This document shows positions 1 through 64,000 of a DNA stretch of 64,000 bases, piece by piece (position 1 is the first letter of the stretch; each line of letters opens with the position of its first letter). Source of the stretch: Octopus vulgaris (lineage: Eukaryota); contig OX597824.1 in the NCBI GenBank assembly GCA_951406725.2, positions 32,798,001-32,862,000 on the forward strand, read 5' to 3'. The translations under genes were made by a program, and so were the position numbers. The notes under the pieces are model-generated. The model searched no databases. It had not been told where the DNA came from and worked only from the letters and a program-made list of their open reading frames with translations.

Positions 1-339
1 AGGATTTTCGTTATCTATCTCTGTGTGATATCTGCACTGGTAGGGTGCTTCACATATTTCCCTACAATGTTGTAGAAAGGAATAAAACGGCAGGAACACG
101 AATAGCTGAACAAATAACAATAATGGTTTGTTATTTCACAGAAGGAGATACTTCATCGCTGGTCATCGGTAGCGTGAAGGCTTGGATTAGGAAGGCAGCA
201 GAATTGGATTAAATCACCATGGTTAAAACAGTCTCCACCGCCCGCGGAGTCTGGTTCGCCCCTTCGCTCAGAGCCTTATCGGGACACGTCTTAATTCATC
301 GACCGCCAAGAGCCAAGAGGATTGGAATAGCGGGGAAGG

Positions 340-445
340 CAAACTGCTCCTGATTCCTGCGCATGCGCATCAGGGGATTCCGGCGGCCTGCCGGAAGACA
401 CCAAACATTACACATGTGCTGATGGACATCCTAAAATGGCGTCTA
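340..445. promoter_or_regulatory. GC-rich promoter-like motif cluster (NRF1, ETS, YY1-like)
   Basis: TGCGCATGCGCA at 358-369, TTCCGG at 378-383, CCGGAAG at 391-397 and AAAATGGCG at 433-441, in a CpG-rich patch of an AT-rich window. Confidence 0.4.
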
Positions 446-633
446 AAACTTGGCGTCAGAACAATTTCAAATTTTGCCCATTTTGGTACGGCCGGGGGGG
501 GGGGGTAAGACGATACCATCGAAATCGTTGCTCAACTGGTTCTTATTTTATCGAACCCGAAAGCATGAGGGGCACAGTCGACCTCGGCGGAATTTGAACA
601 GATCGCCGGCCTTAGGTTATTATATTAAGCTAA

Positions 634-864
634 GGCGGCGAGCTGGCAGAAACGTTAGCACGCCGGGCGAAATGCTCAGCAGTATTTCGTCTGTCGTTAC
701 GTTCTGAGTTCAAATTCCGCCGAGGTCGACTTTGCCTTTCATCCTTTCGAGGTCGATAAATAAAGTACCAGTTACGCACTGGGGTCGATGTAATCGACTT
801 AATCCCTTTGTCTGTCCTTGTTTGTCCCCTCTATATTTAGCCCCTTGTGGGTAGTAAAGAAATA
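634..864 (+). mobile_element. tRNA-derived SINE with Meta-like core (family A), full length
   Basis: tRNA-like head GGCGGCGAGCTGGCAGAAACGTTAGCA...GAGTTCAAATTCC; core GCCTTTCATCCTTTCGAGGTCGATAAA; 13-bp TSD TATATTAAGCTAA at 621-633 and 865-877. Confidence 0.85.
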
Positions 865-1036
865 TATATTAAGCTAAGTAAAATTTTATCCAGGAGGAGA
901 CGAGTCGATTACATTTATCCCAGTACCTGAGTGGTAGTTTTGTCTTATCGACAAGGTAGAGCTAGAAATCGGAACGTAGTGAACCTGAGGAAATACCGTA
1001 AAGCGGTTTATTTTTCTCCGACGCTCTAACGATTCT

Positions 1037-1623
1037 TATTTCTTTACTACCCACAAGGGGCTAAACATAAAGGAGGGACAAACAAGGTCAGACAAACGGA
1101 TTAAGCCGATTACATCGATTCCAGTGCGTAACTGGTACTTAATTTATCGACCCCGAAAGGATGAAAGGCAAAGTCGACCTCGGCGGAATTTGAACCCAGA
1201 ACGTAACGGCAGACGAAATACCTATTTCTTTACTACCCACAATTGGCCAAACACAGAGAGGACAAACAAGGACAGACAAACGGATTAAGTCGATTATATC
1301 GACTCCAGTGCGTAACTGGTACTTATTTAATGAAAGGCAAAGTCGACCTCGGCGGAATTTGAACTCAGAACGTAACGGCAGACGAAATACCTATTTCTTT
1401 ACTACCCACAAGGGGCTAAACACAGAGGGGACAAACAAGGACAGACATAGGTATTAAGTCGATTACATCGACCCCAGTGCGTAACTGGTACTTAATTTAT
1501 CGACCCCGAAAGGATGAAAGGCAAAGTCGACCTCGGCGGAATTTGAACTCACAACGTAACGCCAGACGAAATACCACTAAGCATTTTGCCCGGCGTGCTA
1601 ACGATTCTGCCAACTAGCTGCCT
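1037..1623 (-). mobile_element. family A SINE, one head plus three tandem bodies
   Basis: body repeated three times with junction GACGAAATACCTATTTCTTT; head at the right end. Confidence 0.85.
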
Positions 1624-2010
1624 CCGTTGCGATTATATTAATTTACGCTTGTTATTTATGTTGTTGTTTTATAAAGTTGACGAAGAAACTGCACGCAAAA
1701 TATTTCTCGCCTGTTTTAAAAAATCCTGATTTGATTTATGTTAAACAATAAATCAGATTCATTCAAAGACTCATATTTATGTTAAAATTAATAATTAAAC
1801 TCAATTCATTAAACTCAGTTTAATGAATCGGAATAGAAAAATAGAATGACAAGTAGATTAATTAGCATCCGCCCATTTTAACATCGTTATTAAATGTAAT
1901 CATTGGAAATTTCTTTAATTAATATTGGTTTCAATTTTTAAAACGAGGCCAGTGATTTGGGGGAAGTGGGTAAGTCGATTACATTAAACCCAGTGCTCAA
2001 TAGGTACTTC

Positions 2011-2420
2011 GGATCTTTTCGGTTTGAACGGCAGTTTTTTAAAATAATTTCCACGTAACTAAACACTTTTAAACTTCGTATATTGATAGAATGTATTTAT
2101 AAAACATCTTTTTCACTTGGCGTTATTAAGAAAATTCAATAGTTTGTGAGATATTTGTTGTTGTTTTTCTTCAATTTCTGCAATTTCAACCAATCAATGA
2201 CGTCTATTGAGGTAAAAAACATTCTGTGCCGTATGAAGATGTCCCTTGTTTAAGAAAGAGATTGGGTTTATTTACATTTGTGAAGAAAAAAGATACCCTT
2301 CCCCCACCCCTAACCCTAAAGCAGATTGAAATGCAATAGATCGATACTAGGGTCATAATTATGGGTGACAATTTCATATGACACCGCTAGAAAAAACTGC
2401 CGTACAAACCGAAAAGATCC
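2011..2420. mobile_element. MITE with GG...CC TIRs and 8-bp TSD (Merlin-like), inserted in a SINE
   Basis: TIR GGATCTTTTCGGTTTGAACGGCAGTTTTT / AAAAACTGCCGTACAAACCGAAAAGATCC; TSD GGTACTTC at 2003-2010 and 2421-2428; second copy at 50847-51289. Confidence 0.85.
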
Positions 2421-2544
2421 GGTACTTCATTTCATCGACTCTGAAAGGATGAAAGGCAATGTCAACTCGGCTGAATTTGAACTCAGAACGTAAAGACGAA
2501 CATAAAGACGGATCTGGGAAGTGTGGCACCTTGTTGTTCATAAA

Positions 2545-2670
2545 AATTTAGAGCTAAAGTAAATGAGTTACGAATGTCACAACGTCTATATTGCTACGCT
2601 GACTTTTCCTTTCTGTTTTACAAACAAACGAATATTTCTATTGATGACGTAAGCATCACGAGACAAGGCA
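2545..2670 (-). promoter_or_regulatory. inverted orphan copy of the TPPP proximal promoter/5' UTR
   Basis: reverse complement reads TTACGTCATCAATAGAAA...AAAAGTCAGCGTAGCAATATAGACG...CTCATTTACTTTA, matching 3127-3253. Confidence 0.7.
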
Positions 2671-3253
2671 AAGAGATTAAGAACTATAGTAATAAAGTAT
2701 TTAGTGAGATCCCCTTGAAAATGCAGACCCCAGCATATTCTGCTCTTATTTTTAGGTTAATCCGACACTAGTTGATTAAAAATGTAAGGGGAAAGTTATG
2801 TGCGAAAAAAAGTAACAAAATAGGGAATTTGGAAGAAGTTTCTATAAAACTAGTTTTTAACCATCAAATGGTGATGGGAGTTCACTAGAATAAAATAGTA
2901 ATCAAAAGGGTTCATAGATTAAAAAAATATGGTTGAGAACCCCTTGGGTAGATCATTCAGCTGAAAAGATTAGCACAAATATTTAGTTTCTTCTGGGGTA
3001 CGCCAATTTTACCTACAGATGTATAAAATTTGGCTTAAATGAGATTCATTTGAAATATTAACGAGATATTCATTATGACATAGCAAGCTCTTTTATGATG
3101 AAGGCGTGTGTTTTAGAAAGCGCTCTTTACGTCATCAATAGAAACATTTGTTTGTAAAAGCAAGCCCTGTTCTCACTTTTAGAACAGAAAGAAAAAGTCA
3201 GCGTAACGATATAGACGCAGTGGCATTCGGAGCTCATTTACTTTACTTCTAAA

Positions 3254-3790
3254 ATGTCGGAATTAGATGAGGTTTTTCGAGCGTTCACTAAGCTTGCAGG
3301 TGCAAAGACTCCTGAAGATGAAAAACAAATGAATTCTAAAGCTTGTGCAAAAATGGTGAAAGACTGTCTACCAAAAGAAGTTGTAACAATTGCAGATGCC
3401 TCTATATTCCCAAAATACAAAGAGAAAGGTAAACAGTTCCTCCTTATAAATAACTTCCACCTTTTTATACGTGGTTGTGCACATGAATATGCCAAGAACA
3501 AGTCAAAAAATCCCAAACTGCCAGAAGGGGACCCGCAGGTGGACAAATATTACGAAGACTTTGTCGAAATGCTAAAAAAAGGGAGACCAAACGTCAAAGA
3601 AGTAAAAATATCAAAAACTGGCAATGTCGCCGGTCTTACGGATGTGGCTGGTTACACTGGAACACACAAAGAGCGTTTTGATGAGGAAGGCAAAGGCAAG
3701 GGAATGACTGGCCGAAAAGAGATGGTAGACAACAGTGGTTACGTGGGTGCCTATAAAGGCGAAGGGACGTATGATAAAGTAAAAGCATGA
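3254..3790 (+). CDS. TPPP: tubulin polymerization-promoting protein (TPPP/p25-alpha family), intronless
   Basis: 178-aa ORF with family motifs F..F..., MNSK...K..KDC, LTDxxxYTGTHKERFDxxGKGKGxxGR and GYVGAYKGEGTYDK; AAAATG start context. Confidence 0.93.
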   Translation: MSELDEVFRAFTKLAGAKTPEDEKQMNSKACAKMVKDCLPKEVVTIADASIFPKYKEKGKQFLLINNFHLFIRGCAHEYAKNKSKNPKLPEGDPQVDKYYEDFVEMLKKGRPNVKEVKISKTGNVAGLTDVAGYTGTHKERFDEEGKGKGMTGRKEMVDNSGYVGAYKGEGTYDKVKA

Positions 3791-3971
3791 TTGCATTGTA
3801 GAGCTGACGGCGATCAACATAATCAATGATCATAGAAAATGTTTTTCTTGCGTCTAAATCGCTGACATTTTAATATTTTCCGTAAGTTGATGCATCTATC
3901 AAGGAAATTATAGTAAAATACAAGCTAGAAGGCTATGTTTCTAAAGTGAACATATATATATATTATTTATA

Positions 3972-4016
<45 letters not shown>

Positions 4017-4121
4017 AAATGTTTGCCACGACAAACAAAAATACTTGTAAAATGTTCGAAATGATAAAAACTACTTGAGCATTTATTTTTGTGTTCATTG
4101 TACCTCATTTATAGGTTGTTT

Positions 4122-4152
<31 letters not shown>

Positions 4153-4280
4153 CGAGGTCAACTTTGCCTTTCATTCTTTCGGAGTCGATAAATTATGCCC
4201 TAGTGATGTAACCGACACTCCCCTCCCACAAAAAGGTCTGCCCTTGTGGCAAAACTTGAGACCATTGCTTTTATTATTAA

Positions 4281-4670
4281 GGCGGCGAGCTGGCAGAATC
4301 GTTAGCACGCCGGACGAAATGCTTAGCGGTATTTCGTCTGCCGCTGCGTTCTGAGTTCAAATTCCGCCGAGGTCGACTTTGCCTTTCATCCTTTCGGGGC
4401 CGATTAGATAAGTACCAGTTACACACTGGAGTCGACATAATCGACTTAATTCGTTTGTCTATCCTTGTTTGTCTCCTCTGTGTGTAACTCCTTGTGGGCA
4501 GTAAAGAAATAGGTATTTCATCTGTTGCTACGTGCTGAGTTCCACCGAGGTCAACTTTACCTTTCTTCCTCTGTGGGTCGATAAATTAAGTACCAGTCAA
4601 GTCCTGGGGTCGCTGTGATATATTGTCCCCCACCCCCACCCCACAAAAATCCAAGCCTTGTGCCTGTAGT
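4281..4670 (+). mobile_element. family A SINE with partial second body
   Basis: same head and core; junction AAAGAAATAGGTATTTC near 4503-4519. Confidence 0.8.
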
Positions 4671-4690
4671 AGAAAGAATTATTATTATTA

Positions 4691-4770
<80 letters not shown>

Positions 4771-4859
4771 GATTTTGTTGGAATTCCTGGAGTCTTGCAT
4801 GCGTAGCGAGCTTACTGCCTACAACCTACGGTACCATGTAATCTGTTCTTTTCAGCTGT

Positions 4860-5247
4860 GGAGGCGCAATGGCCCAGTGGTTAGGGCAGCGGACTCGCGG
4901 TCGTAGGATCGCGGTTTCGATTCCCAGACCGGGCGTTGTGAGTGTTTATTGAGCGAAAAACACCTAAAGCTCCACGAGGCTCCGGCAGGGATGGTGGTGA
5001 TCCCTGCTGTACTCTTTCACCACAACTGTCTCTCACTCTTACTTCCTGTTTCTGTTGTACCTGTATTTCAAAGGGCCGACCTTGTCACTCTCTGTGTCAC
5101 GCTGAATATCCCCGAGAACTACGTTAAGGGTACACGTGGCTGTGGAGTGCTCAGCCACTTACACGTTAATTTCACGAGCAGGCTGTTCCGTTGATCGGTT
5201 CAACCGGAACCCTCGTCGTCGTAACCGACGGAGTGCTTCCATCCATT
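4860..5247 (+). mobile_element. tRNA(Arg)-like SINE (family B, resembling octopus OR SINEs)
   Basis: head GGAGGCGCAATGGCCCAGTGGTTAGGGCAGCGGACTCGCGG...TTCGATTCCC; TSD TTTTCAGCT at 4849-4857 and 5248-5256. Confidence 0.8.
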
Positions 5248-5539
5248 TTTTCAGCTATCTAATACTTTCCTGATTATTTTGGCCGTCCAAGGAGAAAAAC
5301 ATTTTGTAACAGTTCTACTGGTCATTCTATTCCGATTTCCTTTATATTTATTTTGATGCCTACAGATACTGTCCCCAAGGGACCAACAAAAATTGGCATT
5401 GTCTTCACCTTCATTTTCCATAGCGGGCTATTTCGTGCATAAAAGGATTGCATATATCTATTATTTCGACTTCCTTCTTGACTATTTGTGGGTCAAAGGG
5501 GAACGCAACATCAACTATATAGCATATGTGGTGCATCTT

Positions 5540-5769
5540 ATTTCTTTATTGCCCACAAGGGGCTAAATATAGAGGGGACAAACAAGGGCAGACAAAAGGG
5601 ATTAAGTCGATTATATCGACCTCAGTGCGTAACTGGTACTTATTTCATCAACCCCAAAAGGATGAAAGGCAAAGTCGATCGGCGGAATTTGAACTCAGAA
5701 CGTAGCGGCAGACGAAATACCACAAAGCATTTCGCCCGGCGTGCTAACGTTTCTGCCAGCTCGCCGCAA
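5540..5769 (-). mobile_element. family A SINE
   Basis: full element flanked by TSD GTGGTGCATCTT. Confidence 0.85.
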
Positions 5770-6338
5770 GTGGTGCATCTTGTCCACCGCCACTAGCTCT
5801 ACAGGACATTCTAGCTTCACATGACATTCTATTCCAATTTCTTTCAACATTTGTCTATATCATTGCTTACAGTTCTTAATGTACCAAATATTATAGGCAC
5901 GACCTTTTATAAGCACACACTTTTCGTATTCCAAATTCTTGCAATTTCAAATTTTAAGGGATTTTATTTATTTATTTATTTATTTTGGCTCGTCTTTGTC
6001 CGTAGCAAGGGAGCGTGTGTTCTGGCCTCGTAAGTTTTCTTTAAAATTTGTTCGTTTATTAGTTGGTATTACAAATTTTGTTGAAGTCTTAACAAAATAA
6101 CCGAACTCGCTCCAAGCGGGGCGAGCTGGTTTTGCGAGAATTTCATATTTCAAAACAAAAATATCAATATGGCTTCCCGAATCGAGGGAAGCAATGGCTG
6201 TTCGAATGGCTGCTATGGCATTGTTTTCTTGCCGCTAGTAGATGTGGTCGAAAAGCGATGCTCAGGAAGCAGCATCAGCAGTAGCAGCAACAATAACAAC
6301 CAACAGAAGCAGCAGCGATGTGCAAGGTATATCTAAAA

Positions 6339-6731
6339 ACTAGCAGTATTGCCCGGCGTTGCTCGAGTTTGTTTCGACTCTTTAGATTTGGAATTTTTGA
6401 AAAGTAAAAATGTTGCCTCATGTAGCTTGTTATTCTCTTTAAGTGAACATTTTTTGTTGAAATACACCGAAGAATGACGACACAGCAGTAAAAAATCGTT
6501 AAAAATAGGGATTTTCATAGAAAAAAAAGGCACCTTTATTATGTAAATAATTTTTGGTGTTAACATGGTCCGATTTGAATTTTTTCTTCTACAGAAGGAA
6601 GAGCAAGCCTTCTTCTATCATATTCTCAATTTTGCTCAACTTGCGCCGCAGGGTCTCATAGGAGATAGTGTTAGTTGAAGGCTACCAAACCTGCCATACA
6701 CAGACAACTTCAGCTTTATAGAGAGAGAGAT
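6339..6731 (-). mobile_element. non-autonomous Helitron-type element
   Basis: minus strand starts TC and ends CTAG, preceded by a GC hairpin (CCCGGCGTTGCTCGAG on +). Confidence 0.6.
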
Positions 6732-7619
6732 GACGCAGGTATGACCGCCATCACCGTCCTCACCACCAACACCTGCCGTTGCGCATAGGACGGATCCGGC
6801 TATCAGTTGAGTCCATTTTGAAGATCATCTCGCTGCTGGCCGAGAGGGAAGTGCTGCCTCCCAGCAATTTTGTTAGAAAGTGAGTGTATATTGCAAGAAT
6901 GGTCCGTGCAAACAGGTTTACGCCAAGAATGTTCCTGCAAATTCAAGAAAGATAATGCGGAGAGGGCATTTATATTGTTACAGTCTCCTGAACGAGATGC
7001 CAGTCCGTCGCACGGTTATTCTCCATTAACTGCTGGTATATATTTTCAAACCAATGCTTTGGTGCACCGTAAAATGAAATGAAATGCTTTGTTCAAATAT
7101 ACATCGCGCCACTCGATCCGAGAATCAAACTGATGACATATTGATTGTAAGCACGATTCTCAAACTACTGGACAACGTGATTTCACTGTTTAATACACGG
7201 AAAACTAAAAGGTTAAAAGATGTGAAACAGTCACACGCAATGATGAGGAAAATATGATATCAGTCGTTTATCAGCTTTCGCCATTTGTTTTTCAGATTAG
7301 ATTAGAACAAGAAATAATTCTAGTTAAGATTGGAAGATATGGCTTTTATGAAAAAAATAATACAATATCTGGGTACCAAAGGCTAAATAAATACGCAGAT
7401 ATATTTGTTGGCTCGTAAAAATTGAACTGTTTAGCAATGAAATATTTTCGAAATGCTGCCGGCATTACAGAGCAGCTTTCTTGAGCTTTTACGATTGACT
7501 TTGGATTCACGCTTCTTTTAATACCATATGGAATGGCTTAGCTGGTCGAAACTTCAAAGTTACTGTGAATACTATTCTTGCGAATGAATAATGAACTTAT
7601 CGTTTACCAAACACAACCA

Positions 7620-7784
7620 CAGAAGTGACTGTGTGGTAAGTGGCTTGCTTACCAACCACATGGTTCTGGGTTCAGTTCCACTGCGTGGCACCTTGGGCAA
7701 GTGTCTTCTACTATAGCCTCAGGCCGACCAAAGCCTTGTGAGTGAATTTGGTAGACGGAAACTGAAAGAAGCCCGTCGTATATA

Positions 7785-7867
<83 letters not shown>

Positions 7868-8075
7868 GCTTATGCGTCTGTATTTGTCAACCGATGTTGG
7901 TGTGTTTGACAACCGATGTTGGTGTGTTTATGTCCCCGTAACTTAGCGGATCGGCAAAAGTGACCGATAGAATAAGTACTAGGCTTACAAAGAATAAGTC
8001 TTGGGGTCGATTTGCTCGACTAAAGGCGGTGCTCCAGCATGGCCGCAGTCAAATGACTGAAACAAGTAAAAAGAA
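7620..8075 (+). mobile_element. tRNA-derived SINE with V-like core and internal (TA)n(TG)n (family C)
   Basis: head GTGTGGTAAG...GGTTCAGTTCCACTG; core GAATTTGGTAGACGGAAACTGAAAGAAG; 3' part ...GACTGAAACAAGTAAAA. Confidence 0.8.
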
Positions 8076-8304
8076 AAAAAAAAAAAAAAAAGAAATAGTA
8101 ACTAGCGGGACCCGTGAATATTTAACGGAATTAATAGTAAACCTATTGGATTATTCCTGAAAACTTAATCCAAAAAACCTGAAAGGATAGTTTGTGTTGT
8201 GTCTGTATCGAAAGATAAGTTGCTCATCTGCTATTAATTGAAAAGTGAAAGAAATTAGAATACGATGATTACTAAAGCACTTTATATATATGCTTTATGC
8301 ACAA

Positions 8305-8530
8305 TTTTACTACCCACAAGGGGCTAAACACAGAGGGGACAAACAAGGACATATAAACGGATTAAGTCGATTACATCGACCCCAGTGCGTAACTGGTACT
8401 TAATTTATCGACCCCGAAAGGATGAAAGGCAAAGTCGACCTCAGCGGAATTTGAACTCAGAACGTAACGGCAGGCGAGATACCGCTAAGCATTTCGTCCG
8501 GTGTGCTAACGATTCTACCAGCTCGCCGCC
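8305..8530 (-). mobile_element. family A SINE
   Basis: near-identical to 634-864 in reverse orientation. Confidence 0.8.
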
Positions 8531-9056
8531 CGTATGAATATATTCATATATATATGTGTGTGTGTATATATATATTACACACACACACACATATATATAC
8601 ACACACACACACATATATATACACACACACACACATATATATACACACACACACACACACACGTACGAAGTTGTGAGGAGTGTGGAGAGAACGTAAAGCG
8701 TCGGAATAAATGATTCTGTCACTTCACCACCTTTTTTACCATGTGTGTTTATATATCTACATATGTGAAGGCGCGTGGGCAAGTGGTTAAGCGGGTTGCA
8801 CTCGCGATCTTAGGATCGTGGTTTCGATTCCCAGCTCGGCTACGCATTGTTTTCTTGGTCATAAAACTTCCTTTCGCTTTGCGCCAGTCTGCTCAGCTGT
8901 AAGCGAGTAACCCTCCGACGGAGTAGCCTTACGATCAGGAGGAATATTGGCCTGCATGCCTAGCCAGTGGGGCAACAGCATTCTAAAGCTAAAACGATGC
9001 AAAGCGCATTGTGATCAGCGATGTATAACAACATCCGATTGTCTGATCGATCACAT

Positions 9057-9105
<49 letters not shown>

Positions 9106-9265
9106 GTGTGTCTGTATCTATCTGTCTGTCTGTGTGTGATGATTTCTGCCCTTCAGCTGTCGCATGTCCGGTGCACTTAAGCACCTTGTGATAGATGGTA
9201 CGAAAAGCAACAAACTTGCGACAGCTGAAGAAGTGCTGTAATCATCGTATCGTTAACACAGAAAC

Positions 9266-9313
<48 letters not shown>

Positions 9314-9769
9314 CCCCCCACCATCACCGCTTGACAACCGGTTTTGGTGTGTTTACATCCCCGTAACTTAGCGGTTCGGTAAGAGAAACTTATAGAATAA
9401 GTACCAGGCTTAAGAAATAAGTCCTGGGGGTCAAGGCGGTGCTCCAGCATGACCACAGTAAAATAACTGAAACAAGTAAAAAGAATGAGAAAAAAACTAC
9501 CGGGCCGGCGCTAGCAAGTGCCGAGCCCAATTAGGGGATTGTCAATGGGGCCTTCTACTCAGCAAAGCTGAAGATAGGTGTTTCTTGATTCGTGCAGTAT
9601 GCCAGTCCCAACCAAAATAGAGTTGAGGGCTTGAGGTTCCACCATTAGCCACAATGATATAATAAAAATCCATCATAGGCGTCCTCCGTTCGAACGTGTG
9701 CACGAGGCTTTCTCTTGGCGCGGGGCCCAATTTGAACGAATCTATCTAATTGGCCTTAAAACATTTTAA

Positions 9770-9937
9770 ATAATAATAATAATAATAAACATTGTGTACA
9801 GTGCTCAGGTGCACTACAACTCATCTAAAGTGCATATATAATCAGGTGTAGTTTCGACGGATTTCGGAAAGCATGAGGGCCTTAAAGGATGCAGTGTCAT
9901 GGCAGTCAACAACTGACGCAGGCAGTTTATTCCATAT
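9770..9937 (-). mobile_element. 3' end of a CR1/L2-like LINE
   Basis: minus strand WNKLPASVVDCHDTASFKALML...stop, followed by a UTR and (TTA)n tail. Confidence 0.6.
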
Positions 9938-10239
9938 GTACCTGCCTGTGTAATAAGCACGCTGTACATTCTCGCTGGGTTAATTTATAACTATTGAAAG
10001 CGTTCTCCATTTTTAAGCTTTTATACTTTTTATTCGTAATATCTTTATTATATGCATTCGGTAGTATCGACTGGATCCATACAGCTGTCCACGACTGGTT
10101 TACTTCGACGCTTTTCGACGATGTTTGTTATTCCCATTAACCAAAGCCCATTTGAGTTGCATTCAATATCGAAATATCGATATGTTTCGTTCCTGTTGCA
10201 CAAGCGCATGCGCGAGCACACATCTACCTTTGCATATAT

Positions 10240-10812
10240 ACATACATAAATATCATATACATTATATTATATATACACACTTATACTTGCATGTATGTAT
10301 GTATGTATGTATGTATGTACGTATATATACATACATAAATATTATATACATTGTATTATATATACACACTTATACTTGCATGCATGTATGTATGTATGTA
10401 TGTATGTATGTACGTATATATACATACATAAATATTATATATATTGTATTATATATACACACTTATACTTGCATGTATGTATGTATGTATGTATGTATGT
10501 ATGTATACATAAATATTATATACATCGTATTATATATACACACTTATACTTGCATGTATGTATGTATGTATGTATGTATGTATACATACATAAATATTAT
10601 ATACATTGTATTATATATACACACTTATACTTGCATGTATGTATGTACGTATGTATGTACGTATGTATGTATGTATGTATGTATGTATGTATGTATGCAT
10701 GTATGTATGTATGTACGTATGTACGTATGTATGTATGTATGTATGTATGTATGTATGTATGTATGTATGTATGTATGTATGTATGTATGTATGTATGTAT
10801 GTATGTATGTAT
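10240..10812. repeat. minisatellite of 60-75 bp units with embedded (TATG)n
   Basis: repeated ATATACACACTTATACTTGCATGTATG... units ending in a long (TATG)n. Confidence 0.9.
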
Positions 10813-11910
10813 ACAGAGAGTTGGCAAAATAATGGAAGCACCACAATATATTTAATCATTTCTTTCTATTGGCAATTTGACAGATTTAGAAGAACCATTT
10901 TAGTCTGTATAGATGAGTCCATATGCATTATGCATGCTTTATACTCCATGATATAACCTCTTTTTGCTTTGTTTTTGCAGCTATTTATATTTAAATGCGC
11001 TAAAATGCGTGACCTATATGATTTCTAAAGAGGATAATTTGCTGGAACGCAGATGGCTAGATGTCTAGTCACTAAAACTGCTGAATTGCTTAATATTTCA
11101 AAACGCTACAGTCTCTAAAATCATGTTGGCTTTCCAAAATCAAGGTCAAACCAGTTCTAGCGAGCGTAATTCTGGATGGAAGGAAAAAGTTCACACAGAA
11201 AGATCGCTTAATAGTAAAACGTATCGTATCTAAAATCCATCGAACTCCCGCAGGAAGAGTAACGGTAGAGCCAGACATGTGTTAACAAAAGCTGTTCGTT
11301 GTGAGCCCCATTGTATTGGATACCAGGAGTTGGTCGCAATCGTTAAATCTCTCCTGACCCCTATTAGCATAAATAAGCGGAGAAAATGGTGTTTAGACAA
11401 TAAGAAGTGGTCAATGGCTCAGTGGGACATTGCCGTTTTCTCGTATGAATTATTATATTTCTTTACTACCCACAAGGGGTTAAACATAATTGGGACAAAC
11501 AAGGACAGACAAAGGGATTAATTCGATTAGATCGACCCCAGTACGTAACTGGTACTTAATTTATCGACCCCGAAAGGATGAAAGGCAAAGTTGACCTTGG
11601 CGGAATTTGAGCTCAGAACGTAACGGCAGACGAAATGCTTATTTCTTTACTACCCACACAGGGGCTAAACACAGTGAGGATAAACACGGACATACAAATG
11701 GATTAAGTCGATTACATCGACCTCAGTGCGTAACTGGTACTTAATTTATCGACCCCGAAAGGATGAAAGGCAAAGTCGACCTCGGCGGAATTTGAGCTCA
11801 GAACGTAACGGCAGACGAAATACTGCTAAGCATTTCGCCCGGCGTGCTAACGATTCTGCCAGCTCGCCGCCTTATTTTCTCGTATGAATTATTATTCACC
11901 CTTTTAATAG
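10812..11910 (+). mobile_element. degenerate Tc1-like transposon interrupted by a dimeric family A SINE (11455-11874)
   Basis: TA-CAGAGAGTTGGCAAAATAATGG terminus; MRDLYDF..G.....VTKTAELL HTH-like relic; SINE TSD TTTTCTCGTATGAATTATT. Confidence 0.65.
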
Positions 11911-12968
11911 GGCAAACTTCAGCAAGAAAACCTTAAAACAATGATTTCCAATGATTAAAACTTGTAACAGTCACAGCTATTGTTCACTAATTACCATAAA
12001 ACTATTTTAAAAATCAATAATCTGCATATATGCAAGGGAAATAATTCTTAAATATTTATGTTGGAGTTGTGTCCCTTGTTAAACATTTTTCGTTCGGGAA
12101 ATTGAATGCATATTTATCTATCCAGTAATCTCTGCCTACGATTCCTGGGAGGGTTATGGAGTTAAAATCCACAAACACCTCCTCCGTAGGTTCCAGTCAG
12201 GTGCTACTGTCATTAGACTTTCCGAATGGATTCTTTGGTCTTCTACCGGCTGGCTTGGCTTGATGACCCCTTCATGCGATTCTTTCCGATGACATTCTAA
12301 TCAGATGTCCGTAGTAGTAGACCTGTGATCTCTCAATTTGGAAATGTGGCGGTTTGACTTGGAGAGAGACTCCCTGTTCTCAGAGCTCGGCAGCCTGTCG
12401 AGTAACGTTTCTCCGGAGATCCTTCGGTGGAATCCCATTATGGCCGTTTACTGAAGGGAAAGTAATGATGTAGAATCCCTGTGATGAGTAAAGTAATAGA
12501 CTGAAGAATGTTGGGGCGCCTGATCTCGAGCGCAAGCAAAAGGTCCCCATAATGTCAAATGCCATTCCCTGCATATCCCATTTTATATCAGAGTAACCGT
12601 CTCCTAGGGACACGCTTCAACAAAATAAAAGAACTGTCTCACTCCCATTGGTCTTCCAGCACGCTAACACCAACCCCTAATTTCTGAGGTTTCCGTGCTA
12701 TAAATAGATAGTCGTTGCTCCTTCGCAAAATTCATCCGCTCTTTTGTTTGACTGGTCTTGTTTTTAGTCCTACTGGGTTTCTAGCAACCCCACTCACAAG
12801 GAAGGCCTACTGGGGAAGGGGGGCTGGGTTAGTCACTGATGACTCAACCATGCAACAAATTGGATTCTATGTTACCAATAGCACTAACAAGTCCTAACAA
12901 GCCACCTGTAATCTATTTATCTACCTAAGTATCTTACAAAATACTTTCTCCACCTCTCTCTCTTTCTT

Positions 12969-13010
<42 letters not shown>

Positions 13011-13423
13011 ATTACATATATATGTGTGTGTGCGTGTGCATGTGTGTGTAATTTGTAATAGCATGCATATACCAATTACACCGTATTTCCAAGTTTTAAT
13101 CTTTGACACCTGAAGACCGTGAGAAGTGTCCTATATGCTACTTTTACTGCTATACATATATATCTTTCTACTCTTTTACTAGCTTCATCTCGGGAGCAGT
13201 GGTCATGCTGTGGCACCGCCTTCTGGAATTTTCTTCAGTGTCAAAGCGACTTTTGTGGAAAAACTTGATCGCCATTTTAAGTTCTAAAGATGTTGCCATT
13301 CGAATTGATTTGCTCAAATAATGACATCAGAGACACTCACAGGCTGAATCCTGATTAGATAAATTAGCATAATGTTCTAAAGAAAACATTCGGTTTGAGT
13401 GTTCTTGTTTTTTATTTTTAAAT

Positions 13424-13458
<35 letters not shown>

Positions 13459-13460
13459 TT

Positions 13461-13596
13461 GCAGGAGTGGTTGTGTGGTAAGTGGCTTGCTTACCAACCA
13501 CATGGTTCCGGGTTCAGTCTACTATAGCCTCGGCCGACCAAAGTCTTGTGAGTGGATTTGGTAGACGGAAACTGAAAGAAGCCCGTCGTATATAAG

Positions 13597-13684
<88 letters not shown>

Positions 13685-13925
13685 TTTGTGTGTGTGTGTG
13701 TGTGTGTGCGTGTATGTTTGTGAGTCTGTGTTTGTCCCCCTAGCATTGCTTGACAACCGATGCTGGTGTGTTTATGTCCCCGTCACTTAGCGGTTCGGCA
13801 AAAGTGACCGATAGAATAAGTACTGGGCTTACAAAGAATAAGTCCCGGGGTCGAGTTGCTCGATTAAAGGCGGTGCTCCAGCATGGCCGCAGGCAAATGA
13901 CTGAAACAAGTAAAAGAGTAAGAGT
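13461..13925 (+). mobile_element. family C SINE with long internal (TG)n
   Basis: same head, core and tail as 7620-8075, with an internal deletion in the head. Confidence 0.8.
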
Positions 13926-14221
13926 AAAGAGAGAGAGAGTAATTGTATAATTAATTTTAGTTTAATTTTATTTCATTTATTCATTTTGAAATGGAGACAG
14001 TTTATTTATATTATGACATCGAGACATTTTTTATGATGAAAATGAAAATTTGCTTGAAAAATATTGGTCAGGCATGAATCGTGATGCATACGTCATCAAT
14101 AGAAGCCATTCGCTTGTTTTAAAAGACAAGCATCGTTCTCAATTGCAGAACAAAAACAAGAAGTCAGCGTAACGATACAGACCACCTTAACTTTCGTAAC
14201 TTTACATCCGAAGCCCTCAAA

Positions 14222-14707
14222 ATGGCGAATTTGGATGACGTTTTTCAAGCGTTCGCTAAACTTGCAGGTGCAAGGGACTTTGAAGAAGAAACGCGAATGA
14301 ATTCTAAAACATGTGAAAAAATGGTGAAAGAGTGTCTACCGAAAGGCGTTGTAAAAATCGCAGATGCTTGTATATTCCCATTATATAAAGAGAGAAATAA
14401 ACCCTATTTCCTTATTAATAACTTCCGACATTTTATTCGAGGTTGTGCTCATGAATATGCTAAAAAGAAGAGTAAAAATCCCAGACTGCATGAAACGGAC
14501 CCGCTGGTTGACATATATTACCGAGACTTTACTGATCGCCTTCTAAATGCGAAGCCAATCGCAAAACAGATAAAGGTATCAAAAATGAATGTGCTTGATT
14601 CGAAAGTTGTGCATTTTTTAAAACAGGAAAAGGCAATAAATAACCGAAAAGATTCTGTGAAAGATTCTAAAGCGGAAGGAACACCCGTCAGGAAACTCAA
14701 ATTTTAG
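14222..14707 (+). CDS. TPPP-like paralogue with remodelled C-terminus, intronless
   Basis: 161-aa ORF collinear with 3254-3790 over the first ~120 aa (e.g. FIRGCAHEYAK.KSKNP.L); homologous 5' and 3' flanks; lacks YTGxHKERF and GxGxGxxGR. Confidence 0.85.
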   Translation: MANLDDVFQAFAKLAGARDFEEETRMNSKTCEKMVKECLPKGVVKIADACIFPLYKERNKPYFLINNFRHFIRGCAHEYAKKKSKNPRLHETDPLVDIYYRDFTDRLLNAKPIAKQIKVSKMNVLDSKVVHFLKQEKAINNRKDSVKDSKAEGTPVRKLKF

Positions 14708-15240
14708 CTATTCGAAGAGCTATACCTTTAGTACTTATTGAGATTGTTTTCCGGGGTCTATATCGCTGACATTTTCTACACTTCAAAGGTTGATGAATCT
14801 ATCAAGGAAGGGAAAATATAGAAAGATACAAGTTTAAGGGTGGATGTTTCTAACATGAACGTCCGTACAATAAATGGTTGTCAATTATTGCTAATATTAA
14901 AAAAAAAAACAATTAAAAGCTGTAACAAATGCTTCAGCTTATAAAAACAACTGAAGCATTATTTTTGTGTTCGTTGTATTTCATTTATAGATTTAAATCA
15001 TTCTGCCAGTTCACCAATCTAATAATGATAAGGCGACGAGCAAGAGGAATCGTTAGCATTCGGATCAAATACTTAGCGGCATTTTTTCCGGCTCAAATTT
15101 GGTCATGGTCGACCTTACCTTTCATCCTTTTGGGGTCGATAAAATGAAGCAGCAGTCGAAGATGAGCACTAACTGGCTTCTCCCTGTCCTCAGAATTGCC
15201 GGTCTTGTGCCAAAATTAGAAACGTTAATTCAATTATATA

Positions 15241-15310
<70 letters not shown>

Positions 15311-15451
15311 CGGAGATGTACTCGCATAGCAAGTGATTTGATCTGAGATCGTGTGCTGAAACGAAAACAATTGCAGAGTGGAAGGTGTTTGTAAGCCATT
15401 TAAGAAACACACAAAAGCCGTTCGATTCACTTCAACATTTAAGTTTAACTC

Positions 15452-15495
15452 GTCAAAATATTTTCGTCGCTAAAATCCGCGACCTCTTCACTGAC
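15452..15495 (-). ncRNA. minimal hammerhead-like motif (G3 variant) in a ~210-bp element inserted in (TA)n
   Basis: GUCA-GUGAAGA-G-GUCGC/GCGAC-GAAA-AUAU-UU-UGAC. Confidence 0.45.
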
Positions 15496-15547
15496 AAAAA
15501 TCCGTGCTGCATCTCTGTGTTATATATATATATATATATATATATAT

Positions 15548-15581
<34 letters not shown>

Positions 15582-15864
15582 CAGGTAACAGGTTGCGAAA
15601 AAATTAGAAATAGCAGTCAAAGATTGTTTATTTCTATTTTCTATTTTCAAAAACAACAGTCTTTGACTGCTATTTCTAATTTTTTTCGGTATGTGGCTTA
15701 GCAACCTGTTGCCTGCCTTTTTTTTAATATTTTTTATTTATATACAAAATATATATTGAACTTTCATAGAAGTTCCTACCGTTAATGGTTATATTTACAT
15801 GCCGAAATCTACCAGTAAATAATTGTTGGTTTTTTAAAAAACCATTAAAGCTATTATTTACTCT

Positions 15865-15914
<50 letters not shown>

Positions 15915-16874
15915 GTAATGCAATACGAGAGTATTGCTTTCCAGTAAAGAATAGCCCGTGAGGGAAAATTATACATAGAAGTAAATATATGGCACAACGA
16001 AGTACACGGTGAAGCTATACGTTAGCGACGTATTATTACGTTCGCTATTTTCCAGTAAATATCGGTACTTCGTTGTGCCATATATTTACTTCTATGTATA
16101 TATATATATATATAAAACCATAAGAAGCCAGGAGGTATGAGAAGTGAATATATTTATTTAATCATTTGGCCTGCTTAGAGTTACAGTAGTTTCGCAGCCT
16201 TCTTTGTGTAATAATAATTTCAGTGCATAGTAAATTGTTTGCATGTCTGCGTTATTATGCATGTTATGCATTATTCAGTACAACTGTATAGTCGCAAATC
16301 AATGCAAATAAAGAAAGCTAGCTCATCAAATCACCAGAACATTATAGTTGCACCAACGATTTAAACTATACATACAAACTTTTCTCTTTATACATAGAAT
16401 GTATGGAAAACCAAGACTACGTAAAATTATTTTGGTATTGTAAGTAAAAAAAATGGTGAATTACCTGAACGTAGATCTAGCACCTTAATCTTTATTTTTA
16501 CAAGAACAGAAGCAACAATCCAATTTGTAACTTATTTATACAGACCAATAATCCTTGAAGGAATTATATTTGCTATTTTCATTTGTCGGGGTCGATAAAT
16601 TAAGTACCAGTTACGCACCTGGGTCGATATAATAGACTTAATCCGTTTGTCTGTCCTTGTTTGTCCTCTCTGTGTTTAGCCCCTTGTGGGTAGTAAAGAA
16701 ATAAGTATTTCGTCCACCGTTACGTTCCGAGTTCCAAAAGAGACCGATAGAATGAGCACTAGGCTTAAAAATAATTCCTAGAGTCGAGCTGTTCGACTGA
16801 CACCCTTAAGGTGGTACCCCAGCACGGCCGCAGTCAAACGACTAAAACAAGTGAAAGATTAAAGATACAGTGAA

Positions 16875-17006
16875 TAGGAGTGGCTGCGTGGTAAGAAGCT
16901 TGCTTCCCAACCACATAGTTCTGGGTTCAGTCCCACTACGTGGAACTTTGGGTCGATCAAAATCTTGTGAGTAGATTTGGTAGACGGAAACTGAAAGAAG
17001 CCCGTA

Positions 17007-17047
<41 letters not shown>

Positions 17048-17642
17048 TGTGTATATACGTGTGTGTTTATGTGTCTGTGTTTGTTCCCCCCACCATCGTT
17101 TGACAACCGTTGTTGGCGTGTTTACGTCCCGTGAAAACGCCAACATCGGCAAAAGAGACCGATAGAATAAATAATAGGCTTACAAAAGAATAAGTTCTAG
17201 GGGCGATTTGTTCAGCTAAAAGTGGTGCTCCAGCATGGCCGCAGTGAAATGACTGAAACAAGTATAACCTCTAATTTATGGGGGCGTAAACACACCAGCA
17301 CCGGTTGTCAAGCGATGTTGTGGGGACAAACACAGACACACAAACACACACACACACACATGCACACACACACACACACACACAACCACACACATACATA
17401 TATACGACGGGCTTCTTTCAGTTTCTGTCTACGAAATCCACTCAAGGTTTTGGTCGGCCCGAGGCCATAGTAGAAGACACTTGCCTAAGGTGCCACGCAG
17501 TGTGACTGAACCCGGATTCATATGGTTTGTAAGCAAGCTGCTTACCACACAGCCAATCCTATATACATACATACATACATACATACATACATACATACAT
17601 ACATACATACTTACATACATACATACATACATGCATGCATAC

Positions 17643-17705
<63 letters not shown>

Positions 17706-18065
17706 CAAACCACATGAATCTGGGTTCAGTCCCACTGCGTGGCACCTTAGGCAAGTGTCTTCTAATATAGCCTCGGGCCGACCAAAGACTTGTAAGTGGA
17801 TTTGGTAGATGGAAACTGAAAGAAACCCGTCGTATATATGCATGTGTGTGTGTGTGTGTGTGTGTCTGTGTCTGTGTCTGTGTGTGTTTGTGTGTCTGTG
17901 TTTGTTCTGTGTTTGTTCCCACAACATCGCTTGACAACCGGTGCTGGTGGGTTTACGTCCCCCGTAACATTAGCTGTTCGGCAAAAGAGACCGATAGAAT
18001 AAGTACTAAGCTTACAAAGAATAAGTCCTGGGGTCGATTTGCTTGACTAAAGGCAGTGCTCCAGT
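16875..18065. mobile_element. cluster of three family C SINE copies in alternating orientation
   Basis: + copy at about 16875-17265, - copy at about 17280-17560, + copy at about 17703-18065. Confidence 0.75.
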
Positions 18066-18717
18066 AAAAAGAGTATATATATATTGTTTTTTATATGTGC
18101 ATATATACATATGTGTGTGCATGTATGTGTAAATTTGTATATCTGAGTGTATATGACTGTATAATAGCAATCTATACATTTTGTGAACTTAAACTTTTTT
18201 TTAAAATTAATAAATTGATAAATAAAAATAAACGGAGAATTGCCCAATCCTTTTCCAGCAGAGTACAACAATTAGAGTAACATAAACCTGGAATTAAGAA
18301 TAACTTCCTTTCCCTATACGGCCAGTATTTAGTACTCAATGACCATTCTTTCTGGTTATTGTTTTACTTATAAAACCAAATTAATGGTTAAGATAGTGAC
18401 ATGAATGACAGGCCGTTAACGTCAAGGGAGGTAACATAAGTTGAACTCAAGTTTTCTCCCCTGAAAAATTGTCTGAGTTCCATTTTTTATCTACGTATGT
18501 TTCAATTCTTTCAGAGATTATTTTTCCTTTTTACTTCAATACAGTTGTGCCAATGCCTGTATTATTTTATGGCTTGCCTCGAATGGGATAGTCTTGGCAG
18601 GGTGATGGTGAGCACTCACATCACAGAATGTTAGAAAGGCTCTGTTTAACGAAGGCTATGGAGGCCTGATTATCTTGTTATCGTTGCTGTTGATGTTGCT
18701 TTTGTTGATGTTTTTGA

Positions 18718-18750
<33 letters not shown>

Positions 18751-18823
18751 CGTCGTCGTCGTCGATATGGTTGATGATGATGTTAACTCCGAAGGTCGTC
18801 TCTGCAACGAACTTGTCCACTAA

Positions 18824-20256
<1,433 letters not shown>

Positions 20257-20270
20257 TATTATTATTATCA

Positions 20271-20313
<43 letters not shown>

Positions 20314-20369
20314 CATCGTCGTCATCATTGAGTGACAGAGCAGTGCATGCCTTGAAAATGCCATCAAAT

Positions 20370-21828
20370 AGGCATAACCACAGATTTCTGACCCCGACTT
20401 TGGATGATCATAACTTTCAGAAAAATGGATATTTTTTTATGAGATTTTCTGTGAATATGTGTTTTATCATGTAGATTCCGAATATATAAATTTTTGTTTT
20501 TTTTTTGGTGGGGGGGTGCTTTACGAGGGGATGGATTTCGGAAAATTCACCGGAGTCCACTTCAATTCGTATTAACTTTCAAGTAAATGGATATTTTTTG
20601 ATGAAATTCTCTACAAATATACCTCAGACTATGTAGATTCCGAGGACATAGGAATTTTGGGAAAAAACAATTGGGGATTATTTTTGAAAACCGTTCTCCA
20701 CTCGGGTGTGTTTCGGGATAAGTCGTCCATATTTGTTTCATTTTCTCCGTTTTATGCGTTTGTGCATCCGTATATTTCTACCACACACACACACACACAC
20801 ACACAATTAAAATAAGTTCAAGCGGGGAATTATTCCATTCAATATCATGTTTATTATAGAGATTATGTAACAAATTATACTTTACACTTCTATATTTAAC
20901 TGTGCGTGTATATTCCTTATTTTTGCTTCTGGTGTCTTCTGCCCTTCTTATTAGAAACGTTTACCTGGGAATTTAAATTGAAAAAAAAAATCTTATGCAC
21001 CAGATAAGTCGTCTTAATAACATATTTCTGTGTACCAGACCGTTAGCTGTTATTTTTAGCATAACGAGTTTTCTGGTGAGGGTTTCATTTGTCTGCTGCT
21101 TCAGTAGAAATCTACGGATGCGCAAACGTATAAAATGGAGAAAATGAAACAAATTTGGATGACTTATTTCGAAACACTTACGAGTGGGGAACGGTTCTCA
21201 AAAATAACTCCCCCAATTGTTTTCCCCGCAAAATTCCTATGTTCTCGGAATCTACATAGTTCGAGGTATATTTGTAGAGAATTTCATCAAAAAATATCCA
21301 TTTTCTTGAAAGTTAAGACGAATTGGACTCCGGTAAATTTTTCGAAATTCCCCATCTCACCCCACCCCCACCCCCTAAAGCACTTTCCTCAAAACTTTTG
21401 TATATTCGGAATCTACATGATATAACATATATTCGTAGAAAATTTCATTAAAAAATAGCCATTTTCTTGAAAGTTAAGACGAATTGGACTCCGGTAAATT
21501 TTTCGAAATTCCCCATCTCACCCCCCCCCTAAAGCACTTTCCTCAAAACTTTTGTATATTCGGAATCTACATGATATAACATATATTCGTAGAAAATTTC
21601 ATTAAAAAATATCCATTTTCTTGAAAGTTAAGACGAATTGGACTCCGGTAAATTTTTCGAAATTCACCATCTCACCCCTCCTAAAGCACTTTTCTCAAAA
21701 CTTTTGTATATTCGGAATCTACATGATATAACACATATTCGTAGAAAATTTCATTAAAAAATATCCATTTTTCTTAAAGTTACGATCATCCAATGTCGGT
21801 GGGGCAGAAATCTGAAGCTATGCTGCCA
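20370..21828. mobile_element. foldback element with long imperfect inverted arms built from ~155-bp units
   Basis: 20370-20781 is inverted relative to 21105-21828; the right arm carries extra tandem units. Confidence 0.75.
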
Positions 21829-21938
21829 AACATACCCATCATGACTACCCATTTGATAAGGGTACACCAGGCACATGCATCACAACCATATGTGCGCTAT
21901 GGAGGCCTAATTATGTTATTATTGTTGCTGTTGATGTT

Positions 21939-22234
21939 TGTTTGTTGAGCGAAGCGATCTTCGTCTCAGAACTCGCAAGATCGCGCCTCAAGAAACGTGG
22001 TCCTTTGCTATTCGTAAGACCCGCGTAGGAAGTCGGGGACAAGAAACAGGAAGAAAGAGTGAGAGAAAGTTGGAGCGAGAGAGTACAACAGGGGTCGCCA
22101 CCACCCCCTGCCGGAGCCTCGTGGAGCTTTAGGTGCTTTCGCTCAATAAACACACACAACGCCTGGTCTGGGAATCGAAACCGCGATCTCCGACCGCGAG
22201 TCCGCTGCCCTAACCACTGGGCCATTGCGCCTCC
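21939..22234 (-). mobile_element. family B SINE with an alternative 3' tail
   Basis: same head as 4860; TSD TGCTGTTGATGTT at 21926-21938 and 22235-22247; (CAAA)n tail. Confidence 0.8.
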
Positions 22235-22513
22235 TGCTGTTGATGTTGCTTTTGTTTATGTTTTTGATGATGTTGTTGCCGTCGTCGATATGACTGATAA
22301 TGATGTTAACCCCTAAGGTCGTCTCTGCAACGACCCTGCCTACTACCATCATCATCATCATTTTGCCGAGGTTGTATTTGCCTTTCCTCCTTTCGGAGTC
22401 GATGCAATCCATTAATTCCCGCCCCCAAATTTCAGGCCTTGTGCCTATATCAGAAAGGACTACTACTAGGTAGATTTCAGGTAGCATACCTATAGTACAA
22501 AAGATTATTATTT

Positions 22514-22544
<31 letters not shown>

Positions 22545-22685
22545 CGTCGTCGTCGTTGTTGTTGTTGTTGTTGTTGTTGTTGAGTGAGAGAAAAGCACAC
22601 GCCTTTAAAGTAACACTGGGGTACAAATATACGAAGCCCACTGTACCTATCATGAGTACCCGTCTGATAAGGGTACACCAGGCAC

Positions 22686-23360
22686 TCGTTCAGTGTCTGG
22701 CCATTGCTGACATGTAGGGTTATGTTGAACAGCTGGTGTCGCGTGTGGGACGGATCCGTTTGTCAGCACAATTATAATTGTCCACAATTATAATTGCCCC
22801 GCCGCCCTCCTTTAATCGGAGAAGCAAGGCAGTTTTCCTTTGTCGGTGGCTGTGGCGAAAGAGGTTATCTGTTGGAGGAAGGAGGCTGAAAGGAACCAGG
22901 ACAGAAACATTCCTCTTTGGTAAAGCACCCATCGATTTTTTTCAAGTTTCACTTGAAAAGGAAAGTAAGGGTGGAAAGGGAGGTGCTATCCTCCAGTGAA
23001 TTTATGAAAAGGTGGGTGAAAATTGCGAAAATGGCAAGAGTGGATGGTACCACTCTCAGTGTAGACTTGTGAGTCGGAAGAAAGGATTTGGAGAGAGCAC
23101 TTGTCCTTGGTATTCAGGGTGATATTGGATGGTGGGGGTTCCTTGATTATCTCTAGAGGTCCCCCTGATTCAGGAGGACCCCCATCACTATCATTTCCCC
23201 CTCTTCATCTAGTGTCGTATACTATATACACCTACCTTTTTCTTATGTATACCATGTATAGTTTCTTCCTTTTTTCTTTTTATCATTCCATCATATGTAA
23301 CCCCCTACACTTTATGTCAGTGTGTGTATATGTCTCCTCATCCTGGTGGCAAATAACCGA
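22686..23360 (+). mobile_element. probable 3' end of an L1/Tx1-like LINE
   Basis: degenerate coding-like segment (..VAKEVI.W..) followed by a pyrimidine-rich UTR and (ATC)n tail. Confidence 0.45.
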
Positions 23361-23402
23361 AATCATCATAATCATCATCATCATCATCACCACCATCATC
23401 AT

Positions 23403-23500
<98 letters not shown>

Positions 23501-23521
23501 TCATCACTATTATTGTTGTTA

Positions 23522-23590
<69 letters not shown>

Positions 23591-23895
23591 CGCTCGTCGC
23601 AGAGCATTTTTGTTGCTCGTCATATAATATATCTGACAGCGATTCAATATTATTTGAAAACTTGTTGATTTCAGTTGATATCGTCCATGGATAAAAAAAA
23701 AAACTTACATATTGTTAAATGTACTGTGTCAATATGATAGCATGTTGTCAACTTAATGTGACAGTCCCATAAAAGGGAAGAATTCTACTGTTATTTAGCC
23801 CCAGGAAACACCGTTGCCTATTAGACTTGACACATTTCCTGTGCCCTTATGTTTGCAAAGTGGAGATAAGCACCTCCACCCAGGAAAGCCAGTAG

Positions 23896-23936
23896 CCAGA
23901 GACTAGTTTCAGAGTCATTGCTCATCATCAGTCTGG
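23896..23936 (-). ncRNA. minimal type-I hammerhead ribozyme motif
   Basis: CCAGA-CUGAUGA-UGAG caauga CUCU-GAAA-CUAG-UC-UCUGG; 5-bp stem I, palindromic ACUAGU stem III, GUC triplet; U-U mismatch at the base of stem II. Confidence 0.7.
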
Positions 23937-25110
23937 AGTAGCAATGACCATGAAACTAGTCTCTGGAAAACCTAGAAATACTTGATTTCACAGAAAAAGA
24001 ACAAAAATAAAACTAATGCGGATACTACAAATCCAATCTATTAGTGGCACGGTGAAGATTTGTAAGACATTCCAGAAATTCTCCATGTGAGATTCTTATG
24101 TGTATAGAAGCACACACTTGGGTGTATGCATCAACAGTTCAACCAACACACCAGCTCAGCCACATATTTACAAACACTGGGAACTCTGTTAACTCAAAAA
24201 GTTGTGTTGCTTTGTTATAGCAACTAGCTTGGATTCTCTCAAGAACTTAAATTAAACTTTTAAAAAATCATAAATACATATATACATATACGCGACGAGC
24301 TTCCATACAAATTCACTCACAAGGGCATTTGTTGGCCCAAGGCTATATTAGAAGACACTTTTTAAATGTGCCGCGCAGTGGAACTGAACCCGAAACCGTG
24401 TGATTGCAAACAGAGTTTCTTAACCACACAGCCACGATTTTTATTACAAATCTAAAAAAATTAAGACTGAATAAATAAAACTTTTTTAGGTGCATTACTT
24501 GTGTTCAAGACTCAGCTTTATATAATTGCTAATGGAATAAACATATAATGGACATACAATAGATATATAACAGACATATAATGGAAATATAAAAATGAAA
24601 ACCGAAACACCATTATTATAAGTGATGTAACCATTTTTATTAAACTTGAGTGGTGCGAGTCATGATTTTAGAAATATTTTTACGAAGGAAAAATTCATTA
24701 TTGTACTTTGGATCTGGTTTTGGGAGCACTCAAAGAAAACGTAACAAGAATTAGTTTACACTGAAGAACGCGATATTCTTTACCAATTTTTTTGTCAGTT
24801 GTTAAGGAAATTTAACTATTCTTTGAGATTTTAACTATTCTTTGAGATAAAGTCTATGTGATGTTCTGAGAGGTTTATGGCAATATATTGTCTAGCTATA
24901 TCTTGGTGGAAGCTGTGAACATTTTTATTTAAATAAATGGCCACAAACTCATTGGTAAAGAATAAGAAATTGTATGGCATTGAAGCCTTTAATAAGAGTT
25001 TCAGCAATATTAGTGAAGTGAAATAGCGAAACAAGGATGCGAAACCATTTTATGAATTCGACTCGCTGGAGCTCACCATGTCCTAGTTACTATTGATTTG
25101 TACAGTTATT

Positions 25111-25259
25111 TCACAACACCGAAATGATCTGTGTAGTAAGTATAATGCTGAGATTTCCTACAACTGTTAATATTTCTACAATTTTTCCAGTCCTGATGTT
25201 AGAATGCTGTAGTGCGAGCATGCTGTGGTGGTTTGTTTCCGCAAAGTTTTTGACAAAAT
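25111..25259 (-). CDS. candidate terminal coding exon with hydrophobic C-terminus
   Basis: strong acceptor TTTTTCTTTTGCTTTTCTTTTACAG, then open frame FVKNFAETNHHSMLALQHSNIRTGKIVEILTVVGNLSIILTTQIISVL-stop; no upstream exons identified. Confidence 0.3.
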
Positions 25260-25551
25260 CTGTAAAAGAAAAGCAAAAGAAAAATTTAGAAATTTAAAAA
25301 TTTGAAATCATCAAACAAAAAACGTGTTGCGATTATGTACTATGTCACCATTTATTTTTTATTATTTGTATTGCTTCAAAATTAGCTTAAGCGTTTTTAC
25401 GGTATCTGATGGCATAAAAAATATACAAGCATATAACATGCACCTCATTTCATCAGTACATGTAATATTTAAAGCAGTGTAGCAGTACTTTACAAAATAT
25501 CACAAAAGTATAAATGTCACCAGTCCATTGATATGATAGTTCCTTTTACAG

Positions 25552-25608
<57 letters not shown>

Positions 25609-25609
<1 letters not shown>

Positions 25610-25730
25610 GACAAATTAAGGCCAGATATAGTTGTCAGAGATCATGAAGAAAAAAAATGCTTTCTAATTGATGTATCGATACCAGCAGATGACAACGAGT
25701 CTCTAAAAGAAATCGAGAAACTTTCAAAAG
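25609..25730 (+). mobile_element. RLE endonuclease fragment (R4/Dong-like) adjacent to (AAT)n
   Basis: RPDIVVRDHEEKKCFLIDVSIPADDNESLKEIEKLSK contains the PD..D motif. Confidence 0.75.
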
Positions 25731-26570
25731 TGCATCTCTGACAGCACTTTTGTGCTTTTAGGGTTTATCTCGAACCAGCAGAGCCCTCCGATAGCACTGC
25801 CAAGCGAGGGATTTCTAGAAGTTATCCATCGTCCCAGGCTCGAAAGTCCAGTCTGGTCAGTTGAACTTCGTCGACTCCCAGTACCTCTCCGAGTGCGTCA
25901 TCACACTTTCCCACCACTAATCCTCTATAGAACTCAAGAGTGGATGTTCCACTGGCCAATTTTCCCGCCTGGTATAGCGCAGTGAGTGCCTGGCAACATT
26001 CCAGATGCCAGTCACTCTGTCTGAGTCTCTTCTTGACCCAGGACTGCAGGTCAATCAAGAAGACGAGCTGGGGAAAGGATGTTTAACAAACGGCAACCAC
26101 ACCTGTTCACCGTTTAGGCAGAATATCTGGAGATGCCGCAGCCTCAGCGCATGTCTATGCCGTATTAGCCACGGTATGCCCAGCCCTCCACGTAGAGGGT
26201 ACTGGCAGCAGATGGACTGCCTCACCAACAGAACCTGCCCTTCCACAAGAATTTGAAGGGGAGGCGCTCCAACTTGGCGAAGCGCGAACGGGAGCTAGGC
26301 ACGATGGTCAGGCGGTAGTAGATGATGGATGCGATGTACGCATTCGCCACCTCTGCCCGACCTTTCAGTGATAGCTTCCTCGCATCCCATTTCTGGGTGA
26401 GACATCCCATCTCTGTTCGTCACCTCGTCCCAATTCTTAACCACCTGGAAGTCTGATCCGAATCAAACCCCAAGCAACTTTACCGGTCCGTCCGTCCAGC
26501 GCCCAACAACGCTGTTGGACGGCATGGACTTGCCTCTCTAGGTGCCAAGCTGCAAGCCCACCGATTTTAT
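25731..26570 (-). mobile_element. L1/Tx1-clade LINE ORF2 fragment, frameshifted
   Basis: W..RKLSLKGRAEVANAYIASII.Y...FLWKG...GGLG motifs that follow the RT core in Tx1-type ORF2. Confidence 0.8.
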
Positions 26571-27119
26571 TCCTTTTCTCAGACGTATTTAAATCAAGCG
26601 TTGGTTAATAACTAAATTTCTATGTTTACAAAATTTGGATTGCACGTAACATTTTATATGATATTCTTTTTAATCTCTGTACATGATATCTCCGGTGGAT
26701 ATTTGATAAATTACAAAGGATAATATATATACTATGATAGAGTTGAGCATCTAAATTGGTGAATGCATTATCAACAATGGATGTCGAGTTGCTGCTTGAG
26801 TTATTGCAATTTTAATCGTTTTGGTGAAATCGCACACGGACAAAAGACGAATGGCTAACAAAACCGACACAACCCAAAACCAAAACTGGAGTATGCAAGT
26901 GTAATCTGCAGTTTTCTGAAAGAAAGAAAAAACAAGCAATGGATATCTACCAAAGGGCAGAAGACACTGACGTACTACAAAATATCTGCATTTGCTACAA
27001 TCTGTCAATCCGTTCAATCATTTATTTATTCATTCATTCATTCGTTTAGCCATCCATCTTCCATATATACATGCATGCATACATACATACATACATACAT
27101 ACATACATACATACATACA

Positions 27120-27153
<34 letters not shown>

Positions 27154-28097
27154 CATACATACATACATACATACATACATACATACATACATGCATGCAT
27201 GCACGCATACAGCAATAGGTTACTCTATACATTTTGGCAAAACAAGAAATCGGAACCACGTAAAGTAGGTCGCGGAAACCCTAAGAAAAAATTCAATGGA
27301 CTTTTGAATTCAATCAAGATCTGTATAAATTCTACAAAGTAAGTCTAGGGAAGATTCCTCAATCGGTTGCCTGAAAAAGATGAAGTACAGGGGTGTAAAA
27401 TACCCCTGCTACTCAGATTTTGGTGCCAAACAGATACAAGTTAGCTTTTAAGAGCAACAAACCGATAGTAGATTCTCTCCTGAGAAGTACGTGAACCGAC
27501 TGATGCGACAACAATAAAAACAACAATACTAAGACAATACTAAGAGAGTGGGCGCATAGCCACTGGAGATAGACAGGCAGAAATCTCTGCCAGTGTTGAT
27601 GTTCAGCCAATGCTACTGTGTAATGGCGCCAAAAGAAGCTGGTCTGAATCGGGTTCCCGTTCATATAGTTTTCTCCATCGCGAGCCTCGTTGTGATCTCG
27701 CACATGGCAAATGGATGCAGGTGAGGACTTGCTCCAGTCTTGGAGATGGCAATGGCTGCCGCGAGATCTCATCCAATATAGCGCTGGCTGTTTGTGCAGC
27801 TACAAAGACATGGACGGACTATTGGCGAAGTGTTTGAAAACACATTCAGCATTATATTTATTATTACTGGAGCAGCAAGATATGTGCTAACTTGTGTGGA
27901 GCAGCGTATGGCTAAGCTTGGATTCTTGGAGAAAGAAAAGGAACGTAACTCCATAATTCATATGCAACACATGTTTACGACAATTAAGGCCTCAGTAAAA
28001 TTTAAAGGTTTTGGTTGTTCAATGAATAAGGAAAACAAAACAACACAAACACACACGCGAGCGCTTATACATGTGTTTGTGTGTATGTGTATGTGTG

Positions 28098-28136
<39 letters not shown>

Positions 28137-29514
28137 GTGTGTGTCTTTGTGTGTGAGTGAGTATCGTGTACACCAGTTATACTAGTCATGTAATGCACGT
28201 CCATTTACTAATTTATTATTAAATCAAAAATAAATTAAAAACATTAATCTCGGTGCATTGAAAAGTTGTCAAAACCATTGAAAATTGAATGAATTGATTT
28301 GTTTGAGGGAAGAACCAAGGAAACAACGTTTCTACCTATATAAAAGAAGAAAAATACTTGCACACTTTGGCTTTGGTAAGGATTCAATGGCACTAGACGT
28401 GTTAGGATCGAGCTGAAAATTAGCAGGGGTACTAAATGCGTGGTGACGATCCGACCTGCGACGGTTAAAATTTGCAAGCTATAAAGATGTGGTCTATGCT
28501 ATAAATCAACAATGTTCTGACATCTCAGATTACAGGACTGAGGTGGGCCGGAAGTATAGGGTTAGTAACGTCATGTGAACAGCCGAAGAGCCTTGCCAGA
28601 AGGTGAGGAGAGAGAGAGTGAGGTCATTTGAACGGATTGATGACTAGCGTTGGCCTCTTTTACTTTGGGACTGTCACTCGAGACGAATGTGATGGACGCA
28701 TGAGTTGAAGGAAATGCCATTAGGTTCTGGCCAGAGGTTAAGCGGGTAGGGTTCCTACGGATATATCCCGGGTGGAAAGACTCGACGCTACGAGGGGACC
28801 CTCAAGGTAGATGAATTATGCTTTTTTCCCCATGTCACACAAATGTAAAAAATAAGTACAGCATTTGTTTGACCATAGTGACGTAATTTCTCATCCCATA
28901 AAAATAATGATGAAAGGCATGCTATATCAAAAATGCATGTAGCTCCTTCTTAGTTTGTACTTGGTGTTGTTAAATTGCCAATTGACTCATAAGTGTATTG
29001 ATGAATGTCCATAAGCGATGACTGATTGACCTCGAAGGAATCACGCGGAAAGCACTAAAAGTAAAAATGGGGCAATTTAACTACTTCCACAAATCACATT
29101 CTTAGTTTTATTAATTATCGCAGACTTGTGTTCTTGAGCAAAACACTTCATTTCACGTTGCTCCAGTCCACTCAGCTGGCATAAATGAATAACGCTGCGA
29201 TGGACTGGTGTCCCGTCCAGCTGGGAACAGATACGCCATTGAAACCAGGAAACTGGGCCCCTTGAGCCTGGCTAGGCTTTAAGAGGGCGCATTTATTTAT
29301 TTTTATTATAATAACACAAAAGTTTTGTAGACCATAGAAGCCAGTTTACACGGTAAACCCAAAGATCTATTTTCTGTTTGAAATTTAATTTCAAAAAAGA
29401 AAACGTTGCTACATTTTCTTTCGTTGCTATAATTAACCAATTAAACTACGTTGATTATCTTCCGTTTCATTCAAATTTGACTTTTAGTTAATTCCCTCTC
29501 AATTTACGGAAACG

Positions 29515-29572
<58 letters not shown>

Positions 29573-29928
29573 ACACACACACTCACACACTCACACACTC
29601 ACACACACACATGCACGCATGCAATACATCTGTGTGCGTATTTGTTTTTCAATTTTGTTTTCTTTTAACTTTCGAATTATTTGTGCTAAAAATGACTAAA
29701 ATGTTTCTTGCGGAAGAACTTTTCAAAATCGTTTCCCAAAATGATGGCAAACCAGCTCTGATTGAAGCTCCTAAACATATTTTGACAGCAGCATTGACAG
29801 CTTATATCCGTAATCTTGTGATTAGCGTGTTCTTTCTGATTTTGTTAATCCCTATGTGTATGTATATGTCTGTGTGTATGTATGTACGTACCTACGTATA
29901 TACATATATGTAAGGTAAATATACATTG

Positions 29929-32190
29929 CACTGGTCAACAGCCAATTTTCATAAGGGATATTATATGGTTTTTATATGTAGTTTTGTTTGCAGATTTCAA
30001 AAATGTAATCGGTTTCCTTCTATCAGGCACAGTTTTTCTGATAAGATAAGAGAGGTTTATAACTCCCATCAGCAGTATCGCTAAGCGTAAACGTCTTATA
30101 CAGGTAAATTCTGACTTCTGTTTTATAACTATTTGTATTCATTTTGTAATTTTATGTTTTCATAATCTTCTCTTTTCATAAATTTTACTTTCTGTTTAAG
30201 GTGTCAAGTCATCATCATCATCAAATTCTACTCAGGATCTCAAGGCATTGCAAGAACAGTCCTAATATATTTTGTCATGTCTGTGGTTCATTTACCACCA
30301 AAGCTCAGCAGCGTCCTAGCACAAGGGAAATCAAGAAGATTTACCAGTTATACTTAGCCTGCTCTCTTGGGGATCAAGATAAGAGTTGGGCCCCGCAAAT
30401 CATCTGCTCAGCTTGTTCAAATGGACTAAGGGATTGGCTAAATAAGAGGAAGAGAACAATGCCGTTTGCAATACCTATGATATGGAGAGAGCCAAAGGAT
30501 CATTTCATGGACTGTTATTTCTACAACGTTAATGTATATGGGTTTACTGTAAAGACCAAGCATAAGATTGTGTATCCCAGCTTGGAATCAGCAAGAAGAC
30601 CAGTACCACACAACGATGATGATCTTCCTATTCCAATACCACCAGAAAATGGCCTTCAGATGTATGACGAAGATGTATTTTCTCAAGAAAATACTACTGC
30701 TGTGGAAGACACCGAAGTGGATGCAGATTTCCTGATTGAAAATGAAGACGTACCACAGAAATTTTCTCAAGGAGACTTAAATGATTTAGTTAGAGACTTG
30801 TCATTGTCGAAGGATAAAGCTGAACTATTAACATCACGCCTACAAGAAAAGTGTCTGCTTAAGAAAGATGTTTGTATTACTCATTTCAGGAAGAGAAATA
30901 GGAATGTGAGTTCATGCTTCTCTGTTGATGGACCACTTTGTTTCAGTAATAACATTGATGAGTTATTTTGCTGTTTGTTCCAAGAGTATGTTCCAGCTGA
31001 ATGGCGCTTATTCATTGATTCATCTAAGAGAGGCCTGAAGGCAGTACTACTACACAATAAGAAACCATCCATTTCCATATGACATTCAGTGCACATGAAG
31101 GAGTGTTATGAAAACATGCAAGTACTCCTCAATGTCATAAAGTATACAAACTACAGCTGGAAAATATGTGGTGATTTGAAGATGATTGGAATGTTGATGG
31201 GAATGCAATCTGGGTTTACGAAAAATTGTTGCTTTTTATGCCTATGGAACAGTCGTGCAGCTGACAAGCACTATGTGCAATTAGGGTGGCCTTTGCGAAA
31301 ATCATATGAGCCGGGAGTTTCTAGCGACCAGAGTAAGCTACTTTTAAACTCAGAAAAATATTCTTCTTCCCCCTCTTCACATAAAGCTTGGTCTCATGAA
31401 ACAATTCGTGAAGACACTTGCCAGGAAAAGCTCAAAAGGTTTTCAATATGTGAAGGCCAAATTTCCAAAAATCACCGAGGCAAAACTGAAGGAGGGCATA
31501 TTCATAGGTCCGCAGATAAAAGAACTCCTGAAGGACAACCACTTCCTCACAGCACTGGATGAGATTGAATTTAAAGCCTGGGAATCCTTCAAATGGCTCT
31601 GTGAAAATTTTCCAGGCAACAGGAGGTCTCTAGAGTTTAGAAATGGAGTGAAATGTCTTCTAGACTCCTACGGTGTAATAGGCTGTCGGATGTCATTAAA
31701 AGTTCATTTCCTTGATTCACATCTGAACTTTTTTGCAGAGAACCTTGGAACAGTATCTGATGAGCAAGAGGAACGTTTTCATCAAGATATTGCATTGATG
31801 GAGCAACGATATCAAGGATTTTGGAATGCAGGAATGTTAGCTGAATACTGTTGGATGTTATACAGGGATGAATCTGAGACAAAACACCATAGAAAGTTCA
31901 AATCCCAAAGATTTAAAGTTGTTTTTGAGTGTATTCTAACTTATTTGTACACAATAATTATAATTTTGTACAATAAAAAGCCATGAAATTATCGTATCTT
32001 GTATTCACTATACTTTATATAGACATGCTTTACGTATCCTATAAGTTAAAACAGCAGGTATCATTAACATGAAAATGTGACCTGATAAAGGAAATCGGAC
32101 TTCAGATTCGTAATCAGCATCAAAAATTAACCCTGAAAAGTCAATCAGCAACTCTGATGATTAAAAAAAGTTTCATTTTGTTGACCAGTG
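29929..32190 (+). mobile_element. near full-length DNA transposon, Chapaev3 (CMC)-type
   Basis: TIRs CACTGGTCAACA / TGTTGACCAGTG; imperfect subterminal IRs; flanks TTG/TTA compatible with a TWA TSD. Confidence 0.8.
30201..31986 (+). pseudogene. disrupted Chapaev3-type transposase
   Basis: motifs FCHVCG, GDQDKSWAP, WREP.DH..DCYF, WRLFIDSS, GDLKM, LHIKLGLMKQFVK, SDEQ.ERFHQDI; stop at 31080-31082 and frameshift near 31355. Confidence 0.8.
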
Positions 32191-32435
32191 TTATAGTCAC
32201 ATGACTCCCATAAGATTACAGCCGTTTCGTGACCCTTTTCATGTAGTATTAATTACAGTATGGAAGAAATTATGTGTACATGTCTGCATTAATATGTAAG
32301 CTCGGCATTGTACAATGTGTGTGAGTGTATGTGTGTGTGTTTGTGTGTGTGTATGTATGTATGTATGTATGTATGCAAGCATGTATGTATTTACGTATGC
32401 ATGTATGTATGTATGTATTATGTATGTATGTATGA

Positions 32436-32495
<60 letters not shown>

Positions 32496-34199
32496 TGATG
32501 TAAGGCTACTTTTAGTGCTACTGGCAACATGTAACCTAGTACAATGTGTTGCACAGCCGAGCCGTCAGTGACTAAACCAGAAACTCTACCAAGCCTGCTT
32601 AATAAAGAGGGTGGATTTCGTTGGACACCCTAAAAGAAGAAAACCAAAACGAATCAAGCATCAGATGAACTCGGTAGAGTAAGCGGGCATCCAATAGCTT
32701 AAGGTGAGGAACCCCTAGTCTTTTTAGACATTTCTCTAGAAGAAGGAAAAATCCGATGCAACACTTGTGGCTCTGTCAGCATCCAGTGATGTATAGTTCT
32801 TGTTTGTGGTCAAATAGATACGTTGTTTAGAGATTAGGGTTGGCCCTGTACAAGGCTTTTCCTCACTTTAAAAAAGCTTCAGGCATCGCTTGATATTTTA
32901 ATGTCTCTATTATGAGCTGTATACAATGCCTCACCGTAGCCAAAAAGAACAAATCGCTCAAGGAAAAATTATATGATGGAATGAAGGCGTGTGTCTGCGT
33001 GGGTGGTAAGCTCTCTAAACACCTGTTGCAAAGGACGCTCATCGTTGCAACGTCTGTAGACAAAGCGTCAGTCTTTAACAGGACGGAAAAGCCACATCCG
33101 TGCTGCTTTAAGAGAACAATCAATCGATGGCATTGCTCAAAATCGAGTTGCAACCATCTCATGTATGTATGGACGTGTGTATGTGTGTGTGTGTATGTGT
33201 GTGTAGGTACATGAAGCCCAGTTACAAGTACAGCTGGCCACTGCCGGTAAAAGTTTTAGCTGCCAATTCTGTACAAGACATTGTAGATCTTTAGCTAGGC
33301 TAAAAAGTCACATTCGATCACAGCACCAATAACAGTTAAGCTTAGTGCAATGGCCATACTCGATAACGAGGGGGCAGCCATCATGTGTGTGTAGGTGTGT
33401 GTTTCAACATGGTTAGGATCCTAATTATCTAAAAGAGGATTAATTGACTTAAATATTGATACAGATGTTAGTGTAGAACACAACTTGAGTAACCTTTATT
33501 GAAATTTAGTAAGGGTTTTCATAATGGGGAAACGAAATTCTTAAAATTTCCTTTCCATTTCAAATTGATGCTAAAGTTTACTTTTTGGTACTATTTTAAA
33601 AGTAACGGCCAAGTCCGAGTGACCGATGATCTGTCCAGTAATGGTGTGGGGTTAGTTTAGGTTACCACGAGAAAATATTTTTGCGGAAAATAACAATATT
33701 TAACTGCATCATACGTTTGAACTAATGGTCTGGCCTGAATATATTAGGAGGAAATATTCCGCCATGAGCCTTCTTTATACCTTCCAGTGCTTAGTTTATT
33801 ATTATTGGTAGTGAAGTACTGAAGTACGCTCTACCTGGAATAAATGTCAAAGACAAGATTTTGATGAATATTTCATGAAAATCCCCCCCCCCCCCAAAGA
33901 ATTCAACATAATTTGGAAAGGGCAGCAACCACAGATATTGTCCAAAATCAGTATCTCACAATGACAATGAAAGGTACATGAAGGAGAAGCAAAGAAATTA
34001 TATATAAAACGTGTCTATTATAGTATCAAGACCTAGAAACCTGGCACAACTTTTTTAAAAATTCGGATAAGAAGCTGTTTTCATAATTTCCAATCAAAAC
34101 TATGGAAGCAGAGTTCAAAAATGATAAATCTGTCAATATTACATCAAGGAGTCAACAATCCAATGAAGCAAAATTAACAACAATGCAATAATGAGGAGG

Positions 34200-34800
34200 T
34201 TTATAATAATTCGTCTTCAGTTACTCCTGTTTTGTGCTGTGCGATATCCATCCCTTTGAATGTTTCGCACTAGAGACAGATGGTAAAGCGTAAATTTTGC
34301 GTAATTTCCACCACTTCATCACAGAAAATCCATAAACAGGAAACCTGGATATCATTAAAAACTGTAAAAAGAAATCACAATGATCTCCCTCAATTGCATT
34401 GGCTCTGCCTAAGGAGAAACACTTTGCATAACACTAGCTCCCTTTTATACGTCATACATCATATTTTTATGCCTTGTGTAAGAATCCATATTTGTTGCTA
34501 GCATCTCATAGGGTATATCATTACTGCTGAGAGAAATTGAGATATTGCTTGTCTACGGGCTGTACTCCAAAGTATGTTGCATATATCGACCATGCTAATA
34601 TCGACCATCTAACAATGAAAAGGTTGTGTCACAAGATCAAGGAACTGATGAGAATATTCTCAACAGTCGATGTCTTGGATCAACATCTCAAAAGGAGCAT
34701 CTTTCAAGCTTACATTACAGTTCAAGTACCGATGATATCTGTACACGATACTTGCAATCATGTATGGATTCAGACAGTCAAAAATCTCATTTAAGATTAA
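34200..34800 (+). pseudogene. highly degraded transposase-like relic
   Basis: STVDVLDQHLKRSIFQAYI resembles the LPPT.D.L.QH.KR..YQ..IW C-terminal motif of invertebrate transposon proteins; family not assignable. Confidence 0.3.
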
Positions 34801-35058
34801 CTTACGTTTCCCCTAACAATTCTCTTTACCCATCACCTTACACACAAAGACTAAATCTTGATGTAAAATTTTCTGGCACGAAACATCCTTTGGCTCAATT
34901 GTAAAGAGAAAATAAAATTCAGTTACAATCATTCGTGTAATTGCTTAACAAACGTTTCCAAGTTAACTGATATTAGTTAATCTATATGTGCACCATAATT
35001 TTTTAAACATTCTCAATATTTTATAAAACGATTGAATGCATTTAATTATCTCCTTAAA

Positions 35059-35214
35059 GAAGAAGAAGAAGAAGAAGAAGAAGAAGAAGAAGAAGAAGAA
35101 GAAGAAGAAGAAGAAGAAGAAGAAGAAGAAGAAGAAGAAGAAGAAGAAGAAGAAGAAGAAGAAGAAGAAGAAGAAGAAGAAGAAGAAGAAGAAGAAGAAG
35201 AAGAAGAAGAAGAA
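35059..35214 (+). repeat. perfect (GAA)52 microsatellite
   Basis: 156 bp of uninterrupted GAA. Confidence 0.95.
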
Positions 35215-35418
35215 TGCATGATAGAAGGGCTATAATTCATCCTGGAAAATAACTACTTCGTTTTCAAAGACAATTTCTATCGACAATAATCGGGGACTGC
35301 GATGGGTACGAGAATGGCCCCCTCCTTTGCTAACTTAGTCATGGGATATCTAGAAATTAGTCTTTATCATAAGGTTCTAGAAAAATACGGCAGCCCATTC
35401 TCCCTCTACATAGAGTAA
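35215..35418 (+). mobile_element. Penelope-like element (Neptune-type) reverse transcriptase fragment
   Basis: IEGL*FILENNYFVFKDNFYRQ*SGTAMGTRMAPSFANLVMGYLE matches the PLE RT motif F.F....Y.Q..G.AMG...AP..AN..M..LE. Confidence 0.85.
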
Positions 35419-35536
35419 ACAAGAGAGACAGAGACAGGCAGAAACAAAGAAAATGCCCCTTGTATTTGAATACTATACAAATATTCTTTTAAATACTTTT
35501 CTTTTCATTTTTCCAAAATTTAATTGTTTTCCATAG

Positions 35537-35578
35537 TTACAGTTGAAAAAGTCTCAATGACTGAAACCGGTACTGAAA
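35537..35578 (+). ncRNA. minimal hammerhead ribozyme with U3-A8 core variant, in a PLE terminal repeat
   Basis: CAG-UUGAAAA-AGUC ucaau GACU-GAAA-CCGG-UA-CUG; palindromic ACCGGU; about 120 bp downstream of the PLE RT fragment. Confidence 0.65.
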
Positions 35579-35681
35579 TGTTTTTTTATAAAATTATTTT
35601 AGTATTTTCTACCTTGACTTTTTTCATATATATCAACTCGTGTGGTCCTTATGTATGTATGTATGTATGCATATATGTATG

Positions 35682-35715
<34 letters not shown>

Positions 35716-35804
35716 TGTATGTATGTATGTATTATGTATGTATACATGTATGTATGTGTGTATGTATGTATGTATGTATGTATGTATGTATGTATGTATG
35801 TATG

Positions 35805-35841
<37 letters not shown>

Positions 35842-36572
35842 TCACTATTAATAGAGAAACTGTTTAAAATGAAACTATTATCTCACATTACAATAGAGAT
35901 GTTATTGTTTCACTTTAGACATGTAATACCAAAACAATGTAAGAGATTGCTCTGGGCTCGTAATTAGGCAAGAAGATGAAAATATTTTGGCCTACAACAC
36001 TCCATGGACCCTAAGTAGTGCATGTGTAAAATTTGAATGAAATCGGTTGGATGGTTCTCGAGTTTTAGTGATGCACACATACAGGTAGGCAGACAGACAC
36101 ACACACATTCTCAGTTTCATATCTATAGATATTACATAAAATTTGTTTGATATTCCATTTTATGACTTCTTTCCTTGGTTCCTAAGTATCTGAAAATTAC
36201 CTCTAAATAATTTCTTAATTATTTCTAAAATAACCCGAAGTTAAGTGATTTACATTGATTTCATTAATACAATACATTATAGAAATAAAACCTTTATAAA
36301 TACAATTGTAGATCGCTATTTGGATCGTTATTTGATAGCAAATGGATTGGAATATGTTCAGATTGAACCATCAACAGAATCGTTGTCACTTTCGAGGATT
36401 CGGAATAACGCGTCTCTAAACAAATTTCCATATATTGTCTACTAGTAGATCCTTACCTTTCCTGTGGTACTGAAACGTAAACTTTTTTTTTTAAATCTAT
36501 TTCACATAACCGATGCTGGGACACTCTACAACAGTAAAAGTAGATAAATAATTGTGTTACCTCTGAAATGCT

Positions 36573-36836
36573 TCATTCCGAATGGTAAATAGGTTTCTGA
36601 TGATCGATGTAGATGTGATGGGAACTGTAATTACCCCTTACAGGATGCCACAAGAATATATAATAAGCCATTAAAAAGACGGCAGTACCAAGTATCAGAG
36701 AAACATAAATTGAAATCATAACCATTTTAAATGCCAAATATTTATATTTCATAATCATGTGATCCCTTTTGTCAGGTTCCACTTCATCTTCATAACCAGT
36801 ACCCGCGTATTTTATCCTGTTTGTATTAGTCGACAT
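36573..36836 (-). CDS. 87-aa single-pass membrane microprotein, InaF-motif-like
   Basis: K.......Y......A..L..YY.F.W.P pattern of the InaF motif (Pfam PF15018); ORF intact in both duplicates; AAAATG context. Confidence 0.7.
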   Translation of the reverse strand: MSTNTNRIKYAGTGYEDEVEPDKRDHMIMKYKYLAFKMVMISIYVSLILGTAVFLMAYYIFLWHPVRGNYSSHHIYIDHQKPIYHSE

Positions 36837-37599
36837 TTTAATATCCTTCCTTGTAATTCGGAATAATAGAATAGAGAATACGCAAGAAATAATTCCACAC
36901 AGTTCCTGTTTCAGCTATGTCCGTTCAGTAATGAATGAAAATACTGGACACTCTTAATATATTCTCATAGTTTTTAAACTGCTTGAATCTTAAGTACTTT
37001 CCCCTCTAAATCTCATTCGCTTCTTTCTTTATTTCTGTTCTTTCTTGGTTTATACGTCATCTCTTTCGTTTTTTAAACGAAATTCACTGACCTATCACAT
37101 TTTCACTCTCGTTTTACCTGTCTTGTTAATCCGAGTCTTGAGGCCTGAAACAGATTGACCTTTCACATTTACACCTTTTATTTAATATCTAATATTTTTT
37201 TCATCGCATTTTATCCTCTTAAATAAACAATACTTTATCTTTTGACACATACAAATGCCTACTTTAACATCCAAGAGTAAGTTTATTGTTTGGTTCTATC
37301 AGGTGAAAAGCCAAAGTTTCTTCAGATTCCTTCCATGAGGGTTGAGCAACAGCTGGTACAGCTGCGTCACACAAATATTCGAACTCTTAGGGAAGGAATT
37401 ATTCTTGATATTCAGTGGGTGCTCCATGCTCATAAAAATGACGTGAATAGTTTACGTATTACCTGGGTAAGGTAAACCAATGCAGCCGTTAATCGTTAAT
37501 ACTGACAGAACTCCAGCGGAACAGTATGAACGACACTTTTATTCTTGAAAAACAACATGAGAAATTAATTTGCATACTTTTAGGCTAATCTTTTCTACT

Positions 37600-38168
37600 C
37601 TAGGCACAAGGCCGAAATTTTGTGGGAGGGAGCCAATCGATTAGATCGACCCAAGTACGCAACTGGTACTTAATCTATCGACCCCGAGAGGATGAAATGC
37701 AAAGTCGACCTCGGCGGAATTTGAACTCAGAACGTAAAGACAGACGAAATACCTATTTCTTTACTACCCACAAGGGGCTAAACACAGAGAGGACAAACAA
37801 GGACAGACAAACGGATTAAGTCGATTATATCGATTCCAGTGCATAACTGGTACTTATTTAATCGACTCCGAAAGGATGAAAGGCAAAGTCGACCTCGACG
37901 GAATTTGAACTCAGAACGTAGCGGCAGACGAAATACCTATTTCTTTATTACCCACAAGGGGCTAAACACAGAGGGGACAAACAAGGACAGACATAGGTAT
38001 TAAGTCGATTACATCGACCCCAATGCGTAACTGGTACTTAATTTATCGACCCCGAAAGGATGAAAGGCAAAGTCGACCTCGGCGGAATTTGAACTCACAA
38101 CGTAACGCAGACGAAATACCGCTAAGCATTTCGCCCGGCGTGCTAACGTTTCTGCCAGCTCGCCACCT
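37600..38168 (-). mobile_element. family A SINE, one head plus three bodies (~184-bp period)
   Basis: CAGACGAAATAC recurs at 37741, 37925 and 38108. Confidence 0.85.
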
Positions 38169-38648
38169 TATACCTTTAGACTAATAAGGTCTATGATTGA
38201 TGCCTTGCAGAAACTTCTCGTGTTCTAAAATGTGAGGATGGATATCACTGTGAACACCAGACATGGTCAAAAAACAATGCCTAGCAATGATCTCAATACC
38301 TTCAGAATTATGGTCGCACAGGACGATAGTCATACTCTGAGATACAATCAGCTCTTCGTCATTATTCAGTTTATTTTAAGAGTTCTTGCCAATAGAGAAA
38401 GGACCGGTTTCTAATATCAACAACAGGGTATGTATGTATGTATGTATGTATGTATGTATGTATGTATGTATGTATGTATGTATGTATGCATGCATGCATG
38501 CATCCATACATGCATGTATGTGTGTGTGTAAGAATTATGTATGCATTATCATGCATATAGTTGCATATCTTGACATGCTGATATATATTTAAATGATAAA
38601 CTTCTGGAAAGCTTTACAGATTTTTACAGTTCTAGTGATGGATTGTCT

Positions 38649-38719
<71 letters not shown>

Positions 38720-38720
<1 letters not shown>

Positions 38721-39620
38721 GACAATTTGAAAGGTCGTTATGCATCAAAGTTTTGTGTTAAGCTGGGCAGAAACGCTACAAAAACCATATGAAAAACTCT
38801 AGATTGCTTATAGATTAACTTGTAGGAGCTGAGCATCGTTTTTCACAGACATAAGAGGCCAAGCAAAGCAAGTCCTCCGGAAAGCTCATGATGATTCCCT
38901 TTTTCCTTAGCAAGGAAATCATCTAAATCTACTTGGTTCCCTTTGATCAGATGATCAACAAAAAGTACTTTGTAGTGGTGTTGAATGAGTTCAGGAAGAA
39001 ATTTCGTCGCAAAAGACCTGAGCAGCTGCACTAGAACAATGCATCAGTCAATAATTCCATCCTAGTAACCTATTTCTTTATTACCCACAAGGGGCTAAAC
39101 ACAGAGGGGACAAACAAGGACAGACATAGGTATTAAGTCGATTACATCGACCCCAGTGCGTAACTGGTACTTAATTTATCGACCCCGAAAGGATGAAAAG
39201 GCAAAGTCGACCTCGGCGGAATTTGAACTCACAACGTAACGCAGACGAAATACCGCTAAGCATTTCGCTCGGCGTGCTAACGTTTCTGCCAGCTCGCCGC
39301 CTGTAACCAACTACTTGACAGAGATTTCACTACACTCCAGATTTTCTCTCAGTGACTTTTGGTTGTTCCTCGAGTTGAAGGAGAACCTCGGGGGCAGTCA
39401 TTTTGAAGACATTGAGAAATACGTAGGAGGCTGTGACAAGAGTCCTGGATACCTTCACTGTAGAGGACTCCCGTGGGGTCTTCATGAAGTGGCTGGAACG
39501 CTACAACAAGTGTATTGAAGTCAGTGAATTATACTTCGAAGAACACTAGAGTTTTGTACTTCTTTGAAATTAATAAATGTCGCTTCTGAGAAAGTCTCAG
39601 AACTTCTGGAATGATATGCG
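38720..39620 (+). mobile_element. degenerate mariner transposase relic with a family A SINE insertion (39071-39302)
   Basis: SDFWLFLELKENLGGSHFEDIE and KWLERYNKCIEV...YFE; SINE TSD GTAACC. Confidence 0.7.
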
Positions 39621-39894
39621 TATAGAAACCCTGCTACATTGGTTGATTATTAACAAAATATTTGGGTGAATAAACATTGATCAGAGCCTAAGTAATGCAT
39701 GGTGTGTTTTAATAAGTGTATATTAAATATATTTAATACGTGTTATGACAATGCATTTATTAAATATCAATTTCATTTTTTTTTTTAATGCTATTTTGGA
39801 GGGTACATATAAACTAGTATATACCTATACGTATGTTTTTGTCCGTGTATGTATGTATGTCCGCATGTAAGTATATATATTTACATACACACAC

Positions 39895-39967
<73 letters not shown>

Positions 39968-40342
39968 GAGTTTCACGCCACTGCGACCTCCAGGTGAAAC
40001 CGCGATCTTCAGGGTTCCTCCTGAAGATTGCAGTAGCATGAAATTCGAGTTGCAAGACCAGCACGTGTGTGTGTGTGTGTGTGTGTGTTTTGCAGAATCC
40101 TAATAATCACAAGCAAACAGATATAATTGGCTTGAATAAACATGCAGAACCAGTTTTATGACGTAACTTGGTAAATTTTATTGAAATTTATTAATGATGT
40201 TTATGGTAAGTGCCAAAATACAAAATCTTATTTTCATCCCAAATTGATGATAGAGTTTGCTTTTCAATATCATATTAAAAGTTAAGATACGGATTAGAAG
40301 CGCTAAGCAATGATGTACACAAATATAGACTTGTTACTTGGG

Positions 40343-40610
40343 TCAAATATGTTTGAGACATTCGAACACGTCTGAAAGCTGTTCATTATATTTTGTCATG
40401 ACGGAAATTCTCACTGCAGCCAAATAGGTATAAATGAGTTCGGACCATTCAGTTCGGAGCGCTCTTGAAGAGGAGATAACTTCTCCTAAATGCATACATT
40501 CATTAATCTGAGTAGAGGGCGCTCCGAACTGACATGGAGAATTCTTCTCCGTTGACAAAATGTAATGAATGATTTTCTTACGGATTTGAATATGCCTCGA
40601 GCATATTTGA
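40343..40610. repeat. imperfect palindromic (foldback/MITE-like) element
   Basis: TCAAATATGTTTGAG / CTCGAGCATATTTGA and CAGTTCGGAGCGC / GCGCTCCGAACTG. Confidence 0.65.
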
Positions 40611-42974
40611 ATTGTTAACAAGTGTATATCAAAGCTAAATTATGACATCAACCCCTAGCAGACAATAAAAAGTTAATTCAGGGAAATATGGAGACTAAGG
40701 GCATGAACCTGTCTTTCGCTGGAAAGTAACAATATTCATCGGACTCTAAAGTTTGACTTGATAGTTCTATCTGAACACAAGTGGATGCCATTAACTTTCT
40801 TCTCATCCCAACCCGGTACTCTCTCCTGAGACGTTTCTCAACTCCTACATCATGTCACATTATGAACACTGGGAAAATCAATGACAGGAAATGAAGAATT
40901 CATAGTACCCAATGCTTGTCAGCTTATTATTATTTAGAGTAGAGTACTAAGTGACACACTGCCTGCAACTTTGAGTGACACGCTACCTGGAACACTGAGG
41001 GGCACATTGCCTTAAACGGCTGCCCAGAGGTAGTTGTTGATTAATTAAAATAGCCATCTATATACATCCTACTTAATGTATATATCACGTTGACAGGCCA
41101 GTTACTGCAGTATGTCCTGAGATAACAACTCTTATTTAACATGCTGTGCTGAAAACACAAGTATCAGAGGAGAAAATTTGTCCCAGCAGCGGACAGTAAG
41201 CGCTCCACATGCATTTCAGCTCACTTAGGCTTTTTCAATGGCGTGTACTCACAACCAGTTACATGATCGGGCGAGAGGGAAAATGAATAAGACAATGACT
41301 GATGTTGCAAACAGCTGCATGGCTGATTAATAATCCAGTATCCTCAATTGAAGCAATATTTAAGTAAAGTAGCCATCGATGTATCATATGGCTATTTCAA
41401 TTAAATGCTGCCTCTATAGTGTATACCGCATTATTGATTAATATTTCTTAGACGTAAGATGGCGTGCTGGCAAAATCGTTAGCTTACGAGCATTGGTATT
41501 ACTAGGGTGTGTGCTATCAGAGGCAGCCCTTTCGACTTTTGCCCCCTTTCCGGGTCTCACAGACCCAAAAGTACCACCTCCATAAAAGCATCGTTCGGGA
41601 AGGACCATTTCCTCGCCTAATTTCCAAGCTACGCTACAGCTTAGACGACACAACATGCAGAGCAATTGCTCTCTTTCATGCGTTTATGGATGAGAAAACC
41701 CTTTGACTTTTAAGTTTAAAGTAAAACTTTGAGAATCAACAACAAATGTCCAAATCTTATCAAAGAATTTTCACAGCTGCTGCTAACATTCCATGTCATA
41801 TTAGAACTAAGAAAGATGGCGAGCGGGCAGAATTGTTAGCACGCCGGGCAAAATACTCAGCAGCATTTCGTCCGTCTTTACGTTGTGAGTTCAAATTCCG
41901 CAGAAGTCAACTTTATCTTTCACTCTTTCGGAGTCGAGCGCTGGGGTCGAAATAATCGATTTAACCCCTTCCCCAAAATTGCTGGTCTTTTGCCAAAATT
42001 TGAAATCGTTATATTATGAGTAAGGGAGATTGTTGTGTAGTTTGTCTGCAGGCCGAACTTTAATGAATCATGCACAGATGACACCAATATTGACCAGTTG
42101 AGACTGAAGATACTCCATCACAAAATGTGAAATGTGGAGTGAGTACTCCTGACAACTGATGTCTTGGAATAGCATTCCAAAAGGGGCAACTTTCAAGCAA
42201 ACATTTAGCTTACAGCTCATGAAACAACCATGTCTGTACAACACCTTTACAATCATCAATGGATTTAGACAGACAAAATTTGGTTTCAGTTTAGATTAGG
42301 TGTAGTTTAGTTTAGATTGAGTTGTACGTATTTTGTGCAGGTTTATATGTGTGGAAAAAATGAGTTATGAATGTTTCCAAATAAGCTAATATTGATTGCT
42401 ATTTGTATGTATATCACAAATTTGTAAATACCGCCCCCACACACACATACACACAATTTACATAATTGTTTAATGCATTAAGTTGTCAACTTTTGGTTCT
42501 TTTTGAAGTCTTCAGTGATTTTAAGGTGAAGTCATAAATATCCATGCGTATAATATTATATATACGCTCATATTTGATCTGATTATTTTATGTTTCTGAA
42601 AAATTTTTAATTCATCTCTAAAATTTTAAATCCATCATAAACTCAGTACCTTATAGCGATACAGGTATTGTAAAAACAATTGTACATGTTCGCTTGAAAG
42701 CAAATGCCATCAAGGATGTTAAGTTTAAACCTGCAACTAGCTCAAAGAAGAAATTTGAATATTGCCACTGTTCTCGAAAACACGAGATCAATCACCTCTA
42801 AGTCATATATGGTTGTATGGGATTGATTATTTTCAACTTGATCTGAAGTTATAATTTAGAGCACCCTTCTTTTCACCAAAGCATAAAAATTCTTAACAAT
42901 TTCACATAACCGATGCTGGGACACTCTACAACAGTAAAAAGCAGATAAATGATTTGTGTTACCTCTGAAATGCT

Positions 42975-43238
42975 TCATTCCGAATGGTAAACAGGTTTCT
43001 GATGATCGATGTAGATATGATGGGAACTGTAATTACCCCTGACAGGACGCCACAAAAATACATAATAAACCATTAAAAAGACGGCAGTACCAAGTATCAG
43101 AGAAATATAAATTGAAATCATAACCATCTTAAATACCATATATTTATATTTCATAATCATGTGATCCCTTTTGTCAGGTTCCACTTCATCTTCATAACCA
43201 GTACCCGCGTATTTTATCCTGTTTGAATCAGCCAACAT
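42975..43238 (-). CDS. 87-aa InaF-motif-like microprotein, paralogue
   Basis: 76/87 aa identical to 36573-36836, inside a ~750-bp duplicated block. Confidence 0.7.
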   Translation of the reverse strand: MLADSNRIKYAGTGYEDEVEPDKRDHMIMKYKYMVFKMVMISIYISLILGTAVFLMVYYVFLWRPVRGNYSSHHIYIDHQKPVYHSE

Positions 43239-44294
43239 TTTAATATCCTTGATTGTAATTCAGAATAAAAGAATCAAGAATACAATAGAGGTAGTTCCAC
43301 ACAGTTCCTGTTTTCAGCTATGCCCGTTCAGTAATGAATGAAAACACTTGACATACTGCTCTCTTAATATATTCTGGTATTTTCTAAACTGCTTGAATCT
43401 TAAGTACTTTCCTCTCTAAATCTCATTCGCTTCTTTCTCTATTTCTGTTCTTTCTTGGTTTATACCTTATCTCTTTCTTTTTTAAACGAAATTCGCTGAC
43501 CTATCACATTTTCACTCGTGTTTTACCCGTCTTGTTAATCCGAGTCTTGAGGCCTGAAACAGATTGACCTTTCGCATTTACATTTTCATTTAAGTAATGT
43601 CTAATATTCTTTCATCGCATTTTATCCTCTTAAATAAACAATGCTTTATCTTTTGACACATTCAAAATTTTTTAAAATTCAGAAGCAAATAAGTATTTAT
43701 AAGTACATTTTCGATAATGTACTCCATGATGCGTTTATACCTAAAATCCTAAAGACAGCTTGATAACAAATGAAACGCTTTTGACTCTAGGTTTTTGACG
43801 ATCAGGTTTGAATGGTATTAAACGATAAGAACAAACGAGCTAATATTGGTTTCAAATTTTGGCACAAGGCCAGCAATTTCGGAGGAGGGTTAGAGTCGGT
43901 TAGTCGATTACATCGACCCCAGTGTTCAACTGGTACTTATTTTAATGACTCCGAGAGGATGAAGGGCAAAGTCGACCCCGGTGGCATTTGAACTCAGAAC
44001 GTAAAGGCGGACAAAATGCCGTTAAGCATTTTCCTTCCACCCCCAACTCCACCCCCGCATTAACTATTCTGTCAGCTCGCCGCCTTCACACGAGTTAATA
44101 TTAGTGACATGACGTTTCCTGTAATTACTTTATAATGATTACGATACACCAATTGTAAATTTTCCGATTTACATCGAATTAAGGTACAACAAAAGCTGTG
44201 CTGACCATCGCTTGAATTGGCTTCAGTTACAAAGTTATTAGTGTCTGACTGGAGGTATTTAACATGGTGAATCTACTATAATGCTAAATATATA

Positions 44295-44506
44295 TTACTC
44301 TTTTACTCTTTTACTTGTTTCAGTCATTTGACTGCGGCCATGCTGGAGCACCGCCTTTAGTCGAGCAAATCGACCCCGGGACTTATTCTTTGTAAGCCCA
44401 GTACTTATTCTATCGGTCTCTTTTGCCGAACCGCTAAGTGACGGGGACGTAAACACACCAGCATCGGTTGTCAAGCAATGCTAGGGGGACAAACACAGCC
44501 ACACAA

Positions 44507-44557
<51 letters not shown>

Positions 44558-44719
44558 TACGACAGGCTTCTTTCAGTTTCCGTCTACCAAATCCACTCAC
44601 AAGGCATTGGTCGGCCCGGGGCCATAGCAGAAGACACTTGCCCAAGATGCCACGCAGTGGACTGAACCCGGAACCATGTGGTTGGTTAGCAAGCTACTTA
44701 CCACACAGCCACTCCTGTG

Positions 44720-44722
<3 letters not shown>
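44295..44722 (-). mobile_element. family C SINE, full length
   Basis: complete head, core, (TA)n and tail; further copies at about 48485-48852, 53945-54570, 56725-57010, 57165-57520, 58915-59130 and 63265-63705. Confidence 0.85.
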
Positions 44723-44815
<93 letters not shown>

Positions 44816-45059
44816 GGGCGTTCTCCCAAAGATGAATACACATATTTATTTCTTTATTGCCCATAGGGGGCTAAACATAGAGGGGACAAACAAGGACAGA
44901 CAAAGGGATTAAGTCGATTGCATCAACCTCAGTGCGTAACCGGTACCTATTTAATCGATCTCTGCGTAATTTGAACTCAGAACGTAACGGCAGACGAAAT
45001 GCCGCTAAGCATTTCTCTCGGTGTGCAAACGATTCTACCAGCTCGTCGCCTTAAATGGA

Positions 45060-45410
45060 TTATAAAGTTAGTATTTATTAAAATACATTTCATTTTTAAA
45101 ATTTACTAGAATCTACACAAGAATTATATTATTTTATAAATACCTCCTTTCAAACCGATGACCATTCTGGTCTGGGCACAACTGATAATGCAAAATAATG
45201 CAATCGCAAACATCAAGAAACATTTCTTTCCGTATTTGTGAGCATTTTCTTTCAATGGCGGCCATCAATTTGATGGCTGTCGTCGGTTGTGTTTTGTAAA
45301 TTTTGTCTTTTATGTATCGCGATAAAAATGTCTGGTGGTATGATGTCTGGTGAATGCAGAGAATATTCCAATGAACCTCCTCGTCCAGGGGAAGCATTTT
45401 TCTCAAGAAG
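45060..45410 (-). mobile_element. Tc1/mariner-superfamily transposase C-terminal relic
   Basis: YIKDKIYKTQPTT...L.AAI...C...NGHRFE. Confidence 0.6.
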
Positions 45411-46815
45411 GTAAGCCCTTACATTACTGTGGTAATGTTAGGACGCTCATCTTGTTGGAAATAAACATCCACATCTCTAAAATCCTCCCTAGTGCTTGGC
45501 GAGTTCAAGTAAATAGAACCACTCAAAGTACAGTAAAAAAATTAATGGTCCAATTAATCCTTTTGACTGCACCATACTTTAACGCCTGGTAAATTAACAA
45601 GATATTCCTTAGTAATATGTGGATTCTCAGATCTTCAATAGGCGCAATCGTGCACATTCTGCCAAATGCCACTCGCAAAACTACACTCTTCGTTCCCGAT
45701 TATTTTCATTTGAAATACAAACAATTCTTGGAATGTAACTTTTCAATGACAATATTTCAAATTGCAAAATACTCTTAATTTTAAAATCTCTATCTCATGA
45801 ATCATTTGCCGCATAAATTTTCTTGAATTTTGGCTATACGTTTCTAATACCCTTTCTTCCTTTGTGGGACACCACAATGTCCGCGGTCTTACTGAAAGTT
45901 TTTTGTTGACATTATAAACAGTTCCATCTGCTTGAAAACCATCTCTGTTTCGAGTGATAAGTCACGCATGTTGATCTATTTGAAACTTCCTCCTAAACTA
46001 TCCTAGCGCTTCAAGTGTTTTCTCAAACTTCTAATCTAGCTCCCTTCGTTATTTCTAATGTACTGTAATTCTCGAATAAGAATCAAGTAGACAGCAACTC
46101 AAAATAGAGGACTCAATACATTGAAAATGTGGACTGTATATTCTTCAATTAAAGAAGTGTGACCGTAAATATAACTATTTGGATAGGTGCCATAGTTCAC
46201 TTGAGAAGATGTTGTGTCGACGCCCCCAGACGATGAAGTAGACTAGCCCAATACGTAGATATACAGGGAGAAGTCTAGACGTCGAGAAGAGTAGTAGAGA
46301 GTAGCGGTCATCCGAACGTGCGACATAACAGTGGCGACGGGGATTTCGTAGCTCACACAGCCACTGTGTAGTATTGCGATTTATTACACACATGTGAGTG
46401 AGAACACTTTGAGATATTTTTGGTATCTAACATATGTCAGATACTGCGAGCGCTGCTTCTGATTGGTCAATCCATGATGATGACCCGAGGTCACGGTGAC
46501 GGCACTACTTTTGTCATTATAAGTTACAACTAAACTTCATTCATTACTTTCACGAGCAGGTAGAATGTAGCCATGTAATTAAACAAACATACTATCTTTT
46601 TTATACCAGATATCACTTAAAGTCATATACACATAAAATATAAACATTTCTGGTGGTAATTCAATTTTTTGTTGCCCAAAAAATCACAACATATTTCGTC
46701 TGCTCGTCGATACTCTTGCAGTGCGGATAGATCTATCAACAAGATGGCTACTGTTGTCGATATCAAGGTGAATGGTTTTGTTAAATATGGTCGTTTATTC
46801 GTGTGTAATAAATAA

Positions 46816-46959
46816 AATACCAAACTCATTCCCTATGGATACCGTATTTATTACAACTCGTGGCTTGTAAACTTATCTAACGAGCGAAAGCGAGTTAGAT
46901 ACGTTTACAAGCCACTCGTTGTAATAAATACGGTATCCATAGGGAACTCGTTTGGTATT
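46816..46959. repeat. 144-bp near-perfect palindrome with periodic symmetric mismatches
   Basis: arms AATACCAAAC...CTTATCTAAC / GTTAGATACG...GTTTGGTATT around loop GAGCGAAAGCGA. Confidence 0.85.
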
Positions 46960-47144
46960 CTCTATATAACAGAAGATATTAAAAAAATAGGCGTTGGAAA
47001 TCCACGTGAAACCGACTATAGTCATATGAGATCTTAACTACGTATGTATATGTGTGCATGTGTGTGTGTGTGTGTTTGCATGTATGCATGTATATGTTTA
47101 TGTAATGTATATCACTCACACACACATGCGCACAAGATAACCTA

Positions 47145-47532
47145 CATATCTATTTTTGATACGTTCCGGTAGATTTGAACGCAAATATGGTAATCGCTGT
47201 TGCATTTATTTATCACATGAGAACAGCTCCTCCTTTACGCCGATTATGCGTTCATAATACAATCAGTTCATTCGTGTAAGTGATCCTAGGATATCGATGT
47301 TTCGACATGCTGTGTTTCATCAGCCAGAAGCGCCCCGACTAACGAATCTGAGAAGAGCCGATAGCCTTGTTTATAATTTCAGTGAATAAACTCTTTGGTG
47401 ATCCATGTTGCTATCTTCTAATAGATAATGAATCGATATTTGCACGGTGAACTGCGAGAATCTAGACGATTACTTTCATATCTAATCTTAATACGTTCCG
47501 GCAGACTCGAACACAAATATACTAATCGCTGT
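47145..47532 (-). mobile_element. retrozyme-like 332-bp unit with 56-bp terminal redundancy and an internal hammerhead motif (47285-47328)
   Basis: direct repeat 47145-47200 / 47477-47532 (47/56 identical); UCUGG-CUGAUGA-AACA cagca UGUC-GAAA-CAUCGAUA-UC-CUAGG. Confidence 0.65.
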
Positions 47533-47584
47533 ACCTAACCATCTTCGTATAATGCACAAAGGTATTTTCTGGAGTCTTTCCGAT

Positions 47585-47790
47585 TCTCTATATACTAATA
47601 ACCGTATTCCTAACTTTCTTCATAAAATATGTATAACGGTATTCCCTAGATACAGAGTTTTCTCAACTAACTATATATTAATAACACTATTTCTAAATTT
47701 CTTCGTCAAATGTGTATAAAGTTATATGCCAAATACGGAGTTTTACCTACTATCTATATATCAATAGAGATAATACATTTCTAAATATCT
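47585..47790. repeat. degenerate ~84-bp tandem repeat
   Basis: recurrent CTATATAT.AATA....TTTCTAAATTTCTTCGT units; another unit near 47988. Confidence 0.5.
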
Positions 47791-49791
47791 CAGAGAGATT
47801 TATGCAGTCGTGGTACGATAAAGTAGTTGTATAGTAGCTGGGTGGAGGTGCTTATCTCCCCCTTACAAACATAAGGACACAGGAAATGTGTCAAGGCCGA
47901 CAGGAAGCGTTGCTGCTTCCTAGAGCTAAATAGCAGTAGTATGATTCCCTTCATGGGACTGACACATTAAGTTGACAGTATACAACTACTATATATCAAT
48001 AGCCGTGTTTCTAAATTCCTTCGTAAAATATGTGTTATGGTGCGTTTTGATACAAGTGTTACAACTGTATAATGTCAAGTACTTCTTAAATTATAAACGG
48101 AATTTGGTGCGTTGCGGTGGTGAACAATGCTCGTAAGGCACAACAGTGAGAATTGAATCAAGAGAGGCGAAGAAAATGCGGATAAAGAAAGACTGGGGAA
48201 AACTGGTCGACAGAATAACACTGATCCTGCGATCATGTGCTTTTTAACATACGCTGTCCGGTTTGGAAATACAGTTAACTGTTTACACACTCATTTTTCT
48301 GCATAATTAATGTGTAATCTTCTGTGCACGGATTACCACAATATTATATAAACGTGAATGCTTCGATGCATCGTCGCTTTTTTAAAGTTGGTGAAAAACT
48401 TCAAATATTAAAAAAAAAAATTATGAAGAAACACGAAATAGTTGTTCAGCCAAACAATTTGGAATTGGTGAATTTATCATCTGTTTACTCTTTTACTCTT
48501 TTACTTGTTTCAGTCATTTGACAGTAACAATGCTGGAGCACCGCCTTTAGTCGAACGAATCGACCCCAGGACTTATTCTTTGTAAGCCTAGTACTTATTC
48601 TATCGGTTGTCAAGCGATGTTGGGGGAACAAACACAGACACACAAGCATACACACACATACACATGCATGTATATATACATATATACGACGGGCTTCTTT
48701 CAGTTTCCGTCTACCAAATCCACTCACAAGGCTTTGGTCGGCCCGAGGCTATAGTAGAAGACACTTGCCCAAGGTGACACGCAGTGGGACTGAACCCGCA
48801 ACCATGTGGTTGGTAAGCAAGCTACTTACCACACAGCCACTCCTACGCCTATATAAGTGTAATCAAAAGAAAAAAAATTATGCATTGCATCGAGAACTCG
48901 GAGAGTATTTAAAGCGAAAATTTGTGGTTTTTCTGAGTTTGATAGCAAAACTGAAAAAGCGTCAGATTCGTGAGATCGCTACTGTGGCGTTGATGATGGG
49001 CATTCAAACTTTAAAACTGATGCAAAGTTGATTGTTCATTCTCGTTTCAAAGCAATCATAATTGGGTTACACATTTCATGAATATACGTCGTAAAATCAC
49101 GAATAGCAACTAGATCGACACTGAAACATTAGATGTGACGAAGCTCAACTGAACAATCTATTCAGGAAGACTTCCAACCTGAATTCTATGGATAACATAC
49201 AATTTTCATTTAATATTTTGTATCATTTAGCAAAGTAGGGCTTCTATTATTTTTCTATTAGTTTTCTCTCCAACCCTTCCCATACTTCTCTCCTCTTCAC
49301 CGTTCCCTCTTTCTCATTCTTCCTCCTTGACTCTCTCGTCGCTGACACGTGACGAAAGGGAATCTATCTTTCTGTCCATTTCCTTTAGGAAAGAAATGGA
49401 CTCGTCCTCCTTGCGTTCATAATAATTCTTCTATTGTCTTGGCTTAACAACCCCCACCGTTTGTTTTTACTGTCTTGTTATTACTGTCCTGTTCCTGTTA
49501 CCACTTTCACCCTCCGCAAAAAATCCCAAATTTTATTTAATTTGCTTTGCGAGAAGGACTGTTTCGACGAAGTTGCGTATTGTCCTTACCTTCGAAACGC
49601 GGAGTAGATGAAACAGGGACAACTGATGAAGGGGAATGTTCTTTATGTTACATGTCTCGTTTCTCTGTTTGTTTTTTCGTTGTTCGAAAAAAAGTTCGAT
49701 TTCTATGTTTTTGTTTTTATGCTTTCGTTTCTCATAGTGTTCAACGTTTTTTGATGTCCTGTATCCATATATGTATATATATATATATATA

Positions 49792-49836
<45 letters not shown>

Positions 49837-49901
49837 TATGTAGGTATGTACATATATGTATGTATAGATGCATATATTTATATATTATTTATATTATATT
49901 A

Positions 49902-49940
<39 letters not shown>

Positions 49941-50846
49941 CACACGCATCTTTTTCTCACTGGCGAATGCTGTGTAAAAACATGAGATGAAACACTTCTT
50001 TCACCGCCACTGAAAAGCTGCTCTCGTCATGTCACGAGTCACTGAAACACGCGGTTCTTTCTGATCGTTAGTCAACCCAAAAGGTCATTAACATTTAATC
50101 TTTGATCTGCCTTTCATATAAGCATTGAGTAAATATTTAATCTTAATATAAACACAAATAAGGACACGAGCAAAAGAGATTATAAAGATTAAACTTCATC
50201 CGTTCGCCTCTCCCAACATATTAAACCTCTTAAAGAGGAGGAGTTCATGTTAGCAGTGAGATTATCAGTTTTGATGCAAATGTGTACACGATGCCAAATA
50301 CTTGCTTACTTTGATAACATTTTTTTTAATATTCAAGCTTTTTACTATTCTTTATATTTATCTATCTCTCTACATGCGTACGTAAATATTTATATTGTAC
50401 ATTTAATTTCAATATAGAATTAGATAAATTTAGAAATTTATGCTGAAAATTTATAAAGACAGTGAAGCTGTTGTTTGATTTGTTTAATTTGGATCATAGA
50501 TAGCAAATATGATGTATCTGATCCATTATCGACACACTTATAGCAATATAATAATTATTTAGTGTGTATAATCTAATATCAGAGTCATAAAAACTATGGG
50601 TTTTTTTTTTTTGTTAGCAGCATAGAGAAAAGAAGACTATATACATTATATCATATTCCCCGCCGTCTTTTGAATTCAAATCCCGTTGAAGTTAATGTTT
50701 TCTTTACTCATTCCAACATCAGTACAGTTAGTAAAGTTAGTATGCCTATCCTCATTTATCACGGGTGTTTCGTTCTCAAAAAAAAAAAAACCACAATGTT
50801 TTAAATGATTCAGTAAATAATAGAATGTCTGGGGAAATAGATTTTG

Positions 50847-51289
50847 GGATCTTTTCGGTTTGAACGGCAGTTTTTTATAGCGGTGTCATATGAAATTGTC
50901 ACCCATAATTATGACCCTAGTATCGATCTATTGCATTTCAATCTGTTTTGGGGTTAGGGTTAGTTAGGGTTAGGATTAGAGTTAGGGGTGGGGGAAAGGG
51001 TATCTTTTTTTCTTCACAAATGTAAATAAACCCAATCTGTTTCTTAAACGAGGGACATATTCATACGGCACAGAATGGTTTTTTTTTACCTAAACAGACG
51101 TCAGTGATTGGTTGAAATTGCAGAAATTGAAGAAAAAAAACAACAAATATCTTACAAACTATAGAATTTTCTCAATAAAGCCAAGAGAAAAAGATGTTTT
51201 ATAAACACAATCTACCAGTATACGAAGTTTAAATTTTTTTAGTTACCTAGAAATTATGTTAAAAACTGCCGTTCAAACCGAAAAGATCC
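50847..51289. mobile_element. Merlin-like MITE, second copy, carrying TTAGGG-like repeats
   Basis: same TIRs as 2011-2420 in opposite orientation; TSD AGATTTTG at 50839-50846 and 51290-51297. Confidence 0.85.
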
Positions 51290-52040
51290 AGATTTTGTTC
51301 CAAGACCCTAAGCTGTCCTGAGTCTTGTGGATAACTGCTGGGGTACGCTTTTGCTCTCAAAGGAGAATCTTTGGCTGATTGATAACCCGTAAACACTGCT
51401 CACAATGAGCGTACAACATTATCCTGGATCAATGATAAACTAGGATAGATGCATTATTTTTATGTCATTTGATTTTAATTTTTCCACGAATATATTTGAT
51501 CTTGCGCTTCCGCAAAAGACACCAATATTTAATCATAAAGTAAATGCCGAGAATTAACATGAAGTTCCCTACAAACCAAGTCTATGACTAAGTTTCTGTC
51601 CCTAATCGTGGTTATTTTAATTCACTTATACCTTAGAACAAATCATAAGTATCACAATCATTATATATTTCCAGCTGGCAGAATAGTTAGCACTCCGGGC
51701 AAAATACTTGGTGGCATTTCGCCCGTCTTTACGTGCTCCGTTCAAATTCTGAGGTCTACTTTAGGGATCGATAAAATAAGCACTAGTTGGGCCCTGGGAT
51801 CCATGTAATCAAATTACCCCTCTCCCCAATTTGCTGGCCTTGTGCCAAAATTTGAAACCATTATTTATCTTCGCCCTTTAAAGTTCATAAAATCCATTCT
51901 ATGAACTTAATCCAGTACTGAATATTGACAATTAATCCAGCACAACTTCATCCTATTTAGAGCAGAGAGAGAGAATATATAGAGTAATGTTAGAAGAACG
52001 AGACTAACGCTGATAGAAAGTTTGATTTTTTGTATAAACA

Positions 52041-52835
52041 TTTTGCATTATATAATTCAGACACAGATGAGTTGACATGCTGCCGGGCCATGCTGCGTTG
52101 CACAGGATTGGAAACGTGAAATATCAACAGGGCATTTCTGGAGAATGGATAAATAGATGTGTGTCTGTCTGAGTTTGTCATATCGTTAAAACTCGAGATC
52201 CACCCAGCCGATTTTAATGAAATTTTATACATGCATTACATAGGGTCTATGAAGTGTCAAAGTCCAAAAAACATTTTCTACTTCTTGACTAATGCGGGCC
52301 CAGGGGCAGATAAACCGCAGTTTTAAAGTATTTTCGCAGCGTTAAGGCCCGTAATTTGAAGAGTGTCCAGTCGCTTTTCTCCAAATTTACAAGGAACATT
52401 AATCAGGCTCCTCGAATTGCAGTTGACTAAAAAAGAAATTCCGATGCCGACTATGGGCCCCACAAAAATGCAGATTAATCAGATTTGAGTATACTGCACT
52501 GGGTTTTATCTTCGTTTTAGGCCGACGATAAAATATGCATTATAAGTAGCGTGTAATATTTCTTGAAAACCTTTCTGTCCAGTTTAGCAGAGGAAATGAG
52601 AAGGACATTAAAATTTTTGTCGGTGCCCTCTTGATGCTTCATGTTACCATCCCGCACACCACTACACGAGCCATGTGCGTATGTGTGCGGCTGGGTAATG
52701 GCACAACAAACCCATTCATCCATTCTCCAGAAACTCCCTGTTGATGTTTCACGTTTCCAATCCTGTGCAACACAACATGGCCCGGCAGCATGTCAGCTTT
52801 CTATGTCACCTGTGTCTGAATTATATAATGCAAAA
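52041..52835. mobile_element. element with ~125-bp imperfect terminal inverted repeats
   Basis: TTTTGCATTATATAATTCAGACACAG... / ...CTGTGTCTGAATTATATAATGCAAAA. Confidence 0.65.
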
Positions 52836-53454
52836 AATCAAACTGCTGTTGTGACTCACAGCCATTTGAGTTTGACCGCGTAACCACTTCCGGAAGCTAC
52901 GCCCGACACCTGCAATTAGTCCCCACCCCCGTGTTCCCTCCCCCCGTTTAGTCGGACGTGTAAATACAAGGTGTCCCAGAATTAATGATGATCTGAGTGA
53001 AATCTGATGCATTTTTTCAAAACTCACTTTTATTTATGCTTATCATATTTAATATGTGTTAAAAGTGTATAAATATTGAATTTTGTTTATAATTTTATTT
53101 TCATTCCTCTTGGGCCCTTCATATTTGTCCATGACAGTCTTTTTTCAATTTGGCAGCAATCATTTTCTTTATCTTCATCCCCAAGATGGAGCAATCGTTT
53201 AGCTGAGCTTAAAGAACACATTCAGTTAGCAGTGCAGGGGCTAACTTCTGAAATGTCTCAAAATGTGTTTCACGACGTCAAGGAGAGATTTGAAGTATGC
53301 AAGGATACAGACATGTTAAAAATTTTCAATAAAAGTTTGACGTAAGATTTATAAATCTATTTGTTTTGGTAATAAACATAAAATTCTGTGAGTTTTTTTT
53401 TTTAAATTTGCTTTTGTAGCAAATATTGAAACCGAGTTTTCCTTCCTTCCTCCC

Positions 53455-53945
53455 ATTGGTCACGGAGCCCCTGAAAAGGGTTGTGGGTACTGCCAACTTT
53501 CTTTCGACAAAGACATTGAATCTATTACAAATACTTTTGATAGTGTGGTGGCTTGCATGCCTCAATGACCCAGAGAGAGCTAAGCCATCAGATTGTAAGC
53601 TCCTGGTAGGGCCTCCCATGCTGGATAGGTTGGAGGATAAAAGTTAGACTAACATGAACCTCCTCTTCCCAGAGGTAAATATGGGTTTGCATGAAGCCAA
53701 CATCCTTATCTAGAATAAGCAAAGTTACAGAAACACAGATATTAATTCAAAAGCAAAAGATCTGGAAGAAGAAGGCTTTCCCTCAGGGAAACATACGAAG
53801 TAGTGCAGCAAAATCTGAAAGGAAAAACTAGAGATCCGACTCTAAGGACAACTCAAAGCAGGAAAGACAACTCAAAGTCGAGAAGAGGAGAAGAAATTCG
53901 CCGATGGTCTCTGCTCCAAAGGAAGCGAAGGGCTTAAATGAGTAA
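53455..53945 (+). mobile_element. internally deleted RTE-type LINE (5' UTR joined to 3' end)
   Basis: GGCTTGCATGCCTCAATGACCC...CTCCTGGTAGGG resembles Expander/RTE 5' UTRs; RTE-like 3' end GGTCTCTGCTCC...AAGGGCTTAA. Confidence 0.45.
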
Positions 53946-54155
53946 CCCTTTTACTCGTTTACTTGTTTCAGTCATTTGACTGTGGCCATGCTAGAGCACC
54001 GCCTTTAGTCGAGCAAATCTACCCTAGGACTTATTCTTTGTAAGCCTAGTAATTATTCTATCGGTCTCTTTTGCTGGTAAACACACCAGCATCGGTTGTC
54101 AAGCGATATCGGGGGACAAACAGACACACAAACATATACACTCATACATACATGC

Positions 54156-54252
<97 letters not shown>

Positions 54253-54730
54253 CTTGCTCGCTTAGCCAGCGGGGTTGCGTCATTTGAAGGCTAAAACAAT
54301 ACGAAGCGCATTGTGACTAGTGATGTGTACCAACATCTGATAGCCTGGTCCGACACGGTGATCCCGATGAATATATATATGTGTATATATATATATACAT
54401 ATATAAGAAGGGCTTCTTTCAGTCTCCGTCTACCAAATCCACTCACAAGGGTTTGGTCAGCCCGAAGCTATAGTAGAAGACACTTGCCCAAGGTGCCACG
54501 CAATAGGACTGAATCTGGAATCCTGTGGTTCGTAAGCAAGCTACTTACCACACAGCCACTCCTACGCCTATGTAAGTAAACCATTAAATAAACAAATAAA
54601 TAAATAATAAATTGATTTTTTTTTCAATGAATTCTTTGAAATTATGGCAAACTGTATTCGATATAAAGCAATAACATTCCAGAAGCAGGAGTATAAAACA
54701 AGCTGATTTTTTATTCAAAGTAAGAAACGC

Positions 54731-54780
<50 letters not shown>

Positions 54781-55184
54781 TGCTGCTGTGATGTTATCAT
54801 AATCTATGCATTGTGTAATTGTTAGCTAGTGTTCCTAATGAGCCACCACGTAAGATTAACCTTTAATCAAGGAGATATATAATCAGGAAAACTGCTACAA
54901 AGTTCGTAATTACGAAAATAATAAACAAAGACAAACTCCAGAATGTTCTTCGCTACGCTGTATAAAAAGCTTCACTTTTGTTAACGGTGCTTATTATATG
55001 AGCTACCTAACGGCATTTAAGGAAAAATACTCGTCGTATTTACCTCACTTAATAGAGTGAATACTTAATCCCCGTCCATGTGCTGCAAGGATAATTTTCA
55101 AGATCAATTTAAAATAAGAAGCTTTTCGAGCAATCAGTTAACAGACTTGACATCTGACCGTGAAAGAAAAAGAGTTTTAGCGAG

Positions 55185-55215
<31 letters not shown>

Positions 55216-55468
55216 TATATACATACATGTATGTATGTATGTATGTATGTATGTATGTATGTATGTATGTAGGTATGGGTGTGTGTATGTATGTATGTAT
55301 GTATGTATGTATGTATGTATGCATGTATGTATATATGTATTTGTGTATAACAAAACACGAAAGTGTAATTTTGGGGTATTATTTATTCTCCATTACAGGT
55401 GTTTCATTTGCTAATAGGAATAACAAAGATTCACATACAGTTCTATATTTAAGAGATAAGAAAATGTG

Positions 55469-55692
55469 TACATTATTTACATTCGACGAATATTTGTCAT
55501 CATTTTGTTTGTTGTTAACACAACGTTTCGGCTGATATACCCTCCAGCCTTCTTCAGCCTTCTTAGGAATGAAAAACCCAGGTTCTAAATTTCCCCAAGA
55601 CACCTGATGAAGGCTGGAGGGTATATCAGCCGAAACGTTCTGTTAAAAACAAACGAGATGAGGACATTTATGTGTCGAATGTAAATAATGTA
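55469..55692. mobile_element. inverted pair of Penelope-like terminal repeats, each with a hammerhead core
   Basis: CTGATGA-A-GGCTG..CAGCC-GAAACGTT at 55604-55639 (+) and a CTGAAGA version at 55517-55557 (-). Confidence 0.65.
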
Positions 55693-55940
55693 AGCAGATT
55701 CACATGTTTAATAGACTTTGGATACATATTGATTGTAATAATATATTAAGCAGATGTGCTTCAAGAAGAAACAGCTGGGATTTATCCTAACTACGTATAT
55801 GTGCAACGAACTATAAAATTATTATTACATATTTCTATACACGGAATGTATTACATAATATTGTATGAAATATGAAATAAAAAATGTTCCTTTACGGAAA
55901 CGATCATAATGCCGACATAATTTTTCCTTTCCTCATCTAA

Positions 55941-55990
<50 letters not shown>

Positions 55991-55991
<1 letters not shown>

Positions 55992-56545
55992 GAGTGAGAG
56001 AGCAATGCATGCCACCAAAGGGACACTGGGGCACAAATATACGAAGCCCAATATACCCATCATAATTACCTGTCTGATAAGGTAGCACCAGGCACATGCA
56101 TCACAACCTTATATACGTGACATGGTGATCTCATGTCGCGATAAACAGTGCATGAGCTTGCAGGTGGGGCCCAGTTAGAATCTTTCAGATCGAGTAGCCC
56201 ATCCAGCTTAAAAGGTCCCTGAATAAGGTTTACTTAAGGAAGATGAACAAAGCACCCATGTTTCCAGAGGTGAATTACTCAAACTCCAAAGAATTCCTTT
56301 CAACACACAGCTATGATGCTGCCCCACTACTCCTGCTCATGATCAAAGATGCACATATCATCATCCACTAAGGGACATGTTCAACTGGTTAAGGTCAAGC
56401 AACTGACAAGCAAATTTGTGGTATTGAACAGAATATTTGCTGTAGCCCATTTTTTACACCATGACAAAACAATGTGCATGATAACACTTCCAATCAGTTA
56501 AGATCAGAAGCCATAAGAGTGTCTGCCTGGATCAGGACATTTATT
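55991..56545 (-). mobile_element. family D (ATT)n-flanked element
   Basis: collinear with 18962-19520; bounded by (ATT)n. Confidence 0.8.
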
Positions 56546-56881
56546 ATTATCATTACTGTTGTTGGTGGTGGTGTTGTTGCTGTTGTTATTGTTCACTCTG
56601 TATGTCTTATTTTAAGCCAAGATCACATCTTGGAGTTATGAAGTGCTCCTCTTCCTATTGATCAGTGCCTGACCGATCTTCCTTCGAATATTGGAATACT
56701 ACGCTAACCAGGATCCGACATGTTGAGCAAATCGACAAATTCTTTGTAAGCCTAGTACTTATTCTATCGGACTCTTTTGTCGAACCACTAAGTTACGGGG
56801 ACGTATACACACCAGCATCGGTTGTCAAGCGATGTTGGGGGGACAAACACAGACACGCAAACATATACACACACACACATG

Positions 56882-56973
<92 letters not shown>

Positions 56974-57324
56974 TACGACGGGCTTCTTTCAGTTTCCGCC
57001 TACCAAATCCAATCACTTATTTTGGTATTGTTTGGTTTTCTTTATATGTAATTTAATTAGGATTAGATAATGCTTAAATATTGGTGTCTAGTTTGGGGAT
57101 GTTCTGAGGCATGTACAATTTTCTTTTAACTATTTATTTGTTTATTGCTCACTCGATAATATTCTTTTATTCTTTTACTTGTTTCAGTCATTTGACAGCG
57201 GCCATGCTGGAGCACCACCTTATTTTGATTTTAATCACCTTACTTTGAAATCGTATGCATAATACCGTACTAAATTCTGGTGCCTTAACTTAAGTACCAT
57301 ATTCATCTGAATCTAAATTTTTGC

Positions 57325-57361
<37 letters not shown>

Positions 57362-59705
57362 GACGGACTTTTTTCAATTTCCGTCTACCAGATCCACTCA
57401 CAAAGCTTTTGGTTGGCCCGAGGCTATAGAAGATACTCGCCCAACGTGCCACGCAGTGGGACTGAACCCGGAACCATGTGGTTGGGAAGCAACCTTTTTA
57501 CCACAAAGCCACACTGCACCCGTAAAAACAATGTAAACATCATTTTTAATGAGACTTTTCAGTCTGTCTTGATTCCGTCAATGTTTGTTCTTAAATTAAT
57601 TATGGAGAACAACAGAAAACTTTCCAGGCTTCAATCAGGCATTCGTGAGATTATTTAATATGAATTTCATCGATGAAAATATTTGTTCACAATTGCATGT
57701 CGTTCTGAACTCCAGGCAAATTTCATTAATTTTGAAAAATGTTTGCAGAACAATGGTCACCAGAAATTAATCAAATCGGCAACGTTTGAACCTGGGGGAA
57801 ATATATCAAATTTCATTCTCTGCAAGAAAGCTATTTTCAGTTAATAAGTTCTGGTTGTAAGTTGTTCGATATTACTGTGGTTTATTAAAGCGGGTGTGCA
57901 GGCTTCATAAGCAGACATGGCTGTGTGGCTGAGAAGCTCGGTTTGCAACAAACCGTGTGGTTTGGATTTCAGTCCCATTGCACGACACTTTGGGGAAATG
58001 CCTTCTTCTATAGCCCCGGGTCGATCAATGTCTTGAGAGTGAATTTAGTTAAAAGAAACTGCGTGGAAGCCCATCGTATGCATATATATGCGTGTGCGCG
58101 TGTGTGTGAGAGAGAGAGAAAAAGAGAGAGTGTGTTAGAGCGAGAGAGAGAGAGAAAGAGAGAGTATGTGTGTGAGTGTGCGTATAAACTCAATTCACAT
58201 CTGCTTCAGAGAATATAGGTGTGTGTGTTGTGTGTGTCTGTGTGTGTGTATGTGTGTATGTATCATACGCAGGCATATGTATACATATGCACACATGTAT
58301 ACAGATATAACATTTACACACATATACATATACTCATAAATGTATATGCATTCATTTATGCATGCACACATACTCGTATATACGCACACATACACCACTC
58401 TTCATTAGACCTTCATTTGGTCGACATGATTTCAAGTCCTAATTAGAACCACTCTAATTAATGTTTGATGTCTTAAAATGTTTGTTTTTATCCCAAATAT
58501 CCGTGCAGATAAATAGAATTAATTGTTTGGCGGGTCAGGTAGCTGGAGGGAAAGATTAATCAACCGGTATTTAATATTAACAGCATATAATACGCACACA
58601 CAATACATTTACGTGTGTATGTATACATACATGTATGCGTATCCATGTGTGTGTGCATGTGTATTCGAATCACAAAAGAACAAGACTTACGTAATCACAT
58701 TCAATAGCTTACTGTTGTTTCTGCTATAAGGAAATGTAGATCAATAGCTGAGTGCCTGTGTGGAATGTTATAGCTTCCTCAGAGCACTTTTAATGTCTGA
58801 CATTTCACAACTCCTCAGCGCCGGTCCTTACTAATACTGTGAATATAAGTATATTGAGATTTAACAACTAATTATTGGTACCGCTAATGTATTACAGAAC
58901 CCTAACATATATATGTATGTGTGTGTGTCTGTGTGTTTGTCCCCCACCATCACTTGATAACCGATGTTGGTGTGTTTATATCCCCGTAACTGAGCGGTTC
59001 GGCAAAAGAGACCGACAGAATAAGTACTACGCTTACAAAGAATAAGTACTTCGGTCAATTTCTGACACCCTTTAAAGTGGTACTCCGGCATGGCCGCAGT
59101 CAAATGAGTGAAACAAGTAAAAGGATAAAAGAATATATATATATAATACTAAAATTCAAATCTTGCTTGTCTTTATGTATATTCCTTACTTTAAACTTAA
59201 TCATGCATAGCTGAGTATAAAATGATTTTCGGCCAATGACAAAATTTCAATGAAAACTGAGCCACCAAATCGGAGAGCAATCACTGATGTTGCAATTAGC
59301 CGCCCAGCTGAATAAAAGTTCGTTATATGCAATAGAAGCAGTATTGTGTTAAAACTATCATTTGTGCCTAATTGCAACAGCAGTGGCTGTTCGATCGCCG
59401 TTTTCTTATATCAGTAGCACCAGATTTCGTCTGAGTATGCGGTTGGTAATGCGTTCATGGAACTGACAAAGTTTAACCAGGCAGAAATACGCATCAAGCA
59501 TTGTTACATGTGGCTGCAAGAATGAATTTTCGTTTGCTACTGATGTATTTGTAATTTTATACATAGTAGGTCCGTAAGAGATGTTGTATCTGAACCAGTA
59601 CCCCAGTATTGATATTAAATCATGATGCATTTAAATTAAATATTAGACACAAACGGCTATTACATTTTAATATTTCTACTGTTGCATATAACAGATACAT
59701 ACATA

Positions 59706-59798
<93 letters not shown>

Positions 59799-59811
59799 GT
59801 GTGTGAGAGAG

Positions 59812-60369
59812 AGAAATATTAAATTTCTAAATCTCTCATAGAGATATGTACGGTGGTGGGGCGATAGAATGGTTGTATACTGTCAATCTAACGTGAACGT
59901 GACAGTAGGGGTTACACCACCGCTGTTTAGCCCTAGGAAGCATCGACGCCTCCTGATGGCTTTGACACATTTTTCCTGTGTCCTTATATACATTTACGAA
60001 GGGGAGACAAACACCCCCAGCAGCCAGGCCTGCATCTAGAGACACGCATGTTTCAGGATCATTGTCCTTCATCGGTCTAGAGTAGCAGACGCCCGTCAGC
60101 TGTTGATATCTGCCTCGACTCGCAAATGTATATATCTAATTTCAGTGAAGTTTATTCACTGATTACCAAAATCAGAAATATTAAATTTCTAAATCTCTCT
60201 AGATGCAGGCCTGGCTGCTGGGGGTGTTTGTCTCCCCTTCGTAAATGTATATAAGGACACAGGAAAAATGTGTCAAAGCCATCAGGAGGCGTCGATGCTT
60301 CCTAGGGCTAAACAGCGGTGGTGTAACCCCCTACTGTCACGTTCACGTTAGATTGACAGTATACAACCA

Positions 60370-60372
<3 letters not shown>
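59812..60372 (-). mobile_element. retrozyme/Penelope-like element: 362-bp unit with 26-bp redundancy plus an inverted partial copy
   Basis: direct repeat 59812-59837 = 60174-60199; inverted repeat 59867-60042 / 60196-60372; flanked by (GA)n and (TA)n. Confidence 0.75.
60035..60081 (-). ncRNA. type-I hammerhead ribozyme motif (U4C variant)
   Basis: UCUAGA-CCGAUGA-AGGA caauga UCCU-GAAA-CAUGCGUG-UC-UCUAGA. Confidence 0.7.
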
Positions 60373-60413
<41 letters not shown>

Positions 60414-60430
60414 GTATGTATGTATGCATG

Positions 60431-60607
<177 letters not shown>

Positions 60608-60729
60608 CAATAAGAAACTGGAGGGGATCAATAGGTGGTATTCATCAACTTTTAGACATTATATTATGTCAATTTATTTATTTACAAAAAAGGACAATTA
60701 TAACAATATACATACATGTATAACATATT

Positions 60730-60780
<51 letters not shown>

Positions 60781-60964
60781 AAATATAAATATATCAGTAA
60801 TTATTAAAATATATTACATATAGCAATAGAAATTGGAATCCCAATTTCTATTGCTATATGTTATATATTTTAATACTTACTGCTATATTTATATATAAAT
60901 TGACATAATATAATGTCTAAAAGTTGATGAATATCACCTATTGATCCCCTCCATTTTCTTATTG
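60608..60964. repeat. AT-rich foldback
   Basis: CAATAAGAAA...GTCAATTTAT / ATAAATTGAC...TTTCTTATTG with inner arms ATATAGCAATAGAAATTGG / CCAATTTCTATTGCTATAT. Confidence 0.75.
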
Positions 60965-61163
60965 GTCTATGAATTAATGATAAAATAACTCTTTACCCTC
61001 ACCCATTTATTACACTCGGTAATGTAATTACCATGCAATGAAAAAACACTTGTGTATTAATAATTGGGTATTCTAACAGCAGTATATTGGATAGATATTA
61101 TCCCTTAGTTGGTTGGATTCACAACATCTGACTTTCTTGGAATTATATATATATATATATATA

Positions 61164-61231
<68 letters not shown>

Positions 61232-61400
61232 TGAGCATTTACAAAAAAAAAAACAAAAGGACGATGACGGGTGTGTTTAACGCTCGGGAAGTGCGAAAGT
61301 CTTTTACGTTTCGAGCCTACGCTCTTCGACAGAAATGAACACAGAAATAAACAGGATGAGAAAATAGAAAATGTTTAGTGGCTAGCGATCTATCATGGCG

Positions 61401-61512
61401 AAAGAAATCTAAAAATAAACTTAGCAATATTTGACCTTTTGCCTTCCAAAGCATTCTTATAACTTTTTCCGAGATGTCCAAGTTTGTTTCCAAATTTTTT
61501 AGTTAGTCTTTG

Positions 61513-61577
<65 letters not shown>

Positions 61578-62800
61578 AGATGTCAGAATGATATAGACGC
61601 CTCTGATGAGAACTCAGTAACGTTCGAAAATCGATTAAGGGTGTTTGTCGGTTTTTTAGTCTACGGAGAAATGGCTAAAAATTTGCCCTATTTATAATTA
61701 TATAAGATGGACAAAATTAGAGAACGTATAGTGTAAAATTCAAAAAAGTAAAATCTGCAACACTCCGATCAATGTAAACTAAGTTGACCTAACAGTACAA
61801 AGATTTATATTGAACCGTATGAAATTAACAATCATGGAAAGCCGACGTAAAGTTGATGTAAGTCTCAGAAAGCGAGCGGTCAGATTGAAAAAAGAAGGAA
61901 TGGCAATTTCTGCTAGCCAGAGACATTAACAGATCAAAGAGTATTGTTTCATGAATACTCAAGCTTTATCAGGAAGCAAGCTCGTTTGTGTCATTAGAAA
62001 AACGAAAGAGACCGTGTTTCGCAAGAGCCTGTGATTCAGCGGCAGTTATTAAAACTGGAGCAATCTTTCACTTTTAAGATGATTCACATATTGCCTACCA
62101 CGAGAGCCAACCAAATTGAACTTGCTTTCGTCACTGAAGAACACATGCGACCAGTTGTCGCTTGTTCAAAGTATGTGCTCATTGGCAAAGACTAACTTCG
62201 CTTTCCAGTTTTTCACACTGATGAGAGGTTTAGTGGCAGGAGAATGAGCATAAAGTCTGACTTCCTTCAAATGACAAGCCACAGTCTTCCGAGAGATATT
62301 CATTCCGTAATCACGATTTACTTGGCGAGAAATTCCTGCTGCAGTATCTTGCGAAACACTTGTCTTCCATGGTCTCTTTCGTTTTTCTAATGACACAAAC
62401 GAGCTTGTTTCCTCATAAAGCTTGAGTATTCATGAAACAATACTCTTTGATCTGTTAATATCTCTGGCTAGCAGAAATTGCCATTCCTTCTTTTTACAAA
62501 CTGATCGCTCGCTTTCTGAGACTTACATCAACTTTACGTCGGCTTTCCATGTTTGTTAATTCCCTATTGTTCAATATAAATCTTTGCACTGTTAGGTCAA
62601 CTTAGTTTACATTGATCGGAGTGTTGCCAGATTTTACTTTTTTGAATTTTACACCATACGTTCTCTAATTTTGTCCATCTTGTATAATTATAAACAGGGC
62701 AAATTTTTAGCCATTTCTCTGTAGACTAAAAACCGACAAACAACCTTAATCGAAACTTATTGGATTCTCTATCAGAGAATCTGTATCATTCTGATAGTCT

Positions 62801-62862
<62 letters not shown>

Positions 62863-62975
62863 CAAAGACTAACTAAAACATTGGAAACAAACTTGGACAT
62901 CTCGGAAAAAAGTTATAAAAATGCTTTGGACAGGCAAAGGGTTAAATATTACTAAGTTTATTTTCAGGTTTCTTT
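61401..62975. repeat. ~610-bp inverted duplication around a Tc1 transposase fragment
   Basis: 61401-62016 is inverted relative to 62368-62975; the spacer encodes, on the minus strand, KPLIS...L.FA..H...W..V.FSDESKFNL. Confidence 0.85.
61595..61646 (+). ncRNA. canonical-core minimal type-I hammerhead ribozyme
   Basis: AGACGCCU-CUGAUGA-GAAC ucaguaac GUUC-GAAA-AUCGAU-UA-AGGGUGUUU; palindromic AAUCGAUU stem III; UUA triplet. Confidence 0.75.
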
Positions 62976-64000
62976 TAAATTGAAGTATACAAGATTTTTT
63001 GTTGTTGTTATTTTTGTTTTTACATCAAATGTTGTGTATAAATAGCTCTAATTATAGCTTAACTATCTAAATAAAGGTAGATCTTCCGTTTGTGTTAGAT
63101 ATACTCTTTTAAACAGAACGAAATTGCATGTTAGTGTGGATAATAAGAATCCAATTACAATTCTTTCTGAAGCAATCACAACATATTTAGTGGTCTCCCT
63201 GCACAAGCTAACAAAGAACAAAATACATATTTCTCTATTTAACATAGAAAGTATGGGTTTCTCTTTATCTTTTATCTTTCACTTGTTTCAGTCAGTAGAC
63301 CGCAGCCATGCTAGGGTGCCACCTTGAAGAATTTTAAATCGAACTTATCGACCCCAGAACTTATTATTTGTTGTAGAACCTGGTACTTATTCTATCGGTT
63401 TCTTTGCCGAAACGCTAAGTTACGGGGGACTTATAAATACACTAAAACCGATTGTCAAGTGATGGTGAGGGACAAACATATGCACAAAGACACACACACA
63501 CACACGAACGAACACACATCATATATATATGTGTGTGTATACCATAGGTTTCTTTTGCTTTCCGTCTACTAAATCCACCCATAAGGCTTTGGTCAACCTG
63601 AGGCTATAGTAGAAGACTCTTGTCCAAGGTTATACGCAGTGCGACTGAATCCGGAACCATGTAATTGGGAAGTAAATTTCTAAGCACACAGGCACGCCTG
63701 CACCTATATTTCCAGGAAATTAGCTCTGTTGTAGGGATGACAATATTTAGACAGGATTGGAACTAAATGAGTCTATAGAGACAGAAAGCCTTAGTTTTTC
63801 AGAGGAAACTGCTGGAAATATAACTGCCTCCAAAAAGATAATTGTAAAACGGCTTAAAGATGTAGATTTTATCTGTAAATTATTTGCTACAACATCTCTG
63901 TTAATCCAGAAAATTTAAAGAAAAGTGGCATATGTTTTTTTACCAGGAATGGTAACTGAAATTCAGCAATGCTTTACAGAGTCTTCTGGAGCAATAAACC

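Follow-up and report, generated by a model that had tools for sequence, protein, structure and literature searches.

The 362-nt hammerhead unit that is reiterated and inverted near the end of the 64,000-nucleotide stretch of Octopus vulgaris DNA analysed here (the window) belongs to a dispersed, non-coding retrozyme family with hundreds to thousands of copies in the genome. The preferred reading, to which a probability of roughly 0.68 is given, is that the unit would be transcribed from a motif of the snRNA type, self-cleaved, circularised and inserted by a Penelope-type reverse transcriptase (RT)/endonuclease. Taken together, the sequence data suggest snRNA-type transcription of the retrozyme, a circular template and a LINE that targets start sites. 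The element is of a known kind, with new testable features around it. Transcription, enzyme and template of animal retrozymes are an open question (PMC7229834; 10.64898/2026.07.22.740005), and the family offers testable coordinates: a promoter motif, a start, a cut site and two RT start sites.

In the numbering used for the unit, position p corresponds to window position 60200-p on the minus strand, unit position 1 being 60199. The copy in the window has the following layout:

59812..60199, minus strand: long arm, unit 1-362 plus 1-26 (1.07 units), from sequence comparison
60196..60372, plus strand: short arm in inverted orientation, unit 158/162-333, forming a head-to-head pair with the long arm, from sequence comparison
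59812..59864, minus strand: putative Penelope-type tail, lying between both 3' ends of the family (unit 336 and 391), from copy ends and PMC11167929

The terminal redundancy and the 362-nt period of the original prediction are both present, the direct repeat (59812-59837 = 60174-60199) being exact over 26 bp and impossible to extend. It lies within the unit and is family sequence, as had been supposed, which rules out its reading as a target site duplication (TSD). The redundancy is, by comparison of the copies, a partial tandem of accidental length set by the truncation point; it is not a constant feature of the family, whose copies have a fixed 3' end but are truncated to a variable extent at the 5' end. 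The near-perfect inverted copy was likewise found as described, identical to unit 158-333 at 176 of 177 positions with one homopolymer indel. The junction between the arms is ambiguous across unit 158-162, unit 160 being the first base after the GUC. Since the long arm spans 1.07 units, its template was circular or tandem, in agreement with the proposal of more than one lap. The 3' end of the long arm is family end B (~unit 29) and abuts a (TC)n/(AC)n/(AT)n tract, while that of the short arm is family end A (~unit 336) and abuts (TA)n. The copy carries one hammerhead and its tail is 3 nt short. The claim of a young insertion is supported, the insertion being of the retrozyme/Penelope type.

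A search of the genome (2.8 Gb, 227 contigs) with the unit gave 2316 first-look candidates, 40 of them scored, and three unit words of 25-30 nt had 110, 246 and 389 exact matches. Loci were taken from the exact-word searches in contig order, so that the samples favour young copies and the first contigs. The 229 de-duplicated insertions comprised 133 head-to-head ones with the 3' ends outward, 95 in a single orientation and one complex, none being tail-to-tail. Two fixed 3' ends, 55 nt apart (unit 336 and 391), were apparent: of 361 3' ends, 167 lay near unit 336 and 128 near unit 29 in the following lap, the other 66 falling outside both groups. The two ends were mixed in 87 of the 89 classifiable head-to-head pairs (the other two being one like pair of each kind, and a further 44 pairs having an unclassified end; P ~1e-23), and the window copy conforms, with ends at 26 and 333. 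Insertion targets are AT-rich, and the commonest length of TSD-like repeats is 12 bp (17 of 101 non-microsatellite flanks), none being seen in 49 of the 101. The unit is too short to code for an RT and is non-autonomous, its TSD peak of 12 bp exceeds 4 bp, and its copies end at the two internal sites without poly(A). Arms within one insertion have a median identity of 96.4% (n=109) and copies at different loci one of 93.1%; tandem units inside one locus are only modestly similar (median 95.4%, n=24). Loci of 2-3 units with two or more hammerheads exist (L007, L018, L062, L095), and 5' truncation, partial tandem and inverted 5' copy all occur in the family.

One 3' end of each kind would be found in 87 of 89 pairs because each DNA end would prime at its own site. 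The Penelope protein would make a staggered double cut, and copying would be primed by one DNA end at unit 336 and by its partner at unit 391. Joining of the truncated cDNAs by their 5' ends would give the head-to-head insertion. The asymmetry constrains the mechanism of Penelope insertion and explains why the tail is usually at one end. The genome contains intact elements with RT and GIY-YIG, hammerheads, (TA)n-joined ends and a linker zinc motif; these elements are Neptune-like, a label that follows PMC8557442. Among 19 GIY-YIG loci, drawn from few families of Penelope-like elements (PLEs), no significant similarity of the unit to an autonomous partner was found. In young intact Neptune-like elements (L437-L444) an RT/GIY-YIG frame of 771-781 aa follows another long frame, and a hammerhead of the U3-A8 kind lies 70-80 nt short of the 3' end.

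The candidate promoter and start are located as follows:

60158..60163, minus strand: ATCAGT, PSE-like motif, unit 37-42, from a matrix of U1/U2/U5 upstream regions
60092..60107, minus strand: site at which the LINE enters sister copies, unit 93-108 (TSD there), empty in the window copy, from sister-copy comparison

The hexamer scores 18.3 bits in the window unit, where it is the best match (null ~0.001). It is found 56-61 nt (~58) upstream in 24 of 30 U2, 20 of 20 U1 and 13 of 15 U5 loci; in three of the U2 loci that lack it, the LINE occupies its place. In the window unit the motif is 56 nt upstream of the LINE site, and in three other hammerhead families (L251, L210, L264) the hexamer is at -59/-60 of that site, with 8.6, 11.0 and 4.6 bits. 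A variant motif (7.8 bits) precedes the LINE targets of L258/L262; at those of L257/L267, L211 and L263 the motif is absent, with scores below zero. As the LINE sits 56-60 nt below the motif and at the +1 of U1 and U2, unit 93 (60107) is read from it as the putative transcription start. With the LINE site as start, an element ~60 bp upstream is present, and the vertebrate proximal element is at about -60 (PMC4494074).

The full-length LINE has a zinc-knuckle ORF1, whose zf-CCHC score is just below the curated cut-off, and an ORF2 of 1134-1148 aa with endonuclease (APE), RT and zinc (zf-RVT) domains; a short form of 1.6 kb retains ORF1 alone. We take it to be of the Tx1/L1 clade. Among the 120 matches listed for the resident LINE protein, Argonauta hians was the only species-named one and no named Tx1 reference appeared. 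The 3' end of the LINE is found within the unit with a TSD of its own (13-17 bp) and with unit sequence upstream of it. A hammerhead lies 28-37 nt past the LINE end in 17 of 31 loci, for a background of 0.26%. The 30 loci found by protein consisted of nine hammerheads recognised by a strict matcher, ten more by eye, three U2, three tandem LINEs and five others. The three U2 genes were entered at +1, one of them (L252) with a 17-bp TSD and the ATCAGT motif upstream, and one U1 gene (L486) was also entered at +1. The pooled tally of 125 LINE ends (49 hammerhead, 3 U2, 1 U1, 16 tandem, 8 in one unknown repeat, 48 other) is biased, as it includes loci reached via the retrozyme. The LINE is inserted at the +1 of U1 and U2, at unit 93, and at the corresponding position in several further hammerhead families. 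CpG enrichment at 25 unique LINE sites was not significant (P = 0.09), and Rfam gave no identification of the non-hammerhead LINE targets.

Several other LINE associations were observed. Head-to-head LINE-plus-retrozyme composites (L066, L156, L176) suggest that the LINE also travels as cargo. One LINE subfamily is found repeatedly in one repeat (L255, L257, L260, L266-L268), with arrays of 5.28-kb period, and this repeat has no nearby hammerhead, no PSE-like motif and no Rfam match. In L256, L456, L465, L489, L491 and L492 the LINE lies ~30 nt below TATA-like boxes of other multicopy repeats, as judged by eye for L256 and L491.

The LINE may seek transcription starts and use the host promoter. 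A three-tier system can be drawn from this, which is held tentatively and at slightly worse than even odds: snRNA-promoter retrozymes, circles of which would be copied by a Penelope dimer with one start site per strand, and a LINE that the transcription machinery, not sequence, would steer to Pol II +1 positions (U1, U2, retrozymes, TATA-Inr repeats), where it would take over the promoter. If this were true, an APE LINE would have a mode of targeting that is new, and the start sites of retrozymes would have left a footprint in the genome. A competing account, possible though in our judgement doubtful, is that the LINE inserts loosely, is transcribed only where it has landed below a promoter, and has offspring that are guided back to the same sites when RNA flanking the 3' end pairs with the target. 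LINE subfamilies tied to particular targets, tandem arrays and the ordinary look of many unique sites would fit it, and the composites L066 and L156 seem to have moved together, which swells the counts. Against it, near-identical LINE 3' ends are found at the U2 +1 and in a hammerhead family (L227, L228), and the targets have little sequence in common beyond an A at +1. Moreover, the TSDs agree with the local target variant, including that of L132, a copy 98-100% identical to the window's, which indicates independent LINE insertions, although some composites (L066, L156) have also moved as a whole.

The type-I hammerhead proposed at 60035-60081 has its parts as described:

60035..60081, minus strand: type-I hammerhead, predicted from fold and covariation
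60081-60076/60040-60035, minus strand: stem I, 6 bp, predicted fold
60075-60069, minus strand: core CCGAUGA, a U4C variant, predicted fold
60068-60055, minus strand: stem II, 4 bp, predicted fold
60054-60051, minus strand: GAAA, predicted fold
60050-60043, minus strand: stem III, near-palindromic, then GUC, predicted fold
between 60041 and 60040 (unit 159/160), minus strand: predicted cut, from the fold
59985..60136, minus strand: predicted long rod extending stem I, from the fold and one both-sides change

The Rfam search gave no hammerhead match; the fold is nevertheless supported because the pairing is conserved across families. In 16 hammerheads from the window family and divergent sister families, 152 of 160 scored base pairs are kept (shuffle mean 121, maximum 133), a score that is not a probability since the sequences are related. 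The pairs were counted by anchors; the MAFFT alignment put the 3' halves out of register. Covariation is seen in stems I and II and in the 3-8 pair. In 11 of the 16 hammerheads stem III is perfectly palindromic, which is the design of dimer-type hammerheads (PMC4209133). The whole unit folds with z = -9.15. Core position 4 is C in at least 109 of 162 copies of the family, a change that is reported to lower activity in vitro but was tolerated in a viroid (PMC3088659). Self-cleavage of the unit is a prediction of the model fold. The rod is predicted to pair unit ~64-92, upstream of the putative start, with ~188-215, downstream of the cut; its distal pairing rests on the fold of the unit, one both-sides change (UA 17, CG 13 among 32) and one further fold.

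Other hammerhead repeats and insertions were noted in the window and the genome. Older relatives of the unit, 70-78% identical, are at 47766-47994, head-to-head, and at 23783-23943, where the minus strand holds a hammerhead with the canonical CUGAUGA. A second fold-back (61488-62887) has long inverted arms flanking a piece of a Tc1-type transposase (PF01498); one arm carries a canonical hammerhead-like motif at ~61593-61645 (plus strand) and the opposite arm a decayed one. The short inverted pair 60604-60681 and 60891-60968, between (TA)n tracts, is possibly another Penelope-type insertion. At least five further hammerhead repeat families have a similar layout (L259:1049-1411 on the minus strand, L251, L210, L264, L209, L218), several with U3-A8 or U3-G8 cores; L259 has a 362-nt period and the LINE at the start of its second unit.

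In the preferred reading the RNA would begin 56-60 nt downstream of the motif, at unit 93, so that the promoter would be outside the primary transcript of a monomer, and therefore only loci of at least two units would yield a two-hammerhead RNA. By cleavage and ligation this RNA would give a circle, and copying of the circle would pass the cut site and the start site, the promoter being restored. A linear primary transcript could not transmit its own promoter, which is upstream of the start while RT begins at 336 or 391. The simplest reading is a circle derived from a transcript with two hammerheads, which fits the cycle outlined in PMC7229834. Against the preferred reading stand the C at core position 4 of most copies, the modest similarity of tandem units within a locus, the lack of a match to an autonomous partner among the 19 loci, the LINE targets that have no motif, and cleavage in vitro of only one of nine Xenopus retrozyme dimers (10.64898/2026.07.22.740005). 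The 362-to-1 unit joint also occurs in DNA copies, and the four presumed RNA runs are contigs, uninformative on start, strand and circle.

The 5' ends of the copies were compared with the predicted cut in three sets. In set A (100 copies with exact unit 162-186, from 110 matches) four ended at 158-162, the window copy among them (P ~0.30). In set B (92 copies anchored at unit 304-333) seven of 20 copies at risk ended at 162-171 and 13 passed 160 (P ~0.01, post hoc). In set C (the first 100 of 389 matches, anchored at unit 182-208) four of 81 at risk ended at 158-162, two of them sharing one duplicated junction; 15 of 100 ended at 172-182, and five of 85 at 160-171 versus six of 80 at 148-159 (P = 0.76). 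An excess near the cut is thus hinted at by set B alone and not by sets A and C (P 0.30, 0.13, 0.76). Around 95% of the copies that reach the predicted cut continue through it, and therefore cleaved linear monomers are not the main template. At unit 93 there was no excess of 5' ends either, with two ends at 88-99 among 55 at risk once LINE junctions are set aside; apparent 5' ends at 88-100 are mostly LINE insertions. The lack of an excess at 93 or 160 fits a template without ends.

A template of long linear uncleaved RNA, from tandem loci or host read-through, with the same element and enzyme and with hammerhead and circles irrelevant to mobility, is an unlikely alternative. In an anole PLE uncleaved RNA is the main substrate and insertion in vitro is unaffected by hammerhead mutants (PMC11167929); hence, long linear read-through RNA equally explains the absence of barriers, including the ~95% passage at the cut, and the lower activity of the U4C core and the existence of loci of 2-3 units are also in its favour. 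However, a linear RNA that began at unit 93 would shed its first promoter with every round and should produce an excess of 5' ends at 93, which was not observed. The covariation of the hammerhead across families and the rod, in which the region before the start is paired with the region past the cut, speak against it as well, as do the circles obtained from mussel, coral and axolotl retrozymes (PMC7229834).

The original prediction had gone further, placing the 5' end of the short arm at the ribozyme cut, by run-off from cleaved RNA, so that this end would be recorded in the DNA. The junction range 158-162 does cover 160, two copies (L068, L088) start exactly there and the 162-171 ends of the small set B point the same way. 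Nevertheless, no pile-up was found in sets A and C, where the map of endpoints around the GUC is at chance level, and the larger set C did not repeat the cluster at 162-171 (4/85), which makes run-off quite improbable and leaves this claim unsupported. A 32-nt GC-rich insert lies between the arms at L068:1941-1973, just before the copy that starts at the cut site. SINE-like mobilisation of the unit by the adjoining LINE, suggested by the physical association of LINE 3' ends with the unit, is hardly credible and largely refuted by the architecture, the LINE being inside the unit with its own TSD and unit sequence upstream, and the unit copies being head-to-head, with two internal ends and no poly(A).

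That retrozymes are passengers of Penelope elements is already published (10.64898/2026.07.22.740005). For octopod retrozymes, a counted asymmetry of the two ends and a LINE at the +1 of snRNA-type promoters, no report was found in the open-access literature, on which the supplementary species lists of PMC7229834 and 10.64898/2026.07.22.740005 and the target figure of PMC4494074 may bear. The family resembles the metazoan non-LTR retrozymes described by Cervera and de la Pena 2020 (PMC7229834) and Li et al. 2026 (10.64898/2026.07.22.740005) in its type-I hammerhead with short, mostly palindromic stem III, in its tandem and monomer copies, in TSDs >4 bp and in the proposal of Penelope elements as mobiliser; the mussel units have 350-390 nt (PMC7229834), for 362 here, a length within the 150-450-nt range of the class. 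Unlike the retrozymes of those accounts, it is mostly dispersed, truncated and head-to-head, has the U4C core in most copies and lacks homology to a Penelope pLTR in the loci sampled.

With PLEs of the Neptune/Poseidon type (Craig et al. 2021, PMC8557442; Frangieh et al. 2024, PMC11167929) it shares 5' truncation, partial tandems, an inverted 5'-truncated copy and a tail that is frequently found at one end (PMC8557442), as well as a tail between two internal RT starts, AT-rich cuts and a hammerhead upstream of the starts (PMC11167929). It differs from the PLEs described there by having no ORF and a tail of 55 nt in place of 30-40. The start sites of its two strands are near-obligately different, whereas the in vitro results given in PMC11167929 have no strand difference. 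Its motif is of the snRNA type, whereas the intact PLEs of this genome have, as judged by eye, TATA/CCAAT/CRE-like motifs. Newt satellite 2 is a hammerhead repeat with a promoter of the snRNA type (Coats et al. 1994, cited in PMC2220036), but it is an amphibian tandem satellite and the octopus family a dispersed mollusc repeat whose promoter is a candidate. If true, a LINE on the +1 of unrelated small-RNA promoters would extend the known choice of targets and be of interest for targeted insertion tools.

Start-site tethering at Pol III genes is known from yeast Ty3 and Dictyostelium TRE5, and the insertion point of Keno is inside U2, ~37 nt in. Target-specific LINEs of the Tx1 clade include Keno (U2), Tx1 (Tx1D) and Tx1-Mar, and the target figure of the same source gives U2, U5 and satellite targets (PMC4494074). 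The octopus LINE is like them in its APE-RT-zinc ORF2, zinc-knuckle ORF1, tandem arrays and choice of multicopy small-RNA genes or other elements as targets. However, the Tx1-clade families covered there use one target sequence each, whereas the octopus LINE is found at the +1 of U1 and U2 and at the equivalent site of unrelated sequences.
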